Part shown: positions 1-64,000 of the stretch, piece after piece
Layout: each line of letters starts with the position of its first letter
Numbering within the stretch: position 1 is the stretch's first letter
Assembly: GCA_965644315.1 (NCBI GenBank)
Contig: CBFFRQ010000069.1
Location: 434,001-498,000, forward strand
Length of the DNA: 64,000 nt
DNA from: Caecitellus pseudoparvulus
Lineage: Eukaryota; Protista; Bigyra: Bicosoecida
Direction: 5' to 3'
Notes under the pieces: generated by a model
What the model was told of the DNA's origin: nothing
What the model saw: the letters and a program-made list of their open reading frames with translations, nothing else
Database searches by the model: none
Translations under genes and position numbers: made by a program

Positions 1-1404
1 CCCGAGGCCGACTCCATCGCTGCAGCTGGGCGGCTGGCCGAGGCTGTGGACACCCTCATGGCTGTGGAGAAGCGTGCGCGGCTGGTGCGTGCAGCCTGTC
101 TTGGCCGTCGCGTTTCGGCACAGCTACGTACTGGACCGCCAACCCGCTGACATTGCAGAGTTCGGACAGCACCAGCACTGAGCGAGCCGTGAGGCACATC
201 ATCAAGCTTGCTGCACAATATGGCACGTTGTCCAACGTTGTGGAGTACATCATGGTCCTCAGCAAGCGCCGAGCACAACTGACCAAGGTGAGGTGAAACG
301 CCAGGCAGGCGTTTCACCACGCCGGCTTGCCCACGCATCCCCCGCTCCCTGTCGCACTTGCAGGCCATCATTGGCATTGTGCAAGAGGGTGTCACTGTGC
401 TGGAAGGAGTGGTGGACACTGAGGAGCGTGTGACCCTGATTGACGCCCTGCGCACTGTCAGCGAGGGGAAGATCTTCGTGGAGGTGGAGCGGGCTCGCCT
501 CACCCAGCACTTGGCCAACATTCGGGAGGCACAGGGCAGGGTGACGGAGGCCTGTGATGTGCTGCAAGAGGTGCAAGTGGAGACTATCGCAGACATGGAC
601 AGCCGGGAGAAGGCAGAGTTCCTGCTGCAGCAGATGCGCCTGACGCTGGCTGTGGAGGACTGGGTGCGCAGCGGCATCATGGCCGGCAAGGTCAGCCGCC
701 CCATCCTGGCCAAGGAAGGCTTCGAAGACCTCAAGCTGCAGTTCTATGACCTGCTCATCACCCTGCACTCGCACGAGCAGGACACGTGGGAGCTGCACCG
801 CGACTACCTGGCTCGGTACGAGACGCCTGGCATCCACGAGGAAGCGCTGCACCGGCAGCAAGCCATGTCCTATGCTGTGCTGTACTTGGCCATGACGGAG
901 TGGAGTGACTCGGTGCGGGACACGATGAAAGAGTTCCTGCAGAAGAAGCACGTGACAGAGGAGCTGCCGCCCTGCGCTGCGCTGCTGCAGGCCCTTGTGA
1001 CCCCTGAAATCATTCAGTGGCCCCTGGCGGGCGGCGCCAGCAACATCCCCCAGCACAGCCTGTTCACCAGCAACCCTGCCAACCTGGACACCCTGCACCG
1101 GAGGGTAGTGCAGCACAACCTGCGCGTGATCAGTGCATGCTACACCCGCATCCGCTTCCCACGCATGTGCGCGCTGCTGGGCCTGGAGCCCGCCACGGCC
1201 GAGAAGGAGCTGTCAGACCTCGTGACGTCCGGCACCGTGTACGCGCGCATCGACCGCCCAGCAGGTGTGGTGTCCTTCGTGAAGCCACAGGCTGCCCCGG
1301 AAGTGCTGGGGGAGTTCGCCGGCAACTTGCGGGAGGTGCTGGGCCTCATTGAGACGACGAACCACCTCATCCAGCGCGAGTACATGGTGCACAAGATGCA
1401 TTGA
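1..1404 (+). CDS. RPN5: 26S proteasome lid subunit RPN5/PSMD12 (5' end outside window; introns 85-158 and 288-363)
   Basis: Spliced frame reads AVEKRARL|SSDSTST...LSKRRAQLTK|AIIG; diagnostic motifs EGKIFVEVERARLT, LQEVQVET and the PCI end ARIDRPAGVVSF; GT-AG introns keep the frame. Confidence 0.95.
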
Positions 1405-1432
1405 GGGGCAGCTGTGACATGGGGCTGGAAGT

Positions 1433-1816
1433 TCACGCCCAGAAGTGCCGCTTCAACTCCTCTTTCGCTGCCGCGTGGCCTGCCTTGGCAGCCGCCTTCA
1501 ACCACCGCTTGCCTGCGAACTCGCTGGCCCTCACGCCTTCACCATTGGCGTACGCCTTGCCGATAATGAATGCAGCTTCAGCACAGTCAGCTTCGGCTGC
1601 CTCTTGCAGCATGTCCACTCCAGCTTGCACGTCCTGCTTCACTCCTTCCGCCCCACTGTGCTGGCGTTTCGTTCACGTGCACAGCTGAAACGCCAGCCAT
1701 GCCGGCGCGCACACTCACGACAGCAACAGCTTACCAAACGCAAGCTTAGCGTCTACGTCCCCTTCTTCTGCGCTGGTTTTCAATGCGGCCACATCCACGG
1801 TGCCAGTCGCAGCCAT
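1433..1816 (-). CDS. Small Sel1-repeat protein (intron 1656-1718)
   Basis: MAATG...AEEGDVDAKLAFGKLLLS|GAEGVKQDVQAGVDMLQEAAEADCAEAAFIIGKAYANGEGV...WLKAAAKAGHAAA matches Sel1 repeats; GTGAGT...CAG intron joins the two ORFs in frame. Confidence 0.8.
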
Positions 1817-1967
1817 CGTGCTCAGACAGCAAAAGGATGGCAGGCAGCCGACACGCCTGGTGCTGGCGGTGGCTTCGATGCAATGAGGTGGGCCCGATGT
1901 CAATGATCCCTAAGTTGCCGAAAAAGTACCTCGCCGACGGTGTTTTGAATCTTTTCCCCTGCTGCTT

Positions 1968-3593
1968 TCACTGGCATGTACTGGGGTCGTCCAGCTTGAG
2001 AGCACCCGCTTCGGCCGATGTGCGCCCATGAGCAGTCGGCGCCCCCGCAGCTGCGACGGGAGCTTCCGCGGACGCAGAGCACTGAGAAGGTGGCACTTCA
2101 CCAATCGCACCTGGTTGTGCAGCCTCTGCCGCCGTTGCGGGGGGGGGTGAGCAGGATTTCCTCATGGCCAGCGTCTGGTCCGCGACCTGGCCCACCGTCA
2201 GGCCTTCGCCGGCAGCAAGCCGGCCCACGCCCCACTGCAGCATGTGCAGGAAGTGCAGGACTGTGCCTTCGTCCCACATGCTGGGCAAGTATGTGATGGC
2301 CAGGGTCAGCCGGCTCACTGCCGTGAACGCGACGAGGTTGAAGCGGTCCAGCGGCGTCTCTGGGCGCCGATCCCCCCACACCAGGCCAGCATCCACCACG
2401 TGGCAGGGCGCCGTGACGCTGGCCAGGCCAAGCGAGTCCAGGTTTCCGTAGCTGTTCACATTCAAGCAGCAGGGCGCCATGACGTCAAAGGCCAGTGTGC
2501 GGCGGATGATGCTGCCGTCGGCCTTGGCAGCGAGCATGGCATGTCGCAGGCGCCGAGCCACCTCCCACACACACGTTTCCGGGGCGACTTGGAAGGCTGG
2601 CAAAATAGCCACGCCAGTGCATGGCAAGACAGCTGTGGGGGGGATGGCCGGCTTGGCCATGCCGCGCATGTCCACGAACGTTCGCACACGCAGGGAGGTG
2701 GTGGGCTGGTGCCCCGCCTGAAACGCAGAGCTGGACACCGCCCCCAGCGCCTGGAGCGCTGCCCACACTGACAGCCCCTGGCCCGCCACCGCTGCTAGGA
2801 ACGCCGCAGTGTCGCCTTCATTGAGGTCCAGACGCACTTGCCTGTGCTGTGAGGGCTGCGAGGGCTGGGAAGGCGCGGCGGCGGAGGCAGAGTCTGCGCG
2901 AGGTGTCTGCCCCAGGCGCAGCACTGGCGGCACGCCTTCCCTTGCGACGCCAGAGCCACCTGGGTAGTCTGGGCTCAGCGACGCTACAGCGGGGGAGGGC
3001 AGCGCCTCAGACCAGCCGCTGCTGGCGCTGCGCTTGGTCTGGTCAGCGCCAGCAGCGGCACTGTCGGCCAGCGCCGCGCGGAGGGAGGGCAGCCAGTCTG
3101 CAGGTTGGGCCGGATCAGGCGAGGGGGGGGAGCCTGCCAAGGCGGCCATGAGGGACGAGAACAGGAACACCATGCCCCGGGCATCAGTCACGATGTGGTC
3201 AGCGCAGAGGAAGATGGCCTGGCGCCAGGCAGGGCCCTCGCCCACTTGCTGTGGGCTGCTGAGGGCCAGCGCCAGCAAGGGCTCCCGCAGCAGGGTGGAA
3301 GACAGCTCCCACGCAGTCACGTCCACCCACTGTTGAAAGTCTGCAGCGCCATCCCCGCCCTCCAGCAGCTGGCATGGGATGGTCGTGACTTGGTCCGCCT
3401 TCAGCGCCGGGTCGGCTTGGCCAGCCGCGGGGAGGCTGCACCTTGCGAAGGGGTGCGCAGCCAGCATCGCCTCCGCTGCTTTAGAAAGGTGGGCGGGGGT
3501 GAGGGGCTGCTGGCCTTCGCCATCTCCTTCCACCGTCACATGCAGGACAAGAGTGCACTGGGCGCTGTGCAGGTAGTGCTGGACGAGGTTCAT
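1968..3593 (-). CDS. CoA-dependent acyltransferase (condensation domain / PapA5 / alcohol acetyltransferase-like)
   Basis: HxxxD motif ADHIVTDARG, FVDMR motif, C-terminal RLTLAITYLPS; 541-aa uninterrupted ORF. Confidence 0.7.
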   Translation of the reverse strand: MNLVQHYLHSAQCTLVLHVTVEGDGEGQQPLTPAHLSKAAEAMLAAHPFARCSLPAAGQADPALKADQVTTIPCQLLEGGDGAADFQQWVDVTAWELSSTLLREPLLALALSSPQQVGEGPAWRQAIFLCADHIVTDARGMVFLFSSLMAALAGSPPSPDPAQPADWLPSLRAALADSAAAGADQTKRSASSGWSEALPSPAVASLSPDYPGGSGVAREGVPPVLRLGQTPRADSASAAAPSQPSQPSQHRQVRLDLNEGDTAAFLAAVAGQGLSVWAALQALGAVSSSAFQAGHQPTTSLRVRTFVDMRGMAKPAIPPTAVLPCTGVAILPAFQVAPETCVWEVARRLRHAMLAAKADGSIIRRTLAFDVMAPCCLNVNSYGNLDSLGLASVTAPCHVVDAGLVWGDRRPETPLDRFNLVAFTAVSRLTLAITYLPSMWDEGTVLHFLHMLQWGVGRLAAGEGLTVGQVADQTLAMRKSCSPPPATAAEAAQPGAIGEVPPSQCSASAEAPVAAAGAPTAHGRTSAEAGALKLDDPSTCQ

Positions 3594-3736
3594 GCTGCTG
3601 CGGAAATTGCTGCGCTGCCCCGCTCAAAAGCCGAGCTTTATGCAAGCATACATTGAAACCTCCAGTGCCAGCACCGCCAAGAGACATGAAACAAGCTACA
3701 CTAGTCGGCGAAGTGTTTGAAGTACCCCCCCCCTGC

Positions 3737-5229
3737 CTATGCCCCGCCTGTCACCGCCACAATGGAGATAGCAGCTTGGATGCCGCCGACGAGGGCACCC
3801 AACACGCCGCCCAGGAGAATGAGCTTCCACTCATCCGCTTCAAAGACGGGGTGCAGAAGCTGCTCAAAGTCTGCGCTGGGCATCTGGATCATGCGCTCCC
3901 GCAGCGTGGCCTCCACGTCCAGCACCTCCGCCGTGTACTGCTTCACCTTGGCCAGCATGCCTGGCAGCTCCCCCATCATGTGCACGGACAGCTCGTACTT
4001 GACCTGGTCGAACTGCTGCTGGCCCAGAGTGAGGTGCAGGAGCATGCGGCCGCTGGCCACGTAGTCGTCCACGCACTGGCTCATGCGGCGGTGCACCATG
4101 GCGAAGACCTTCTGCGAGGACTTGCCTTGCAGCAGCGCCCGCACCAGCTCAGGCGGGTTGATGACTTTGGAGGAGACGATTTCGCCGTATGCGATGGCCA
4201 CCTCGTCTTGGCGCTGCAGGAACAGCCCGTGCAGCGTGCAGCCGCAGCGGGTCACGGGGTCCACTGGGTTAAAAAGCACAGTCAGGGCGATGTAGTTGGT
4301 GGCGGTGCCGACGATGAGCCCCGCCACGGGCAGGACCCACTCTGCAGGGTACACGATGTACACAGCCATTTGGAGGAGGCCGAAGAGGAAGCCCAGGTAC
4401 AAGCCTGACCGCCGGATGAAGTCGAACTCCTTGGCCCCGCACTGCTGGAAGATGTCCACGATCAGGCCCACATCCTGCATAAGCGTGTCAATGCAGAACT
4501 GCTTCAGGTCGAACACGTTCTCAATGTCATCCTGCATGTCTTGGAAGACCAGGGCGACGTAAGGCAGGCCATGGTCCAGCGCCCGCTGCGTGAGGCTGGT
4601 GCGCATACTCTCGGACAGCACCCCCCACATGCCGGGTGCGTGGGTTGCTGCGGTGGTGTCCAAGACGCGCCGCATGTGGGGGAGCATGTGAGGGCGCAGC
4701 TGCTGGGCCATTTCTTGGGGCTCCAGGCGCGAGAACACCTCGCGCACCGTCAGCAGCTGCCCCGTGATGAGCTCAACGGCAGTCTCGGTCATCTCCTGCG
4801 CAGGCTCCGAGCGGTGCGAGGTTGGCTGGGCGCGGGCACGGCGGCAGCCCGGGTGATGGGGCGACGCACTTTGGCCTTGCTTGGAATGATGCCCTGCCAG
4901 CCCAAGAAGGGTTTGCAGAAACCCACGAACTCCAGCGGGTAAAACGTCATCTGCGGCGGCCGACACAGCTCGGTGCTGGGCTGGCGGCGCGAGGGCTGCA
5001 CAGCTGCTGGGAGCAGCGGGGGCGCCGACTCACCTCCAGTGCCACAACATTCGTGCCCCATCCCACGATGGCAGAGAGGATGGGGATGATGACCACCTGC
5101 AAAAGGGCCCGAGAGGTGGTCAACGAAACACCTGCGAAACGCCCGCTGCCGACTGCGCGAGCCACTCACCAACAAAATGCCCACAGTGCTCCGCAGGGGA
5201 AGTGGCAGGTCATCGTCGGCTTCAGACAT
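3737..5229 (-). CDS. DUF445 family membrane protein (3 introns in the 5' part)
   Basis: Exons IIPILSAIVGWGTNVVALE|MTFYPLEFVG...GWQGIIPSKAK; KEFDFIRRSGLYLGFLFG; C-terminal FEQLLHPVFEADEWKLILLGGVLG. Confidence 0.85.
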
Positions 5230-5425
5230 GCCGCTCGGAGCAGTCCTGCGCCCGCCCTTTGCCGCGGCTCCCACGCTCCAGTCCGACGCAAGGCGGCTTC
5301 GTTTGTGCAGAGCGCTGGCGCAGAGTTGAGGTGGCTGGCCGGTGCAGCTGCAGCGGCTGTCTCTGAGAACGCGCAGATGGGGCGACCCTGGGCACGTCAT
5401 ACCATGCATTTTGTCGCCCTGGCCG

Positions 5426-7144
5426 TCAGTGAGCGGGCTCCACGAACTGCCCCTTGGCCTCGGCAGCCACGATCTCTGCCTTGCGCCACGCAAAGCGCAG
5501 CTGGACGACGCAGAAGTAGAAGGCCGTGATGCCGAAGTACACGGGGAGGCCTGCAGGGGAGAGCACCTTGCTGAAGTACGTCACTGCACCCTCCAGCCCG
5601 ACAGAGAACCCGAGGATGTTCCACATCATCACCAGGTACGTGTTCTGGCTCTGCACCAGCGCCTTTGCTGCGCGGTAGTACCAAGTCTCCCAGTGCGGCT
5701 TCACAGCGGGCAGCATGGCGAACTTGTTCAGGGCGATTTCCGGCGCGAAAATCAAGCCTGACGTCAACCCCCACGCCAGCAGCTTCCAGTTCACCTCGTG
5801 CCACAGCGCCACGAAGACGAAGACGAGGACCGTGTTGCCTGCCTGCGCCAGCCCGCTGACGCCGGAGCCCCCCAGCGGCACGTACACGTACCGCACGAGC
5901 CACCTGTTGAAGGAGCGGTGCCACATGCGCCAGAACTGCTTGTTGGAGAGCATGTTGGAGATGCAGCGGTTCATGTTCTCCACAGGCTGCACGCCGTCCG
6001 TGAGCGCCCACAGGCGGAAGAAGCGCCAGATGACGACGAACTTCAACCAGAGGAAGTGCAGGGCCCAGAAGCCCAGGACAGAGGTGCCCAGTGGAGTCAG
6101 GTGTGCGTAGGCTTTGGAGTACGAGAGGGCGAAGGTGGGGATGAAGTGCAGCCCCAGCTCCAGCAGCAGCCAGGAAGCCAGCACCCTGACGGCATACAGC
6201 GCGACATCCCGCACAGACGCCTCCGCGTTGGCGTGCTTGGCGTAGGACAGCCAAGCGTTGAAGGTGATGGTGGGCCCGGCAAAGTACAGGGGCAAGTAGA
6301 AGCAGTAGTTGAACAGGTGCAGGAGGGAGTACTCCTCAGGCTTGTGGTGGGTCTTGACTCGCCAGGAGTAGCCCCACGGCTCATCCCGGGCGCCGACTTT
6401 AATGGGGCAGGTGCCTTTGGGCATGCTGGCCCAGTGGTGGTCCAGCGCGAAGGACACCAGGCGCAGCATGAGCAGGTTGAAGGGGCCCTGCCAGGAGAAG
6501 GAGAAGAGGCCGGTGTACGCGTCCAGAGGGCGGCCCAGATCCCCCAGCAGGAACGCGAACTTGAACCATGTGGCGCCGTTGATGCCAATGGCCAGGAGGA
6601 AGCTGAGGCCAACACCCCACACCAGACCAGGCACCGCGGGCCCAGCGGTCTTCGTGATGCCGTACGTGATGACCACAGCCAGAACTGGGAAGATGCCGTG
6701 GATGCCATGTGCCAGCACGATGAAGGCGGTGGAGAGGATGGCGTACCAGCACTGCTGCAGCCAGGGGCTGCCACTGCGGCGCAGGGCCCAGCCCACCCCT
6801 GACGCCAAGGCAGCGACGCCGCACAGGAGAGGCGCATTGCTGGTGAAATCTCGGTACTGGGCGTCGGACGAATCGTAGAAGGAGGCACCAGGAATCCACG
6901 CAGATGAGAGGCGAGCGGCACAGTGCTCGTCCTCTGTGCAGTGGGAGCTGAGGGCCATGCCCTGGGGGATGATGATGCCCCCCACCACACCCAGCACGAC
7001 GAGGAAGTAAATCGCCAGCTCAACTCCATCTGGCGCTGGTGTGAAGAGGTGCTCCACAGGCACCCGCTTCGACTTTGTAGCTGCGGCTGGATCTGGCATG
7101 ATAACAGGCAGGTCCTGGTCGGCTGTGCTCTTGCTGTGGGGCAT
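5426..7144 (-). CDS. GUP1: MBOAT family O-acyltransferase, GUP1/HHAT-like (start could extend to 7210)
   Basis: LRLVSF, YLPLYFAGP, ENMNRC, FWRMWHRSFNRWLVRYVYVPLGG and FVFVALWHE (catalytic His). Confidence 0.9.
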   Translation of the reverse strand: MPHSKSTADQDLPVIMPDPAAATKSKRVPVEHLFTPAPDGVELAIYFLVVLGVVGGIIIPQGMALSSHCTEDEHCAARLSSAWIPGASFYDSSDAQYRDFTSNAPLLCGVAALASGVGWALRRSGSPWLQQCWYAILSTAFIVLAHGIHGIFPVLAVVITYGITKTAGPAVPGLVWGVGLSFLLAIGINGATWFKFAFLLGDLGRPLDAYTGLFSFSWQGPFNLLMLRLVSFALDHHWASMPKGTCPIKVGARDEPWGYSWRVKTHHKPEEYSLLHLFNYCFYLPLYFAGPTITFNAWLSYAKHANAEASVRDVALYAVRVLASWLLLELGLHFIPTFALSYSKAYAHLTPLGTSVLGFWALHFLWLKFVVIWRFFRLWALTDGVQPVENMNRCISNMLSNKQFWRMWHRSFNRWLVRYVYVPLGGSGVSGLAQAGNTVLVFVFVALWHEVNWKLLAWGLTSGLIFAPEIALNKFAMLPAVKPHWETWYYRAAKALVQSQNTYLVMMWNILGFSVGLEGAVTYFSKVLSPAGLPVYFGITAFYFCVVQLRFAWRKAEIVAAEAKGQFVEPAH

Positions 7145-7806
7145 GCTGGGGCCCAGTACGCGCTGCGGCCCGCCTGACCAGCTGCGGAATTGGGACACGG
7201 CTCCCGCCACACACCAGTGTGCGAAGAGGAGGCAGCACCACTGCTCTCGACAGTGCTGCTCTCAGACGTGCGTGCACTTCCCTCTCGCGGTGGGAGGAGG
7301 TTTTGCGGAGACGTATGTAATCTGGCGATGTCCGTGGAATGCTGCAGGCGCCGGAATGTGCTTGACTGCGAGTGTGGTGCTGGCTTGAAGGAAGCTCGAA
7401 GCCGCAACTGGCACTGGCCTGTCACAACCCAGGCCCGTGGAGACAGCTGGTGGTGAGCGGGTATACCGTGGGCCTCGCAAGCTGGCTGCCTTCGCGCGTC
7501 TGTGCTCTGCGGCTTGCCAACCTGGCCTTGGAAGTGTGCAGGACCTGCCGTTTCACGCCTGGTGACCGCACACGTGCCTTCGCACAGTGCCGTCACCTGT
7601 TCGCCCCACCAGCTGAGGCCGCCGCGCGCAACACCCACTTCTACACACAAAGGCTCGTCCTCCTGCCTTTCACGGCTGCCTGCTCTGCAAGCGCCACCGA
7701 GACACGTGGATCAGGCGTGGCGCCAGCGTTTCGCTGCACAGCAAGGCAAGCATGGCGTACAGCATCCAGCTACCCTCTGCAGGGGGCAGCAGGCGGTACA
7801 GAGCCA

Positions 7807-9098
7807 TGGCTGACGACTTGTACACAACCTTGCATACTCAGCGCTTGGTGAAGACGTACTCCCGGCACTTGCTGTCGGGGTCGTTTGAGCGCTGCTTTCG
7901 TGGCTCAGATGCTGTGACTGCCCTCATCTCCCGCGGCTTCTGCCGCAACGAGGAAGAAGCCATCACGCTGGGCAATGACCTCGTCGAGCGAGGGTTCATC
8001 GTATCTGTCAAGGGCCTCGGGAAGCGCTTCAAAGGCAAGGCCCAGTCCCTGTACCGCTTCTGGCGCGACGGTGGTGCAGGACGCAAAGGGGAGGTGGTAG
8101 TACCGGGCCCCTCCCCGACAGGGGAGCGAGTGGCACCCATTGCCAGTGGTACCTCTGGGGAGTCTGTCGCCTCCAGTGCGCTGGAGGGCAGCGTGCACAC
8201 GGTGGAGCCTCACGCGAGTGCCCTGAGTCCCCCGCACACTTCCGGCCCCCGATTCGTTCCCCCCTCGCCGCCATCAGCCTCAGCTGCGTCTGCAGCAGCG
8301 GCGGCTGCTGCCAGATCCACTGCCAGCAACAGCAGCCTTGGCATCGCCCAAGTGCACAAGCGAAGGGGGGGCTCAGAGGGCCGGCCCACCCCCCTGCGGG
8401 CCCCCTCGCCGCCGGCTGAGGACACTCGGGCCACCGCATTCCCCTTCCCGCAGTTCGGCATGGTGGACGAGGTGGGCGGCGGCGATGGCGGCGGTGGCGG
8501 CGGCAGTGTGGGGGAAGACAGCATGCTGCGGCAGCTGGCCGAGCAGCTGGCTGACACGCAGGAAGCCCTCGCCCACGTCAACGCCCGGCTCGCGTGGAGC
8601 TCGCAAAGCGCTGACCTCGCCGCGTCCGGCACATGGCCTGCTGTTTTCGGCCGCTTCCTGGTGGTGGAGCTGCTCCCAGGTGCTGCCTCTGGCACTGCCA
8701 TTGACCAGGCAGACCCGCAAGCTCTCTTTTTCTTCGTCTTTCGTGCCTGCCTTCTGGTGTCCTTGTTCCTGGCCAGTGGGCAGGCCATCTTGTTCCTGGC
8801 TGGCACCCTCCTTGGCGGGACCACCCCACAGCCCGCGCAGCTGCTGGGGCACCTCGTGGGGCTGGTGGCTGCCCCAGGCTGGCTGGCCACACGCTTCGTG
8901 AACAGCGCCACGCTGGCGGAAGCCCGGGGGCAGGCGGCAGGACTGCCGTCTTCGCCTGCCCCGCAGCCCGCCGCCTCAAGCGCCCTGCTGCCGGCTCGGG
9001 AGGTCAGTGTGGCGGAGTTGCTGCAGAGTCTGGATGGCCAGCCAGACGAGGGCGCGGTGGGAGGGGGCTTGCGCAAGCGTGGCTCGGGGGACATGTGA
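7807..9098 (+). CDS. DEP-domain protein with C-terminal hydrophobic helices
   Basis: CFRGSDAVTAL...EEEAITLGNDLVERGFI...F...SLYRF matches DEP; low-complexity linker; hydrophobic stretch ALFFFVFRACLLVSLFLA. Confidence 0.75.
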
Positions 9099-9101
9099 GT
9101 G

Positions 9102-9109
9102 AATGCATT
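9102..9109. terminator. AATGCATT palindrome between convergent stops; candidate bidirectional 3'-end signal
   Basis: Lies in the 36-bp gap between stops at 9098 (+) and 9135 (-); the same hexamer follows most genes in the window. Confidence 0.55.
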
Positions 9110-9134
9110 GCCTGGGCGCGTGCGCCGCCCGTGC

Positions 9135-10386
9135 TCACCTGTGGCTCTTGCCAAAGCCCCCGAAAAAGCCGCCCCCCTCGTACAGGTCCACGGGGGCCTT
9201 ACGCTCTGCCTCCTCCAGCGCACGGCGCCGTGCCGCCTCACGCTGCTGCCGCTTCAGGTCCAGGTGCAGCGCCCTGGCAGCTGCGTCTGCTTCCCTGGCA
9301 GCTGCTGCATCTGCCTCTGCCGCAGCCTGGGCGCAGGAGGAGGCATAGGCGGCGTACGCTGCGTCCTCGTCCCGCTGAGCCGCAGCGGCAGCAGCCTTCG
9401 CAGCCATCTGCTCCGCCTGGGTGGCTTGAATGTCCTTCAGCTGCGACGAGCTGAAGCCCTTCCACTGGTCAGCGCGGGGGCGGGAGCCGTCAGCGCCGAG
9501 CCGCCCCTCCACCAGCTGCCCAGCCTGCGTTTGCACGTGGCGCCGGTCAGCCTCCCGCTCCGCTGCAGCAGCTGCCTCCCGCGCAGCACGGGCGGCCCGC
9601 ATCTGCTCCTTCTGCGCCAACAGCATGGCCCGCTGCGCCGCCTTGGCCTCGGAGTCCCACTGCTGCTCCGCCTCCTCCGCCGCCTTCACGAGGGAGTCAC
9701 TGTACGCAGCGTACGCGGCGTCAGCGTCTCGCTCCGCGGCCTGCCTGGCTGCCTTGTCAGCCAGCAAAGAGGCATTCCAGGACTGCAGTTGCTGCTGCGT
9801 GGCTGCCTTGTGAGCAGCTTCGTCAAACTGCTCGGCTTCAAACACCTGCATGGAAGAGGGCCCCAGGCCCATGCTGTCTGACTCTGTGCGGGGGGGCGCA
9901 TCCTTGGACAGCGCGTGGGGGTCGTTCAGGTCTGCCGTGTCGCTCGGCATGCGCCGCTGCAGCTGCCAGGTTGCCCTCAAGGTATCTGCATCCTTCGCTG
10001 CCGCTTCCATCTGCTCCGCATCAATGTCACGGGCCAGGGCGTGCAGTCTGTCCACATGTGCCGCTGCGAGACGGTGAGGAAACGCGTGTGAAACGCCCCG
10101 CCAACAACTCCTGGCCGTGCTGACGCACCATATGCCTTGTCCTGCTCTTTTTCGGCGCGTGCCCGTGCTTCCTTCTCTGCAATTTGCTCTTGCAGCGCCT
10201 GGTAGTCCTTCTGTGCCACGTGACAGGCGGTGCGAGGCGGTGCATCCGAGCCTGGCGTTGAGAAATGTCGCCACCTGCAACCCTCACCCCAATTGCGCGC
10301 TCCTTGGCATCCAGGAACCGCAAGCGCAGCTCTTCATTGCGCCGCTGTCTGGCAGCTATTGTCGGGTTGCTAGACAACGATGCCAT
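9135..10386 (-). CDS. RIB43A-like flagellar microtubule inner protein (2 or more introns)
   Basis: N-terminal RQRRNEELRLRFLDAKERAIG, DLNDP, GPSSMQVFE, WKGFS, and C-terminal FFGGFGKSHR resemble the RIB43A family. Confidence 0.8.
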
Positions 10387-10522
10387 GCCGACAGCTCGTT
10401 CCCTGCACAGGGCAAGCTCCGCAGCAGACTCGCTCTGCTCCGCTGAGCACGACAGTCTAATGCAGACAAGACAGCGCAGCGTGAAAGGGGGGCTGGATTG
10501 GAGAAAGCAGGCAGGCCTTGGA

Positions 10523-12057
<1,535 letters not shown>

Positions 12058-12436
12058 GGTCACTTGCTTGGAGTCCATCCAATCCAAGCACTGTTGTGGG
12101 CCCTACCTGTGCCGCAACTCCCCTCAAAACACCAAGCCGTCCACGCAGCACTTCAGTGGCTGGAGTGCCGGTGCTCGAGCATCCGAAAGCACGGGGTTGC
12201 GTTGCACACACGCGTAAAATCATGCCGGAAATAAGTGAGAGCAGCTGAAAGGAGTTCGTGTGGAGTGAAATTTGCTCCATCACGTTCCCTTCGCGGCGAC
12301 AAAGTAAGCCTTTGCGTTACAGTGCCCACGCTCATTGAGCGCGTTTGAGATGTTCATGAGCTGAAAGTCGGTGGAGTGGAGCTCTTACAGGGGCCGCGGC
12401 CCCGTCTTGACTCTGAGATGACACATGCATTGGGAA

Positions 12437-13867
12437 TTACTCAGCGGCCTTGCCCTCAGTTGGCACCTCATACAGGCCACACTGCAGGTTCGCGGGGACT
12501 GCGACGTCGATGAGCTTGGGGCGGGCCAGCTTGAGGTCGGACATGATGGCCACGAACTGCTCCTTGGTGTTGGCCAGCTTCAGACGTGGGTTGTGGGCCT
12601 TCTCCTCCCCCACTGTGCTGCTGGTGCGTCCGTTGTAGTCGTGAGCAGGGTACACGACGCACTCATCTGGCAGGGTGTAGATCTGTGAATGGATGCTGTC
12701 GTACAGCGTCTCCGAGCTGCCGCCCTGAAAGTCCGTGCGGCCGCACCCGCGCACCAGCATGGCATCACCAGTGAACACCGCCTTGCCACCCCCCAGCACG
12801 AAGGAGACACAGCCGGCGGTGTGGCCGGGCGTCGCCCGCACTGTCACCGACAAGCTGCCGAACGACAGCGTGTCCCCGTGGTCCACCAAGACATCAGCGA
12901 CGCCTCCAGCAGCGCGAGAGAGGACGGACTGCACGCCAGGGAGCTTGGCCTTCAAGATGCCGGTTCCAGTGATGTGGTCAGCGTGTGCATGCCTGAGACG
13001 AGGGTGGGGGAAGTTGCGAGTGTGCTCTGGGCAGGCGGGGAAACTGTACACAACTGCGGCACACGCACGTGTTCATGGCATACTTGAGCTTGATGCCCAG
13101 CTCCTGCACGAATTGGATGTCGCGGTCCACGAGCTTGTCAACGGGGTCGATGAGGACGCCCTCCTTCGTGGAGGGGCAAGCCACGAGGTACGTGTACGTG
13201 CAGGATTCGCGGTCGAACAGCTGGCGGAAGATGGGGCTTTCCCCGTGCACTGCCTCCATGGCTGCCACATGGGCCTTGCGAGTGTCTGCGCGCTCTGCGA
13301 CCCACTTGCGCAGCGCTTCCTGAGAAGCGAAGTTGAGGCCGAGGGACTCAGCCCAAGCCAGCACCTCCTCAGAGCCCCAGGCGTTCTTGTCAGCCACGTG
13401 CAAGGCAAGTGCTGCGCTAGCACGAGTGCTGCTGCGGCATTGCACCAGCAAGGGCGTCTCCGCAAAGTGCAGGGCGTGCTCAAGTGCCCGTGCGGTTGTG
13501 GGGTTCAGGCCGTCCGGCATCGTAACAGGTTGGTGCACAAACTTAGTCTGCCCTCCGCTGGCCTCGTGCACCAGAGCACGGTAACTCTCCCCCTCTTCTT
13601 CCCCCAAAACATTGATCCAGGTCTTGAATTTCCCGGTTTCGTGCACCTGCGGGGAGGCGGTGGGCGGGGGAGAGCGTTGTCAGGTGGGTCAGCTGATGGA
13701 GCCAGGCATCTGTGAGGTTCAGCTGATGCCTGCTGGGCTGCGCGCCCTAGGCGCGAGGCAGCACGAACCTGCTTGACCTGCTCTGCAGAGAGCTGTCCAG
13801 AGATTGCAAAGTCAGGTGTCACGGTGATGACGCCGTTTGCGTCTGGCTGTGGTGCGGTAGAGGCCAT
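12437..13867 (-). CDS. DUF442 (sulfurtransferase/PTP-like) - persulfide dioxygenase (ETHE1-type) fusion; 2 introns
   Basis: N-terminal AISGQLS...KTWIN...FVHQPV...[12 protein letters not shown]; then [18 protein letters not shown]|HAHADHITG (spliced), [25 protein letters not shown]. Confidence 0.9.
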
Positions 13868-14265
13868 GTTTGGTAGGCTTGCAAGAAGTCCTGCAGAAGG
13901 CGTGGTGCGCGATTGCTGTCGTGCTTGGAGCGTTGGCCCGAAGCGCGTGAGTGTTGTCGGTGCGATTGGAGAGCTTTCGTGTGGGATGTTGTTTGGAAAG
14001 AACGGTTTTGGCTACGTCGAGCGCATTGTGCGAGGGGGGGGGGGGCAGGGGGTGTTAGGAACCTGGCTTCGCCGCAAGCACTGCTTTGTCCAAGTTACTT
14101 TCACTCTGCTCAGATGCTGCGCTCTCTGGCCTGCCAGGCGCCGAGCCCCCGATCTGCCACCGGAGTGATGAAGTCAGGGACCCACGGCAGGCTCCAGTGC
14201 TTTTCTGTGCATGCCTGCAGGGTTGGTGCACGCACCTGCGGATTTTGGTTGGCCTGCTCACTCGC

Positions 14266-15990
14266 ATGGCTGCCCAAGAAGCCGCTGCCGAAGGCAGGGT
14301 GGAGCAAGGCAGCGCGTTGATTCTGGGCCTGGACTGTAGCACGCAAAGTACGAAGCTAGTTGCGTGCGATGCGGCCTCTGGAGACGTCGTGTGGAGCCGA
14401 CAGGTGCCGTACACTGATCTCCTGCGGGATGGTCAGGAGGTGGTGCACGTTCAGCCAGAGAGTGGGGCTGCCCGGCAGCGTGTGGCACTGTGGCTGCAAG
14501 CTGTGCATGCTGTGTTCATGGCAGCTCGGCACGCAGGCGTCTGTCAACGCGCAGTGGCTGTCAGTGTCTCGGCCCAGCAGCATGCCGCGGTGTACTTGGC
14601 CGACAGCGTGGAGGTGGCACTGCACGGCTCACAGGGCCAAGGTGCCACCTGCATCGAGCCGCTGGTGCAGGCCCAAGTGCACGATGTCGTCCCAATTTGG
14701 ATGGACAGCAGCACTTCGGAGCAGTGCGCCTCCTTGTGCAAGGCCTGGGGGGGTGCCGCCCAGCTCGCCCAAGCCACCGGCAGCGGTGCGTTTGAGCGCT
14801 TTACAGGCGTTCAAATGGCGGCTGTGGCCGCTGAAGGCCCAGCTGCCTTTGCAAAGGTGCAGCACGTTCGCCTCTTGTCTGCCTTCCTCACCAGCATCCT
14901 GGTGGGACAGGTGGCCCCGCATGAAGCCTCGGATGCCTCAGGCATGAGTCTGCTTGCGCTGCCTGTTGGACGCTCAGACGGCGGCAAGGGGCGCTGGGAC
15001 TGGCACCCGACTAGTATGCATTGGCTTAAGCAGCAGGTGGGTCGAGACGCAGCCGCCTTGCTCGGGCAGTGCGTGGATCCCACCACTGTCCTGGGCACCG
15101 CGGATGGCGTGGCAGCTTCCTCCTGGGGCCTGCCGCCCACCTGCACAGTCGTTGTGGGCAGCGGGGATAACTGCTGCGCACTGGCAGGGTGCTTGCGCAG
15201 CGCCCCCGCTGCCACTGCCCTCGTGAGCCTGGGCACCAGTGACACAGTGCTGGGCAGCGTGCCCTGGGGGGCCGTGTCCCCCGACGCCAGCGTCGGCCAC
15301 TTCCTCGCTCACCCTCTCTGCAGCGATTCGCATGCCATGGGCATGCTGTGCATAAAAAATGGTGGCCTGGTGCGGGCAGAGCAAGCCCAGGCCTTGGGGC
15401 AGGACGGGCAGCCAGCGTGGGACGAGCTGTCAAGCATCTGCTCAGCGCTTGCCGAAGACTGCACTGCAACCGGTGGCCCGTGGGACGTCGGGCTGTGCCT
15501 CCCACTACCAGAGATCGCACCACACACTGCCCAGCCCAGTGAGCGGTGGTGGAAGGCTTCTGTGGATGCCAGCGGGCGCGTGAGCCTCCACGCCAGCACG
15601 CGGCCCGCGCTGCCTTCTGCCGCCGCGGCAGGGACTGTGCTGGGGCAGTGCCTCAACTTGGTGCTGCACAGCCAACGTATGGCCCTGTGCACTGCTGGTG
15701 GGCAGGTGCGTGTCACTGGCGGTGCAGCCAGCAACGCAGGCCTCATGGCCCTGCTGGCCACGGTGAGCCAATGTGAGGTGTGGACAGTGCCTGGGGGCGG
15801 CCACTTGGGGGCAGCCTACGGCGCTGCCGCGCGAGCCGCGTCAGCTACGGGTGCGGAGTGGCCAGACACTGAGGGGTGGACGCTGAGTAGCGCACCCTTC
15901 CCAGGCTCCGGAGCGACCATGCGCTCTCTGCTGACTGCCCTGGACAGCGAGCTGTACCCGTGCCAGCTCACCGCCGCCCACCTGCCTTGA
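14266..15990 (+). CDS. XYLB: Xylulose kinase (FGGY carbohydrate kinase)
   Basis: LGLDCSTQSTK, SAQQHA, PIWMDSST, TGSGAFERFTGVQ, GSGDN, SLGTSDT, MLCIKNGGL, VTGGAASN. Confidence 0.9.
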   Translation: MAAQEAAAEGRVEQGSALILGLDCSTQSTKLVACDAASGDVVWSRQVPYTDLLRDGQEVVHVQPESGAARQRVALWLQAVHAVFMAARHAGVCQRAVAVSVSAQQHAAVYLADSVEVALHGSQGQGATCIEPLVQAQVHDVVPIWMDSSTSEQCASLCKAWGGAAQLAQATGSGAFERFTGVQMAAVAAEGPAAFAKVQHVRLLSAFLTSILVGQVAPHEASDASGMSLLALPVGRSDGGKGRWDWHPTSMHWLKQQVGRDAAALLGQCVDPTTVLGTADGVAASSWGLPPTCTVVVGSGDNCCALAGCLRSAPAATALVSLGTSDTVLGSVPWGAVSPDASVGHFLAHPLCSDSHAMGMLCIKNGGLVRAEQAQALGQDGQPAWDELSSICSALAEDCTATGGPWDVGLCLPLPEIAPHTAQPSERWWKASVDASGRVSLHASTRPALPSAAAAGTVLGQCLNLVLHSQRMALCTAGGQVRVTGGAASNAGLMALLATVSQCEVWTVPGGGHLGAAYGAAARAASATGAEWPDTEGWTLSSAPFPGSGATMRSLLTALDSELYPCQLTAAHLP

Positions 15991-16241
15991 CTTTCGCGAG
16001 GCTCTTGGAGGCACAGCTGCGCAAGACGTTGAACTCCTTGTCACAAATGCCTTTGGTGAGGCCCTGGACGTTCTCCTTCAAACAAGCGCCGTATGCGCCA
16101 ATCTGCGAAGAGGCGAGCTCGCGGAAATTGCACCAGGCTGGCTGCACAGTGCCTCCGCCGCCCAGCTCGTACCTGCGCGGGGCAGTCCACAAGGACCTGC
16201 CCCCACCACTTGGAAAAGCGAAGGGGTGCACGTGAGCTCAT
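15968..16241 (-). CDS. NDUFAF8: NDUFAF8-like twin CX9C complex I assembly factor (intron 16103-16172)
   Basis: Spliced product VDCPAQ|IGAYGACL...LTKGICDKEFNVLRSC has two CX9C motifs and the family AYG.C / C..EF..L..C pattern. Confidence 0.8.
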
Positions 16242-16334
16242 GGTGCTGGTCAGTGAACTGCCGAATGCTTCACGCAGAAGGGAGCGGGCCGGGTGACGTA
16301 TGGATTGTGGCGAGCAAGCGTGGAATGCATTGCC

Positions 16335-18146
16335 TCACGCCCTGCTCTGCTTCCCTTGCCGGGCACCTTCCCCTGCGCCCTCCCGGGGCCGTTTCGCACC
16401 ACCTTCTGCCTGCAGCGGCAGAGCGACCACGTCAGTGGCCGCCACCGGCAGCACTGGCATGCAGGGCCCGGACAGGGCAGCTGCCATGCCTGCCTGCGTC
16501 ACAACAGCAAGGCCAGGCGCCGCGCCTCCCACACGGGCAGCCTGCTGCAGGGCCAGGTCCGCCAGCACCAGTGCCGTCATGGCCTCTGTGAGGGGCGGCG
16601 TGCGGGGCAGAACACACGGGTCGTGCCTGCCCTTGGCCTCCAGCACCTCCCCTGCGCCGGCAAACGTGGCCGTGGGTTGTGGCCGGCCGATGGTGCTGAC
16701 TGGCTTGACGGCGACGCGGAACACCAGGGGCGCGCCGTTGGTGATGCCGCCCAGGGTGCCTCCCGCGTTGTTGGTCGTGGGGCGCAGCAGGGCAGAGGCG
16801 GGGGCGGTGTGGGGCACCTCGTGCCCGGCATCCACCTGCGGGCCGCCCTCTGCCTCTGCCACCGTGGCCGTGGCAGCCGTGGGCGCCGCCCCGTCGCCTG
16901 GCACACTCGCAGCCCCTGCAGCCAAAGCGAAGGGGTCGTTGTGCTGGCTGCCGTTCAGCAGCGTGCCCTGGAAGCCGGAGCCAATCTCGAAGCCCTTGGT
17001 TGCGGGCAGGGACAGCATGGCGTGTGCGAGCATGGCCTCGGCCTTGTCGAAGACGGGCTCCCCCAGGCCGATGGGGACGCCGGTGGCCACTGTTACGACC
17101 GTGCCGCCAATGCTGTCGTGGGCGGCCTTGGTGACGCGGATGAGGCTGGCCATGGCGGCGGCAGTGGGGGGGTGCGGACACCGCACCGGCACCACCTCGT
17201 CTGTGCGGTTGCCAGCATGCACCAGGGTGACGGGATCGGCCTGGCCGGGGTATGTGAAGGAATCTGAGGCACACCCCAGCACAGCGCCCCGCGCTCCCAG
17301 CACGGTGCCATCCCACGCCTCGTAGCAGGGCAGGGCGTCGTAGGCGCCTGTCGCCATGCCAGCGACGAACGCCGCCTCATCTGTTGCATCTGCAGCTGCC
17401 TGAGCTGCGGCCGCCTGAGCTGCAGCGTCCTGGGCGCCGCCCTGTCCTTGCGGGGCCGCTGGTGTTGAGGCCGTGGACTGTGCTGCACCGCCGCCACCCT
17501 CCACCCCTGAAGTGTCAGCGACAGAGCTGGACACAGCTCCCGAGGTGTCATGGCGCGCCCAGTGCTGGGGGTGCCGCAGGACGCGCAGGGTGCCCTTGGT
17601 GTCCACGTCCTCCCTGCTCCACGCCCGCCCCGAGTCAGCGCGCCAGTGCTGCGGAGGCAGGGCCACACTGCCGACGCTGGACACAAACGAAACAATGGAG
17701 GTGCCAAAGGCCTGGAGCAGGTACTTCTCGGCAATGGCGCCTGCAGCAACTCGCCCAATGGTCTCCCGGGCGCTGGAACGGCCGCCGCCGCTGGCCGCTC
17801 GCACGCCATACTTCACTTGGTACGAGTAGTCAGCGTGTCCGGGGCGGGGAATGCGGGACATTTCCTTGTAGTCACCTGGTCGCACGTTGCGGTTGGGGAC
17901 AAAGAGGCCGATGGGAGTGCCGAGCGTCACGCCGTTCTCCGTGCCCGACATGATGGTGACGAGGTCGGACTCAGCACGCGGAGTGGTCAAGCGGCTCTGC
18001 CCCGGCCGACGCCGTGTCAGCTGTGGTTGGATGTCCTGCTCAGTCAGGGACAGCAGAGGGGGGACTCCATCTACAATGGCGCCGACTCCTCGACAATGGG
18101 ACTCCCCAAACGTTGTCACCCGGAATGCAGAGCCAAAGGTGCTCAT
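16335..18146 (-). CDS. aroC: Chorismate synthase with large insertions
   Basis: VTTFGESHC, RRRPGQS, PRPGHADY, SGGGRSSARETIGRVAAGAIA, GLGEPVFDK, KGFEIGSGF, KGRHDPCV. Confidence 0.97.
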   Translation of the reverse strand: MSTFGSAFRVTTFGESHCRGVGAIVDGVPPLLSLTEQDIQPQLTRRRPGQSRLTTPRAESDLVTIMSGTENGVTLGTPIGLFVPNRNVRPGDYKEMSRIPRPGHADYSYQVKYGVRAASGGGRSSARETIGRVAAGAIAEKYLLQAFGTSIVSFVSSVGSVALPPQHWRADSGRAWSREDVDTKGTLRVLRHPQHWARHDTSGAVSSSVADTSGVEGGGGAAQSTASTPAAPQGQGGAQDAAAQAAAAQAAADATDEAAFVAGMATGAYDALPCYEAWDGTVLGARGAVLGCASDSFTYPGQADPVTLVHAGNRTDEVVPVRCPHPPTAAAMASLIRVTKAAHDSIGGTVVTVATGVPIGLGEPVFDKAEAMLAHAMLSLPATKGFEIGSGFQGTLLNGSQHNDPFALAAGAASVPGDGAAPTAATATVAEAEGGPQVDAGHEVPHTAPASALLRPTTNNAGGTLGGITNGAPLVFRVAVKPVSTIGRPQPTATFAGAGEVLEAKGRHDPCVLPRTPPLTEAMTALVLADLALQQAARVGGAAPGLAVVTQAGMAAALSGPCMPVLPVAATDVVALPLQAEGGAKRPREGAGEGARQGKQSRA

Positions 18147-18401
18147 GCTTGCTCAAGTCGATTTCCGCACGTGAAGAACTCGCTGCGCTGGGAGCAGTTT
18201 CTCCCCTCTCGCAAACATGCCAGGCGCGAAATACCCTGGTACAGCACTACCTACGGGTGATAAAGGTACGGTCGCGTTGTGTTTTGTGTCAGGGGGGGGG
18301 TTGCGAGGCCGGGCTGCAGCAGCTCGTTCGGGCTCAATTGCCGCAGCGCAGCTGTCGCGTCTGCTCCACAGCCTGTTTGGAGGGAAACTGGGGCCTGAAC
18401 A

Positions 18402-19532
18402 TTGTCAAAACGAAAACCCATACTTGTGCCGCACCCCCATTTGTATGTGCTGCTCGGAAGATTCCGGCCACACCAAAGCATGGATCAAGCCTCGCCAGCT
18501 CCAGCCACTGGCAAGGCTGCCGCTCTGCTGGGCAACTTGGCTCCGCTTCACCGGGCGTTCCAGCGCTCCACAAAAACAGCAGAGCGGGCCACATCTCCAG
18601 CCTTCGGAAACAGCCCTGTGGACTACACTTTCGTGAAGGCGTTGTTTGAGCCTTGGCAGTTGGGAGAAAAGCCAATGATCAAGGCGCTGTCTGCAAAGGC
18701 TGAGGCTCAGGCCGCGAGGCGCCTGCCAGGAAGAGGCAAGAAGCCGAAAGCAACGCAATCTCACAAGGCCACACCTTCTAGGGAAGCAGCTAGCCATCGG
18801 AAGTCTCCCGCAGCACCTCACCGTTCCACCAGTGTGCCGGAAGTGAGCATCCAGTCCAGCGGCGTGAGCATCCAGTCCAGCGGCGTGAGCATCCAGTCCA
18901 GCGGTGTCTCGTCCCAGCTGGGCGGCGGAAAGCGTGGCCGAGAGGCGGGCGGTGGAGTGAGCAGCGTCGTGGCTGCTCTTGCAGCTGGCAACGCCAAGGC
19001 TGCGAAACGCATGGTGCACACAGCCGGCATGCGGCGGGCCCAGGCGGCTGGAGCGGCAGCTGCACAGGCGGTGGCCAAGGAGAGGCTGGGCTGGGATGGA
19101 GATGGTTCCTTTCACGGCCCTGGCGGCGTGGTGCTGCCTCGTTCTGACGAAGTGTGTCGCTTTGCCGTCGCTGGCAGGTGCACCGCTCCGCCTGGCAAGT
19201 GCCCCTACAGCCACGATCTTGGACAGTTTCCGTGTCGCTATGCACACGGCAAGACACTGGCGGCCCTTCAAGAGGCGCTGCAGGCGTCTGCGGGCTTGTC
19301 GGTGGGTGGTTTCGCATGGGCCTCACCCACGGCGAGCGTGGATGTGTCGGCGTGTCCCGTTGGCGACAGGTGTCGTTTCAGCCACGCTCCTGCTGCTGAT
19401 GGCAAGCAGAGGTGCCGACTGGTGCGGGAGGCACTGCGGCTATGGCGCAAGGGGCAAGATGTGGCGAGTGTGGCCCAGGCAGCGCAGGCTGGGTCAGGTG
19501 GGGAGCTCGAGACCGCGGTGGAGGACCTGTGA
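18402..19532 (+). CDS. CCCH zinc-finger protein (true start uncertain)
   Basis: CRFAVAGRC...KCPYSH followed by PCRYAH...CPVGDRCRFSH; basic low-complexity N-terminus. Confidence 0.65.
   Translation: MSKRKPILVPHPHLYVLLGRFRPHQSMDQASPAPATGKAAALLGNLAPLHRAFQRSTKTAERATSPAFGNSPVDYTFVKALFEPWQLGEKPMIKALSAKAEAQAARRLPGRGKKPKATQSHKATPSREAASHRKSPAAPHRSTSVPEVSIQSSGVSIQSSGVSIQSSGVSSQLGGGKRGREAGGGVSSVVAALAAGNAKAAKRMVHTAGMRRAQAAGAAAAQAVAKERLGWDGDGSFHGPGGVVLPRSDEVCRFAVAGRCTAPPGKCPYSHDLGQFPCRYAHGKTLAALQEALQASAGLSVGGFAWASPTASVDVSACPVGDRCRFSHAPAADGKQRCRLVREALRLWRKGQDVASVAQAAQAGSGGELETAVEDL
18843..18907 (+). repeat. 21-bp coding minisatellite x3 (VSIQSSG)
   Basis: GTGAGCATCCAGTCCAGCGGC is repeated in tandem three times. 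Confidence 0.9.
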
Positions 19533-19759
19533 CGGGTGGAGGGGGGCTTGACAAGTAGAGCCGAGGTTTATGTGAAAGTGCCCAAGGCCAAAGCACACCA
19601 CCCACCTACTTCCCCTGCAGAGCCACCAGGTTGGCATCCAGGTGGCACTCGGAGCGGTAGTGGTCCTGCTCAATCCGAGCATCAAGAGCCAGTCTGGTGG
19701 TTCACCTGCCCCTCGGACGTGGGCACTTGCTGCAAGCCAAGCAGGTGCAGGGACGCGCA

Positions 19760-20893
19760 ATGAAAGTTGCATTGAGACACACGTGCAATGCCGCGTCTGC
19801 AGCGTGTCGGCCTCCCTCTTTGAAACAGGCAGCGTGGCGGAGTTGGCGTGTTGGGGCTATTTCCGCAGCGGCAGCAGCGGCAGGGGCGGCCGCGTTTGCG
19901 GTGGCAGGTGTGCAGGCTGAGGGCGGGAAGGGGGAGTTTTCCAGACTGGATGCGGTGGAAGTCTTCTTCCGCGAGTCACACCCTCCCCAGGACATGCAGC
20001 AGAAGCAAGATGCCATGCAAACGTTCATGGCCAAACACGCAGCTGTGCCGGGCCGAAGGGTCGCCGTCGTGACCAGCGGCGGGACAACCGTGCCGTTGGA
20101 GCGGAACACCGTGCGATTCATCGACAACTTCTCCACTGGCACCCGGGGCAGCCTCGTGGCGGAGCAGCTGCTGGCGGCTGGGTACGCCGTCCTGTACCTG
20201 CACCGCCAGGGCGCAGTGCGGCCGTTCATGCACAAGCTGAACAAGGCCCTGGGGGACGTCTCGCGCATCGCCCTCACCCAGGAGGGCGACTCTGCTACGA
20301 TCCAGGACCTGAGTGACTCCGAGCTGCGCGCGCTGTCCGCGCGGCAGGCTGCCCTCACCTCGGGCCGCTACGCTGAGGTGACTTTCACCAGCGTCACAGA
20401 CTACCTGCACCTGCTGCGAGGGGCAGCATCAGCCAGCAGTGCTGCAGGCAAGCACAGCATGCTCGTCATGGCGGCGGCGGTGAGCGACTTCTACCTGCCA
20501 GAGGGCAAGATCAGCGAGCACAAGATCCAGTCCAAGGGTGGGGGAGTGGGGCTGACGCTGGAGCTGTACCCCGTCCCCAAGTGCCTGGGGTACGCCACGC
20601 ACGTGTGGAACCCCGCTGGCTTCAATGTCAGCTTCAAGTTGGAGACGGATGCAGAGCTGCTGGCACAGAAGGCGACGGGGGCAGCGGCAGCGTACGGAGT
20701 GGACGCCGTCGTGGCCAACATGCTACAGACGCGGTACGAGGAGCTGCACCTGTACACGCCTGCACGGCATCCCCCCCGTGACGGCCACCCGGAGGACTTC
20801 CACTGCGATGCCATTCACCGGGGGCAAGCCGGCACGGTGGAGGCGCCCCTCGTGCGAGCCTTGGTGGATTTGCACGCAGCGCACATCGGGTAG
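19760..20893 (+). CDS. PPCS: Phosphopantothenate-cysteine ligase (eukaryotic type) with possible N-terminal transit peptide
   Basis: VTSGGTTVPLERNTVRFIDNFSTGTRG, AAAVSDFY, HKIQS, VSFKLETD, VVANML. Confidence 0.95.
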   Translation: MKVALRHTCNAASAACRPPSLKQAAWRSWRVGAISAAAAAAGAAAFAVAGVQAEGGKGEFSRLDAVEVFFRESHPPQDMQQKQDAMQTFMAKHAAVPGRRVAVVTSGGTTVPLERNTVRFIDNFSTGTRGSLVAEQLLAAGYAVLYLHRQGAVRPFMHKLNKALGDVSRIALTQEGDSATIQDLSDSELRALSARQAALTSGRYAEVTFTSVTDYLHLLRGAASASSAAGKHSMLVMAAAVSDFYLPEGKISEHKIQSKGGGVGLTLELYPVPKCLGYATHVWNPAGFNVSFKLETDAELLAQKATGAAAAYGVDAVVANMLQTRYEELHLYTPARHPPRDGHPEDFHCDAIHRGQAGTVEAPLVRALVDLHAAHIG

Positions 20894-20910
20894 CACGGCG
20901 CCGCCGCCAC

Positions 20911-20922
20911 AATGCATGCATT
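20911..20922. terminator. AATGCATGCATT palindrome between convergent stops; candidate bidirectional 3'-end signal
   Basis: Head-to-head AATGCA and TGCATT in the 28-bp gap between the PPCS and Rap1-like stops. Confidence 0.55.
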
Positions 20923-22453
20923 CACTGCCCATGCGCCCGCAAGAAGCCGTCCAGGAGCGTGAAGGCCTCTGTAGCATTGCCCTTGCTGACGTACAGCGCG
21001 AACTGTGCCATGTCCTCCTCTGCACCGGTCTGGGCTGTCAGACGCTGCACGTCGGCTCGTTGCTGTTGGGCGAAGGTGGAGGTCCCCGACACGGTGGGCA
21101 GCACGCCCCGGCTGCGCTTGGGAGGTGTCGCGTCCCCTGCGGCGTCTTTGGCTGGGGAGCCCCCTGCCTGCGTCTCCAGTTCAGCTGCTTTGGCCGCCAG
21201 CTGGGCGCCCCGCCGGCTGCGCTTCATGCCGCGAGGGGAGGTGGTGCTGGCCACGGCAGCAGCCGCCTGGCGCAGTGGACGCGAGGAGTGTCGTGCTCGA
21301 GGCGCCGCATGCTTGGCAGCCCGCGCCACGGCAGCAGGACCGATGGCAGCTACGCCCGTGTTCAGGCCTTTGGCCCACTGAGGCAGGCCCTGCAGCCACT
21401 GGTGGTATGCGGTGACGACAGTGAGCATGTCCACCCCGCGCTGCACCTTGGCGAGGAAGGCACTGACGCCCTGTGCCAACATGGGCGGCGGCGCCATGGC
21501 CCATTCCTTCTCCACCAGCTCCTCAGCACTGGAGGCGAATTCGTCTCGCCACTTGCTCCACAGGCTGCTTGCCGAGTGCGTGCGGATGACGCCCAGCGCG
21601 AAGCACAGCTCCCAGCACTTGTTCCCTCCTGGCGACAACACAACCGGGTTAGAACGAGCACAGAGCGATGCCCACTTCACCATCAGCGTGCGCTCTGCAG
21701 ATGTGTACATGGCCCTGCCCAGCGCTGGCACGCTGCCTTTTGCCGCCAACTTGGCCGCATGAAGGCAGGCCTCTGCGTTGCGGAGGGCTGCTTGGGGCGA
21801 TGCAGGGGCCTTGCTGCCGGCCTTCTCAGCGGCACCAGGGGGGGGCTGCCCTGGCACAAGTCTTTGGGGGGCAGCAGGCGCCGCGGCCTTGCGGGACGGC
21901 TTGGCAGGAGGAGGCACAGAGTCCTCAATATCGTCTTCGTCGCCGGAGCCGCCTTCCTCGTCGTCGCTGCTGTGGGACTGCCGCCGACCAGCTTGGTCAC
22001 TGCCTGTGCTGGATTCGGTCTCAGAGCCGCTGTCATCGTCGCTGTCGCTGCCTGTCCCGTCGTCTGAACTGTCAGATTCACCCGTCACAACGGTCCCTGT
22101 CAACACGAACTTCTCCAGCTCCATCTGGATGTCCTTCGACTGCAGCACAGCAGGAATCAGGTCCGTGGACAGCAAGATGCATCTTGCATCTGAAGGCACC
22201 TTCATATCAGCAGCTGGTAGGGAGGGCAGGCAGGGGCGGGTTTGCAAGGCTGATCCTCGCGGAAATTGGAGCACTCACGCCACAGAGCCGTCTCAGTCGG
22301 CTCCAGATCATTTGGGTTGGTGATGAACTGCACTTCCCCGCCGTTGGAGCGAATCTTCTTCACAGTCTCCTTCATCAGCTTGTTGCGCTCGCAGCAAGCC
22401 TTGAAATTGATGCCTTGCAGCAGGTCCTGCTTCTGCTTCCGTGTCCTGGCCAT
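20922..22453 (-). CDS. Putative telomeric protein Rap1/TERF2IP (BRCT-like, Myb-like, RCT-like; intron 22214-22278)
   Basis: VKKIRSNGGEV (BRCT-like); RAMYTSAERTLMVKW...GGNKCWE...HSASSLWSKW (Rap1-type Myb); VQRLTAQTG...AQFALYVSKGNATEAFTLL (RCT-like); GTGAGT...CAG intron is in frame. Confidence 0.65.
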
Positions 22454-23617
22454 GGCTGCCGTTGCAAGCTACAGGTGCCTGCAACGACCGTCACCGAAGG
22501 ATGGAGGTGCAACTTCCCGTTGCCACACCTTTGAGCATGAATCTCATGCGTGGTCGTGCAAGTCTTGGCATCGGATTGTGGCACCTGAATGGATTCGTGT
22601 GCATTTGAGTCGAGCTGGTGGGCTGGGATGCATTGCATGGGCCAGCGTATGCTGCTTGGCACCGGCACTTCCACTCAGGCATTCATAAGCTGTGAGGAGG
22701 GGGGTGGGGGGATGTTCACACTATGGTTGTTCCCAGGCGCTATTGACCACTAGGATCTCTCGGGTGCCTGCAGCGCTCGGAGCAAGCTCCTCACACTGCA
22801 GAGCACCACGCCCAAGATTAGGAATATAGCGTTGCGCAGCAGGAGCACAGTGCAAGCACTAGCTCAACTGCTCGCTTGTTGTTCGACCCGTTGCCCCGCC
22901 CATACCTCATGGGAAATCAGCGCGATTAGCAACATGCAGAGCAGACACCGGGGCCTGTGAGCCACCCGGGCTGGCATCCGCGAGTAAGGGTCGGTTTCAC
23001 AACACTACATCCGTAACATGGGTCTCCCATACCGCACAGGTGCGGTGAACGCAAGGGGGAAGGCGCACGTACGTTGTGTGGCCACAGGCCAGTGGAACAC
23101 GCTGCCACCATGCCGCCACGCTAGACTCCTGGCACAAGCTGGCGCATGTTCCGGGAATAAATAAAGGTTTTAGTTTGGTTTATCTTGGAAGGGGGCTGAT
23201 AAAGCTCGGCGCGGCGCCGGTGCTACTTTGCTCTTCCTCTGTTCGTGCCGCGAAATTCCGCAGACAGAATTGCAGCCCGCGAGCACCTGGGGGAAGCCGT
23301 GCAGGTGAAGGCTGCAGGCAAAGCTTCCCCCAGCGCTGGAATTGAACGGCTGTTTGTTTGTGTTACATGTGAGGCGAGTGCAGATGCCAGGGGCAAAGGG
23401 GAGGGGGGGTCGAATCAGCCAGACACCCCCCCGGAGCTGTCTGGCATGTGCTCGCTGATCATGGACAAACCATGCAAGGTGGACCCTGCCAACCGATGGG
23501 GAGGTGCTGCAATTGACCGATCCAAGGTCCCGCAGCTGTCTGCACCTTTTTGGTGTTGCCGTACGGGAGGTGGAGGTGAGCCAGGCAGGGAGCATCAATT
23601 TCCGCGTTCGGCACATC

Positions 23618-25222
23618 ATGGCCTCATCGTCGCCTGCCAAGCGCCAGCGAGTGGGAGACACCGCCGGCCCAGGCCAACAGCATGCCCAGCACCCTTATGG
23701 CATCGAGCCGTATGGAAACTATTACGCAGTGTCCATGGGTGTGCTCCCAGGCGTGAAAGGCAACACACGAGACTCTGGCCTCGGTCGCCTTGCTGGCTTG
23801 CCCGATGACGCTGTCATGGGCCTGCTGCACTGCTTCGACGCTGAGGAACTCTGCCAACTTTCAGCTGCGAGCCGTGGCTCGTATGTGTGGGCCCACTTGA
23901 TCGACCTCTGGCGAGCTCTCGTGCTGCAGCGGTTCGGTGGGGCGTTCGTTTGGGCTGGGGATTGGAAGAGCGCTTTCGTGGCAACCGCCACGGCTGCGTG
24001 TGGGCGCCGTGCGCCTCGCCGCCACACGCCACTGCCGCTAAGAGGTTTCTATAGCGACCTTTTGTACCAGTCCTGGCACATGGGCACTGCAGCACTGGCG
24101 CCTGAGTGGTTGGCAGGGGAAGCCATATCTGTGGAGTCCGCCCAGCACCTGACCAAGGCGGCGTTCAGGCAGCGCTATGAGGCCCGCAACCTTCCAGTAC
24201 TCATTACTGATGCACTGCAGCACTGGGCTGCACGCAAGTGGACGGTGCAGGGCCTTGCCCAGAGCCACGGTGACCGCCCTGTCACATGCGGGCACTATGA
24301 CGTTGCGCTGGGCACCTACGCGGCTTACTGCCGCACTATGAACGGGCAGGGGGAGGCCAGTGGGAAAGGCAGCTGGGTCTGGGACGACCAGCCCTTGTAC
24401 ATGTTTGACAGGCACTTTGCGGACCGCCTGCCTGGCGCCGCGGACGCCTTCTCCGTGCCAGAGTACTTCGATGACGACCTGTTTGCTGTGCTGGGGGAGG
24501 CTCGGCCGGCGCACAGGTGGCTCATCGGTGGGCCCCGCGCGTCGGGATCCACCTGGCACGTGGACCCCAACGGCACATCGGCGTGGAACGCAGTGCTCAG
24601 TGGCCGCAAGAAGTGGATCATGTACCCACCCGGCGCTCCGCCGCCCGGAGTGCACCCTTCCGCAGATGGTGCAGAGGTGGCTACACCCCTGGCCCTGGCA
24701 GAGTGGTTCACAACGTTTTATTCAGCTCACCAAGAGCGCAAGGCTGAGGCTTGGGCTGCTGCCCGGGCAGCTGGCAAAGACCCGCTGACTTGCGGCTCGG
24801 TGCCTTTGGAGTTCAACGCGCCAGAGGGCTCGCTGCTGTTCGTGCCCAGTGGCTGGTGGCACATGGCCCTGAATGTGGAGCCTGATACGCTGGCAATCAC
24901 GCAGAACTTCGTCTCTCGTGTGAATCTGGCGCACGTCCTGCACTTCCTGCGCAGCAAGCCTGAGCAGGTCTCTGGCGTGCCCGTCGCCAGGCGCGCAGCT
25001 TTCGCCGAAGAGTTTGTCACGGCGCTGAAGGAGAAGCGACCTGGCGTCTGGGCCGAGTACCAGCAGCAGGTGGACGCCATGGCACAGCAGCAAGCCGCCG
25101 CCGACGCCAAGTACCGGCAACAGGGGGCCGGGTGGCAGGAAGTGATGTCAGGGGCAGGGTCGGCGGGGCAAGCAGGCTCCGGCCCCAGCGGCGGGGCTTT
25201 CTCTTTCTCGTTTGCCTTGTAG
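23618..25222 (+). CDS. F-box + JmjC domain protein (JMJD6-like group)
   Basis: F-box LAGLPDDAVMGLL...LCQLSAASR; PLYMFD, RWLIGGP..SGSTWHVDPNGTSAWN, GRKKW, FVPSGWWH, AITQNFV. Confidence 0.93.
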   Translation: MASSSPAKRQRVGDTAGPGQQHAQHPYGIEPYGNYYAVSMGVLPGVKGNTRDSGLGRLAGLPDDAVMGLLHCFDAEELCQLSAASRGSYVWAHLIDLWRALVLQRFGGAFVWAGDWKSAFVATATAACGRRAPRRHTPLPLRGFYSDLLYQSWHMGTAALAPEWLAGEAISVESAQHLTKAAFRQRYEARNLPVLITDALQHWAARKWTVQGLAQSHGDRPVTCGHYDVALGTYAAYCRTMNGQGEASGKGSWVWDDQPLYMFDRHFADRLPGAADAFSVPEYFDDDLFAVLGEARPAHRWLIGGPRASGSTWHVDPNGTSAWNAVLSGRKKWIMYPPGAPPPGVHPSADGAEVATPLALAEWFTTFYSAHQERKAEAWAAARAAGKDPLTCGSVPLEFNAPEGSLLFVPSGWWHMALNVEPDTLAITQNFVSRVNLAHVLHFLRSKPEQVSGVPVARRAAFAEEFVTALKEKRPGVWAEYQQQVDAMAQQQAAADAKYRQQGAGWQEVMSGAGSAGQAGSGPSGGAFSFSFAL

Positions 25223-25462
25223 TGGTGGCAGCAAGGTGGCGCGTTAGGCTGCAGGCTTGCTGACTCCGCCATTGTCCTGCAGGCACGTGGAGCGTGGATG
25301 TGTGCCGTGCCACACATGGCTGTGTTGGCTAAAAGTAACATCACTGAAGAATAATGCACGGGAGGACTCTGTTCGGAAATCAAAGCTACTTTCTCGAGCC
25401 GTCCTTCGTCGTGTGCGTGTCTGGTCGAGGGCTCTGCCGCTGCACGTGACAACAGTGCCAGC

Positions 25463-28400
25463 ATGGCCTCGGCGGCCGGGAAGGGCCAGCAATGGACCCT
25501 CACCGACTTCGCCGTGGCGGTGGCCGGGCGCCACCCCGTGAAGCCCATCTTCGTGGCAGACCTTGTCTGCTTTGGCATTCGTGTTGCTGGGTACCTGGGC
25601 ATCGGCATGCACTTGGTTCTACTCACGGCGCCCAAGTCGGCGGCTTTGTTGGAGGTGCGTGGAGGTTGCTGCCCAGCTGGAAACGCCCAGCACCTGCAGC
25701 CGCGCTCGCTGGAGGCAGGCAGGCTGGGGAGCATGCACCTGCTATGCTCTTGCATTAGTCAGGCATAAATCCCATGCACGCCCTGGCTTTGCTGCCTGGG
25801 GGTTCATGCGTGCTCACGTGACGCCTCGTGCCGCCTTGCGCAGCTTCTTCGCATGCTGACTGTGTTCTCCTGGGTGCGAGCTGATGTGATGTGGGGCCCG
25901 GACGGCTGGTCTGCTCTTCTGGGAGTCTCTCTCCTCTTTGGTTACACCACTGCATTCGTCAACCTGGGCGCCCTCACTGAGAGCAGCAGTTCCAGGTGCG
26001 TGGGTGGCGTTGTCGCTGAGCGACACGCCCGCACTCACCCCTCTCCCCTCCAAGCCAACGCAGGTTTTCATTGGAGGCATCCGTCTCAGACGCCAGCATG
26101 GCGAATGGGGCTCAAGTGGAGCGCTCTACAGGGGGTGCTAGGCGCCGCACACGCCTGCAGGTGCTAGTTGACCTGTACCGCACCACCATCCTGTACATGC
26201 TGGTGCCGCTGGGCATGCTGCCTGTGCTCAGTGTGACATTCCGGGTGTTTGTGTGCGGTGGAAACGACGCTGACGAGGTGGCAGATGCCTTTGCCTCAGG
26301 GGATGCGACGGCCCTGGCGGGAGCAAGCCGCATCGCGGAGGCTTTTGGGGGGGAGGAGTTCTGCTGGCAAGGCACGCACCTGCTGGTGGTCATCCTGGCA
26401 GTGCTACAGGCCCCCCTCATGCTGTCCTTGACGCTGGTGCAGATGCTGACCATGTTCGACCGCCGCCTGGACTCGCCGTCCCTCTTCGTGCGCTTCTTTG
26501 GGCGCGCTGACATGATCGACTTTACCTTCGGCATCCTGCTGTCCATCGTGCTGTCGCTCATGTTCGGCACAGCGCCCAAGTGGTTGGTCGTCGCCGCCAC
26601 CTCTGCCATCATGCTGGGCTCTTGCTACATGCAGTATGTCACCATGCCCCAGGTGCGCCCTGTCATGGACGACGCCAACATGGCCCTCATGTGCTGTGCA
26701 GCGTGGCAGTGCCTGGTGTCCATGCTGGGCCTGGTGCTGGCGGACGACGCAGACCTCAGCATGTTTGCGCTGCTGGGCTTGGTGCCTGCTGCGACGTTTG
26801 GCATGTTCCTCGTGCGGTCCCGCCGCTCCCACGTCGTCTCCTCCCGGCTCTCCGACCTCACCTCGGAGTCAGACATTGCGAACTGGGGCCACCACAAGTT
26901 CACCTTGGCACACAACATCGCATCCTCTGGCGCGTTGAACTCTGTCGCAGCAGTGCTGCAGTCTGACATGTTCAGTGAGGACGTGGATGCCTCAGAGAGC
27001 TCCATGCTCCTGGCAGGCGGCACTCTGGACGGCGGGGACGTGAAGCGGGACCGCGTCGCCGAGCTGCTGTCCCAAGCCGAGGCGGCGTACACCCTGCTCA
27101 GCACCAAGTTTGCCAAGAGCTCAAATGCTGCGACTCTGGCAGCCATGTTTTACCGTTCCCACCTCGTGCGCGTCTCGCACTACATGGAGCTGCGCCTGCT
27201 CGCTCGGGCGTGGCGCCTGACTTCCGCATGGGACATTCGCCTGGAGGTCCTACTCCGCTTGGGGCGCTTGTTGGAGGTCGAGGCGCACAGTGTGGGGAGT
27301 GGCGACGCGAATGGGCGGCCTGGGCTGTCAGGTGGCTGGACAGGCGGCTTCGCAGGGGGGCCTGACAAGGGTTTCTCAAGTGCTGGCGACGACGACGCAG
27401 TGGTGGGTGTTGTGGGCGCGCTGGACGACTCTGGCACCCGCCGCTTGCGCTTCGAGGCTCACCAAGCCGCAGCGGCGGCGTCCCAGCGAGCCACGTCCCG
27501 CGCCATGGTTCGTCTGTGGAACCGTTGCCTGGCACCTACCCTCAGCATCGCTGTCCTGCACGAGCACGCAGTGTCCGTGCAGCGGCACCGTCTGCGCTTG
27601 GAGCGGCACTTGAAGCGCATGGTCACGTTGAACCCGACCTCGTCCCCAATCCTGCGCCTGTATGCCGCATTCTGCCTTCGCTTCCTGCAGGACGAAGTCA
27701 TGGCGGACGTGTTGCTGAGCCAGGCAGAGCGCCTGGACACCATTGCTGTGGAGCACCATTCGGGGTCCACCCTGCGGCACATTGTGCCGTTCACCCGCAT
27801 CAGCAACACCACGGCCAAGACGGCCAATGCCCACGCCATCGCCGTCGCCCGGGTGGCCGCGACGCTGTCCACCGTCGGGGCCATCCCCCTGTCCACGTCA
27901 GCGGGCTTGGGCGCTGACACCATGGGGGCGGCGCTGAAAGCCTTGGGGCTGCAGAGCGTGGCAGGGGGCAACAGCCTCATCATCGACGATCACACAGGGG
28001 TCATGCTCATCTCAGGCAGCGAGTTCGACTTCGGGCGCATCATAACCGTGAACGCCGCTGCCACCAGCATGCTGCAAGCCCCTTCCCGCAGCGAAGTGGA
28101 GGGCAGCAACCTCCTGCACTGGCTCCCCCCGCCCTATTCCTCCCTGAGGGACACTGCCCTGCACGCCATGGCTTCCAAACACGCTGACAGCCTGCTGAAC
28201 CGGTGGTTTGTATCCCTTGCAGTGTCTTTCTTCGACACACTAGTGCCGGTGCGGGCTCTCATGCAGGAGACGGCTCCCAACCCCGTCGGCGCCTGCGACC
28301 CGCGCTTCACGCTGGTCTTTCAGCCGCTGGTGGCGTCAGATGCAGAGGGGCTGGGGGTCGTCGCCGTGTCGGCAAGTGGCCACTGGACCCTCATGCACGC

Positions 28401-31400
28401 GGACATGCCACTGAACCTCCTCTTGGGTGTCTGCAACGAGGGTGAGATGCCGCCTGAGGACGGCTTCCCGCTGCGCCATGTCCTGGTGCCTCGAGTGCCC
28501 CCCGCCAAGTCCGCTGCAGCAGGCAAGACAAGCAAGGCTCCAGATGCCTTCATCGGCTCCATGCTGCCTGATGGTACCCGCCAGCTGGCCATGAGAGTCG
28601 TGTACAACGAGGATGCGAGCCAGGGTGGTGCGAGTTTGGATGTTTCAGTGCACTTCACCCCGCTGCGAGTGCCGGCGGCATTGCTGCCTCACTGTGTGGA
28701 GCCCCGGGCCGCGGCAGGTGTGCATGTGCAGCGGGCAGTGACAGCACAGGGCCGTCGGGCCTTGCATGCTTCCGAGGCGCGAGCCCCACCACCCCTGCGC
28801 GCGGGGTCCGTGTACGCAGACGGCTCACCAGGCCGCGCAGGCGGCGAGTCCCCCACTCGCATGGCGCTCCTGGCAACTCAGCAAGACGAAGCAGAGGAAG
28901 ACATTGTGGGCTACGGCATCATCCGTCTGAGCATTGTTGAGGAGATGGCGTCGTCAGCGGCTGCCGCGGCGCGGCGGGCTGTGCTGCGGGGACCCAGCGG
29001 CTCGTCGCCGACTTCTGGCGAGACGCCCAGGCAGCTCGCCGCTGCGCGGCGTGTTTCCGCCGCCCGGGAGTGGACCAGCACTTCAAAAGGTGGACGGACA
29101 TCGGGCTGGACACCTGCGGCTGGCGTGCGTGTGGCGTCAGTGCGCAGCAAGGGGCCCAAGGCACCCTTGGCGGGTGGGGCTGAGGAGGGCGTCGGCATGT
29201 CACGCTCACACAGCACCGGCCTGGCGGGTGACACGAAGGGGCGACTCCCGGCGTCCTTTTTGCGCCCACAGGGGTTGTCCATCACCACCGGACAGCCTGC
29301 TTCTCCGCCGATGAAGTCCTTGCACTCCCTTCCACTTGGCGCCTCAGCAACCCGGGCGTCAAGTGACGTAGCGGACACATCCCTTGACCGGGAAGCCTCA
29401 GAGGAAGCTCGGGTGGTGACAGTGTCCAGCACCACTGGCTGGGAAGGCATCACAGGGCACAGTTCCAGCCCCACTGCAGGAGACCAGCGCCGAGTGTCAG
29501 ACACCAAGGCAGTCTCTGCCGGTGCAACTCCCGCCAAGCTCAGCATCGGTGTCGGTTCCCGTGTGGTCCCAGCCAAGTCGGTGCCGACCACGGTGGGCGT
29601 GAGCGGGGAGATGCTGGATGATGCAGCCCAGACGGACATGAGGGGGCGAGTGTCTTCCGTGTACCAGAGCAAGCGCAGCGTGTTGTCTGGCGGAGCACGC
29701 TCCCGGCGCTCTCTGACGTCCGCGGACGGGGACAGTCACACCAGTGCAGGCAGTGCGGCTCTGAGCAATAGCTTGCGGTTGCTGCGCAAGCTGGTAGACC
29801 ACTCCTCCCCCTTGACGCTGCAGCCCATCCGCTTCATCCGCTGGGCGTACCTGCTCTTCGTCGTGCTCATGATCACCACCTTCGTGATTGGGCTGGTCTT
29901 CGCAGAGGCGGCAGCTGCAGCAGAGGGGCAGTTCCTGCCGTCTCTTCTTTCTCACGGACTGCTTGGCTTCACCGCTGCGCACCTGTACACAGTGCTGTGG
30001 GGTGCGATGCAGCCCCCCACCTCCCCTTTGGCCTTGTCCCCCGCCACCCAGGCCGTACAAGAGCTGTCTGCGCATCGACAGGCGTTGGAGAGCTTGACGG
30101 CGTCGGTCATGAGCTTGGAACGGGAGCAGGTGGAGAACTCAGGCCCCCTTGTTGACATGTTCGCGTCCATTGACAACATCCCCTCTGTGATCAACGCTAT
30201 CACGGATCCAACGGGAGTGAGCATGGCAGACTACGGGCTGCCTTCCGTAGCTGGCCAGCCAGCATCTCAGTACGATCTCTGGCAGTACCTGTTGCAGGAG
30301 CTGCTGTTCCTGGAGGACCGCCTTAACGCCTCCTTTGTGCTGCCCAACGGCACAGCCCTGGAGCCAGTGTCCCCTCTTGCCCGTGGCGCGTTTTCCTTGC
30401 AGCACCCACGCACCCAAGCCTTGCTGCACAACTTGCTGGATGTCGCCTTGCCAGCCTTCAACGAAACGGCCACATACAAGACGCAGTTCTGGGGCTGGGT
30501 TCTGGATCTGTCGTTCTGGTATCAGCTGCTCACCATCTCCCTCATCTTCCTTGTCGTCGTGTTCGCCCTGCAGTCATACTACACGTCCTCCGCGTCAGCG
30601 GCCCTGGCGCACATCCGTGACGAGCCTCTCATTGCCATCACTCGTCTGAGCCGGGAGACCTTGAAGGAGTTCAAGGCCTCTGCACAGCAGCTAGTGGCAG
30701 GTGGGTTGGACGAACTTGTCAAGGCTGCACATGACCGAGAGGCGACCCAGATCGGCGAAGGCGACCAGGGAGCTCGCAGCCCCGTCCCAGCCGAGACGTC
30801 TTCTTCCTTCGAGCGCCGGCGCAGCACAACGCGTGCTAGCGATGGCCGAGAGGCGTCTGCCGCAGACTCTCTAAGGGCAGAGCCACCGCCAGCGGTGGCC
30901 AGCTCACCCGCCCCTGCTGAGGAGGGAAGGGAGTCGCCGGGTCTGTACAGCCACACTTCCTTCCGTGTCCGCATCCCCTTCAGCGGGTCCCAGTCTGCCC
31001 CCCCAGCACCAGCAGCATCAACTGCTACCGCTGCCGCAGCTGCTGTGCCGACAGGCGGAGAGCGGGACGCCACATCGGCCTCCTCTGCGGGCGACATGCA
31101 CGAAGAAGCAGCCACTGTGGGGTCAGACATGTCTGCGCTGGTCAAGAGCCCTGGGAGCAGCCGAAGGGACGCTGCACCGGCCGAGCCGGTGCAGCCCTCG
31201 GCCACGTTGCAGCCGCTTCTCATGGAAGCTACGACCCCCACCCCCCTGCTGGAAGGCAGGCACGACAGTGGCAGCGGCAGGGAAGCGTCCGCTGCGGTGT
31301 CAACGGAGGAGGCGGTGGTGCTGCCGTCACACCCTGGCGCCAGCGACAGCCCGCTCGTGTCATCACAAGCAGCACCTGACAAGGCTCCCAGTGGACTGGC

Positions 31401-33207
31401 ACTATCTGGTTCAGGCAGGGAAGCATTGGAAGGAGAGCAGAGCAGTGCTTCTGCTGACATCATGAGCATGTTGCAGATGAGCCCAGAAACCGCCAAGCGC
31501 AAGTTTGCCGCAAGCGAGGTGGGTTCGCCTCAGGGCAAGGATTCTGGTGACGACAAGTCTGAGCGGGGGGCTTCGGACATGTCCCTGGGAACCCTGCTTC
31601 GAGCGGGCCCCTCGGGCGTGAAGAAGGAAGCGGAGAAGGGCAAAGGGGGCCCAGGCCTTGCCGCAGGGCGGCCCGAGCGGCGTGGTATGCGACTCGTGCG
31701 CGCCCCTACTACGCGTTTTGCATCCACGATGAAAGATGACGATGCTGCGCGAGGTGGGCGGTTTGAGATGCCCGCCATGGCGGCACCTGCCATGGGCGGC
31801 GCTGCCGGCAGGCGAGCCGCCAGGGGCAGGTCTGTCGCACTCGCTGCAGCCACTGCGCAGCGGCGCAAGCGAGCTGCAGCTCGGAACGCCCGCCGCAGCT
31901 CGACTGGGCAGTTCAAGGTGGTCACTAACATGGCTGCACTGGCCCCCATGGTGTCCCTCGTCGTGTTCATGGCGGTGTTCTGGCCGCTGTGGGGCGCAGC
32001 GCATAGGGACACCACCCAGCACGGGGCTGCCGTGTATGGGGCCATGCAGGCCGCACAGCACTCCATCTTGTACACGAGGGCCCTGACCGCTGCAGCCATC
32101 GAGCCCAATGTCTCCATTCGCGAGCTCCTCGTGCTGCAGGCTGAACAGGTGCATGCAGAGGACATCCGCTTCCGCCTGGCCTCGCTGCAGCAGGCGGGGC
32201 CCACCCAGCTGTATGCTCGCCACGACGAAACCTTCACTTCTTCCTTGTCCTCAGCGCCGCGGTCTCCCATCACGGGCAGCAACATTGCACAGTATGAGGA
32301 GGGGTCGGGTCCGTTCGACCTGCTGTCGTCTGCTGGCTGCGACAAGCGGGGCGCTGCGGGGGCCGTGCGTGCAGGCTTGCTGCGCGGGCCAGTTGCGGCA
32401 GCCCACGTGGCGTCATGCGAGTCCTTCGAGAACGGCATGTTTACAGCAGGCCTCGCTGACGCCCTGGCCAGGACACTGACTGTTGGGTCGGGCGTGGCCT
32501 TTGAGCTTGCACAGAGCACACCCAGCCCCTCTGCCAGCGCCAGCAGCAGTCCTGCCCCGCCAAGCGCCAGCCCAACACCCTCTGTGTCACCCCCTGCCGG
32601 AACCACCCCCTCACCATCCCCAAGTGCCCCGCCCAGCCCCAGCCCCAGCCCATTGGCTGGCGACACGGCCTCCACCCTGCAAGCCGACCTGGCCTTTGTC
32701 ACCCTGGCAGAGTCGCAGCACATGAGGCATGCATTGGTGGGTGTGGCCTATTCGTCCATGCGGGAAGGCCTTTTGGAGTTGGACCGGCTGCAAGCTGCGA
32801 TGGTGGCCTGCTCCATCACTCTCACTCTGTCAGCCTTGATCTTCATGGTGTTCTTCCTGTGGCCGCGGGTGCTGAGGGTGGGGAATTTGGCTCTCGCAGC
32901 CAGGTCGGTGCTGGTCCTGGTGCCACCTGGTATAATCTCTCAGACCCCAGCCTTGAAAGACATGGTCCAAAAGCTCACGTCTACTGGTGCAAACTCCGGG
33001 GCACAGGTAAAGAAGTCCACCTCCGGTACCAGTGGCAGGGAACGCGCAAACAGCGACCGGTCGGCTGGAACTGGCCGGTCGCAGAAACGGCGCAATGGCT
33101 CCATCCACGCATCCATTGAATCTACTAAGAGCAGCAACTTGAGCCGGGCGAAAAGCATGCGGAACTTCATGCTCGCGGCCTCGCCACAGAAGTCCGATGA
33201 GCTGTAG
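25463..33207 (+). CDS. Large multi-pass membrane PAS-domain protein, TmcB/TmcC-like (two small 5' exons precede the 26071 ORF)
   Basis: N-terminal TM cluster with CW.G.H, helical repeat region (LRLYAAFCLRFLQD), PAS-like GRIITVNAAATSML...VEGSNL..WLPPPY, further TM pairs; upstream exons end in GTGCGT donors. Confidence 0.7.
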
Positions 33208-33224
33208 CTGGCTGGATTGCTCTC

Positions 33225-33232
33225 AATGCATT
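33225..33232. terminator. AATGCATT palindrome between convergent stops; candidate bidirectional 3'-end signal
   Basis: Lies between stops at 33207 (+) and 33340 (-). Confidence 0.5.
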
Positions 33233-33339
33233 CATGCACTCTGAAAGTTTGACAAATATGCAGCTTGGCAGCCTTTGTGGCCTCTTGTGATGCTCAGCGC
33301 CCTTCGCCATTGCGCACGCCATCCTCCACAAGGCCTTCC

Positions 33340-36300
33340 TTAGCGGCGATGCCCACCCGAACGCCTGGAGCGACCGCTTCTCCCACCTGCACCTCTCCTT
33401 CCCCCCCTCCTACCTCCCCGGCCTCCCCTGCCACGCCCACCCTCGGACCTGGGGCTTCGGTGCTGATGTCCAGAGCGTGAAGTTGAGGTGGAGCCACCCT
33501 CGTTGCTGACCTGTGCGGGTTGACTATCCCTCCAAGAGTCTATGCTGGAGGACCTGGACCGGGTTCGAGCCCCGCGTCTCGTGTGTTGCTGCTGTGGGGA
33601 GGGGGCAGCAGCACCTGCAGCCGCATCGCGCCAACTCATTGCCATCCCACCCCCCCTTGCCCCAGAGGAAGGTGTGCCCAGCACTGCGCGTGGACTCCCC
33701 AGGGAAGACGCATGGCTGCTTGGTGTGCGGGGCGTTCCCGGGCCTGCGGCAGCTGATCGGGCAGTAACTGTGCTAAAGTTCCACCTCTTGCTGTGCTCGT
33801 TGATGCAGGCAATGGACTTGTCCAGCAAGCGCACGAATCGCTCTGCAGAGCCATCTGAGTCGGCATCAGGCTCGGACTCCCTCCAACTTTCGAGACATTC
33901 TTTCAGAGAGTCCCCTGTTTCAGCCAAGGACCTGAGATAGTTGCTGACATACTTTTGTATACCTTCATGGTGGCCTAACGGGAGCACTAGCGACAGGCAC
34001 ATGCGTGCCGCGTGGGCTGCGCGTGAGGCACCCACAAGTCTCGATGCTGGGGTGGCAGTTTGCCTTCCTGCGTCGTGCAAGGCAGAGCCCAGCTCCTTAA
34101 AAACACTCACAATGTCATTGAAGCGGTGTCCAATGGTCTTAGTGTGTGTGAAGGTGTCTACGAGCATGGACGTCGCCAGTTGGGGAGCAGCGTACCCTTT
34201 GATTGTGTGGGGAATGGCACGATCTGGGACGAAAACTGTGGGGCAGGCAGCTGGAGCTGTGATGGGAGTTGCTCCTTTCCATGTGTCCCAGCCATGTTCC
34301 CACCAAGCAAGCTGGTTGGGCCAGGCAGGCACTGCTGCGTGCGGAATGGGTGTCGCAGGTGACGGTGTGGCCTCAGCTGGGGCGACTCCCTCAGGCGCGG
34401 GAGAAAGCGACACTTCCATGACCAAGTCCACTGTGCCGACAAGGGCAGCAGCCGCGACAGCCGTTTCGACTCGACGGTGCAAAGCGTCTGGGAAGGCGAA
34501 AAGCTCTCGTTCAAGCCTGCTTGCTTTAGACAAGGCGAAGGGGCGTCCCGTTCCTGGGGTCACGCCACCCCTCCCAGTGCGCAGGCGGATTTCTAGCGCT
34601 GCCGCTCCAGGTATGCTTGGCCTTGCGATGAGGGTGGCGATGTCCGTCTCGGGAGGAACAAGGAAAGTCGAGCGCCACCAGACTGGTGTCGACTGCTGCA
34701 CCGCAGTCAAGTTGGCGAGCAAGCGATGGCCACACATGTACAGTGCATGGGCAAGGACAGACCCTGCCACTGGGCTGTGCAGCGTGCAAGTTTGCGTCTG
34801 AGACACGCTTTCGCTGTTGAAGTGCGTGGAGGAGTGAGCTGTCCGGACAGACTCATCTCCTCGCTTGTCCCTTGGCAAGGCATGCCAGACCACTTCGAAC
34901 TGCGAGTGCAGGGTACCACCATCCCCTCCCTGCGCCCCAGACACTGTGGACTCCTCCAAGTCGAACAGCTGCATCATAGCGCGGAGCAAAGGGTCTGGGC
35001 AGCATGAAAGTGAGCTGAGCTCACCTGCCAGGGAGGCCGTCGTGGACAATGGGGGTGTCTTCGGGGAAACCAGGCCCTGGCTCGAGGGGCCGCCTTGGCA
35101 GCCCAGGGACTGGACCACGATGCGGAGGGCTCTCTCAGAGCAGGAAGGGAAGATGCGGCGCTGGAGTGGGTGCTGCCGAGTCCACATTTTCGATGGGCAG
35201 CAGGAGCCCAGATTCCTAGCCATCAGCAAGCACTGCATGGCTTGAGCATCTGCGACCTCTTTCGGCACCATCCCATCGAACGTCTGCAGCATTGCTTCCA
35301 GCTCCTGCATGGTCGTGTCACCTCCAACTGAGGGTGGGGCGGAGGGGGCTGCGGAACGGTCGGGCGTGGAGAGCCCTGGCAATCTTGACCAGGCTGCGGC
35401 GAGCTCGATGAGAGCATTGGCAATGAAGTCAGTGTGCTTGTGCAACATGTGCCGGAAGCCCCCCGTCACCCCGACGCAGCTGCTGCTCACTGGGGCCTCC
35501 AGCTTCTCCAACAGGTGCAAAGCCCTGCGATCCAGTGCCGCCGGGTCTTGGCGAGCACACTTGCGCAGGAAGTCTTCCAATGGCTCCTTTGGATCGAACT
35601 CTCCCACCAGCTCAACTGGTGATGGACCATGCCCCGTGCCTCTGAGCGCTCCGTCCCCTGCAGCCGCCGCGGCTGCTGAAGGCCTGGTCATGGCGTTCTG
35701 GTTGATGCCCCATTTCCCCGACACGGAGTTGATGGCAAGCAGGCTATTGAACTCTTCGTCAGACTCGTCCTCCATGGGATCTGTGGTGTCCACGGCACCT
35801 GACATGCTCGCTGACGATTCTCTCAGGGAAGACATCATGCGAAGGATCGGGGGTGCAGCATGCTGGTCCAAGCGAGTCGCTGCCCGTCCCCGAATGGCAG
35901 CGCTCAGGGCAGGGGCGTAGTGCGCGGTGTTCAGAAAAGCCATTGTGAGGGGGGCTACCTGGCTCTGGCGGGAGGATGTGCGGCGGAGGGGCGTCGCGCT
36001 CCCAGCTCCAGTGCTCTTGGCTCTGAACATGAGCACGGGGTCCCCCACAGGGCAAGGTGTACTAGGTGTCCTCGGGCTGGTTCCGTGGCCGGGAGAACTG
36101 AGAATGCCCCTTCCCAGAACCGGAGGCGAAGGGAAGCTCGAAGGGCCTCCCAGGGCTGATGTCCCTTCACCGTGCTGGACAGGCAGCAACACAGAGCACG
36201 GCCCGCGCCATTGACTCTCAGGCATGCGTGCTATGTCAGAGTCCCACACGCGCTCATGCTGCAACAAGGGCAGGAAGGAATGCAGCGCCACAACTATACT

Positions 36301-39300
36301 CGCTGCCTGGAAAGCCCAAGCTGTCATGTGCACGAGCAAAGCGCGGGGTGGCAGAGCATTGGGCGGAGCTGCCATGAGGCGAACCATCGCGTGGAAGCCG
36401 TTCCCGGCAGTGTAGCCCTGAAAAGGTCGCTTGATGTGATGCACTACGTCTGCGATTACTGGGACGTCCCCCTTGCTTGTCCTACCCCCCCTCTTGTGCG
36501 TCTGCCTGCCCCCCTGGCTCCTCATGTTGCGCACCCTCTGAAGCAAAGTGTTCAGGTAGTGGGCGAGGCTGTCCACAGAGTGTGTGTTCACGCAGACCGA
36601 GTGGTGCTGAATGGTAGCTTGATCCACGCCCTGAAAACCCCTCCTTCGCCATCGTGCCAGCTGAACCAGCGCTTTGTTGTGAGATGGGGACTGCATGAGG
36701 ACCTGCTCCAGCAACCCGAGGCTGCGCTTGACATCTTCGGCGCCACCGGGTTTGTGCCGGTTCAGCCAAATAGCAAAGTCTTTCTTGCTGTTCATGTGGG
36801 AAGATGTGAGGTTCGTGGCATGCTCGAACAGGGCGACGATGGCTGCTTTCATGTAGTCATCGCTGGTTTCGTGGGGGCTGCCTTCCCGAGGCATGTGCAG
36901 GCTGAGCAGGTACGGGCGGTTCACACAAGATCTCAGCTGGCATGCTGCGTAATAGACACTGCGTGCATGATTGGGATTGACACGGATGGCCTGTGCGTAT
37001 AGTTTGGTCGCTTCGTCCTCGCGACCCAGCACATCTTGTAGCAGGAACGCGTAGTTTGCCAGGGTTTGGACGTGTGTCGCGCAGCGCATGAGAGCGGCGT
37101 CAAAGCACTGCGCTGCCAGGCGCCCCAATCTGAGTCCTTCAGGAGTGCCAGCACGCTGCCGGGCCCTGATGAACAGGGCCGTGCCCTGTGCATACCGCAT
37201 GAGGGGCGACTGCTTGATCACGGGCTCCGACGCAGCTACATCCACGTCTCCGAACGGCTGAGGCCCGGCAAAGAAAGCATCAGGGTCGCGTTGAATGTGG
37301 TGCAAGGTGCGGTGCTGCAGCTGCAGGCCACAAGTTGCCCGCAAACGCTCCAACAGAAGCACTGGGTTGACGTACTGGCGCAGCTGGTCCACTTGCTCCA
37401 GTCGAAGGCAGGCATGCACGTCATTCTGGAAGAGGCTGGACGCAACAGCCGTCTGCTCGACTTCATCATGGTCATTGACGGTGGTGTGCCCGCCTTCGAA
37501 GTCTGGAGTGGCAGCGATGCCGAACTTCACCAACAGTTTGTTGCCCATGTGGCGCTTCCAGAAGGCATCGCACTTTGCCTGCGTCGCAGAGCCGTCCCCA
37601 GCCGCCATTTCCTGCATGTCATCCCCGCTCTGCCGGGCTGCATAGCTGGCTTTCGTCATGAAGGCAAAAATGCGGTTCAAAACCCGGACTGTCGCGCGCC
37701 TGTACGGCTCGATCACCGCCACAGCCCGCGTTGGGTGTGACAAGGCCAAGCAGCTCACAAGCGACTGGTCTGTTTGAAGTCGGGCAGCCACGCCCCGCAT
37801 GGCCCTGCGCCAGAGATTCTTGGCAATGCGTGCGACCATCTCCGTCATGAGGTATCCCCTGAAGGTGCTGTCTTGGGCACAGGCAAAGACGCGGCCCATG
37901 TGACGAATGTTGATGCCATGGGCATGCATGGAGGCACCAATGCCGACGAGCGTGCTGGCTGCCACATCGTAGCTTGGGCGCACAATGTTGCTGGCGCTCT
38001 CGGACACTGCTGGCGGTGGCTCAGGGTGACGAGGGGACACGTCGGTGGCGGCGGGTGCGCTTTCAACCGCTTTCGGAGCGTGGCCACACACTTCCATTGC
38101 TGTGCGCACCAGGAGCGAGGTGGCCGCGGCAGCTTTGGCTGTGAGCATCTGCCATGGCAATGGGGTCGTGTCCGGGAGTACGATCGACAAGAACCGTCGG
38201 TTGCGGCCGCCATCTTTGGTGGGAAACTGCATGTCCACCGAGTCCGCGCTGCGGCTTTCTGCAAACGAGGGGTGCTTGGCAGGCTGGCTGGACTCTGCGG
38301 CTGGCATCGCCTCGGTGAAAGAGTGCACCATGCGGTCCATCTTGGCTGCAAACTCGGGGATGATGCGAGTGGTCAGCCGGTCAAAGGCTTCCCGCACGGC
38401 AGCCTCGTGCCGGGGGGCATCCTCTGCACCCACCACAAATGGACTGAAGGCATCGGAAGAGAGCGGGACCGGATTCGACTTCACCAGCTCCGGTCGCAGG
38501 TGCCACACCAAGTACGCTGACGCTGCACGTGTGCCGCCGGCACCGCCTTGTCGGCTCTCCATCGTCAAGTCCCGGGGCGGCTCGGGTGGAAACAGGCGTG
38601 CAGCATCAACACAGTAGTACCGCCCGTCACCCCCCCCCGCTGCGCTGCGCTCGCCACCTGGGCCATGCGAACGATGAATCTCGATGTCAATGGGCCCATG
38701 CATGTCGAAGGAGCCCAGCGCCTGGGCACTACCAGCGGCACCGTCGTAGTGTGACTGCACAGCGAGGCCGCCGCTCAAGACTCGCCGGGAGTCCTTGTCC
38801 AGCACTTTGTGTGTGGCCAAGTTCAAACCCACGGCAGTTTCTTTCATGAGGCGCTCAGCTTCAGGGTCTCTGGCCGTGTTCTGGCCAGCGTCACGGGAGC
38901 CGTACACGAGGGTGTCGGCTGGCCCAGCTCTGGACGCAATCGGAAGGAGGGACATGACTGTCAGCCGGAACCCGAGGTGGTCGATGAGCATGCACAGGGG
39001 CAGGCGCAGGGACAGGTCTGTAGCAGTGCTGCCGGAGCCTGTGCCGCACACTGTTGCGCCTGCCACACCGTTGCCCACTTGCCGCAGGTGCATCAGGCCC
39101 CGCAGCGTGTGCCCTGCCTCCTTCGCTGCCGCCTCACCGGAGCCATACATGGAGTGCTGGTCCGTGGGGAACTTGAACAGCATGCCACCCACAACGAACT
39201 TCGTCCCACCCGCCTGCCCCATGCCGGACAAGGGCTTCACAGACTTCCGCTCGTATGGCACCGCGTGCTCTGCGATGATGAGGCGCCCATACAGACTGGC

Positions 39301-39678
39301 GGCGTGCTGGAAGTCTTGCGTCAATGTCGTCAGCTCCTCAAAGTGACTGGCCTCTGACAGCACCGTTTCGTCCGAAATGTTGTCCAGGATCGCCTGGAAG
39401 CGGGTGTTGAAGGAGCAAGCCTCCACCGACGTGTCTAGGCCAGGCTGCGCAGCCTGTGCGGGCGTCTGCTCAGCAGGGATGGACGGGGGCTTCACCCAAG
39501 CCCCCTTGGCCCCACTCGGAGGTGCGGGGTGTCCCAGTACACCCGGCGGGTTGGTCCTGATTGGCGCGGGTCTGCCAGCGACAGTAGCGGACGCACTGGC
39601 ACCAGCAGTCCCCTGACTGGCGGCTGGGCTTGCCGCGGCACGACCCGGGGTGCTGGTCGGGACACCCCAGCCGCTCAT
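33340..39678 (-). CDS. Clu-domain protein with TPRs and C-terminal RGG tail
   Basis: GQAGGTKF...FKF, AAKEAGHTLRG, IDHLGFRL, LVYGS.D.G, DGRYY.VD.AR.FPPE, LRPELV, PLSSDAFS, MHAHGINIRHMG, EMVAR..K; TPR LANYAFLL. Confidence 0.85.
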   Translation of the reverse strand: MSGWGVPTSTPGRAAASPAASQGTAGASASATVAGRPAPIRTNPPGVLGHPAPPSGAKGAWVKPPSIPAEQTPAQAAQPGLDTSVEACSFNTRFQAILDNISDETVLSEASHFEELTTLTQDFQHAASLYGRLIIAEHAVPYERKSVKPLSGMGQAGGTKFVVGGMLFKFPTDQHSMYGSGEAAAKEAGHTLRGLMHLRQVGNGVAGATVCGTGSGSTATDLSLRLPLCMLIDHLGFRLTVMSLLPIASRAGPADTLVYGSRDAGQNTARDPEAERLMKETAVGLNLATHKVLDKDSRRVLSGGLAVQSHYDGAAGSAQALGSFDMHGPIDIEIHRSHGPGGERSAAGGGDGRYYCVDAARLFPPEPPRDLTMESRQGGAGGTRAASAYLVWHLRPELVKSNPVPLSSDAFSPFVVGAEDAPRHEAAVREAFDRLTTRIIPEFAAKMDRMVHSFTEAMPAAESSQPAKHPSFAESRSADSVDMQFPTKDGGRNRRFLSIVLPDTTPLPWQMLTAKAAAATSLLVRTAMEVCGHAPKAVESAPAATDVSPRHPEPPPAVSESASNIVRPSYDVAASTLVGIGASMHAHGINIRHMGRVFACAQDSTFRGYLMTEMVARIAKNLWRRAMRGVAARLQTDQSLVSCLALSHPTRAVAVIEPYRRATVRVLNRIFAFMTKASYAARQSGDDMQEMAAGDGSATQAKCDAFWKRHMGNKLLVKFGIAATPDFEGGHTTVNDHDEVEQTAVASSLFQNDVHACLRLEQVDQLRQYVNPVLLLERLRATCGLQLQHRTLHHIQRDPDAFFAGPQPFGDVDVAASEPVIKQSPLMRYAQGTALFIRARQRAGTPEGLRLGRLAAQCFDAALMRCATHVQTLANYAFLLQDVLGREDEATKLYAQAIRVNPNHARSVYYAACQLRSCVNRPYLLSLHMPREGSPHETSDDYMKAAIVALFEHATNLTSSHMNSKKDFAIWLNRHKPGGAEDVKRSLGLLEQVLMQSPSHNKALVQLARWRRRGFQGVDQATIQHHSVCVNTHSVDSLAHYLNTLLQRVRNMRSQGGRQTHKRGGRTSKGDVPVIADVVHHIKRPFQGYTAGNGFHAMVRLMAAPPNALPPRALLVHMTAWAFQAASIVVALHSFLPLLQHERVWDSDIARMPESQWRGPCSVLLPVQHGEGTSALGGPSSFPSPPVLGRGILSSPGHGTSPRTPSTPCPVGDPVLMFRAKSTGAGSATPLRRTSSRQSQVAPLTMAFLNTAHYAPALSAAIRGRAATRLDQHAAPPILRMMSSLRESSASMSGAVDTTDPMEDESDEEFNSLLAINSVSGKWGINQNAMTRPSAAAAAAGDGALRGTGHGPSPVELVGEFDPKEPLEDFLRKCARQDPAALDRRALHLLEKLEAPVSSSCVGVTGGFRHMLHKHTDFIANALIELAAAWSRLPGLSTPDRSAAPSAPPSVGGDTTMQELEAMLQTFDGMVPKEVADAQAMQCLLMARNLGSCCPSKMWTRQHPLQRRIFPSCSERALRIVVQSLGCQGGPSSQGLVSPKTPPLSTTASLAGELSSLSCCPDPLLRAMMQLFDLEESTVSGAQGGDGGTLHSQFEVVWHALPRDKRGDESVRTAHSSTHFNSESVSQTQTCTLHSPVAGSVLAHALYMCGHRLLANLTAVQQSTPVWWRSTFLVPPETDIATLIARPSIPGAAALEIRLRTGRGGVTPGTGRPFALSKASRLERELFAFPDALHRRVETAVAAAALVGTVDLVMEVSLSPAPEGVAPAEATPSPATPIPHAAVPAWPNQLAWWEHGWDTWKGATPITAPAACPTVFVPDRAIPHTIKGYAAPQLATSMLVDTFTHTKTIGHRFNDIVSVFKELGSALHDAGRQTATPASRLVGASRAAHAARMCLSLVLPLGHHEGIQKYVSNYLRSLAETGDSLKECLESWRESEPDADSDGSAERFVRLLDKSIACINEHSKRWNFSTVTARSAAAGPGTPRTPSSHASSLGSPRAVLGTPSSGARGGGMAMSWRDAAAGAAAPSPQQQHTRRGARTRSRSSSIDSWRDSQPAQVSNEGGSTSTSRSGHQHRSPRSEGGRGRGGRGGRRGGRRGAGGRSGRSRRSGGHRR

Positions 39679-39963
39679 GCCAACTTCAGTATTCGGCAGC
39701 AATGCGAGGTTCGCAGCCCGCTTGATGCAGGCGCTGCTGCGGTGATTGTGTGGCAGGTTTAGCTGTCAAATTCCGCACCTGTGCCTGCAGCCCCCTTGCG
39801 CAAGGCGTGTGGCTCTGCAGTGGTGTGGGCGGGATTTCAAAATTCACACATGCTACCTAGACAACGGCGGGATTATGTCGTTCTGGGTCGTTTTGCTGGT
39901 CAGGCGCCTGCATCCGACTTTGCCTTGACACACTGCTCCACCACGCCAACACTGCAGAGCACC

Positions 39964-41484
39964 ATGCCGCTTCAGTGTGCAATCATCTGGTGCGGACACG
40001 GTGGCAGTAGAGCTGCCTGGCATGCCCCGTTGCACGCCATTATGTGCCCGCTTACCCTCGCAGCTTGGACACAAGCGAGCACATGAGGAATGGCGACTTC
40101 TTCCCGACACGTTTGGAGGCCCAGTACGACGCAGTGAACATGCTGGCCGGGGTCATCTTGAATGACAACCCAGAGAGCACCGCTGGTTTGGCTGTGCATG
40201 GTGGTGATCGGTGCGTACCGGCGGGATGGCGGGGCACAGCGTGAGGCGCGCTTAGGCAGACTGCGCCACTGCACTCCTTGCTCTGCGCAGCGTGGAGGTC
40301 AAGCAGTCGCCTACAGACGACCAGGGCACGCTTCTCGCATCCCTGCACGGCATCAAGTCTGGAGGGACAGGGGACCTCTTGAAGTGCATTAAGATCGCCA
40401 TGGTGCGTGCGCTGGCGGCAGTGACTGACGCCGAGTTTGCTGGCGTTGCGGCACGTTGCCTGTGGCACCTCGCAGCTCGCTTTGAAGCACCGCAAGAACA
40501 AGAACGGATCAAAGCGCATCATAATCTTCGTGGGCAGTCCAGTGGAGTACCCCACCCTGAAATTGAAGAAGCAGGCGGCCAAGCTGAAGAAGAACAACGT
40601 GCGTGCGCGTGCGCTGGCGTTTCATGCTGGCAGCGGGCGTAACGCAATGCTTGTCTTGCCGTGTGCAGGTCATCCTGGACATCATCAGCATTGGGGAGAG
40701 CGCAGACAACAGGGAGAAGCTCCAGACAATGGTCGATGCAGCTGGTGACCAGTCCCACCTCGTGGAGATCCCGGTGGGATCCTACCCCACTGACATTCTA
40801 GCGTCCTCTCCCATCATGGGCGGGGCTGGCGGGGCTGCGGCGGGGCGCTTCGCAGGCGGCGTTGACTCGCACGCTGACCCCGAGATGGCCACAGCCATCC
40901 AGGCCTCCCTTGCCGCTGCACGCCAGGCCGCTGGCGAAGACGGCGCCGGGGAAGGCGGCGGCCAGGCCCCACATGGCGGCACGGCTGACGACGACGAGCT
41001 GCAGCGCGCGCTGGCCGCAAGCATGGCCATGATGGGCGGCGGCGGCGGCGAAGACGACATGGACGCTGAGCTTGCCGCGGCCATCGCTGCCTCCATGGCG
41101 CCTGCAGGGGGAGACGACGCGGAGGCTTCCCCAGCTGGGGACGCCACGCTGGCTGACCCGTCCACTGTGCAGCAGGGGGCAGGGCACGCGGAGGACGCAG
41201 GGGATGCTGGAAGCTCGGAGCAGGATGCGGCTGCCGCCCCCGCCCCCGATGCAGCAGAGCCCGAGGGCGCCTCCACGGCCTTCGCCGGCATTGAGGACCC
41301 CGCCTTCATGGCGAGTTTGCTGGGCGGCCTGCCTGGCGTTGACCTGGACAACCCTGAGATCCAGCAGGCCATGGCCAGCGTAGCTGCTGCAGCAGGGCAG
41401 CAGGCGGAGCAGGTCGCGGAGGGCAAGGGCGACGACGAGGACGAGGAGCAGGAGGGGGGGGATGAGGAGGGTAAGGGCAAGTGA
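39964..41484 (+). CDS. RPN10: 26S proteasome subunit RPN10/PSMD4 (4 introns)
   Basis: DTSEHMRNGDFFPTRLEAQ, NPEST.GL, LALKHRKNK..KRIIIFVGSP; UIM motifs DPEMATAIQASL and ELQRALAASM; LGGLPGVD. Confidence 0.95.
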
Positions 41485-41663
41485 GTCGAGCGGGGGGGCA
41501 GTGGGTGCGCAGGGGCAAAACCTGCCCACGCAATGCATGGAAGGCACTTGCAACAGCCTTTAGCGTGCCGCCCCACAGCTGGCCGACAGCGTCACGGTGC
41601 TGGAGTGCCTTGTCCCTCCTGCACTGTCGCGCGTGCTCGCCACAGACTTCCACCGCGGCAAGC

Positions 41664-44621
41664 ATGGGGAACACACAGACACACCCCCGTCTTGGGACGG
41701 CCGACCTTGCACAGGCATGCAGTCTGCTGCGCAGCGTGGACATCCCCGAGCGTGTGCCGCTGCACTTCTGGTCTGTGTTTTGGGACGCACCAGACAGCGC
41801 CACTGAGGTGTACAGCATGATCCAGCCGGAGGGCGTGAGGGCCATCCTACAGCACTTCCCTCGCAACATGGCCCGGCTCTTCTGTGCGGTGCGTGCCAGT
41901 GTGCTGTGCGCCCCCCTCCTGGGTCTCTGCCGCCCGCTGTGCTCAAGGGCTGGCATGGGGGAGCTTGCGGGGAAACGCCACCGCAACGCTGCACAGGGAT
42001 CACCCGCGCCCTCCCTCGACGTGCGCACAGGTTGCCGGAAAACTCTCCTCCCTCACAAGCAAGAGTGATAGCTGGACCCCCGCCGATGTTCGCGCTGCGC
42101 TGAACAGCGTGCGTGTTGTGCCTGTGCGCAGCGCAAGCAGCACCCCAAGCACTGGTTTCCTGGCCCTCCATTTCAGGCCCGCCTCATCACTCGAGCACTG
42201 CCCATCGTCTTCGAAGCCCCCGACAGCGCATTTCAGCAGGACTTTCTGTGGGGCAACCGCCTTCCACCTTCAGCCGCAGGAGCACTGGAAGCTCAGCAGG
42301 CTGCGCTTGTGTCGCCAGATGGCGGCGTGGCCGAGACGAAGAGCGAGCCGGTGCCTGCAGGGGAGGCAAGTGAGGCTGCGTGGACGAGCCTTGCTGACAT
42401 CCTCGAGGCTGCCAAGGCTCAGTCCATTGAAGGTGGCCACGAGCAGGCTTCTGACAGCGCAGAGGCAGCAGTGCAGCAGGTGGCCCAGTCCGCAGCCGCC
42501 GACCATGCGTTTCAGGAGCTGACGACTCTCGCCCTCGACGTGCCCGTTGGCAAGCAGCTGTGCCACAGCGTGCTGCGCATGTGCTTTGCACCAGGCTTGG
42601 GCGTGGACCCACGAGGCTGGAAGCTGTATCAGGAGCAGCTGGCTGACGGGGACGCTGGTGGCTCCGATGAGGCGAACTCAGTGTGGCCGTCCCTGCTGTG
42701 GTACGGAGGCCTGGGCTCGCCCCTGAAGCCCGCTACTTCGTACACGTTGGACAGCAACCGACAAGAGATCTTGCGCTGCCTCATCGCGCTCATGTCGGCG
42801 GAGCTGTACGTCGTGCCAGATCCTCGGTCTCCAGCACGGTCGCCTTTCTCCGATTCGTTGGTGGCTGCGGACGCCCCCTTCGCCCCCACGCTTTTCAGCT
42901 CCCTCATGAATGCTGCCGTGTCCATGGACCCCTCTGCCCTGTCCATCGTGCCCTACTCTGCAGCTTTCACGTCTGAGTACCCCGTCGTCACCGCCACACT
43001 GAGTCTGCAAGCACTGCTGTTGCTGTTGAATTACGCTCCGTCTGTGGAGGCAAGCAGCCCTGCACCGACACCAGATGCAGGCAGCCACACCGCTACAGAG
43101 GCTGCCGCTTTTGCAACCCACAGCGTGCCGGTGTTTAACCGCTTCAGGGTCATGCTGGCTGCGGTCAACAATCCGCTGGAATACTTCCTCATGTTCAAGG
43201 GCATTGTGACGCTGCTGCAGAACACACACGAGACAAAGGCGACGTGGCTCCCGCACACCGTCAGGGAGCTCAACGCTGAGCAAGAAGGCATCATTCTGCT
43301 GTGGAAGTGCCTGGATGAGAACCGGGGCTTCTTGCACTGGCTCCTCACGGCGCCGGAGGCGGACGTGAACGAGCTGGTGCGGCCTCTCTGCTTCTTGCTG
43401 TGGACAGGGCGCAAGAACCCAGCGCGTGTGGGCCTGATTAACATTTCCATCTTTGTCCTGCTGCTCTTGTCAGGGGAGCGGGAGTTCGCGGTGGCCCTGA
43501 ATGCCGCCTACGACGGCTCTTTGCCCGCCGACTTGCCAGCATTTGAAGGAAGCCATGCCGACTTGCTCGTCATCACCCTGCACAAGACTGTCGTGTCCTC
43601 CGACGCACGCATTGGCACGCTGTTCCCCTGCATCTTCACTATTCTGAACAACATCACCCCCTACACGAAAGGCTTGTGCCTGGTGGCAGCAGTCAAGTTA
43701 ACAGGACTCTTGGAGCTGTGTGCCGACCCGGACCTGCTGCTGGGCAACCCCAGCACGCCTACTTTCCTGAACAAGCTCCTCATGGCATTCAACAACATCG
43801 TGCAATACCAGTACAGCGGAAACTCACACGTCGTCTACGCCATGGTGAGGCGGGCTGACATCTTCTCAGCGCTGGCCAGGGTGCACAGCCTGGAGGACCT
43901 GCGGCGATTGACGGTGCAGTCTGCACCACCGCCGCTGGCTGCGCTGTCTGGGCCACCCGCCCCAACCGATGCGGCTGCCGCATCCTCGGCCACTGCAGGG
44001 GTACCTGCATCTCCCGTCGCCGCAGCTGCAACGGCACCCGTCACACCCTCATTCAACGCGCCACCTGACACGTCCGAAGCAACCCCCGCGCCATCTGACC
44101 AAGACGCGCCGGTACCGGCAAGTGCCGCGGTCCCCACGTCGGAAAGTGTGCAGCCTATCGCTGAGCCCAGTCAAGCTCTTGACCAGCCCGCCGAGGAGCA
44201 GGGCCCGCTTCCCGTCGTGCCAGGCAGCATCCCGCCAGCTGCGGCGCCCCCCGCACAAGAAGCGCAGCCAGGCCAGGAACACCTGACGGAGGAGTGGGCT
44301 GCTGGCTGGCTCCAAGAGATGCACAGCCACCTGCATGCCATCCATGCCATGCTGGGGCACTTGGTGCCGCGCGTCTCCAAGTTGCTGGCGGAGGGAGACG
44401 GCACTGTTGACGAGGGTGCCGTGCTTGCGTTTGTCCGGGACACCACCATGGTAGGCTTGCTGCCAGTGCCACACGCACTGGTCATGCACAAGTACACCGC
44501 AAACGAGTTCACACAACTGTGGTTCACGACGTTTCTGTGGGGAGTCGTCTTCCTGCGAAACCAGGAGTTTCCCATTTACGACACCCGCAAGATCAAGCTG
44601 TTTGCCATCGCTGTGGAATGA
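41664..44621 (+). CDS. HID1: HID1/Ecm30 (dymeclin superfamily); introns in the 5' part
   Basis: MGN start, FWSVFW, NRQEILRCL, LLLLSGEREFAVALN, FNNIVQYQYSGNSHVVY, WFTTFLWGVVFLRN...IKLF. Confidence 0.9.
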
Positions 44622-44684
44622 GCCAGAGCTGCAGAGGGGGAGGCCAATGCAGTCTACAAAGCACCTGCATGATGCATTGCTCCG

Positions 44685-47600
44685 TCACTCGCTTGCCGGC
44701 TTGGCAGCGTCACCTTCCTCCGGAACTGACACAGAAATGCCGGCTTCGGGCGCGGAGGTGTCCATTTGCACTTCCCCAAAGCCTGCGACAGCAATGGAGA
44801 TGCCAGTCTCTTTCCTCCCACCAAAGGCACCCCCGCCCTTGCGCTGCCAAGGCTTGGCTCCCCGTGCAGCAGACTTCCCTCCTCCGGAACTGGCACTGCT
44901 CTGCTTCAGCAGCCCCGCTTCCTGGGCTGCTGTGAAGTCACTTTCTCGGCGCACCACGAGGGTGGTGCCATCCCGCAGGCCAAGGGGTGACAGCGTGATG
45001 CTGCCGTCCAGCTCCAACTCCAGCTCAGGCAGCCATTTCAGCTGTTTCGCCGTCTTCCAGGACAACGGCAGGCCATGTGCCGTGCTCTTGGCAAGGCTAA
45101 TGACAGAGTCTTCAGACTGCGGCGGACCTCCACCTTTTGTAGGGCTAGCCGGCTCACCTCCAGCGCCAGCACGCATGGGGAACCATTCTGTGCCCTTGTT
45201 GCGCACAAGCTGGCCCAGCTCCTGCACGGTGGTGCGTTTGGGGAGCACCGTTTCGACAGGGCGCGTCAGGGAGCCTTCCCCTGCCACAAGCGGCCGCCAC
45301 TGCCTCACGGTGATGATCATGTCGCCCGGCCCGACAGTCTCGGGAGCAGGCAGCACTTGGAACGCAACAGCTGCGCCATCCTCCAGCTTTCCACGCAGCG
45401 CCGATCGGAGAGACGTGCTGTCCCGGAACACTGCGCCAGCCTCCTTGCCCTTGCGCGCTCGGAGGCGGATGCGCGCTGGGGGCAGGATGGGCATTTTCTC
45501 AGGGGCCGCTCCGTCGCTCGCTTCCGCGGCGCGCTTCTCAGCCTTCTTCGCAGCAAGGACATCAGCGATCATGCGCTTGAAGGCGAGGACGCTCGTGTCT
45601 GCGGCGGCAGGGAGCTGCACAAGGAGCTTGAAGGCTGGCTTGGGGTCGGGGCGGAAGTGGTACACCTTGACGAGGGCTTGGTCTGGGCGCAGCGGCGCCC
45701 CGGGACACAAGTGCAGGGCGCTGCCGTTGATGAAGCCCAGGTCTTGCAAGGTGCGGTCCTCCTCCTTGAGCTGTGGGGCGCGCACATTGCGGCGCACGTG
45801 GAACGTGTCCGCTTCGATGCCCAGCTCCTCGGCAATGCGGGCTTTCACGTCTGCCAAGGTCTCTGACGTCTGGGCAGTGACACGGCCATCGTACTCGGGG
45901 GGGTTCGCGATGTCCTGCTCGGGATTCCAGGTGGACACGTCATCTGGGATGACAACAGCGTTGTAATTCAGCTCGATGCTGCTCGCTGTGGCTGTGAGGA
46001 GCGCGCACAGAACGCTGGGCAAGCGGGCGCCTGCCTCGTCACTCTGCACCTGCTCCATCACCACCACGTCACCCGGCCACACATCGTGGTCGCGGCGCAG
46101 CATGGATGCCGCTTCCTGCCCGCCGTCGGCGTTGCAGCCCAAGTCAGCGACGCCTTGGAACGCCCCCGCGGAGCCGGTGTTCACGTCCCCAGTCATGCGA
46201 ATGTGCAGCGCTCGCACTGGGCCCTGCACCGGCTGCAGGCCGGACTGCGGGTTGGCAGTGGCCACGGCATGGAAGAGGCCACCCACTGTGGCCTTTGAAT
46301 CGCCTGGTACCTTCAGCGGCACGGCAGCTGTGCGAATGGCTGACGCCAACGCATTGGACAGTGCCCAAGTGTCAACAGAGGCACCGCTGCCCAGTGGATC
46401 CCCTGCCAGCACAGCCTCGCGAGCAAGCGGGACATCAACGCCTGCTTCTTGCAGGGCTGACAGCGCTGCTGACAGTGGCAGCACTGACACCACCATTTCG
46501 TCTGGGTTGTACTCCTCCCACTCCTGCTCCGGCTCCCGTGCCTCCAAGACCAAGTGTGCCGACGGGGTCAAGTGCAGGCTTTGCAGGCTTTCATCCATGC
46601 GGCTGCCATAGGTGTCCAGGCAGCGGCCTGTGGCCGGCACAATGCGCCGGAAGCGCAGGCAGTCCTGCGGGATGGTCAGCGTGCCTGACGCCGCGGCACA
46701 GCGCAGGGCGTCAACGGCGCCGTCCGCCTCTTCCTCCCCTGCCTCGTCCCCACTCGCGGCAGCCGGTAGCGCAAAGGTCAGCACCTCTTGCTGCAGCCGC
46801 TGCAGCGTCCATTCCTGTGGCACGTCCAGGGAGCAGACCGGCTGCACGAAGCCAGACCAGTCCAAGGCTGCCGTGGCCGCATCCCTGGAGGCAGACGACG
46901 CCGTGCCTGGTCGCACGCCCGGCACTGCGCTGCCTGGGCGTGACCCTGTGCTGCCAGCTGTTCCTGGTCGATCGTGCGTGGCTGTTGGGTCCGGCCCAGC
47001 CGCATCGCTCGTGCCTCGGGCGTGCATGCGTCTCGCGTCGGCTGTGGCTGAGGGGGGGTACACGTGCACGGTTGTGAGTCGCCGGGAGATGCGGTGCAAC
47101 TCCGCGACTTCCGAGAAGTACTCGTTGTCACGCTGCACAGCCTCACAGAGGTCTGGTGGGGGGGCGTCATCCCCTGCCGCGTCATCGGCAGCCAGCCCGC
47201 TCAGCGCTGTCGCGTCTGCGCGCCTGTACAGCAGCATGTACGCGTTCTGCCGTGCGGCACTCGCGCGAGCCTTGGCGGCTTCCTGGCGCGACCCCGCATC
47301 GATGCCAATCGTAATGAGGCCGGTGCGGGCAGTAGGGCCGTCAGCTGACCCCTCTGCCTCGCCTGAGGCTTTTTCAGACAGGGTGGCAGGGTCAGGCACA
47401 GGGGCGGCAGGGGCGGGCACCTCGCCTGGCACGTCTTCTGCGAACATGGCTTGCACCTCCACCTCCGACAGCGGCTTGACGCCCGAGTCGTTGAACTCCA
47501 GCCAGCCCGTGGCTCCTTCAGGCACCTCTTCGCCGGCGGCGACGTACGGGTTGATGTAGGCGAAGTAGTGGCCACCCATGGCGGAGCCCAGGTGAATCAT

Positions 47601-48509
47601 GACACCATACAGCTCATAGCGCAGCTCTCCCGGAGCAGCGTCGGCGACGTGCATGGACAAGTCCAGCGTGCGCTCCAGGGTCAGCACGGTGTGCAGCTTC
47701 ACCCGGCGCATGATGCGGAAGTCGAAGGAAAACCGCTTCAAGTGCAGCAGCAGCACGGGGGGTGCCACCTGCAACTTGGCAGCCTTGGCCCCCCCTCGCA
47801 CGCCGCACTTGTCACATTCCCACGCGTCCCCTGCGCCCAGCACCTCCTCTGACAGAAACGCCGCTACGGCCCCTGACACGGGAGTGCCAGGTTCGGACGG
47901 AACGGGCAAGTCCAGGTCGATGAACGGCGTCGCATGGCAGCGCGCATTGTCACAGGCGAGGCACCGGATGCTGTCGCCGATGCGCCCTGACAGCAGCGCT
48001 GAAAAAGTGGGCAGTTTCTGAGCCTCGGGGGAGCTGGACAGGGCCAGGGAGCGGTCCAGCGCGTCAACCAGCACCAGCAGCATTTCCTGCACATCGTGCT
48101 GCTGGAACGACTGAGAGGACGTCCAGCCAAAGCTTCCAGTCAGGGCCTTGGTGCTGGTTGCTGGGCGCACGGACAACTGCAGCTCCGCGAACACCTTCTG
48201 CAGCTGCAAGGGAATGCTGCGTGCTGCGTCGCCGTGAGCCTCGGGAGAGAAACGCCACGCATACAGTCGCTGGCGGAAGGGGATAGTGTGGAAGAGGCCC
48301 TGCAGCAGGGAGTTCAAGTAGCACGTCGCGCCTTGGTTTCGAATGCCCACACGCCCCTCGGTCGAGCGTCCTTGGAACAAGTCCTGGCCCTCCTCTTTCA
48401 GCGCCTGCTGCAGCTTGGCCTTGCCCGCCCGGAATTTGGCGATCTCGGCAGCTGTGAGGGGGGCAGCCCCCTCACTTGTTCCAGCGCCAGGGCTGGGAGA
48501 TTCAGACAT
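44685..48509 (-). CDS. Ubiquitin-specific protease (USP47/USP40-like) with C-terminal ubiquitin-like domains
   Basis: Cys box GIRNQGATCYLNSLLQ, QQHDVQE, LHLKRF, His box YELYGVMIHLGSAMGGHYFAYI, WLEFNDS, NAYMLLYR. Confidence 0.93.
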   Translation of the reverse strand: MSESPSPGAGTSEGAAPLTAAEIAKFRAGKAKLQQALKEEGQDLFQGRSTEGRVGIRNQGATCYLNSLLQGLFHTIPFRQRLYAWRFSPEAHGDAARSIPLQLQKVFAELQLSVRPATSTKALTGSFGWTSSQSFQQHDVQEMLLVLVDALDRSLALSSSPEAQKLPTFSALLSGRIGDSIRCLACDNARCHATPFIDLDLPVPSEPGTPVSGAVAAFLSEEVLGAGDAWECDKCGVRGGAKAAKLQVAPPVLLLHLKRFSFDFRIMRRVKLHTVLTLERTLDLSMHVADAAPGELRYELYGVMIHLGSAMGGHYFAYINPYVAAGEEVPEGATGWLEFNDSGVKPLSEVEVQAMFAEDVPGEVPAPAAPVPDPATLSEKASGEAEGSADGPTARTGLITIGIDAGSRQEAAKARASAARQNAYMLLYRRADATALSGLAADDAAGDDAPPPDLCEAVQRDNEYFSEVAELHRISRRLTTVHVYPPSATADARRMHARGTSDAAGPDPTATHDRPGTAGSTGSRPGSAVPGVRPGTASSASRDAATAALDWSGFVQPVCSLDVPQEWTLQRLQQEVLTFALPAAASGDEAGEEEADGAVDALRCAAASGTLTIPQDCLRFRRIVPATGRCLDTYGSRMDESLQSLHLTPSAHLVLEAREPEQEWEEYNPDEMVVSVLPLSAALSALQEAGVDVPLAREAVLAGDPLGSGASVDTWALSNALASAIRTAAVPLKVPGDSKATVGGLFHAVATANPQSGLQPVQGPVRALHIRMTGDVNTGSAGAFQGVADLGCNADGGQEAASMLRRDHDVWPGDVVVMEQVQSDEAGARLPSVLCALLTATASSIELNYNAVVIPDDVSTWNPEQDIANPPEYDGRVTAQTSETLADVKARIAEELGIEADTFHVRRNVRAPQLKEEDRTLQDLGFINGSALHLCPGAPLRPDQALVKVYHFRPDPKPAFKLLVQLPAAADTSVLAFKRMIADVLAAKKAEKRAAEASDGAAPEKMPILPPARIRLRARKGKEAGAVFRDSTSLRSALRGKLEDGAAVAFQVLPAPETVGPGDMIITVRQWRPLVAGEGSLTRPVETVLPKRTTVQELGQLVRNKGTEWFPMRAGAGGEPASPTKGGGPPQSEDSVISLAKSTAHGLPLSWKTAKQLKWLPELELELDGSITLSPLGLRDGTTLVVRRESDFTAAQEAGLLKQSSASSGGGKSAARGAKPWQRKGGGAFGGRKETGISIAVAGFGEVQMDTSAPEAGISVSVPEEGDAAKPASE

Positions 48510-48885
48510 GGCCGTTTGCACCACACGCAGACGCGGGTCCTGAAGGCTTGAGAGGCGGCTGCCTGAGCGTTGCAGCACGCAGGTGGGGAAGGCGTGGTGG
48601 CTGCCGTTGAGGCACGAGGACCAGTCTCCTCCTGTGCTGCTGAGATGCTGCAGAGGGAGAGGTGAGAGGCAGGCACGCGGGGAGGTTTAGGGCACTACTA
48701 CGGTGTTTGGGACCGCGGCCATTGGCTCCCGGTTCGAAATTGTGCAGCTTGCGAGACTAGGTAAGCCAGCCGTTGCCAGCAAGCTGCAAGACCATGAACA
48801 CTTTCCAAACCTAGCGCTAACCAGATGCATGGCTCAGAGGGGCGGCAAGTGGAGCCTGGAAGTGCATCGCCTTGTCCCTGCAACC

Positions 48886-51315
48886 ATGTCGCGGCGTGCG
48901 GTGAGCTTTGCCACGCCCTCTGGCGCGAGCCGGGCGGGTGTGGATCAAGTTCCGCAGCCTCGCTTTGGCTCGGGCCTGCTGAGCCCCCCTGGCAAACAGT
49001 CAGCGAAACAGCTGCAGCAAGCTGATGCTGCCTATTCCAAGTTCATGCGGACCCCGAGCCTCTCGCGTGTGTGGGGCTTGTTGGGACTGGGCGTGGCCGC
49101 CATCGCGGGGGGCCACCTGGCATGGCGTCAGGCGAGGTGCGCTTTTTCCGCAGCTTGCTCCCTGCCACCACACGCGACAGGCACGACTTCCTACATTCAC
49201 AGCTTGCCTCAAATGGACACAGCCATCCGACCAGCACCCCGAGGGGGCTCCATATTCTATGCCTGCAGGGCTGGTGCGTGAACGGCGCGTTCTGCTGCGC
49301 GCAGGCTCAGCGCTCGAGCACGGGCTGGCCGCCTTCGCGCAGTTATTGTTTTGGGCTGGCTGGCGGTGGCCGCCGGGGTTGCCGTGTACTTGCGACGCCT
49401 GTACATGGCGCGGCAGATGGGCGACACGTCTCACCTGACACCTGCCCAGCGCCAGTTGCTGGGCCTGGACGCGGCACCAGTGAACCCAGCAGCTGCCGCG
49501 GCCAAAGCCAAAGCCGCAGCTAAGTCTGCCGCAGGGGCTGCGTCCAAGGCCAAGGCATCCAGAGCACGCAGTGCCGGCCGAGCAGAGGGCAAGTCTCCCG
49601 CAGCAGCTGGCTCTGGGCAGCAGTCACGCCGCTTCGAGCGGGTGGGCGGCCTGGAGGCGCTGTCCTCCCCCCGCACGCCAGGCACGCCGGGCCGTGGGGC
49701 CACGAGTCTGCATGCTCGCACGCCCCAGCACGGCACGCCACTGCACCTGGACACACTGAACGCCACGATCATCGCCCCGACCTCTGAGGGCCGCGTCCCG
49801 TCCCAGGCGCGGCGATTCGCCCTGTCCCCCCCGGGCCGTGTTGCGCCGCGCACGGGCAGGCCTGCGGGAGAGAGTGTATTCGACGCAGGGGTGGTGGAGG
49901 CACTGCTGGGACACCAGCGCCCCGGACAGCCCCGCACCGGCGGCACGTACCAAGTCGCGCAGCGGTCTGGACTGGACTACAGCGTTGGCGTGGCGGGGCG
50001 GGACCGCGTGCAGGCGGAGCTGGGCATCAGCCTGGCTGCCCTGGAGGGCCTGCAGCGCCCCCTCAAGACCTTCCTCGCCTGGCACATCCAGCGCGTGTTC
50101 CTGCCCACCCTGGACGCCAACGTGCGCTCCCTGCACACCGCCAGCGCCGAGCACAGCTCCAGCGGCACTCGCCACCGCCTGCCCCTGGACTTCCTGCGCC
50201 GATCCGACGCCCGGGCAGGGCGCGTGCGCCTGCCCTCCGGAGAGGCCAAGAGCCTGGGGGAGCTGCTGGACTACTACACACGCCGCGCGATGGGCCACAT
50301 GTACTTCTACGCCAAGCGGCACCTGAACGTGACATCCCTGGCGCGAGAAGGCGCGGACCTCTTCTCGGGGTGGGGCATGGATGGAGCAGCTGGCAATGGC
50401 GCCCTGCCCGAGGAAGCCACCCGCTTCTGGCTGGCGTCGGCCGACCCGGGCAAGTACCGCCGCCGAGCTCGCAGTGCGTCACGCAGCGGCGGCAGCCGGG
50501 CGGGGGGCGACGGCGGCAGCGTTGACTCGCAAACTGCACCCGGCTCTGTGGCGGTGAATGTGCACTTGTGGTACGAAAGAGCACGCCTGGAAGGCTTCCT
50601 GGACTTGGCGGGGCGCTACGCAGGCACCAGTCAGAGCGACGAGGCAGTGAAGCGGTACGTGCTCCGCAGGCTGGAGCACCTCGCAGCTGACGGGGAGCTG
50701 GGTGCCTTCAAGGGCGGCGGCGAGGCGGCCACGTCGGGGCACACGGGGGCTGCCGCCCACACCGCCTCCTCCATGCCCTCTGACTCCCAGATCATCCTCG
50801 CGTACTTCATCTCCATGATGGACTCCTTGCTGACTCGGTTCTACCCCGGCGAGGTGGGTGACAGCGCCGTCGGCATGCGCCGGGTGCTGGAGCTGGACTC
50901 GACCAATGCGTCCCACCAGCGACGCTTCTCCAGGCGCCACGTCTGCTCGGTGCGCACTGTGCCTGAAGGAGCCACGTCTGGGCACCACCCTGTCCTGCAC
51001 GTCGTCTCGGGACTGGCGGCCCGAGAGGTGCACTGCCGTCTTGTCCTCAACGACGTCTCATACGACTGCAGCATGGAGTCCTCTGCAGATTCCCACGCCC
51101 GAGTCGTGGGGGAGCCAGACGCATCGCTGTGGCGCACGCTGTGCCTCCTCCTCACCCTCATGCACCGCGTGCCCGAAGTCATGGCGCACTTCGCGCCGCC
51201 CCACGACCCGGCCGGCCACGCCATTCGCAAGGTGCTCCTGGACCCCATCTTTGACAACGCCACTGAACAAGGCGCAGAGGACAAGCTGTACTCCTACTTT
51301 TCGCGCCTGTCGTGA
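48886..51315 (+). CDS. TMEM209-like nuclear envelope protein (intron about 49137-49268)
   Basis: Two N-terminal TM segments, LTPAQRQLLGL, YVLRRLEHLAADG..GAF.GGG and PSDSQIILAYF resemble TMEM209 motifs. Confidence 0.7.
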
Positions 51316-51566
51316 GAGTCACGCTGGGCAAGTGCACGGGCTGTAATCGTGTGGTGCGCGGTACGGTCTGAACAGCGGCTCAGAAATGCAGAGTTCCTTG
51401 GATCTCCTTGTGCATTCCCACTCTCGACTGCGCAGCTGTAGCGCGGATCTTGGGCACCTGCTCAGCGAATTGTGTACGTGTGACCTGTGCTCCAGGGCAA
51501 GGTCTTTCCAGGTCACTCCCCGATCATTTTGCTCCCCAACCTTGGGGTAGCAAGACGAGAACAATG

Positions 51567-54247
51567 TCAAATGTGGTCATGCAAGTCATCAAATTTTGTC
51601 GCTTGCTGTCGGACACTGTCAGCAATCCTACGATCACCACTTAAGACCAGAAGCTCCCGCACCACATTCACATGTCCATTCTGACACGCAAGGCGAAAGC
51701 CATACTCAGGTCTGCCCTCAGGGCCAGCATGTACGTCCACTGCTCGATCACCTGTCAGGGCCAGCAGCTCACGCACCACATCCACGTGGCCGTTCTCACA
51801 GGCGAGCCGGAAGCCAGACTCAGGTTTGCCTGCAGGACCAGCGTGCACATTCACCTCACGGTGCCCCTCCAGCGCCAGCAGCTCCCGCACAACGTCCACG
51901 TGGCCGTTCTCACAGGCGAGCCGGAAGCCAGACTCAGGTTTGCCTGCAGGACCAGCGTGCACATTCACCTCACGGTGCCCCTCCAGCGCCAGCAGCTCCC
52001 GCACAACGTCCACGTGGCCGTTCTCACAGGCGAGCCGGAAGCCAGACTCAGGTTTGCCTGCAGGACCAGCGTGCACATTCACCTCACGGTGCCCCTCCAG
52101 CGCCAGCAGCTCCCGCACAACGTCCACGTGGCCGTTCTCACAGGCGAGCTGGAAGCCAGACTCAGGTTTGCCTGCAGGACCAGCGTGCACATTCACCTCA
52201 CGGTGCCCCTCCAGCGCCAGCAGCTCCCGCACAACGTCCACGTGGCCGTTCTCACAGGCGAGCTGGAAGCCAGACTCAGGTTTGCCTGCAGGACCAGCGT
52301 GCACATTCACCTCACGGTGCCCCTCCAGCGCCAGCAGCTCCCGCACAACGTCCACGTGGCCGTTCTGACAAGCAAGGCGAAAGCCATACTCAGGCACACC
52401 ACTGAAACCAGCATGCACATCAATTTCGCGGGCACTTGTCAACGCCAGCAGCTCACGCACTACATCCAAGCGCCCATTCTGGCAGGCGATTTGGAACCCA
52501 AACTCACGATCGCCCTTGAAGCCTGCATGCACGTCTACCTCACGATGCCCGGTCAGCGACAGCAGCTCCCGCACCACATCAATGTGCCCATTCTGGCAAG
52601 CAAAGCGGAGGCCAGCCTCAGGCACACCACCAAAGCCTGTATGCACATCCACCTCACGATATCCGGTCAATTTCAGCAGCTCCCGCACCACGTCAATGTG
52701 CCCATTTTGGCAAGCGAGTCGGAAGCCAGCCTCTCCAACTCCACCAAAGCTTGCATGCACATTCACTTCACGAGCAACAGGTAGCGCTAGCAGCTCCCGC
52801 ACCACAGGCAGGTGCCCATTCGCACATGCAAGGCGGAAGGCAGCCTCAGGTTCGCCTCTAGCCCCAGCATGTACGTCTACCTTACGATGCCCGCTCAGCG
52901 CCAGCAAGTGATGTACCACATTAACGTGCCCATTCTGACAGGCAGCCCGGAAGCCAGCCTCGGGCACGCCGTCCACACCAGCATGCACATCCACGGCTCG
53001 ATCACCCGTCAGCGCCAGCAGCTCTCGCACCACGTCTAGATGACCATTCTGGCAGGCGATCCGGAAGCCATACTCAGGAAAGCCTGCACACCCAGCATGT
53101 ACATCCACAGCACGGTCACCCGCCAGCGCCAGCAGCTCTCGCACCACATCCACATGCCCATTCTGGCAGGCGATCCGGAAGCCATACTCAGGAAAGCCTG
53201 CACGCCCAGCATGTACATCCACAGCACGGTCACCCGCCAGCGCCAGCAACTCCCGCACCACATCAATGTGCCCGTTCTCACAGGCGAGCCAAAAGCCAAG
53301 CTCAGGACTGCCTGGAGCTCGTGCATGAACATCCACTGCTCTTGCACCCGTCAACGCTAGCAGCTCGCGAACCACATCAATGTGCCCGTTCTCACAGGCA
53401 AGCTGAAACCCAAATTCAGCAACACCACCAAAGCCTGCATGCACATCCACCTCACGTTCACCTGTCAGCGCCAGCAGCTCTCGCACTACATCCAGATGTC
53501 CATTCTGACAAGCGAGTCGGAAGCCTGCCTCAGGTACGCCCTTAGAGCTTGAATGGACGTCCACTTCACGATGCCCGCTCAGTGCCAGCAGCTCTCGCAC
53601 TACATCCACGTGCCCATTCTCACAAGCGAGCCGGAAGCCAGACTCAGGGTTGCCTTCTGGCCCAGCATGCACATTCACCTCACGATGCCCCTCAAGAGCC
53701 AAAAGTTCTTGCACCACACCCAAATGTCCATTCTGACAAGCAAGTCGGAAGCCAGCCTCAGGAACACCACCAATGCCTGTGTGAATATCTACCTCACGAT
53801 CGCCGGTCAACTTCAGCAGCTCGTGCACCACATCCGCATGCCCATACTGACAAGCAAGGCGAAAACCGAGCTCGGGATTACCTCGCGACCCCGCATGCAC
53901 ATTCACTTTCCGCGCTCCAGTGAGGGCCAGCAGCTCCCGCACCACATCCAAGTGCCCATTCTGACAAGCAAGGCGGAAGCCATACTCAGGGTTGCCCTCA
54001 GGCCCCACATGCAAATCCACCTTGCGATGCCCGCCCAGAGCCAGCAGCTCCCGCACCACATCCAAGTGTCCATTCGCACAGGCAGCTCGGAAGCCATACT
54101 CTGGGACACCCTTAAAGCCTGCATGCACATTCACCTCACGATGCCCCTCCAGCGCCAGCAGCTCACGCACCACTTCAATGTGCCCGTTCTGACAAGCGAG
54201 TCGGAAGCCAAACTCAGGGTTGCCTTCTGGCCCCACTTGCACATTCG
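51567..54247 (-). CDS. Ankyrin-repeat array, about 23 units of 38 aa; no ATG at its 5' edge, probably the 3' exon of the 57471-59451 gene
   Basis: Repeated GFRLACxNGHxDVVRELLALxGxRxVxVHAG; 114-bp period; the ORF begins mid-repeat at the edge of an inverted repeat. Confidence 0.9.
51782..52365. repeat. Five near-identical 114-bp ankyrin units
   Basis: CCACGTGGCCGTTCTCACAGGCGAGC...CCGCACAACGT repeats with 114-bp period and very few differences. Confidence 0.95.
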
Positions 54248-57200
54248 CTGTCTACCGTTAGGTTCAGGGGGTGTGGGGGAAGGGGGCCGCTCACGCAAGA
54301 AGTCCAACTAAGCCCCTAGAAGGCCCGTGGCAACGCAATCGCACCCACTACCTGCGTACATATGCAACATGGTAGTTGCACGTGTTTTGCAGAGCGTGCA
54401 GTGCATATTCCAGGTGCAGGGCGCACTAACCAGTCCGGAAATTGAAATTCCACGAGTTTTCAATCTCACGCACCAGGACACGCGCGCACCTTCCGAGGTG
54501 CCCCACACAAGGACCTACAAAGTGCACATACAATGCAATGGTGCGTGCAGGGCGGGGCGCGTGCGCTGCGTGGCAGGGCGTGCGCACACTTGTTTTCGGT
54601 GCCAAACTGTGCCCCTTCCACGCGCAAGTCCACAGGGCAGGGCTGTGGACCAACGGCATTGTAAATGCTATGCGCCTGGCCTATGGACACAATACTACAT
54701 GCTCAGCCTACTGCCTGCTGCGCAGCGGCCAGTTCTGTGCCGTTGGCCTGTGCAGGTTTTGCTGCATAGGCGTGTTGGCTGGGCGCTGTCCTCGGCAGGC
54801 CTGTGCCAGGCCACCTGAGCACCCTGGCGCACTGGCACAGTGTGTCAGGGCATTGGTACGGCATATGGCAGGGAAGTTTGCTCTGCTTGGCGCAGAATCG
54901 CTTGCCGTGGCTCAGGGAAGTGCCGCAGTGCTGAGCCTTGCGCTGGTCTGGTGCATGGCTGGCGTCTCGCACGGCAGCTCCGTGCTTGTGTAAGCAGGAG
55001 AGCTCCAATGGCTCGTGCCACAGAGCCATATGCAAGTCGGGTGCCTGCCCCAGTGCCAAGGCGAAGGGATTTGTGGTGCAGGGAGTGCTGACCGGTCCAG
55101 GGCGAGGCCTTGCTGGACAAGCAAGTGCTTGCTCGGCAGCGGGAGGCCGCCCAGCTGAGGCTACCTGCTGGGCCGCAGACACATCCAGTACATGTGCCTG
55201 GACTGTACTCATTGCAGAGCGTGCAGTTGTCCGAGTTGCCGCCGCCGGTCTCGCCGCGCGCGCGCTGCGCAAGCAGCAGCGCGCGGCGGCAGAGGCCGGC
55301 GGCAGTGCACTTGCTCCAGAACAGCAGCCCAGCCGTCGTAGAACATGCATTGTGGTTCATGCTGGGCCTAGGCATGTGCAGAGGGCGTGCATCGGCTGCT
55401 CATGCCTCCAGCAAGAGCACCAGGGTGCCCGTATCCGCAGCTGGCCGAAGCCAACGAAGTTGGAACGAGCCACACCAAAGCCATGTGCAGCAGGTACACA
55501 CAGCTGCCTCGCCACACTGCTGCACTGTGCCACACCTGTACCCTCCTGCGTGCGCGGGCGCCTGCTGGCACCGCCGTCCCCGATCTCCACCGACTCTCCG
55601 ACCCGGCCTTGCACCTCACACACACGGGCGTCGGTCTGAGCACTAATGCCGTTGGTGCAGCATGACACAGGGCTAAGCTGCTACACCCTGTGCACAGGTA
55701 CTGTTGCATGGGCCAGGCAGTGCACACGTGACAGAATGTCCGGGTGTGGGCCTGCCTACGGCGTGCTTGGCGCAGCGGCTCTCCGGGCCATGGCCGAGTC
55801 ATTGTGGGTGCCGTGCCCAGCATGATCGCTGTGGCGGTCCCAGGGCCCCATGCCTGCAGTTGGCAGCTTTCGTGCATGTCCGGTGTGCCATGTGGCGGTC
55901 GCAGCTGCTGAGGCCACTCGTGTAGGGCTTGGCGCTTGTGGCCGCACCACTCGCACTGGGTGTCGCGCCTTCCACTGCGCGCGACCACGGTAGTGCCGAG
56001 GCAGGCGCGCCTCAGGCAAGACGTGCACGATGCTTCAGCACATGGGAAGGGCAGTGCATGTCGTGCATGGGCCTGTGGTGGCTGAGGCACTGCGCGGAGG
56101 GCTGGTGTGGTGCTTGCTGTGGAAGGTTCCATTGATGTCCGCTGGCCTGGGCGGGCACATCAGCGATGTCCGTTGCCGCAGCGCCCAGTGCGGCACAGAG
56201 AGCGTGAATGCGAAGTCCCTGTGTGGAGCACTGGCAATGCATTGCAGATGGGCGTCCACAGGTCGCCTTGGCTGGAAGTCCATGTGGGGCAGGTTGGCCG
56301 GTCGGAGGCCCAAGGCCGCTGCCAGGGCACAGTGCAGGGCATGGGCCCAGCATGATCGCTGTGGCGGTCCCAGGGCCCCATGCCTGCAGTTGGCAGCTTT
56401 CGTGCATGTCCGGTGTGCCACGTGGCGGTCGCAGCTGCTGAGGCCACTCGTGTAGGGCTTGGCGCTTGTGGCCGCATCACTCGCACTGGGTGTCGCGCCT
56501 TCCACTGCGCGCGACCACGGTAGTGCCGAGGCAGGCGCGCCTCAGGCAAGACGTGCACGACGCTTCAGCACATGGGAAGGGCAGTGCATGTCGTGCATGG
56601 GCCTGTGGTGGCTGAGGCACTGCGCGGAGGGCTGGTGTGGTGCTTGCAGTGGAAGGTTCCATTGATGTCCGCTGGCCTGGACGGGCACATCAGCGATGTC
56701 CGTTGCCGCAGCGCCCAGTGCGGCACAGAGAGCGTGAATGCGAAGTCCCTGTGTGGAGCACTGGCAATGCATTGCAGATGGGCGTCCACAGGTCGCCTTG
56801 GCTGGAAGTCCATGTGGGGCAGGTTGGCCGGTCGGAGGCCCAAGGCCGCTGCCAGGGCACAGTGCAGGGCATGGGCCCAGCATGATCGCTGTGGCGGTCC
56901 CAGGGCCCCATGCCTGCAGTTGGCAGCTTTCGTGCATGTCCGGTGTGCCATGTGGCGGTCGCGGCTGCTGAGGCCACTCGTGTAGGGCTTGGCGCTTGTG
57001 GCCGCACCACTCGCACTGGGTGTCGCGCCTTCCACTGCGCGCGACCACGGTAGTGCCGAGGCAGGCGCGCCTCAGGCAAGACGTGCACGACGCTTCAGCA
57101 CATGGGAAGGGCAGTGCATGTCGTGCATGGGCCTGTGGTGGCTGAGGCACTGCGCGGAGGGCTGGTGTGGTGCTTGCTGTGGAAGGTTCCATTGATGTCC

Positions 57201-57419
57201 GCTGGCCTGGGCGGGCACATCAGCGATGTCCGTTGCCGCAGCGCCCAGTGCGGCACAGAGAGCGTGAATGCGAAGTCCCTGTGTGGAGCACTGGCAATGC
57301 ATTGCAGATGGGCGTCCACAGGTCGCCTTGGCTGGAAGTCCATGTGGGGCAGGTTGGCCGGCCGGAGGCCCAAGGCCACAGCCAGCGCACAGTGCAGGGC
57401 ATGGGGACGGTAGACAGCG
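54246..57419. mobile_element. Putative non-autonomous TIR element (3174 bp) inserted in the ankyrin gene
   Basis: Perfect 13-bp inverted repeats CGCTGTCTACCGT (54246-54258) and ACGGTAGACAGCG (57407-57419); no recognisable transposase; no clean target-site duplication. Confidence 0.65.
55815..57405. repeat. Tandem array of 3 x 530 bp, near-identical
   Basis: GCCCAGCATGATCGCTGTGGCGG starts at 55815, 56345 and 56875; the array ends 1 bp before the right inverted repeat. Confidence 0.97.
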
Positions 57420-57470
57420 TCTCGCATGCCGCAGGCATGGCCCGGAGGGCCAGAGTATTTTCCACCTCAC

Positions 57471-59451
57471 GATGCCCGCCTAGAGCCAGCAGCTCCCGCA
57501 CCACATCCAAGTGCCCATTCTGACAAGCAAGCCGGAAGCCAGACTCAGGGTTGCCTGCAGGCCCAGCGTGCACATCCACCTCACGATGCCCCTCAAGAGC
57601 CAAAAGTTCTTGCACCACACCCAAATGTCCATTCGCACAGGCAGCTCGGAAGCCGTACTCAGGCCTGCCTTCTGGCCCAGCATGTACATCCACCTCGTGA
57701 TGCCCAGAGAGAGCCAACAGCTTCCGCACTAATTCGACGTTCCCTGCTTTGCACGCCTTCTGGAAGGCAGCCGTCTTTTCTGGGTCAAACTTCGCTGCCT
57801 TGGCAGGCGGACGCTGTCCTGCACCTTGCTCTTCCTGCTCCAGTACACCTAACTGCCTCTCCTTCAACCACGTTCCAATGGCGCTTCCCACACGTTGCAG
57901 TCCTTCATCAGGCGCCCAAAAATCGTCACACGCCATTGCATATGCCCCCGTGCAGCACACCTCACCGCTTTCCATAGCCTCCAGCGCACGCAGCTCCTCC
58001 TGCCCGTCAACCCCACCACTGCACATGAACACCTGCTCCGTACCCCCACTTGCGCACCCCCCGACACCCAGCACACTCCGCACCACGCCTGACACACCCG
58101 CACTCCCACCTCCAACACCCGCACCCTCCCGCCCACCACTCCGCCACACAGCGCCACATGCACTCAACACCACCTCACACCCACCCCCATCCAGTGCCCC
58201 CACCAGATCACTCACACTCCCACTCCCCACATCTACCACCACAAAGCTCCCCACACCCACACCACTCAGCTTCACCCCACATGCCTCCGCCACAGCGCAA
58301 GCCCCCAACACCCGCACGGCCACGCGCTGCTTCGCTTCCAGCCCAACATCGCCCCATGCTTCATCGTCCACGAACGTGCCCAACGGCCACCCTTTCTCGC
58401 ACTGCAACTGCACTGCAATCGTGCTTTGCTCCCCGACTGGTTCATCAGCTCCAACGTCGATGCAAGCATGCTTCACCGCCACTCGGCGCGGTTGCTGCGC
58501 CATCCGAGGCAGCCCCAGTTTGACTCGTATGCCTTCAGCGCGTTTCAGGCTCGCCACGCTCCCGCTCAACACACCCGCACCAACACTCAGCACCGACGCC
58601 CACTCCTCAACGTCCACGGTGGTTGTGTCAGGTTTTGGGGCGATGTGACTCTCAACCATGCACACGCTTGCTTCCGCGCTGTTCTTGAACACAACACTCT
58701 CTGGAGCATCAGTACCAGACACTGGCACCAACTTCCGACCAGCGATCCCGACACCACACCCCAGCAGCCCGCGCAGCCCTTCCACCGCACTCGCAGCACT
58801 CTCCAAGTGCTTCGCAGCACTCTCACTCGTCAGATCGCCTGCCGCCTCGCCTCGCAGCCAACCAGCCTGCTGCCGCATGCCAGCCAGGGCCGCATCCATC
58901 GCAGCCTCGCCACCGGCATCATGTGTGACAGGGCCACCCGCACCAGCCACATCCACCCCCCCCTCCTCAAAACCTTGCCACCATCGCGTCAGATCAGCCA
59001 GCGCACCCTCCACGTTCACACCGCTCCGCACACTGCCCCAAGCACCCACAATGGCGCCCCACAGTGCGTCACCCTCCGGCACTGCATCAACACTCACACC
59101 AGATACCGCCTGATGCAGCACATCCACCGCGCAGAAGCACCGGAACGACAAGTACTGCAGCGCAGCACACACGCCACCTCGCTCATGCTGCCCCGCCAAC
59201 AGCCCAGCTTGCTCCAACAGCGCACTCCCTGCATCACGCAGTGCAGCCTCCAGCTCCACCAGGCTCATGGCCGATGGGGCATCATCGCCTGCATCAGTCG
59301 GCTCGCCACGCAAAATGGCTGCCAGTCCTCTCAGTGCTGGGCCGTGGTCCATGACGCTGCCTGGCAAGCACTTCATCTTGCCCAAGCATGCCGCCACCAC
59401 CCCAGCATTGAAGTCCTTGATGTCGGGGCTACCTCCTCCGGGCCCTTCCAT
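57471..59451 (-). CDS. N-terminal part of the ankyrin protein: uncharacterised helical/Gly-Val-rich region plus 3 ankyrin units
   Basis: ATG at 59451; ends with the same 38-aa repeats; repeat similarity stops at REV (about 57462) and the unspliced ORF runs on into the 530-bp array to 57220. Confidence 0.75.
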
Positions 59452-60236
59452 TCTCTCGCCAGATGCAGCTGCCTGTGCAATAGGTGTGCATCAAGAAGGC
59501 GGAATGCGAGCACGTCCATGCGATGTGCCTTTCGACAAGTACTAGCTTCAACGACACAAGGCGCTCGTCCGAACGCACCATCGCGATAGATGTCCAGCTA
59601 CGCTGGCTTGTGTTCTAGTCGACTTGGTACAACACTTCGATAAAGCTCAAGCCGAGCTCGCAGACCTTGAGTGCGGTGGACGCTGCACAATCGCGTTGCA
59701 GTGCACAAGGTCAACTTCCGCACCAAGCCAAGCTTGCCTCACTCTCACGAGTGGAGGTCAGGCTTCCGAAGAATGCAGCGACAAGTCACACCCATTTTGA
59801 CCCAGGCACATGTCGCATCGACAATAGTGGGAATAGAGGCAGCTCCCAGCTTGTCGCGTTGTTTGTGTTGAGGCTCGCAGCAGGCTGGCTGGCTCCAAAT
59901 GGGCAGAGCTGCTGACAAGGCAGAGCCGCCACTCAGGGCCTTGCCCGCAATTTTCAGACCCGCTTTCATGTTCTACCTACCCAAGTACTAGTAATCAACC
60001 TTTATAGCTTCCATGGGGCTGGACAGACACGTGACAAAGTCGCCCAGGGCAGTTTGGGGCCGGTCCATTGTCGCTTGGGTGCCCAAGTGGAGCGGCTCCG
60101 TCATGTCGCTCGCCGCAATTCCTGGCACAAGCCCGTGATTCCACGCCTTGCCACACGGGGCAAATCCGACACATGCCACCCTTTGTTGTCTTCAACCGAG
60201 TAGCGAGTGCCGGGGGCTCGTGCATGTGGTGCATTC

Positions 60237-63200
60237 TCAGCGGTGCAGTGAGCCAGCCTGGATCTTCGCCGCTTCCGCGTCTGAGAAGGCTACACGCGCC
60301 AGGCCGGGATTCTGCACGCTATCTGCATGTTCATCCTCTTGCAGGCGCACTGTCCGACTCAAGGTGGGGGCAGCTGAGGCTGCCGAGCCAGCTTCCACCA
60401 TGACTGACGGTCTTGCGGTCGTCACCAGCGGACTTGGCGCCGCCTCTCCTTGGGCAAGCTGCGGCACAGCGCCTGCAGGGAGACTGCTTTCATCCACTGT
60501 GGCACGCTGAACACGCTGTGCAACGTCCCAGGCAGAGGCTTCTTCAACCGGCGTCGGCTGTCGCCGAGATGGGCTGCCAGTGCTTCGAGGACTGAAGCCG
60601 CCTGCGGACCCCTGCCGTGGACTGCTGGCCAGGGCACGGCGCTTGAGCGCATGGTACAGGAGGTCCAGGAGAGCGTCCAACTTTTCTGCCAGGGGGCGCG
60701 TCTTGGGGGCGTGCCATTGCCCACTTGGTCGGCGGCGGGGCGCCCGCTGCTCGGCTGCGAGCTTCTCAACGTAGGCATGGGGAGCAGAGACTCCTTCGTC
60801 TGCCAGGTCCTGGGGTGTTGGGAGGGACATGCTGTCAGCTGCTCGGCAACAGGCCTCCAGGAAGTCTTCAAAGGCCAAACGAGAGGCGGGGGAGGTCGGG
60901 TCCCAGTCGTTGGCAACCCGCAGTCGCGACCAGACGAAGGATAGCATCGCGTCTCGCTTGGTGTAGTTGTCGTCCAGCAGCCCCGCGGCCTTCAGCATGG
61001 ACGTCCAGCCAGAGGTGGACATGAGGATGCGGGGAGCGACACGGCCAGACTCTTCGTCCACTACCTCCGTGGCCATGATGGAGCGGTCAGAGAACATCTC
61101 GTGCAGTCGCCGCAGCATGGGCAGGTGGCGAGTCAGGGCGTCGTTCACGTCCAGGTTGTAGATGCGTGCTGCGCGATATTCGTCCCCACACTCCTCGAAG
61201 AACGGATGCAGTTGATCGTGCATGTCCTCTTGGATGAAGCGGGTCAGGGCAGCCCCCCAAGACGGCGCCCCTCCGTCCAGACCCGCTCGCACGTACTTGG
61301 CGTGGGCGATGCGCGCAATGGCTTCCAGGAACTGCCACCGTGTCAGCTCCTTGTCCTTCATGGCGGCAACTGTGCCCTGGGACGCCTTGGCCCCCACGCA
61401 GAGTTGGATGAAGATGGTGTCCAAGTCACTGACCTTGAACTCCTCCGCGGTGTTGTCCATCAGGCCCGTGCTCTTCAGGAACGCGGAGAAGGCGTGCCAG
61501 GTCATGGTGAACGTGTCATGGGCGCTCTCCAAGGCACAGAAGAACTCCATCACGTCGGCGATATACTCGTACTCTTGCTCCAGGATTCCCCGCACGACCT
61601 CCAACTCCTCCTCCACGGTCCCGGTGCTGCCGAAGCGCCGGGCTGACACTTCTGCGAAGCGTGCCAGCGCCCCCCGGGCCAGAACGCGGTCCCAGTCGTA
61701 CTCGAAGGCTTTCGCAATGACTCGTGGTCTGTGGTAGTAGTCTCGGTGCTCGTTCGTTGCGGTGCGGCCGGCAAAGACACTTTCCACCTTCTGCTGCACA
61801 ACTTCCACCCGCGGGCCGGTCGGGGGCAAGTCCTCAACCCGGGGCACGGGGTCCATGAGCAGTCGCAGGCGGCATTGCTGCACCTGTCGCTTTCCAGGGG
61901 TCATGCCCTGCGTCCAGCCACGCGCGCCCCACACCCCACCACGCCTAGCGAGGTCCAGTGGTCCCGCCATGCGGGTCGTGGAGACAGCGGCAAAGTCACC
62001 TGCGGCTTCCTGGGACCCATCTGCCTCTTCATCATCTAAGCCTTGCCCTCCGTCCGGAAGGAAGCGGTTCAGTGCTGTGCAGGGAGCAATGGGTGCGGGG
62101 ATGCGCGGGTACCCCCGCTGAGCAATGTCAGCAAGTGCCAGGGGCGGGGCGGGGGGCGGCCCACTGTCCATGTACAGTGCGGTGTGCATGTCTGTGCTGA
62201 AATGCCAGTGCACGGCGCCCCCATCTGGCAGCGTGTGGGAGGGAAAGAGCCCTTTGCTCACCCCACCGCCAGTGCTCTTCCATGCAAACAGCCGCCCCAT
62301 GCGCTTTGAGCTCTCCCCAGGCAGAGCTTTGCTGTCCTCATCTTCTGTGGAAGTGCCCTCCATCACCACCGCATCAAGACCTGGGTGCCCAGTCAGCCCA
62401 GGCTGCACCTTGCCAAACGTGAAGGCTTGGCTGAAGCCGGGCCTGGCCAAGGACACGGTGACTTGGTGTTCTTGGTGCCATGCAGCGGGTGCCGCGAGCT
62501 CTGCATCTGTTCCGGCCTTGCCCGGCGTCGGGCTTGTCTGATATTTGCGGGTCACGCGCGACGAGCCTTGGGTAAGCCGCATGAGGGCGTCTGTGTCCGC
62601 TTTGGCCAAGGCGCTGCGCTTGGCATGCAGCGCAGCATTTTCCACTGTCCCAGCAGTCGCTCCAAGTGCGGCAGCGCGAGGGGACGTGCTGAAGCGGTTT
62701 TCACGCATGCCCCCCGGCACTGTTCCCGCCAGCAAGGTGGACGCCCCCTCGGTGCGCAGGCGGAGCACGTGTGCGAGCATGTCGCTGTGCACCCGCTGGC
62801 TCGCAGCAGTCCTTGCCCCTTGCTCGGTTGCCTCATCAAAGAAGGTCACCTCTTCGTTATCGTACACTGTGGCCAGCAAGACGCGACCAGGTCTTTGTGG
62901 ACTGCCTGCACCACCCCCTGCGGACCTACGGGTTGAGCTGCTGGCATCACCAGGGGGCAGCGTCGGGCCCGTGATTGGGTTGGACACCAGCGCTTGAGCG
63001 GAAGGCGCTTGTGCAGCGTCCGCATCCACCGTCACTCGAACGTACTCAAAGCCCCCACGGGAATCTCGGCGTGGCGGCTGCCGTGTACCTTGCTGCTGCG
63101 CATCGCGCTCCACAGCTGCCATGACGAAGGTTTTCGTCGTGGCCGAGGCCAACTCGCGGCCCAGCTGGTCCCGAACAACGGCACCCGTGATCATGGGCGA

Positions 63201-63917
63201 CCAGCGTTCCCTGGAAGTGTACGCGTAGTTGAACTCGCGCTCTGAAGCCAGGGCTGACTGGGGTTCTGACGCGCCTTCGTCTGCTCGCCCTGGGCGATGT
63301 GGCCCTGCAGAGGATGGTCGGCGGCGCTGGGCTGACTGCGGTCGCCGGCGTCGTGCTGAGTGGCCAGGGGAAGCCCGGAGCGGCGACGACGCTCCAGGGG
63401 GTGCGGGTCGCCGTTGAGATTGTGGACCTGGGTGCTGTGTCCCGTCGCAGTCTGCCGAGAAGTAGGCGAGGGCGGAGGACATCTCAGGCACAGTCTGCCC
63501 CAGGCCCAGGCCCAGGCCAGGCTTCATGCGCATGTACTTCTGCAGCGCAGCCTCCTCGGGGTCGTCCACCAGGGAGCCTGTGTGGTGCTCGGGTCCACCT
63601 CCCACCTCACGCTCCACGTCATTGGCGGCCTCGTCCGCTTCGAGTTGGACGGCATAGGATGTCCCACGTGCGGGCGCCTTCTTGGTGGTCGCCCTGGACA
63701 GCAACCCCCACAGCCTCTTCACGCCTGCGGCAGCACTTGGTGGGGCGGAGCGACTCCGTGGCGTGCTCACAGATGGGACAGGGTTGGACCCATACGTGAT
63801 GTGCGGCGGTTCAGGACCCTGGCGCTGGCGCTTCTCCGTTCCTTGCCTGTGTGCGGCGGAAATCAGAGCCGCCACCTCTTCTTCGCTGTCCACGCTTGCG
63901 TCGTCCGCCGCCAGCAT
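60237..63917 (-). CDS. Large hypothetical protein with C-terminal EF-hand-like helical repeats (start uncertain)
   Basis: 1200-aa ORF; repeated motifs MTWHAFSAFL..TGL, LTRWQFLEAIARIA, MSTSGWTSML..AGL and LAFEDFLEACCRAA. Confidence 0.65.
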   Translation of the reverse strand: MLAADDASVDSEEEVAALISAAHRQGTEKRQRQGPEPPHITYGSNPVPSVSTPRSRSAPPSAAAGVKRLWGLLSRATTKKAPARGTSYAVQLEADEAANDVEREVGGGPEHHTGSLVDDPEEAALQKYMRMKPGLGLGLGQTVPEMSSALAYFSADCDGTQHPGPQSQRRPAPPGASSPLRASPGHSARRRRPQSAQRRRPSSAGPHRPGRADEGASEPQSALASEREFNYAYTSRERWSPMITGAVVRDQLGRELASATTKTFVMAAVERDAQQQGTRQPPRRDSRGGFEYVRVTVDADAAQAPSAQALVSNPITGPTLPPGDASSSTRRSAGGGAGSPQRPGRVLLATVYDNEEVTFFDEATEQGARTAASQRVHSDMLAHVLRLRTEGASTLLAGTVPGGMRENRFSTSPRAAALGATAGTVENAALHAKRSALAKADTDALMRLTQGSSRVTRKYQTSPTPGKAGTDAELAAPAAWHQEHQVTVSLARPGFSQAFTFGKVQPGLTGHPGLDAVVMEGTSTEDEDSKALPGESSKRMGRLFAWKSTGGGVSKGLFPSHTLPDGGAVHWHFSTDMHTALYMDSGPPPAPPLALADIAQRGYPRIPAPIAPCTALNRFLPDGGQGLDDEEADGSQEAAGDFAAVSTTRMAGPLDLARRGGVWGARGWTQGMTPGKRQVQQCRLRLLMDPVPRVEDLPPTGPRVEVVQQKVESVFAGRTATNEHRDYYHRPRVIAKAFEYDWDRVLARGALARFAEVSARRFGSTGTVEEELEVVRGILEQEYEYIADVMEFFCALESAHDTFTMTWHAFSAFLKSTGLMDNTAEEFKVSDLDTIFIQLCVGAKASQGTVAAMKDKELTRWQFLEAIARIAHAKYVRAGLDGGAPSWGAALTRFIQEDMHDQLHPFFEECGDEYRAARIYNLDVNDALTRHLPMLRRLHEMFSDRSIMATEVVDEESGRVAPRILMSTSGWTSMLKAAGLLDDNYTKRDAMLSFVWSRLRVANDWDPTSPASRLAFEDFLEACCRAADSMSLPTPQDLADEGVSAPHAYVEKLAAEQRAPRRRPSGQWHAPKTRPLAEKLDALLDLLYHALKRRALASSPRQGSAGGFSPRSTGSPSRRQPTPVEEASAWDVAQRVQRATVDESSLPAGAVPQLAQGEAAPSPLVTTARPSVMVEAGSAASAAPTLSRTVRLQEDEHADSVQNPGLARVAFSDAEAAKIQAGSLHR

Positions 63918-64000
63918 GCTCGGGAGAGACACAATGATCCCAGAACGCGGAGGCGCATGGACATCTGCCTTGCGTGGCTTGCTGGAGGGGGGCCGCCCGT

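What the first reader, a model, noticed from the sequence alone, without database searches (positions are those of the whole stretch)
54246..57470. 3.2-kb TIR-bounded insert that may splice out of an ankyrin gene (giant introner-like element)
Seen: the ankyrin repeats stop at ...GGHREV (~57462) and resume at NVQVGPEGNPE (54245), the same register in the 38-aa unit, so the two ORFs look like one interrupted gene. The intervening DNA is bounded by perfect 13-bp inverted repeats (54246-54258 and 57407-57419). On the coding (-) strand the element ends in ...AAC CTAAC GGTAGACAG|CG, a canonical branch point followed by CAG, with the acceptor inside the TIR. A host-derived donor C|GTGAGG sits at 57470, the same donor hexamer as the RPN5 intron at 288. 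Splicing 57470 to 54248 (3223 nt) gives CAT CCG AAT GTG, in frame, and a 1553-aa protein with about 26 repeats (REV becomes P). Known: introners of Micromonas and Aureococcus are short non-autonomous DNA transposons that carry one splice site and co-opt the other from the host. Inference: this is a much larger, repeat-laden version in a genome whose other introns are ~60-130 nt. Caveats: no clean TSD, and about 42 unexplained bases (57420-57461) lie outside the right TIR.
Basis: partly seen in the sequence, partly recalled or inferred. Interest (0 to 1): 0.85.

Follow-up and report, generated by a model that had tools for sequence, protein, structure and literature searches.

The report
Site-specific rolling-circle transposon in ankyrin gene
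The 3.2-kb insert is a non-coding Helitron2-type (rolling-circle) transposon that, like all its copies, sits at one exact codon position of a large ankyrin-repeat gene family; whether the cell splices it out as an intron is still untested.

Summary
A 38-aa ankyrin-repeat gene on the minus strand is interrupted in register by 3,217 nt carrying a perfect 13-nt inverted repeat. The interpretation needs changing. Read on the plus strand (54245-57461), the insert starts 5'-TC plus the repeat arm. The second arm lies 42 nt inside the 3' end. Two mini-hairpins with 3-nt loops follow, and the element ends in ATTTT. There is no target-site duplication, there is a central 3 x 530-nt tandem array, and elsewhere copies are joined precisely head to tail.

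The genome holds 7 copies at 5 loci. Element ends are 88-100% identical; flanks are only 60-80%. All copies sit at the same point of the E-V-D-V codons (GGTGG^ATGTG). A 2.2-kb sister family (5 copies) with a homologous 3' end always sits at GTGGT^GCG, another point of the same repeat. No matching Rep/helicase gene was found.

Splicing is unproven. The only RNA-like data (seawater metatranscriptome contigs) show element sequence with a 73-nt internal intron removed, not the proposed junction. I rate this a new variant of a known kind, of moderate interest for its strict target specificity.

The parts
54245..57461 (+). Whole mobile element (3,217 nt), family 1, read in its own orientation: 5'-TCGCTG...GTATTTT-3'. 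It lies antisense to the ankyrin gene.
   Evidence: Conserved end to end in 7 genomic copies. Boundaries are fixed by the precise head-to-tail junction AGTATTTT|TCGCTGTC on C151 and checked.
54246..54258 (+). 5'-terminal arm of the asymmetric inverted repeat (CGCTGTCTACCGT), preceded by T at 54245.
   Evidence: pair I19 (100% complementary). Older copies carry CGCTATCTACCAT paired with ATGGTAGATAGC(T/G), so both arms changed together.
57407..57419 (+). Subterminal 3' arm of the inverted repeat (ACGGTAGACAGCG), 42 nt inside the 3' end.
57426..57451 (+). Two adjacent mini-hairpins with 3-nt loops: ATGCC-gca-GGCAT and GGCCC-gga-GGGCC.
   Evidence: The pattern search finds 12 copies in the genome and 0 in the control, all of them in family 1 or family 2. 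DNA folding has z = -2.96.
57452..57461 (+). 3' terminal tail AGAGTATTTT.
   Evidence: Family 2 ends GTTGGATTTT. FoHeli1/2 and Chaetomium Helitron2 elements also end in ATTTT (PMC5148889).
55815..57404 (+). Central tandem array of 3 x 530 nt. Other copies have 1 or 2 units.
   Evidence: (family D1). The unit occurs only inside family-1 copies (13 units in the genome).
54543..55389 (-). About 850-nt core shared at 75% with family 2 and at 70% with a copy on C50. It is non-coding.
   Evidence: Substitutions show no codon periodicity. No Rfam match.
54515..54587 (-). 73-nt GT..AG interval missing from seawater metatranscriptome contigs: an internal small intron on the gene-sense strand.
   Evidence: joint 54512->54586 (cut +2), seen in runs X1 and X2. 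The ends were checked.
57462..59451 (-). Upstream part of the host gene: an N-terminal domain plus about 2.7 ankyrin units, ending ...HREV and the G of the next codon. Read through without splicing, the ORF runs about 80 codons into the element and stops at 57220.
51567..54244 (-). Downstream part of the host gene: about 23 ankyrin units and a C-terminal tail, open throughout.
57465..57470 (-).
   Evidence: The same hexamer is present at C209 but absent at C68, C151 and C23.
54246..54262 (-). Candidate branch point and acceptors inside the element's terminus: CTAAC GGTAG|ACAG|CG.
   Evidence: These are sequence candidates only; no RNA support.

Best explanation
The insert is a non-autonomous rolling-circle transposon of the Helitron2/Helentron-derived (HINE-like) kind, lying antisense in the ankyrin gene.

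Inferred mechanism:
- A Rep/helicase supplied in trans nicks at the 5'-TC end.
- It peels off one strand up to the 3' signal (subterminal repeat arm, two hairpins, ATTTT).
- It pastes the strand into a target without duplicating it.
- Joined ends or read-through give head-to-tail copies.

Shown here: target choice is sequence-specific.
- Every family-1 copy sits at GGTGG^ATGTG, the conserved E-V-D-V codons of the 38-aa repeat.
- Every copy of a sister family sits at GTGGT^GCG (V-V^R-E-L).
- The family therefore lives in a multi-copy gene family. The 14-mer spanning the empty site occurs 292 times in the genome.

In this window the element splits the gene. Without splicing, the product would be the N-terminal domain plus fewer than 3 repeats and an 80-residue tail read from the element. 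Most likely this copy simply disrupts the gene, but removal by the spliceosome is not excluded.
For: Architecture:
- 5'-TC start plus a terminal repeat arm; the second arm lies 42 nt inside the 3' end; then two hairpins; then ATTTT.
- This matches the published description of Helitron2 elements: asymmetric terminal inverted repeats with the 3' arm 20-50 nt inside the end, hairpins, a TC... start, an ATTTT end, no target-site duplication, and circles with joined ends (PMC5148889).
- It also matches HINEs, which have subterminal repeats, a 3' stem-loop and central tandem repeats making up to half of the element (PMC4067079).
- No duplication at any of 10 loci.
- A precise head-to-tail junction on C151.
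- 1-3 internal 530-nt units per copy.
- Both repeat arms changed together in the older copies.
- Family 2 has a homologous 3' end and its own 5'/subterminal repeat.

Mobility and specificity:
- 7 copies at 5 loci.
- Element ends are 88-100% identical while 228-nt flanks are 60-80% identical, and the bases right at the junctions differ between loci.
- The host genes at C68 and C151 have N-terminal regions unrelated to the window's gene.
- The empty-site 14-mer occurs 292 times, against 0 in the control.

Non-coding:
- No codon periodicity and no Rfam family.
Against: - No Rep/helicase with matching termini is in the assembly. The single Helitron_like_N gene (C180) has different ends that look Helitron1-like.
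- Strict sequence-specific insertion is not a described Helitron property. The published preferences are short (A^T, TT, TNAT^T).
- The basis of the specificity is unknown. I found no guide-like complementarity between targets and termini beyond a control.
- On disruption versus splicing: flanking ORFs are open on both sides at all five loci, including the oldest copy. This is expected if the elements are spliced, but also if the insertions are young or the flanks are refreshed by gene conversion.
Confidence: 0.7

Rival explanations
1. It is the same Helitron-type element, but it functions as an introner. The spliceosome removes it (or nearly all of it), so the gene still makes a full-length protein of about 1,550 residues. 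Two routes are possible:
- a pair available at more loci, GAG|GTGGAA (the Val codon next to the element) to GGTAG|ACAGCG.
For: - Both pairs are in frame.
- CTAAC plus YAG lie in the element's terminus on the gene-sense strand.
- ORFs are open on both sides at all 5 loci.
- At the oldest copy (C23) the junction reads GAG|GTAAAT, a near-consensus donor. TAG|ATA GCT AAA CAT then restores both the frame and the 38-aa unit length, whereas precise excision would not restore the frame.
- A 177-nt metatranscriptome contig matches 54112-54243 perfectly and then leaves the genome sequence at the element boundary (record 1).
- Helitron-derived introners are already documented (PMC12130899).
Against: - No junction read was seen. 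Neither proposed joint is among the joints listed, though 5 joints were not shown.
- Record 1 stops at 54243, whereas either splice model predicts a match through at least 54247.
- A 3.2-kb intron, or 5 kb at the tandem loci, is far outside the 60-130-nt range seen in this genome.
- Contigs from libraries labelled metatranscriptomic carry internal element sequence with its own 73-nt intron removed. At least some transcripts therefore keep element sequence.
- With several GT/AG candidates available, one in-frame pair is expected by chance.
Confidence: 0.25
2. It is a circular element integrated by a site-specific (tyrosine or serine) recombinase, Crypton-like, recombining an element site with the conserved ankyrin sequence.
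For: - Strict site specificity, no duplication, and head-to-tail tandem copies of non-identical elements all fit integration of a circle.
- The junction is ambiguous by 1-2 nt (a shared A/GA), which could be a minimal crossover core.
Against: - The shared core is only 1-2 nt.
- The terminal architecture (asymmetric repeat, 3' hairpins, TC...ATTTT) matches Helitron2 point by point.
- I did not search for a recombinase gene.
Confidence: 0.06
3. It is an ancestral long intron of the repeat unit, inherited through repeat and gene duplication and kept similar by gene conversion, rather than a mobile element.
For: - It occupies the same register in every gene.
- The window gene and the C23 gene are close paralogues in both the N-terminal domain and the C-terminal tail.
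Against: - Elements are 99-100% identical between genes with unrelated N-terminal regions, while flanks are 60-72% identical and differ right at the junction.
- The unit that recurs, including in tandem junctions, is TC...ATTTT and not a GT...AG interval.
- Only about 5 of several hundred equivalent sites are occupied.
Confidence: 0.03
4. It is an assembly artefact that joins two separate paralogues through a repeat.
For: - The region is repeat-rich, with a 3 x 530-nt array and 114-nt units.
- C151 and C209 are short contigs.
Against: - The same element with the same junction sequences is assembled at five loci with different flanks.
- The register of the repeat is exactly preserved across the insert.
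Confidence: 0.01

Closest known systems
Helitron2-type elements of fungi and green algae (FoHeli1/2 of Fusarium oxysporum, Chaetomium; Helitron2 of Chlamydomonas) - PMC5148889
   Same: - Asymmetric terminal inverted repeat of 12-13 nt, with the 3' arm tens of nt inside the end.
- Hairpins whose loops are of the GAA type.
- 5'-TC start and ATTTT-3' end.
- No target-site duplication.
- Joined ends.
- The internal part can be inverted relative to the termini, as between family 1 and family 2 here.
   Different: - No Rep/helicase partner was found here.
- The published target preference is a few bases (TNAT^T). Here one exact position in a coding repeat is used by all copies.
HINEs / DINE-1 (non-autonomous Helentrons) - PMC4067079
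   Same: - Non-coding.
- Subterminal inverted repeats.
- A 3' stem-loop.
- Central tandem repeats that vary in number.
- T-run termini.
   Different: - HINEs insert in TT dinucleotides genome-wide and reach very high copy numbers.
- Here there are 7 + 5 copies, all in one gene family.
   Same: - Near-identical non-autonomous transposon copies inside coding sequence.
- Candidate splice signals at an element end, with possible use of a host GT.
   Different: - Splicing is not shown here.
- There are no symmetric terminal repeats and no duplication, unlike the Micromonas/Aureococcus type (from my own knowledge of Huff et al. 2016; not re-read here).
- Copies are confined to one codon position of one family instead of being spread over many genes.
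- The element is 2.2-3.2 kb, in a genome whose introns are about 60-130 nt.
Target-specific transposons of multi-copy genes (R1/R2 in rDNA, Pokey, Dada) - PMC3706591, PMC3849761
   Same: Works alike: insertion at one exact sequence of a multi-copy target. This spares single-copy genes and leaves many spare sites.
   Different: - Those elements are non-LTR, piggyBac or Dada elements that target RNA genes.
- Here a Helitron-like element targets codons of a protein repeat.

Membership tests
Helitron2 / Helentron-derived non-autonomous element | Asymmetric terminal inverted repeat: a 5'-terminal arm and a 3' arm 20-50 nt inside the 3' end | tested here: met
   Arms at 54246-54258 and 57407-57419, the latter 42 nt from the end. 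Family 2 has TCCTAATCCCCGTCC paired with GGACGGGGAGTAGA.
Helitron2 / Helentron-derived non-autonomous element | Hairpin(s) near the 3' end | tested here: met
   Two mini-hairpins at 57426-57451. The pattern is found 12 times in the genome and 0 times in the control.
Helitron2 / Helentron-derived non-autonomous element | No target-site duplication | tested here: met
   10 of 10 loci.
Helitron2 / Helentron-derived non-autonomous element | Conserved terminal bases (5'-TC..., ...ATTTT-3' in FoHeli1/2 and Chaetomium) | tested here: met
   TCGCTG...GTATTTT in family 1 and TCCTAA...GGATTTT in family 2.
Helitron2 / Helentron-derived non-autonomous element | Rep/helicase-encoding partner sharing the termini | tested here: not met
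   There is only one PF14214 hit in the assembly (C180). Its termini do not match, it has 52% GC, and it has a Helitron1-like CTAG|T end. The 215-contig assembly may be incomplete.
Helitron2 / Helentron-derived non-autonomous element | Signs of rolling-circle replication (joined ends or head-to-tail multimers) | tested here: met
   Precise junction AGTATTTT|TCGCTGTC on C151, and a second tandem pair on C209. Circles themselves cannot be tested in silico.
Helitron2 / Helentron-derived non-autonomous element | Insertion at TT or T-rich dinucleotides | tested here: inconclusive
   Insertion always follows a T (CACAT^C; GTGGT^G) but not TT. The specificity is far longer than a dinucleotide.
Introner | Removed from mRNA by the spliceosome at defined GT..AG sites | not testable with these tools
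   No RNA run of the organism was available. The metatranscriptome contigs gave no junction among the listed joints.
Introner | Element carries or co-opts splice sites in the same way at all copies | tested here: not met
The alternative GAG|GTGGAA is weak. The acceptor lies in the element at all loci.
Introner | Many near-identical copies in unrelated genes | tested here: not met
   7 copies, all in 38-aa ankyrin-repeat genes and all at one position.
Cut-and-paste DNA transposon with terminal inverted repeats (Micromonas/Aureococcus introner type) | Terminal inverted repeats at both ends plus a target-site duplication | tested here: not met
   One arm is 42 nt internal, and there is no duplication.

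The most novel reading that the evidence does not exclude
Helitron2-like elements in this marine protist pick their targets by a long, family-specific sequence. Two sister families hit two different exact positions of the same ankyrin repeat, which implies a retargetable recognition system. They are tolerated because the spliceosome removes them. If so, they are site-specific introners that create new introns at fixed codon positions of a candidate immune-receptor gene family.
Probability: 0.15. Interest if true: 0.8.

Novelty: new variant of a known kind. Interest (0 to 1): 0.55.

Why it matters
- Helitron-type elements are known for loose target choice. A pair of families that each use one exact position in a protein-coding repeat would be a new case of target-specific DNA transposition.
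- Until now such specificity has been documented mainly for elements that live in rRNA, tRNA and snRNA genes.
- It raises a testable question: how does a rolling-circle transposase, or something the element encodes, read a target of about 10 nt or more?
- It also bears on the evolution of the roughly 80-member hypervariable ankyrin family of this protist. About one gene in eight carries such an insert.
- If the inserts are spliced, this would be a natural case of intron gain at a predetermined codon.
- If they are not, it is a transposon that uses a dispensable gene family as a safe harbour and truncates the receptors.

Tried and rejected
- **RNA evidence.** The look-up of sequencing runs returned only two seawater runs labelled metatranscriptomic, holding 5-11% of the words. 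Read laying on 53000-58900 gave short contigs, mostly from paralogues. The long 54xxx->57xxx joints have 20-27-nt sides and are out of register, so I treat them as repeat artefacts.
- **Protein models.** A search with the downstream exon alone found nothing above 62% identity, so there is no annotated or transcript-derived model of this gene. An exact look-up of the upstream ORF product found nothing.
- **JGI metagenome scan** with the double-hairpin pattern: 110 hits, none genuine. My pattern was too loose.
- **Coding or RNA function of the conserved core.** No codon periodicity and no Rfam match.
- **Autonomous partner.** The only Rep/helicase (C180) does not share the termini.
- **Guide-like pairing** between target and element ends, as in IS200/IS605: nothing beyond the cross-family control.
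- **Reverse splicing of a mobile spliceosomal intron.** Rejected, because the recurring unit is TC...ATTTT and not GT...AG.
- **Environmental contig L041**, collinear with C50. I hoped it would give an empty site for the third relative, but it diverges without returning.

Full report
**1. Observation**

The minus strand carries an ORF (59451..57220) with an N-terminal domain followed by 38-aa ankyrin-like units that end ...LGGHREV. A second ORF (54242..51567) continues with NVQVGPEGNPE and about 23 further units. The 114-nt periodicity stops at 54244 and resumes at 57461.

A perfect 13-nt inverted repeat lies at 54246-54258 / 57407-57419 (I19). An array of 3 x 530 nt fills 55815-57404 (D1).

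**2.

- A search of the window's own 30.6-Mb assembly finds 7 copies at 5 loci: C69 (this window), C68, C23, and pairs on C151 and C209. They are 90-100% identical and carry 1, 2 or 3 of the 530-nt units.
- On C151 two copies abut with no host base between them. On the window's plus strand this junction reads AGTATTTT|TCGCTGTC.
- That fixes the unit as 5'-TCGCTGTCTACCGT ... ACGGTAGACAGCG TCTCGC ATGCCgcaGGCAT GGCCCggaGGGCC AGAGTATTTT-3', which is window 54245-57461.
- Removing it leaves GAG GTG GAT GTG CA, the canonical E-V-D-V-H of the repeat. There is no duplication.

**3. What kind of element**

The published description of Helitron2 elements lists the following (PMC5148889):
- asymmetric terminal inverted repeats, with the 3' arm tens of nt inside the end;
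- hairpins, in Fusarium with GAA loops;
- starts such as TCAG and ends in ATTTT;
- no target-site duplication;
- circles with joined ends;
- internal parts that can be inverted relative to the termini.

Non-autonomous Helentron derivatives (HINEs, DINE-1) add subterminal repeats, a 3' stem-loop and central tandem repeats of variable number (PMC4067079).

Every one of these structural points is met here. Supporting detail:
- Older copies carry CGCTATCTACCAT paired with ATGGTAGATAGC(T/G), so both arms changed together.
- The double-hairpin pattern occurs 12 times in the genome and never in the reversed control.
- The conserved 850-nt core has no codon periodicity, and the element has no Rfam match, so it is non-coding.

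What is missing is the partner. The only Helitron_like_N gene (C180:14585-20860, a 2,092-codon ORF) has 52% GC and unrelated ends that look like a classical Helitron (hairpin, then CTAG|T). It sits beside an AT-rich block.

**4. Target specificity**

- All five family-1 loci have the element at the same nucleotide of the repeat, antisense to the gene.
- Flanks of 228 nt are 60-80% identical between loci, while the element ends are 88-100% identical.
- The bases next to the junction differ between loci: catcgtgaggtg, caccgagaggtg, gcgcgggcagtg.
- The C68 and C151 host genes have N-terminal regions unrelated to the window's gene.
- At least the three youngest copies (C69, C68, C151a; 99-100% identical) are therefore independent insertions. 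They are not inherited copies and not gene-conversion tracts.
- The 14-mer across the empty site occurs 292 times in the genome, against 0 in the control. The target is multi-copy and mostly empty.

A second family shows the same behaviour at a different site.
- It is 2.2 kb long, with 5 copies on C56, C68, C157, C175 and C202.
- Its 3' end has the same design: ...GGACGGGGAGTAGA CCTCCC ATGCCgaaGGCAT A GGCCgaaGGCC GTTGGATTTT. Its 5' end is TCCTAATCCCCGTCC.
- It always lies in sense orientation at GTGGT^GCG (V-V^R-E-L-L), with different flanks at each locus.
- It shares the core at 75% identity, but inverted relative to the termini.

A more distant relative lies outside ankyrin genes, downstream of a DHFR-TS gene on C50.

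I found no guide-like complementarity between the targets and the element ends beyond a cross-family control. The basis of the specificity is open.

**5. Is it spliced?**

This could not be tested directly. No RNA run of the organism is available. Two seawater libraries labelled metatranscriptomic hold related contigs. They show three things:
- A 177-nt contig is identical to 54112-54243 and has a further 45 nt that were not placed. It seems to leave the genome sequence at the element boundary, but it stops 4 nt (or 9 nt) short of what the two splice models predict.
- Contigs cover 54409-55037 and 57320-57452 of the element at 90-97% identity.
- In both runs a contig lacks exactly 54515-54587, a 73-nt GT..AG interval on the gene-sense strand. 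This argues that the contigs are RNA, and that transcripts containing element sequence are processed internally.

Neither proposed long junction is among the 15 joints listed; 5 were not shown.

Comparative points for and against splicing:
- The donor available at most loci, GAG|GTGGAA, is weak.
- With several GT and AG candidates, one in-frame pair is expected by chance.
- In favour: ORFs are open on both sides at all loci.
- In favour: the oldest copy (C23) has GAG|GTAAAT at the junction, and TAG|ATA GCT AAA CAT restores both the frame and the unit length, while precise excision would not.

I put splicing to a functional mRNA at about one in four.

**6. Context**

- Thymidylate synthase from C50 is closest to stramenopiles among named organisms (Cafeteria 75%, oomycetes 72-74%). 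A 99% identical environmental protein also exists. The host is therefore a marine stramenopile-like protist.
- Earlier notes of this scan describe about 80 genes with hypervariable 38-aa ankyrin repeats in this genome. I did not re-test that count.
- Helitron-derived introners have been published, as about 1% of classified introner families (PMC12130899). Even the introner reading would therefore be a new member of a known kind.
- Strict target specificity of DNA transposons is documented for Pokey and Dada in RNA genes (PMC3849761, PMC3706591). My literature searches found no report of a Helitron-type element confined to one codon position of a protein repeat. The library is incomplete, so this is not proof of absence.

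**7. Verdict**

- Best reading: a site-specific, non-autonomous Helitron2/HINE-like element that probably truncates this ankyrin gene.
- It is a new variant of a known kind, of moderate interest because of the target specificity.

Noticed in passing
G000:C68:668942-671150, C157, C175, C56, C202 (loci L008-L011, L030, L031, L036-L038): A second element family (about 2.2 kb, 5 copies) has the same 3'-end design. It is always inserted in sense orientation at GTGGT^GCG (V-V^R-E-L-L) of the 38-aa repeat. The C56 copy is truncated at its 5' side.
   Followed up: partly
window 54515-54587 (minus strand): A 73-nt GT..AG interval inside the element is absent from contigs of two seawater runs labelled metatranscriptomic. 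Element sequence therefore seems to be transcribed on the gene-sense strand and spliced internally.
   Followed up: partly
G000:C180:6000-25999 (L027, L028): The only Rep/helicase gene of the assembly (a 2,092-codon ORF with Helitron_like_N and DUF6570, 52% GC) lies between an 8-kb block of 19-32% GC and host DNA of 70% GC. Its end looks like a classical Helitron (11-nt-stem hairpin, then CTAG|T). This may be a foreign island.
   Followed up: partly
G000:C50:158533 onward (L012, L042) versus environmental contig L041: A distant relative of the element core lies downstream of a DHFR-TS gene. A 96% identical ENA seawater contig is collinear up to C50:158532 and then differs for more than 9 kb. 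This could be a large insertion, a rearrangement or a chimeric scaffold. Two 5'-end-like sequences face each other there.
   Followed up: partly
G000:C23:45211-50326 (L007) versus window 57462-59451 and 51567-51700: The host gene of the oldest copy is a close paralogue of the window's gene. It has the same N-terminal domain (about 85% identical, by eye) and the same C-terminal tail (...KFDDL.H.I*), but 4 + 2 repeats instead of about 3 + 23.
   Followed up: no
G000:C151 and C209 (L003-L006): The head-to-tail pairs consist of non-identical copies (94% versus 99% identity to the window copy). C151b combines a young-type 5' arm with an old-type 3' arm. This suggests successive insertions at an occupied site, or recombination, rather than one read-through event.
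   Followed up: no
G000:C209:5770-5790 (L004): The old-type 5' terminus reads TCGCTGT-TAGCTAT-CTACCAT. The young type, TCGCTGT-CTACCGT, looks derived from it by a 7-nt deletion between short direct repeats.
   Followed up: no
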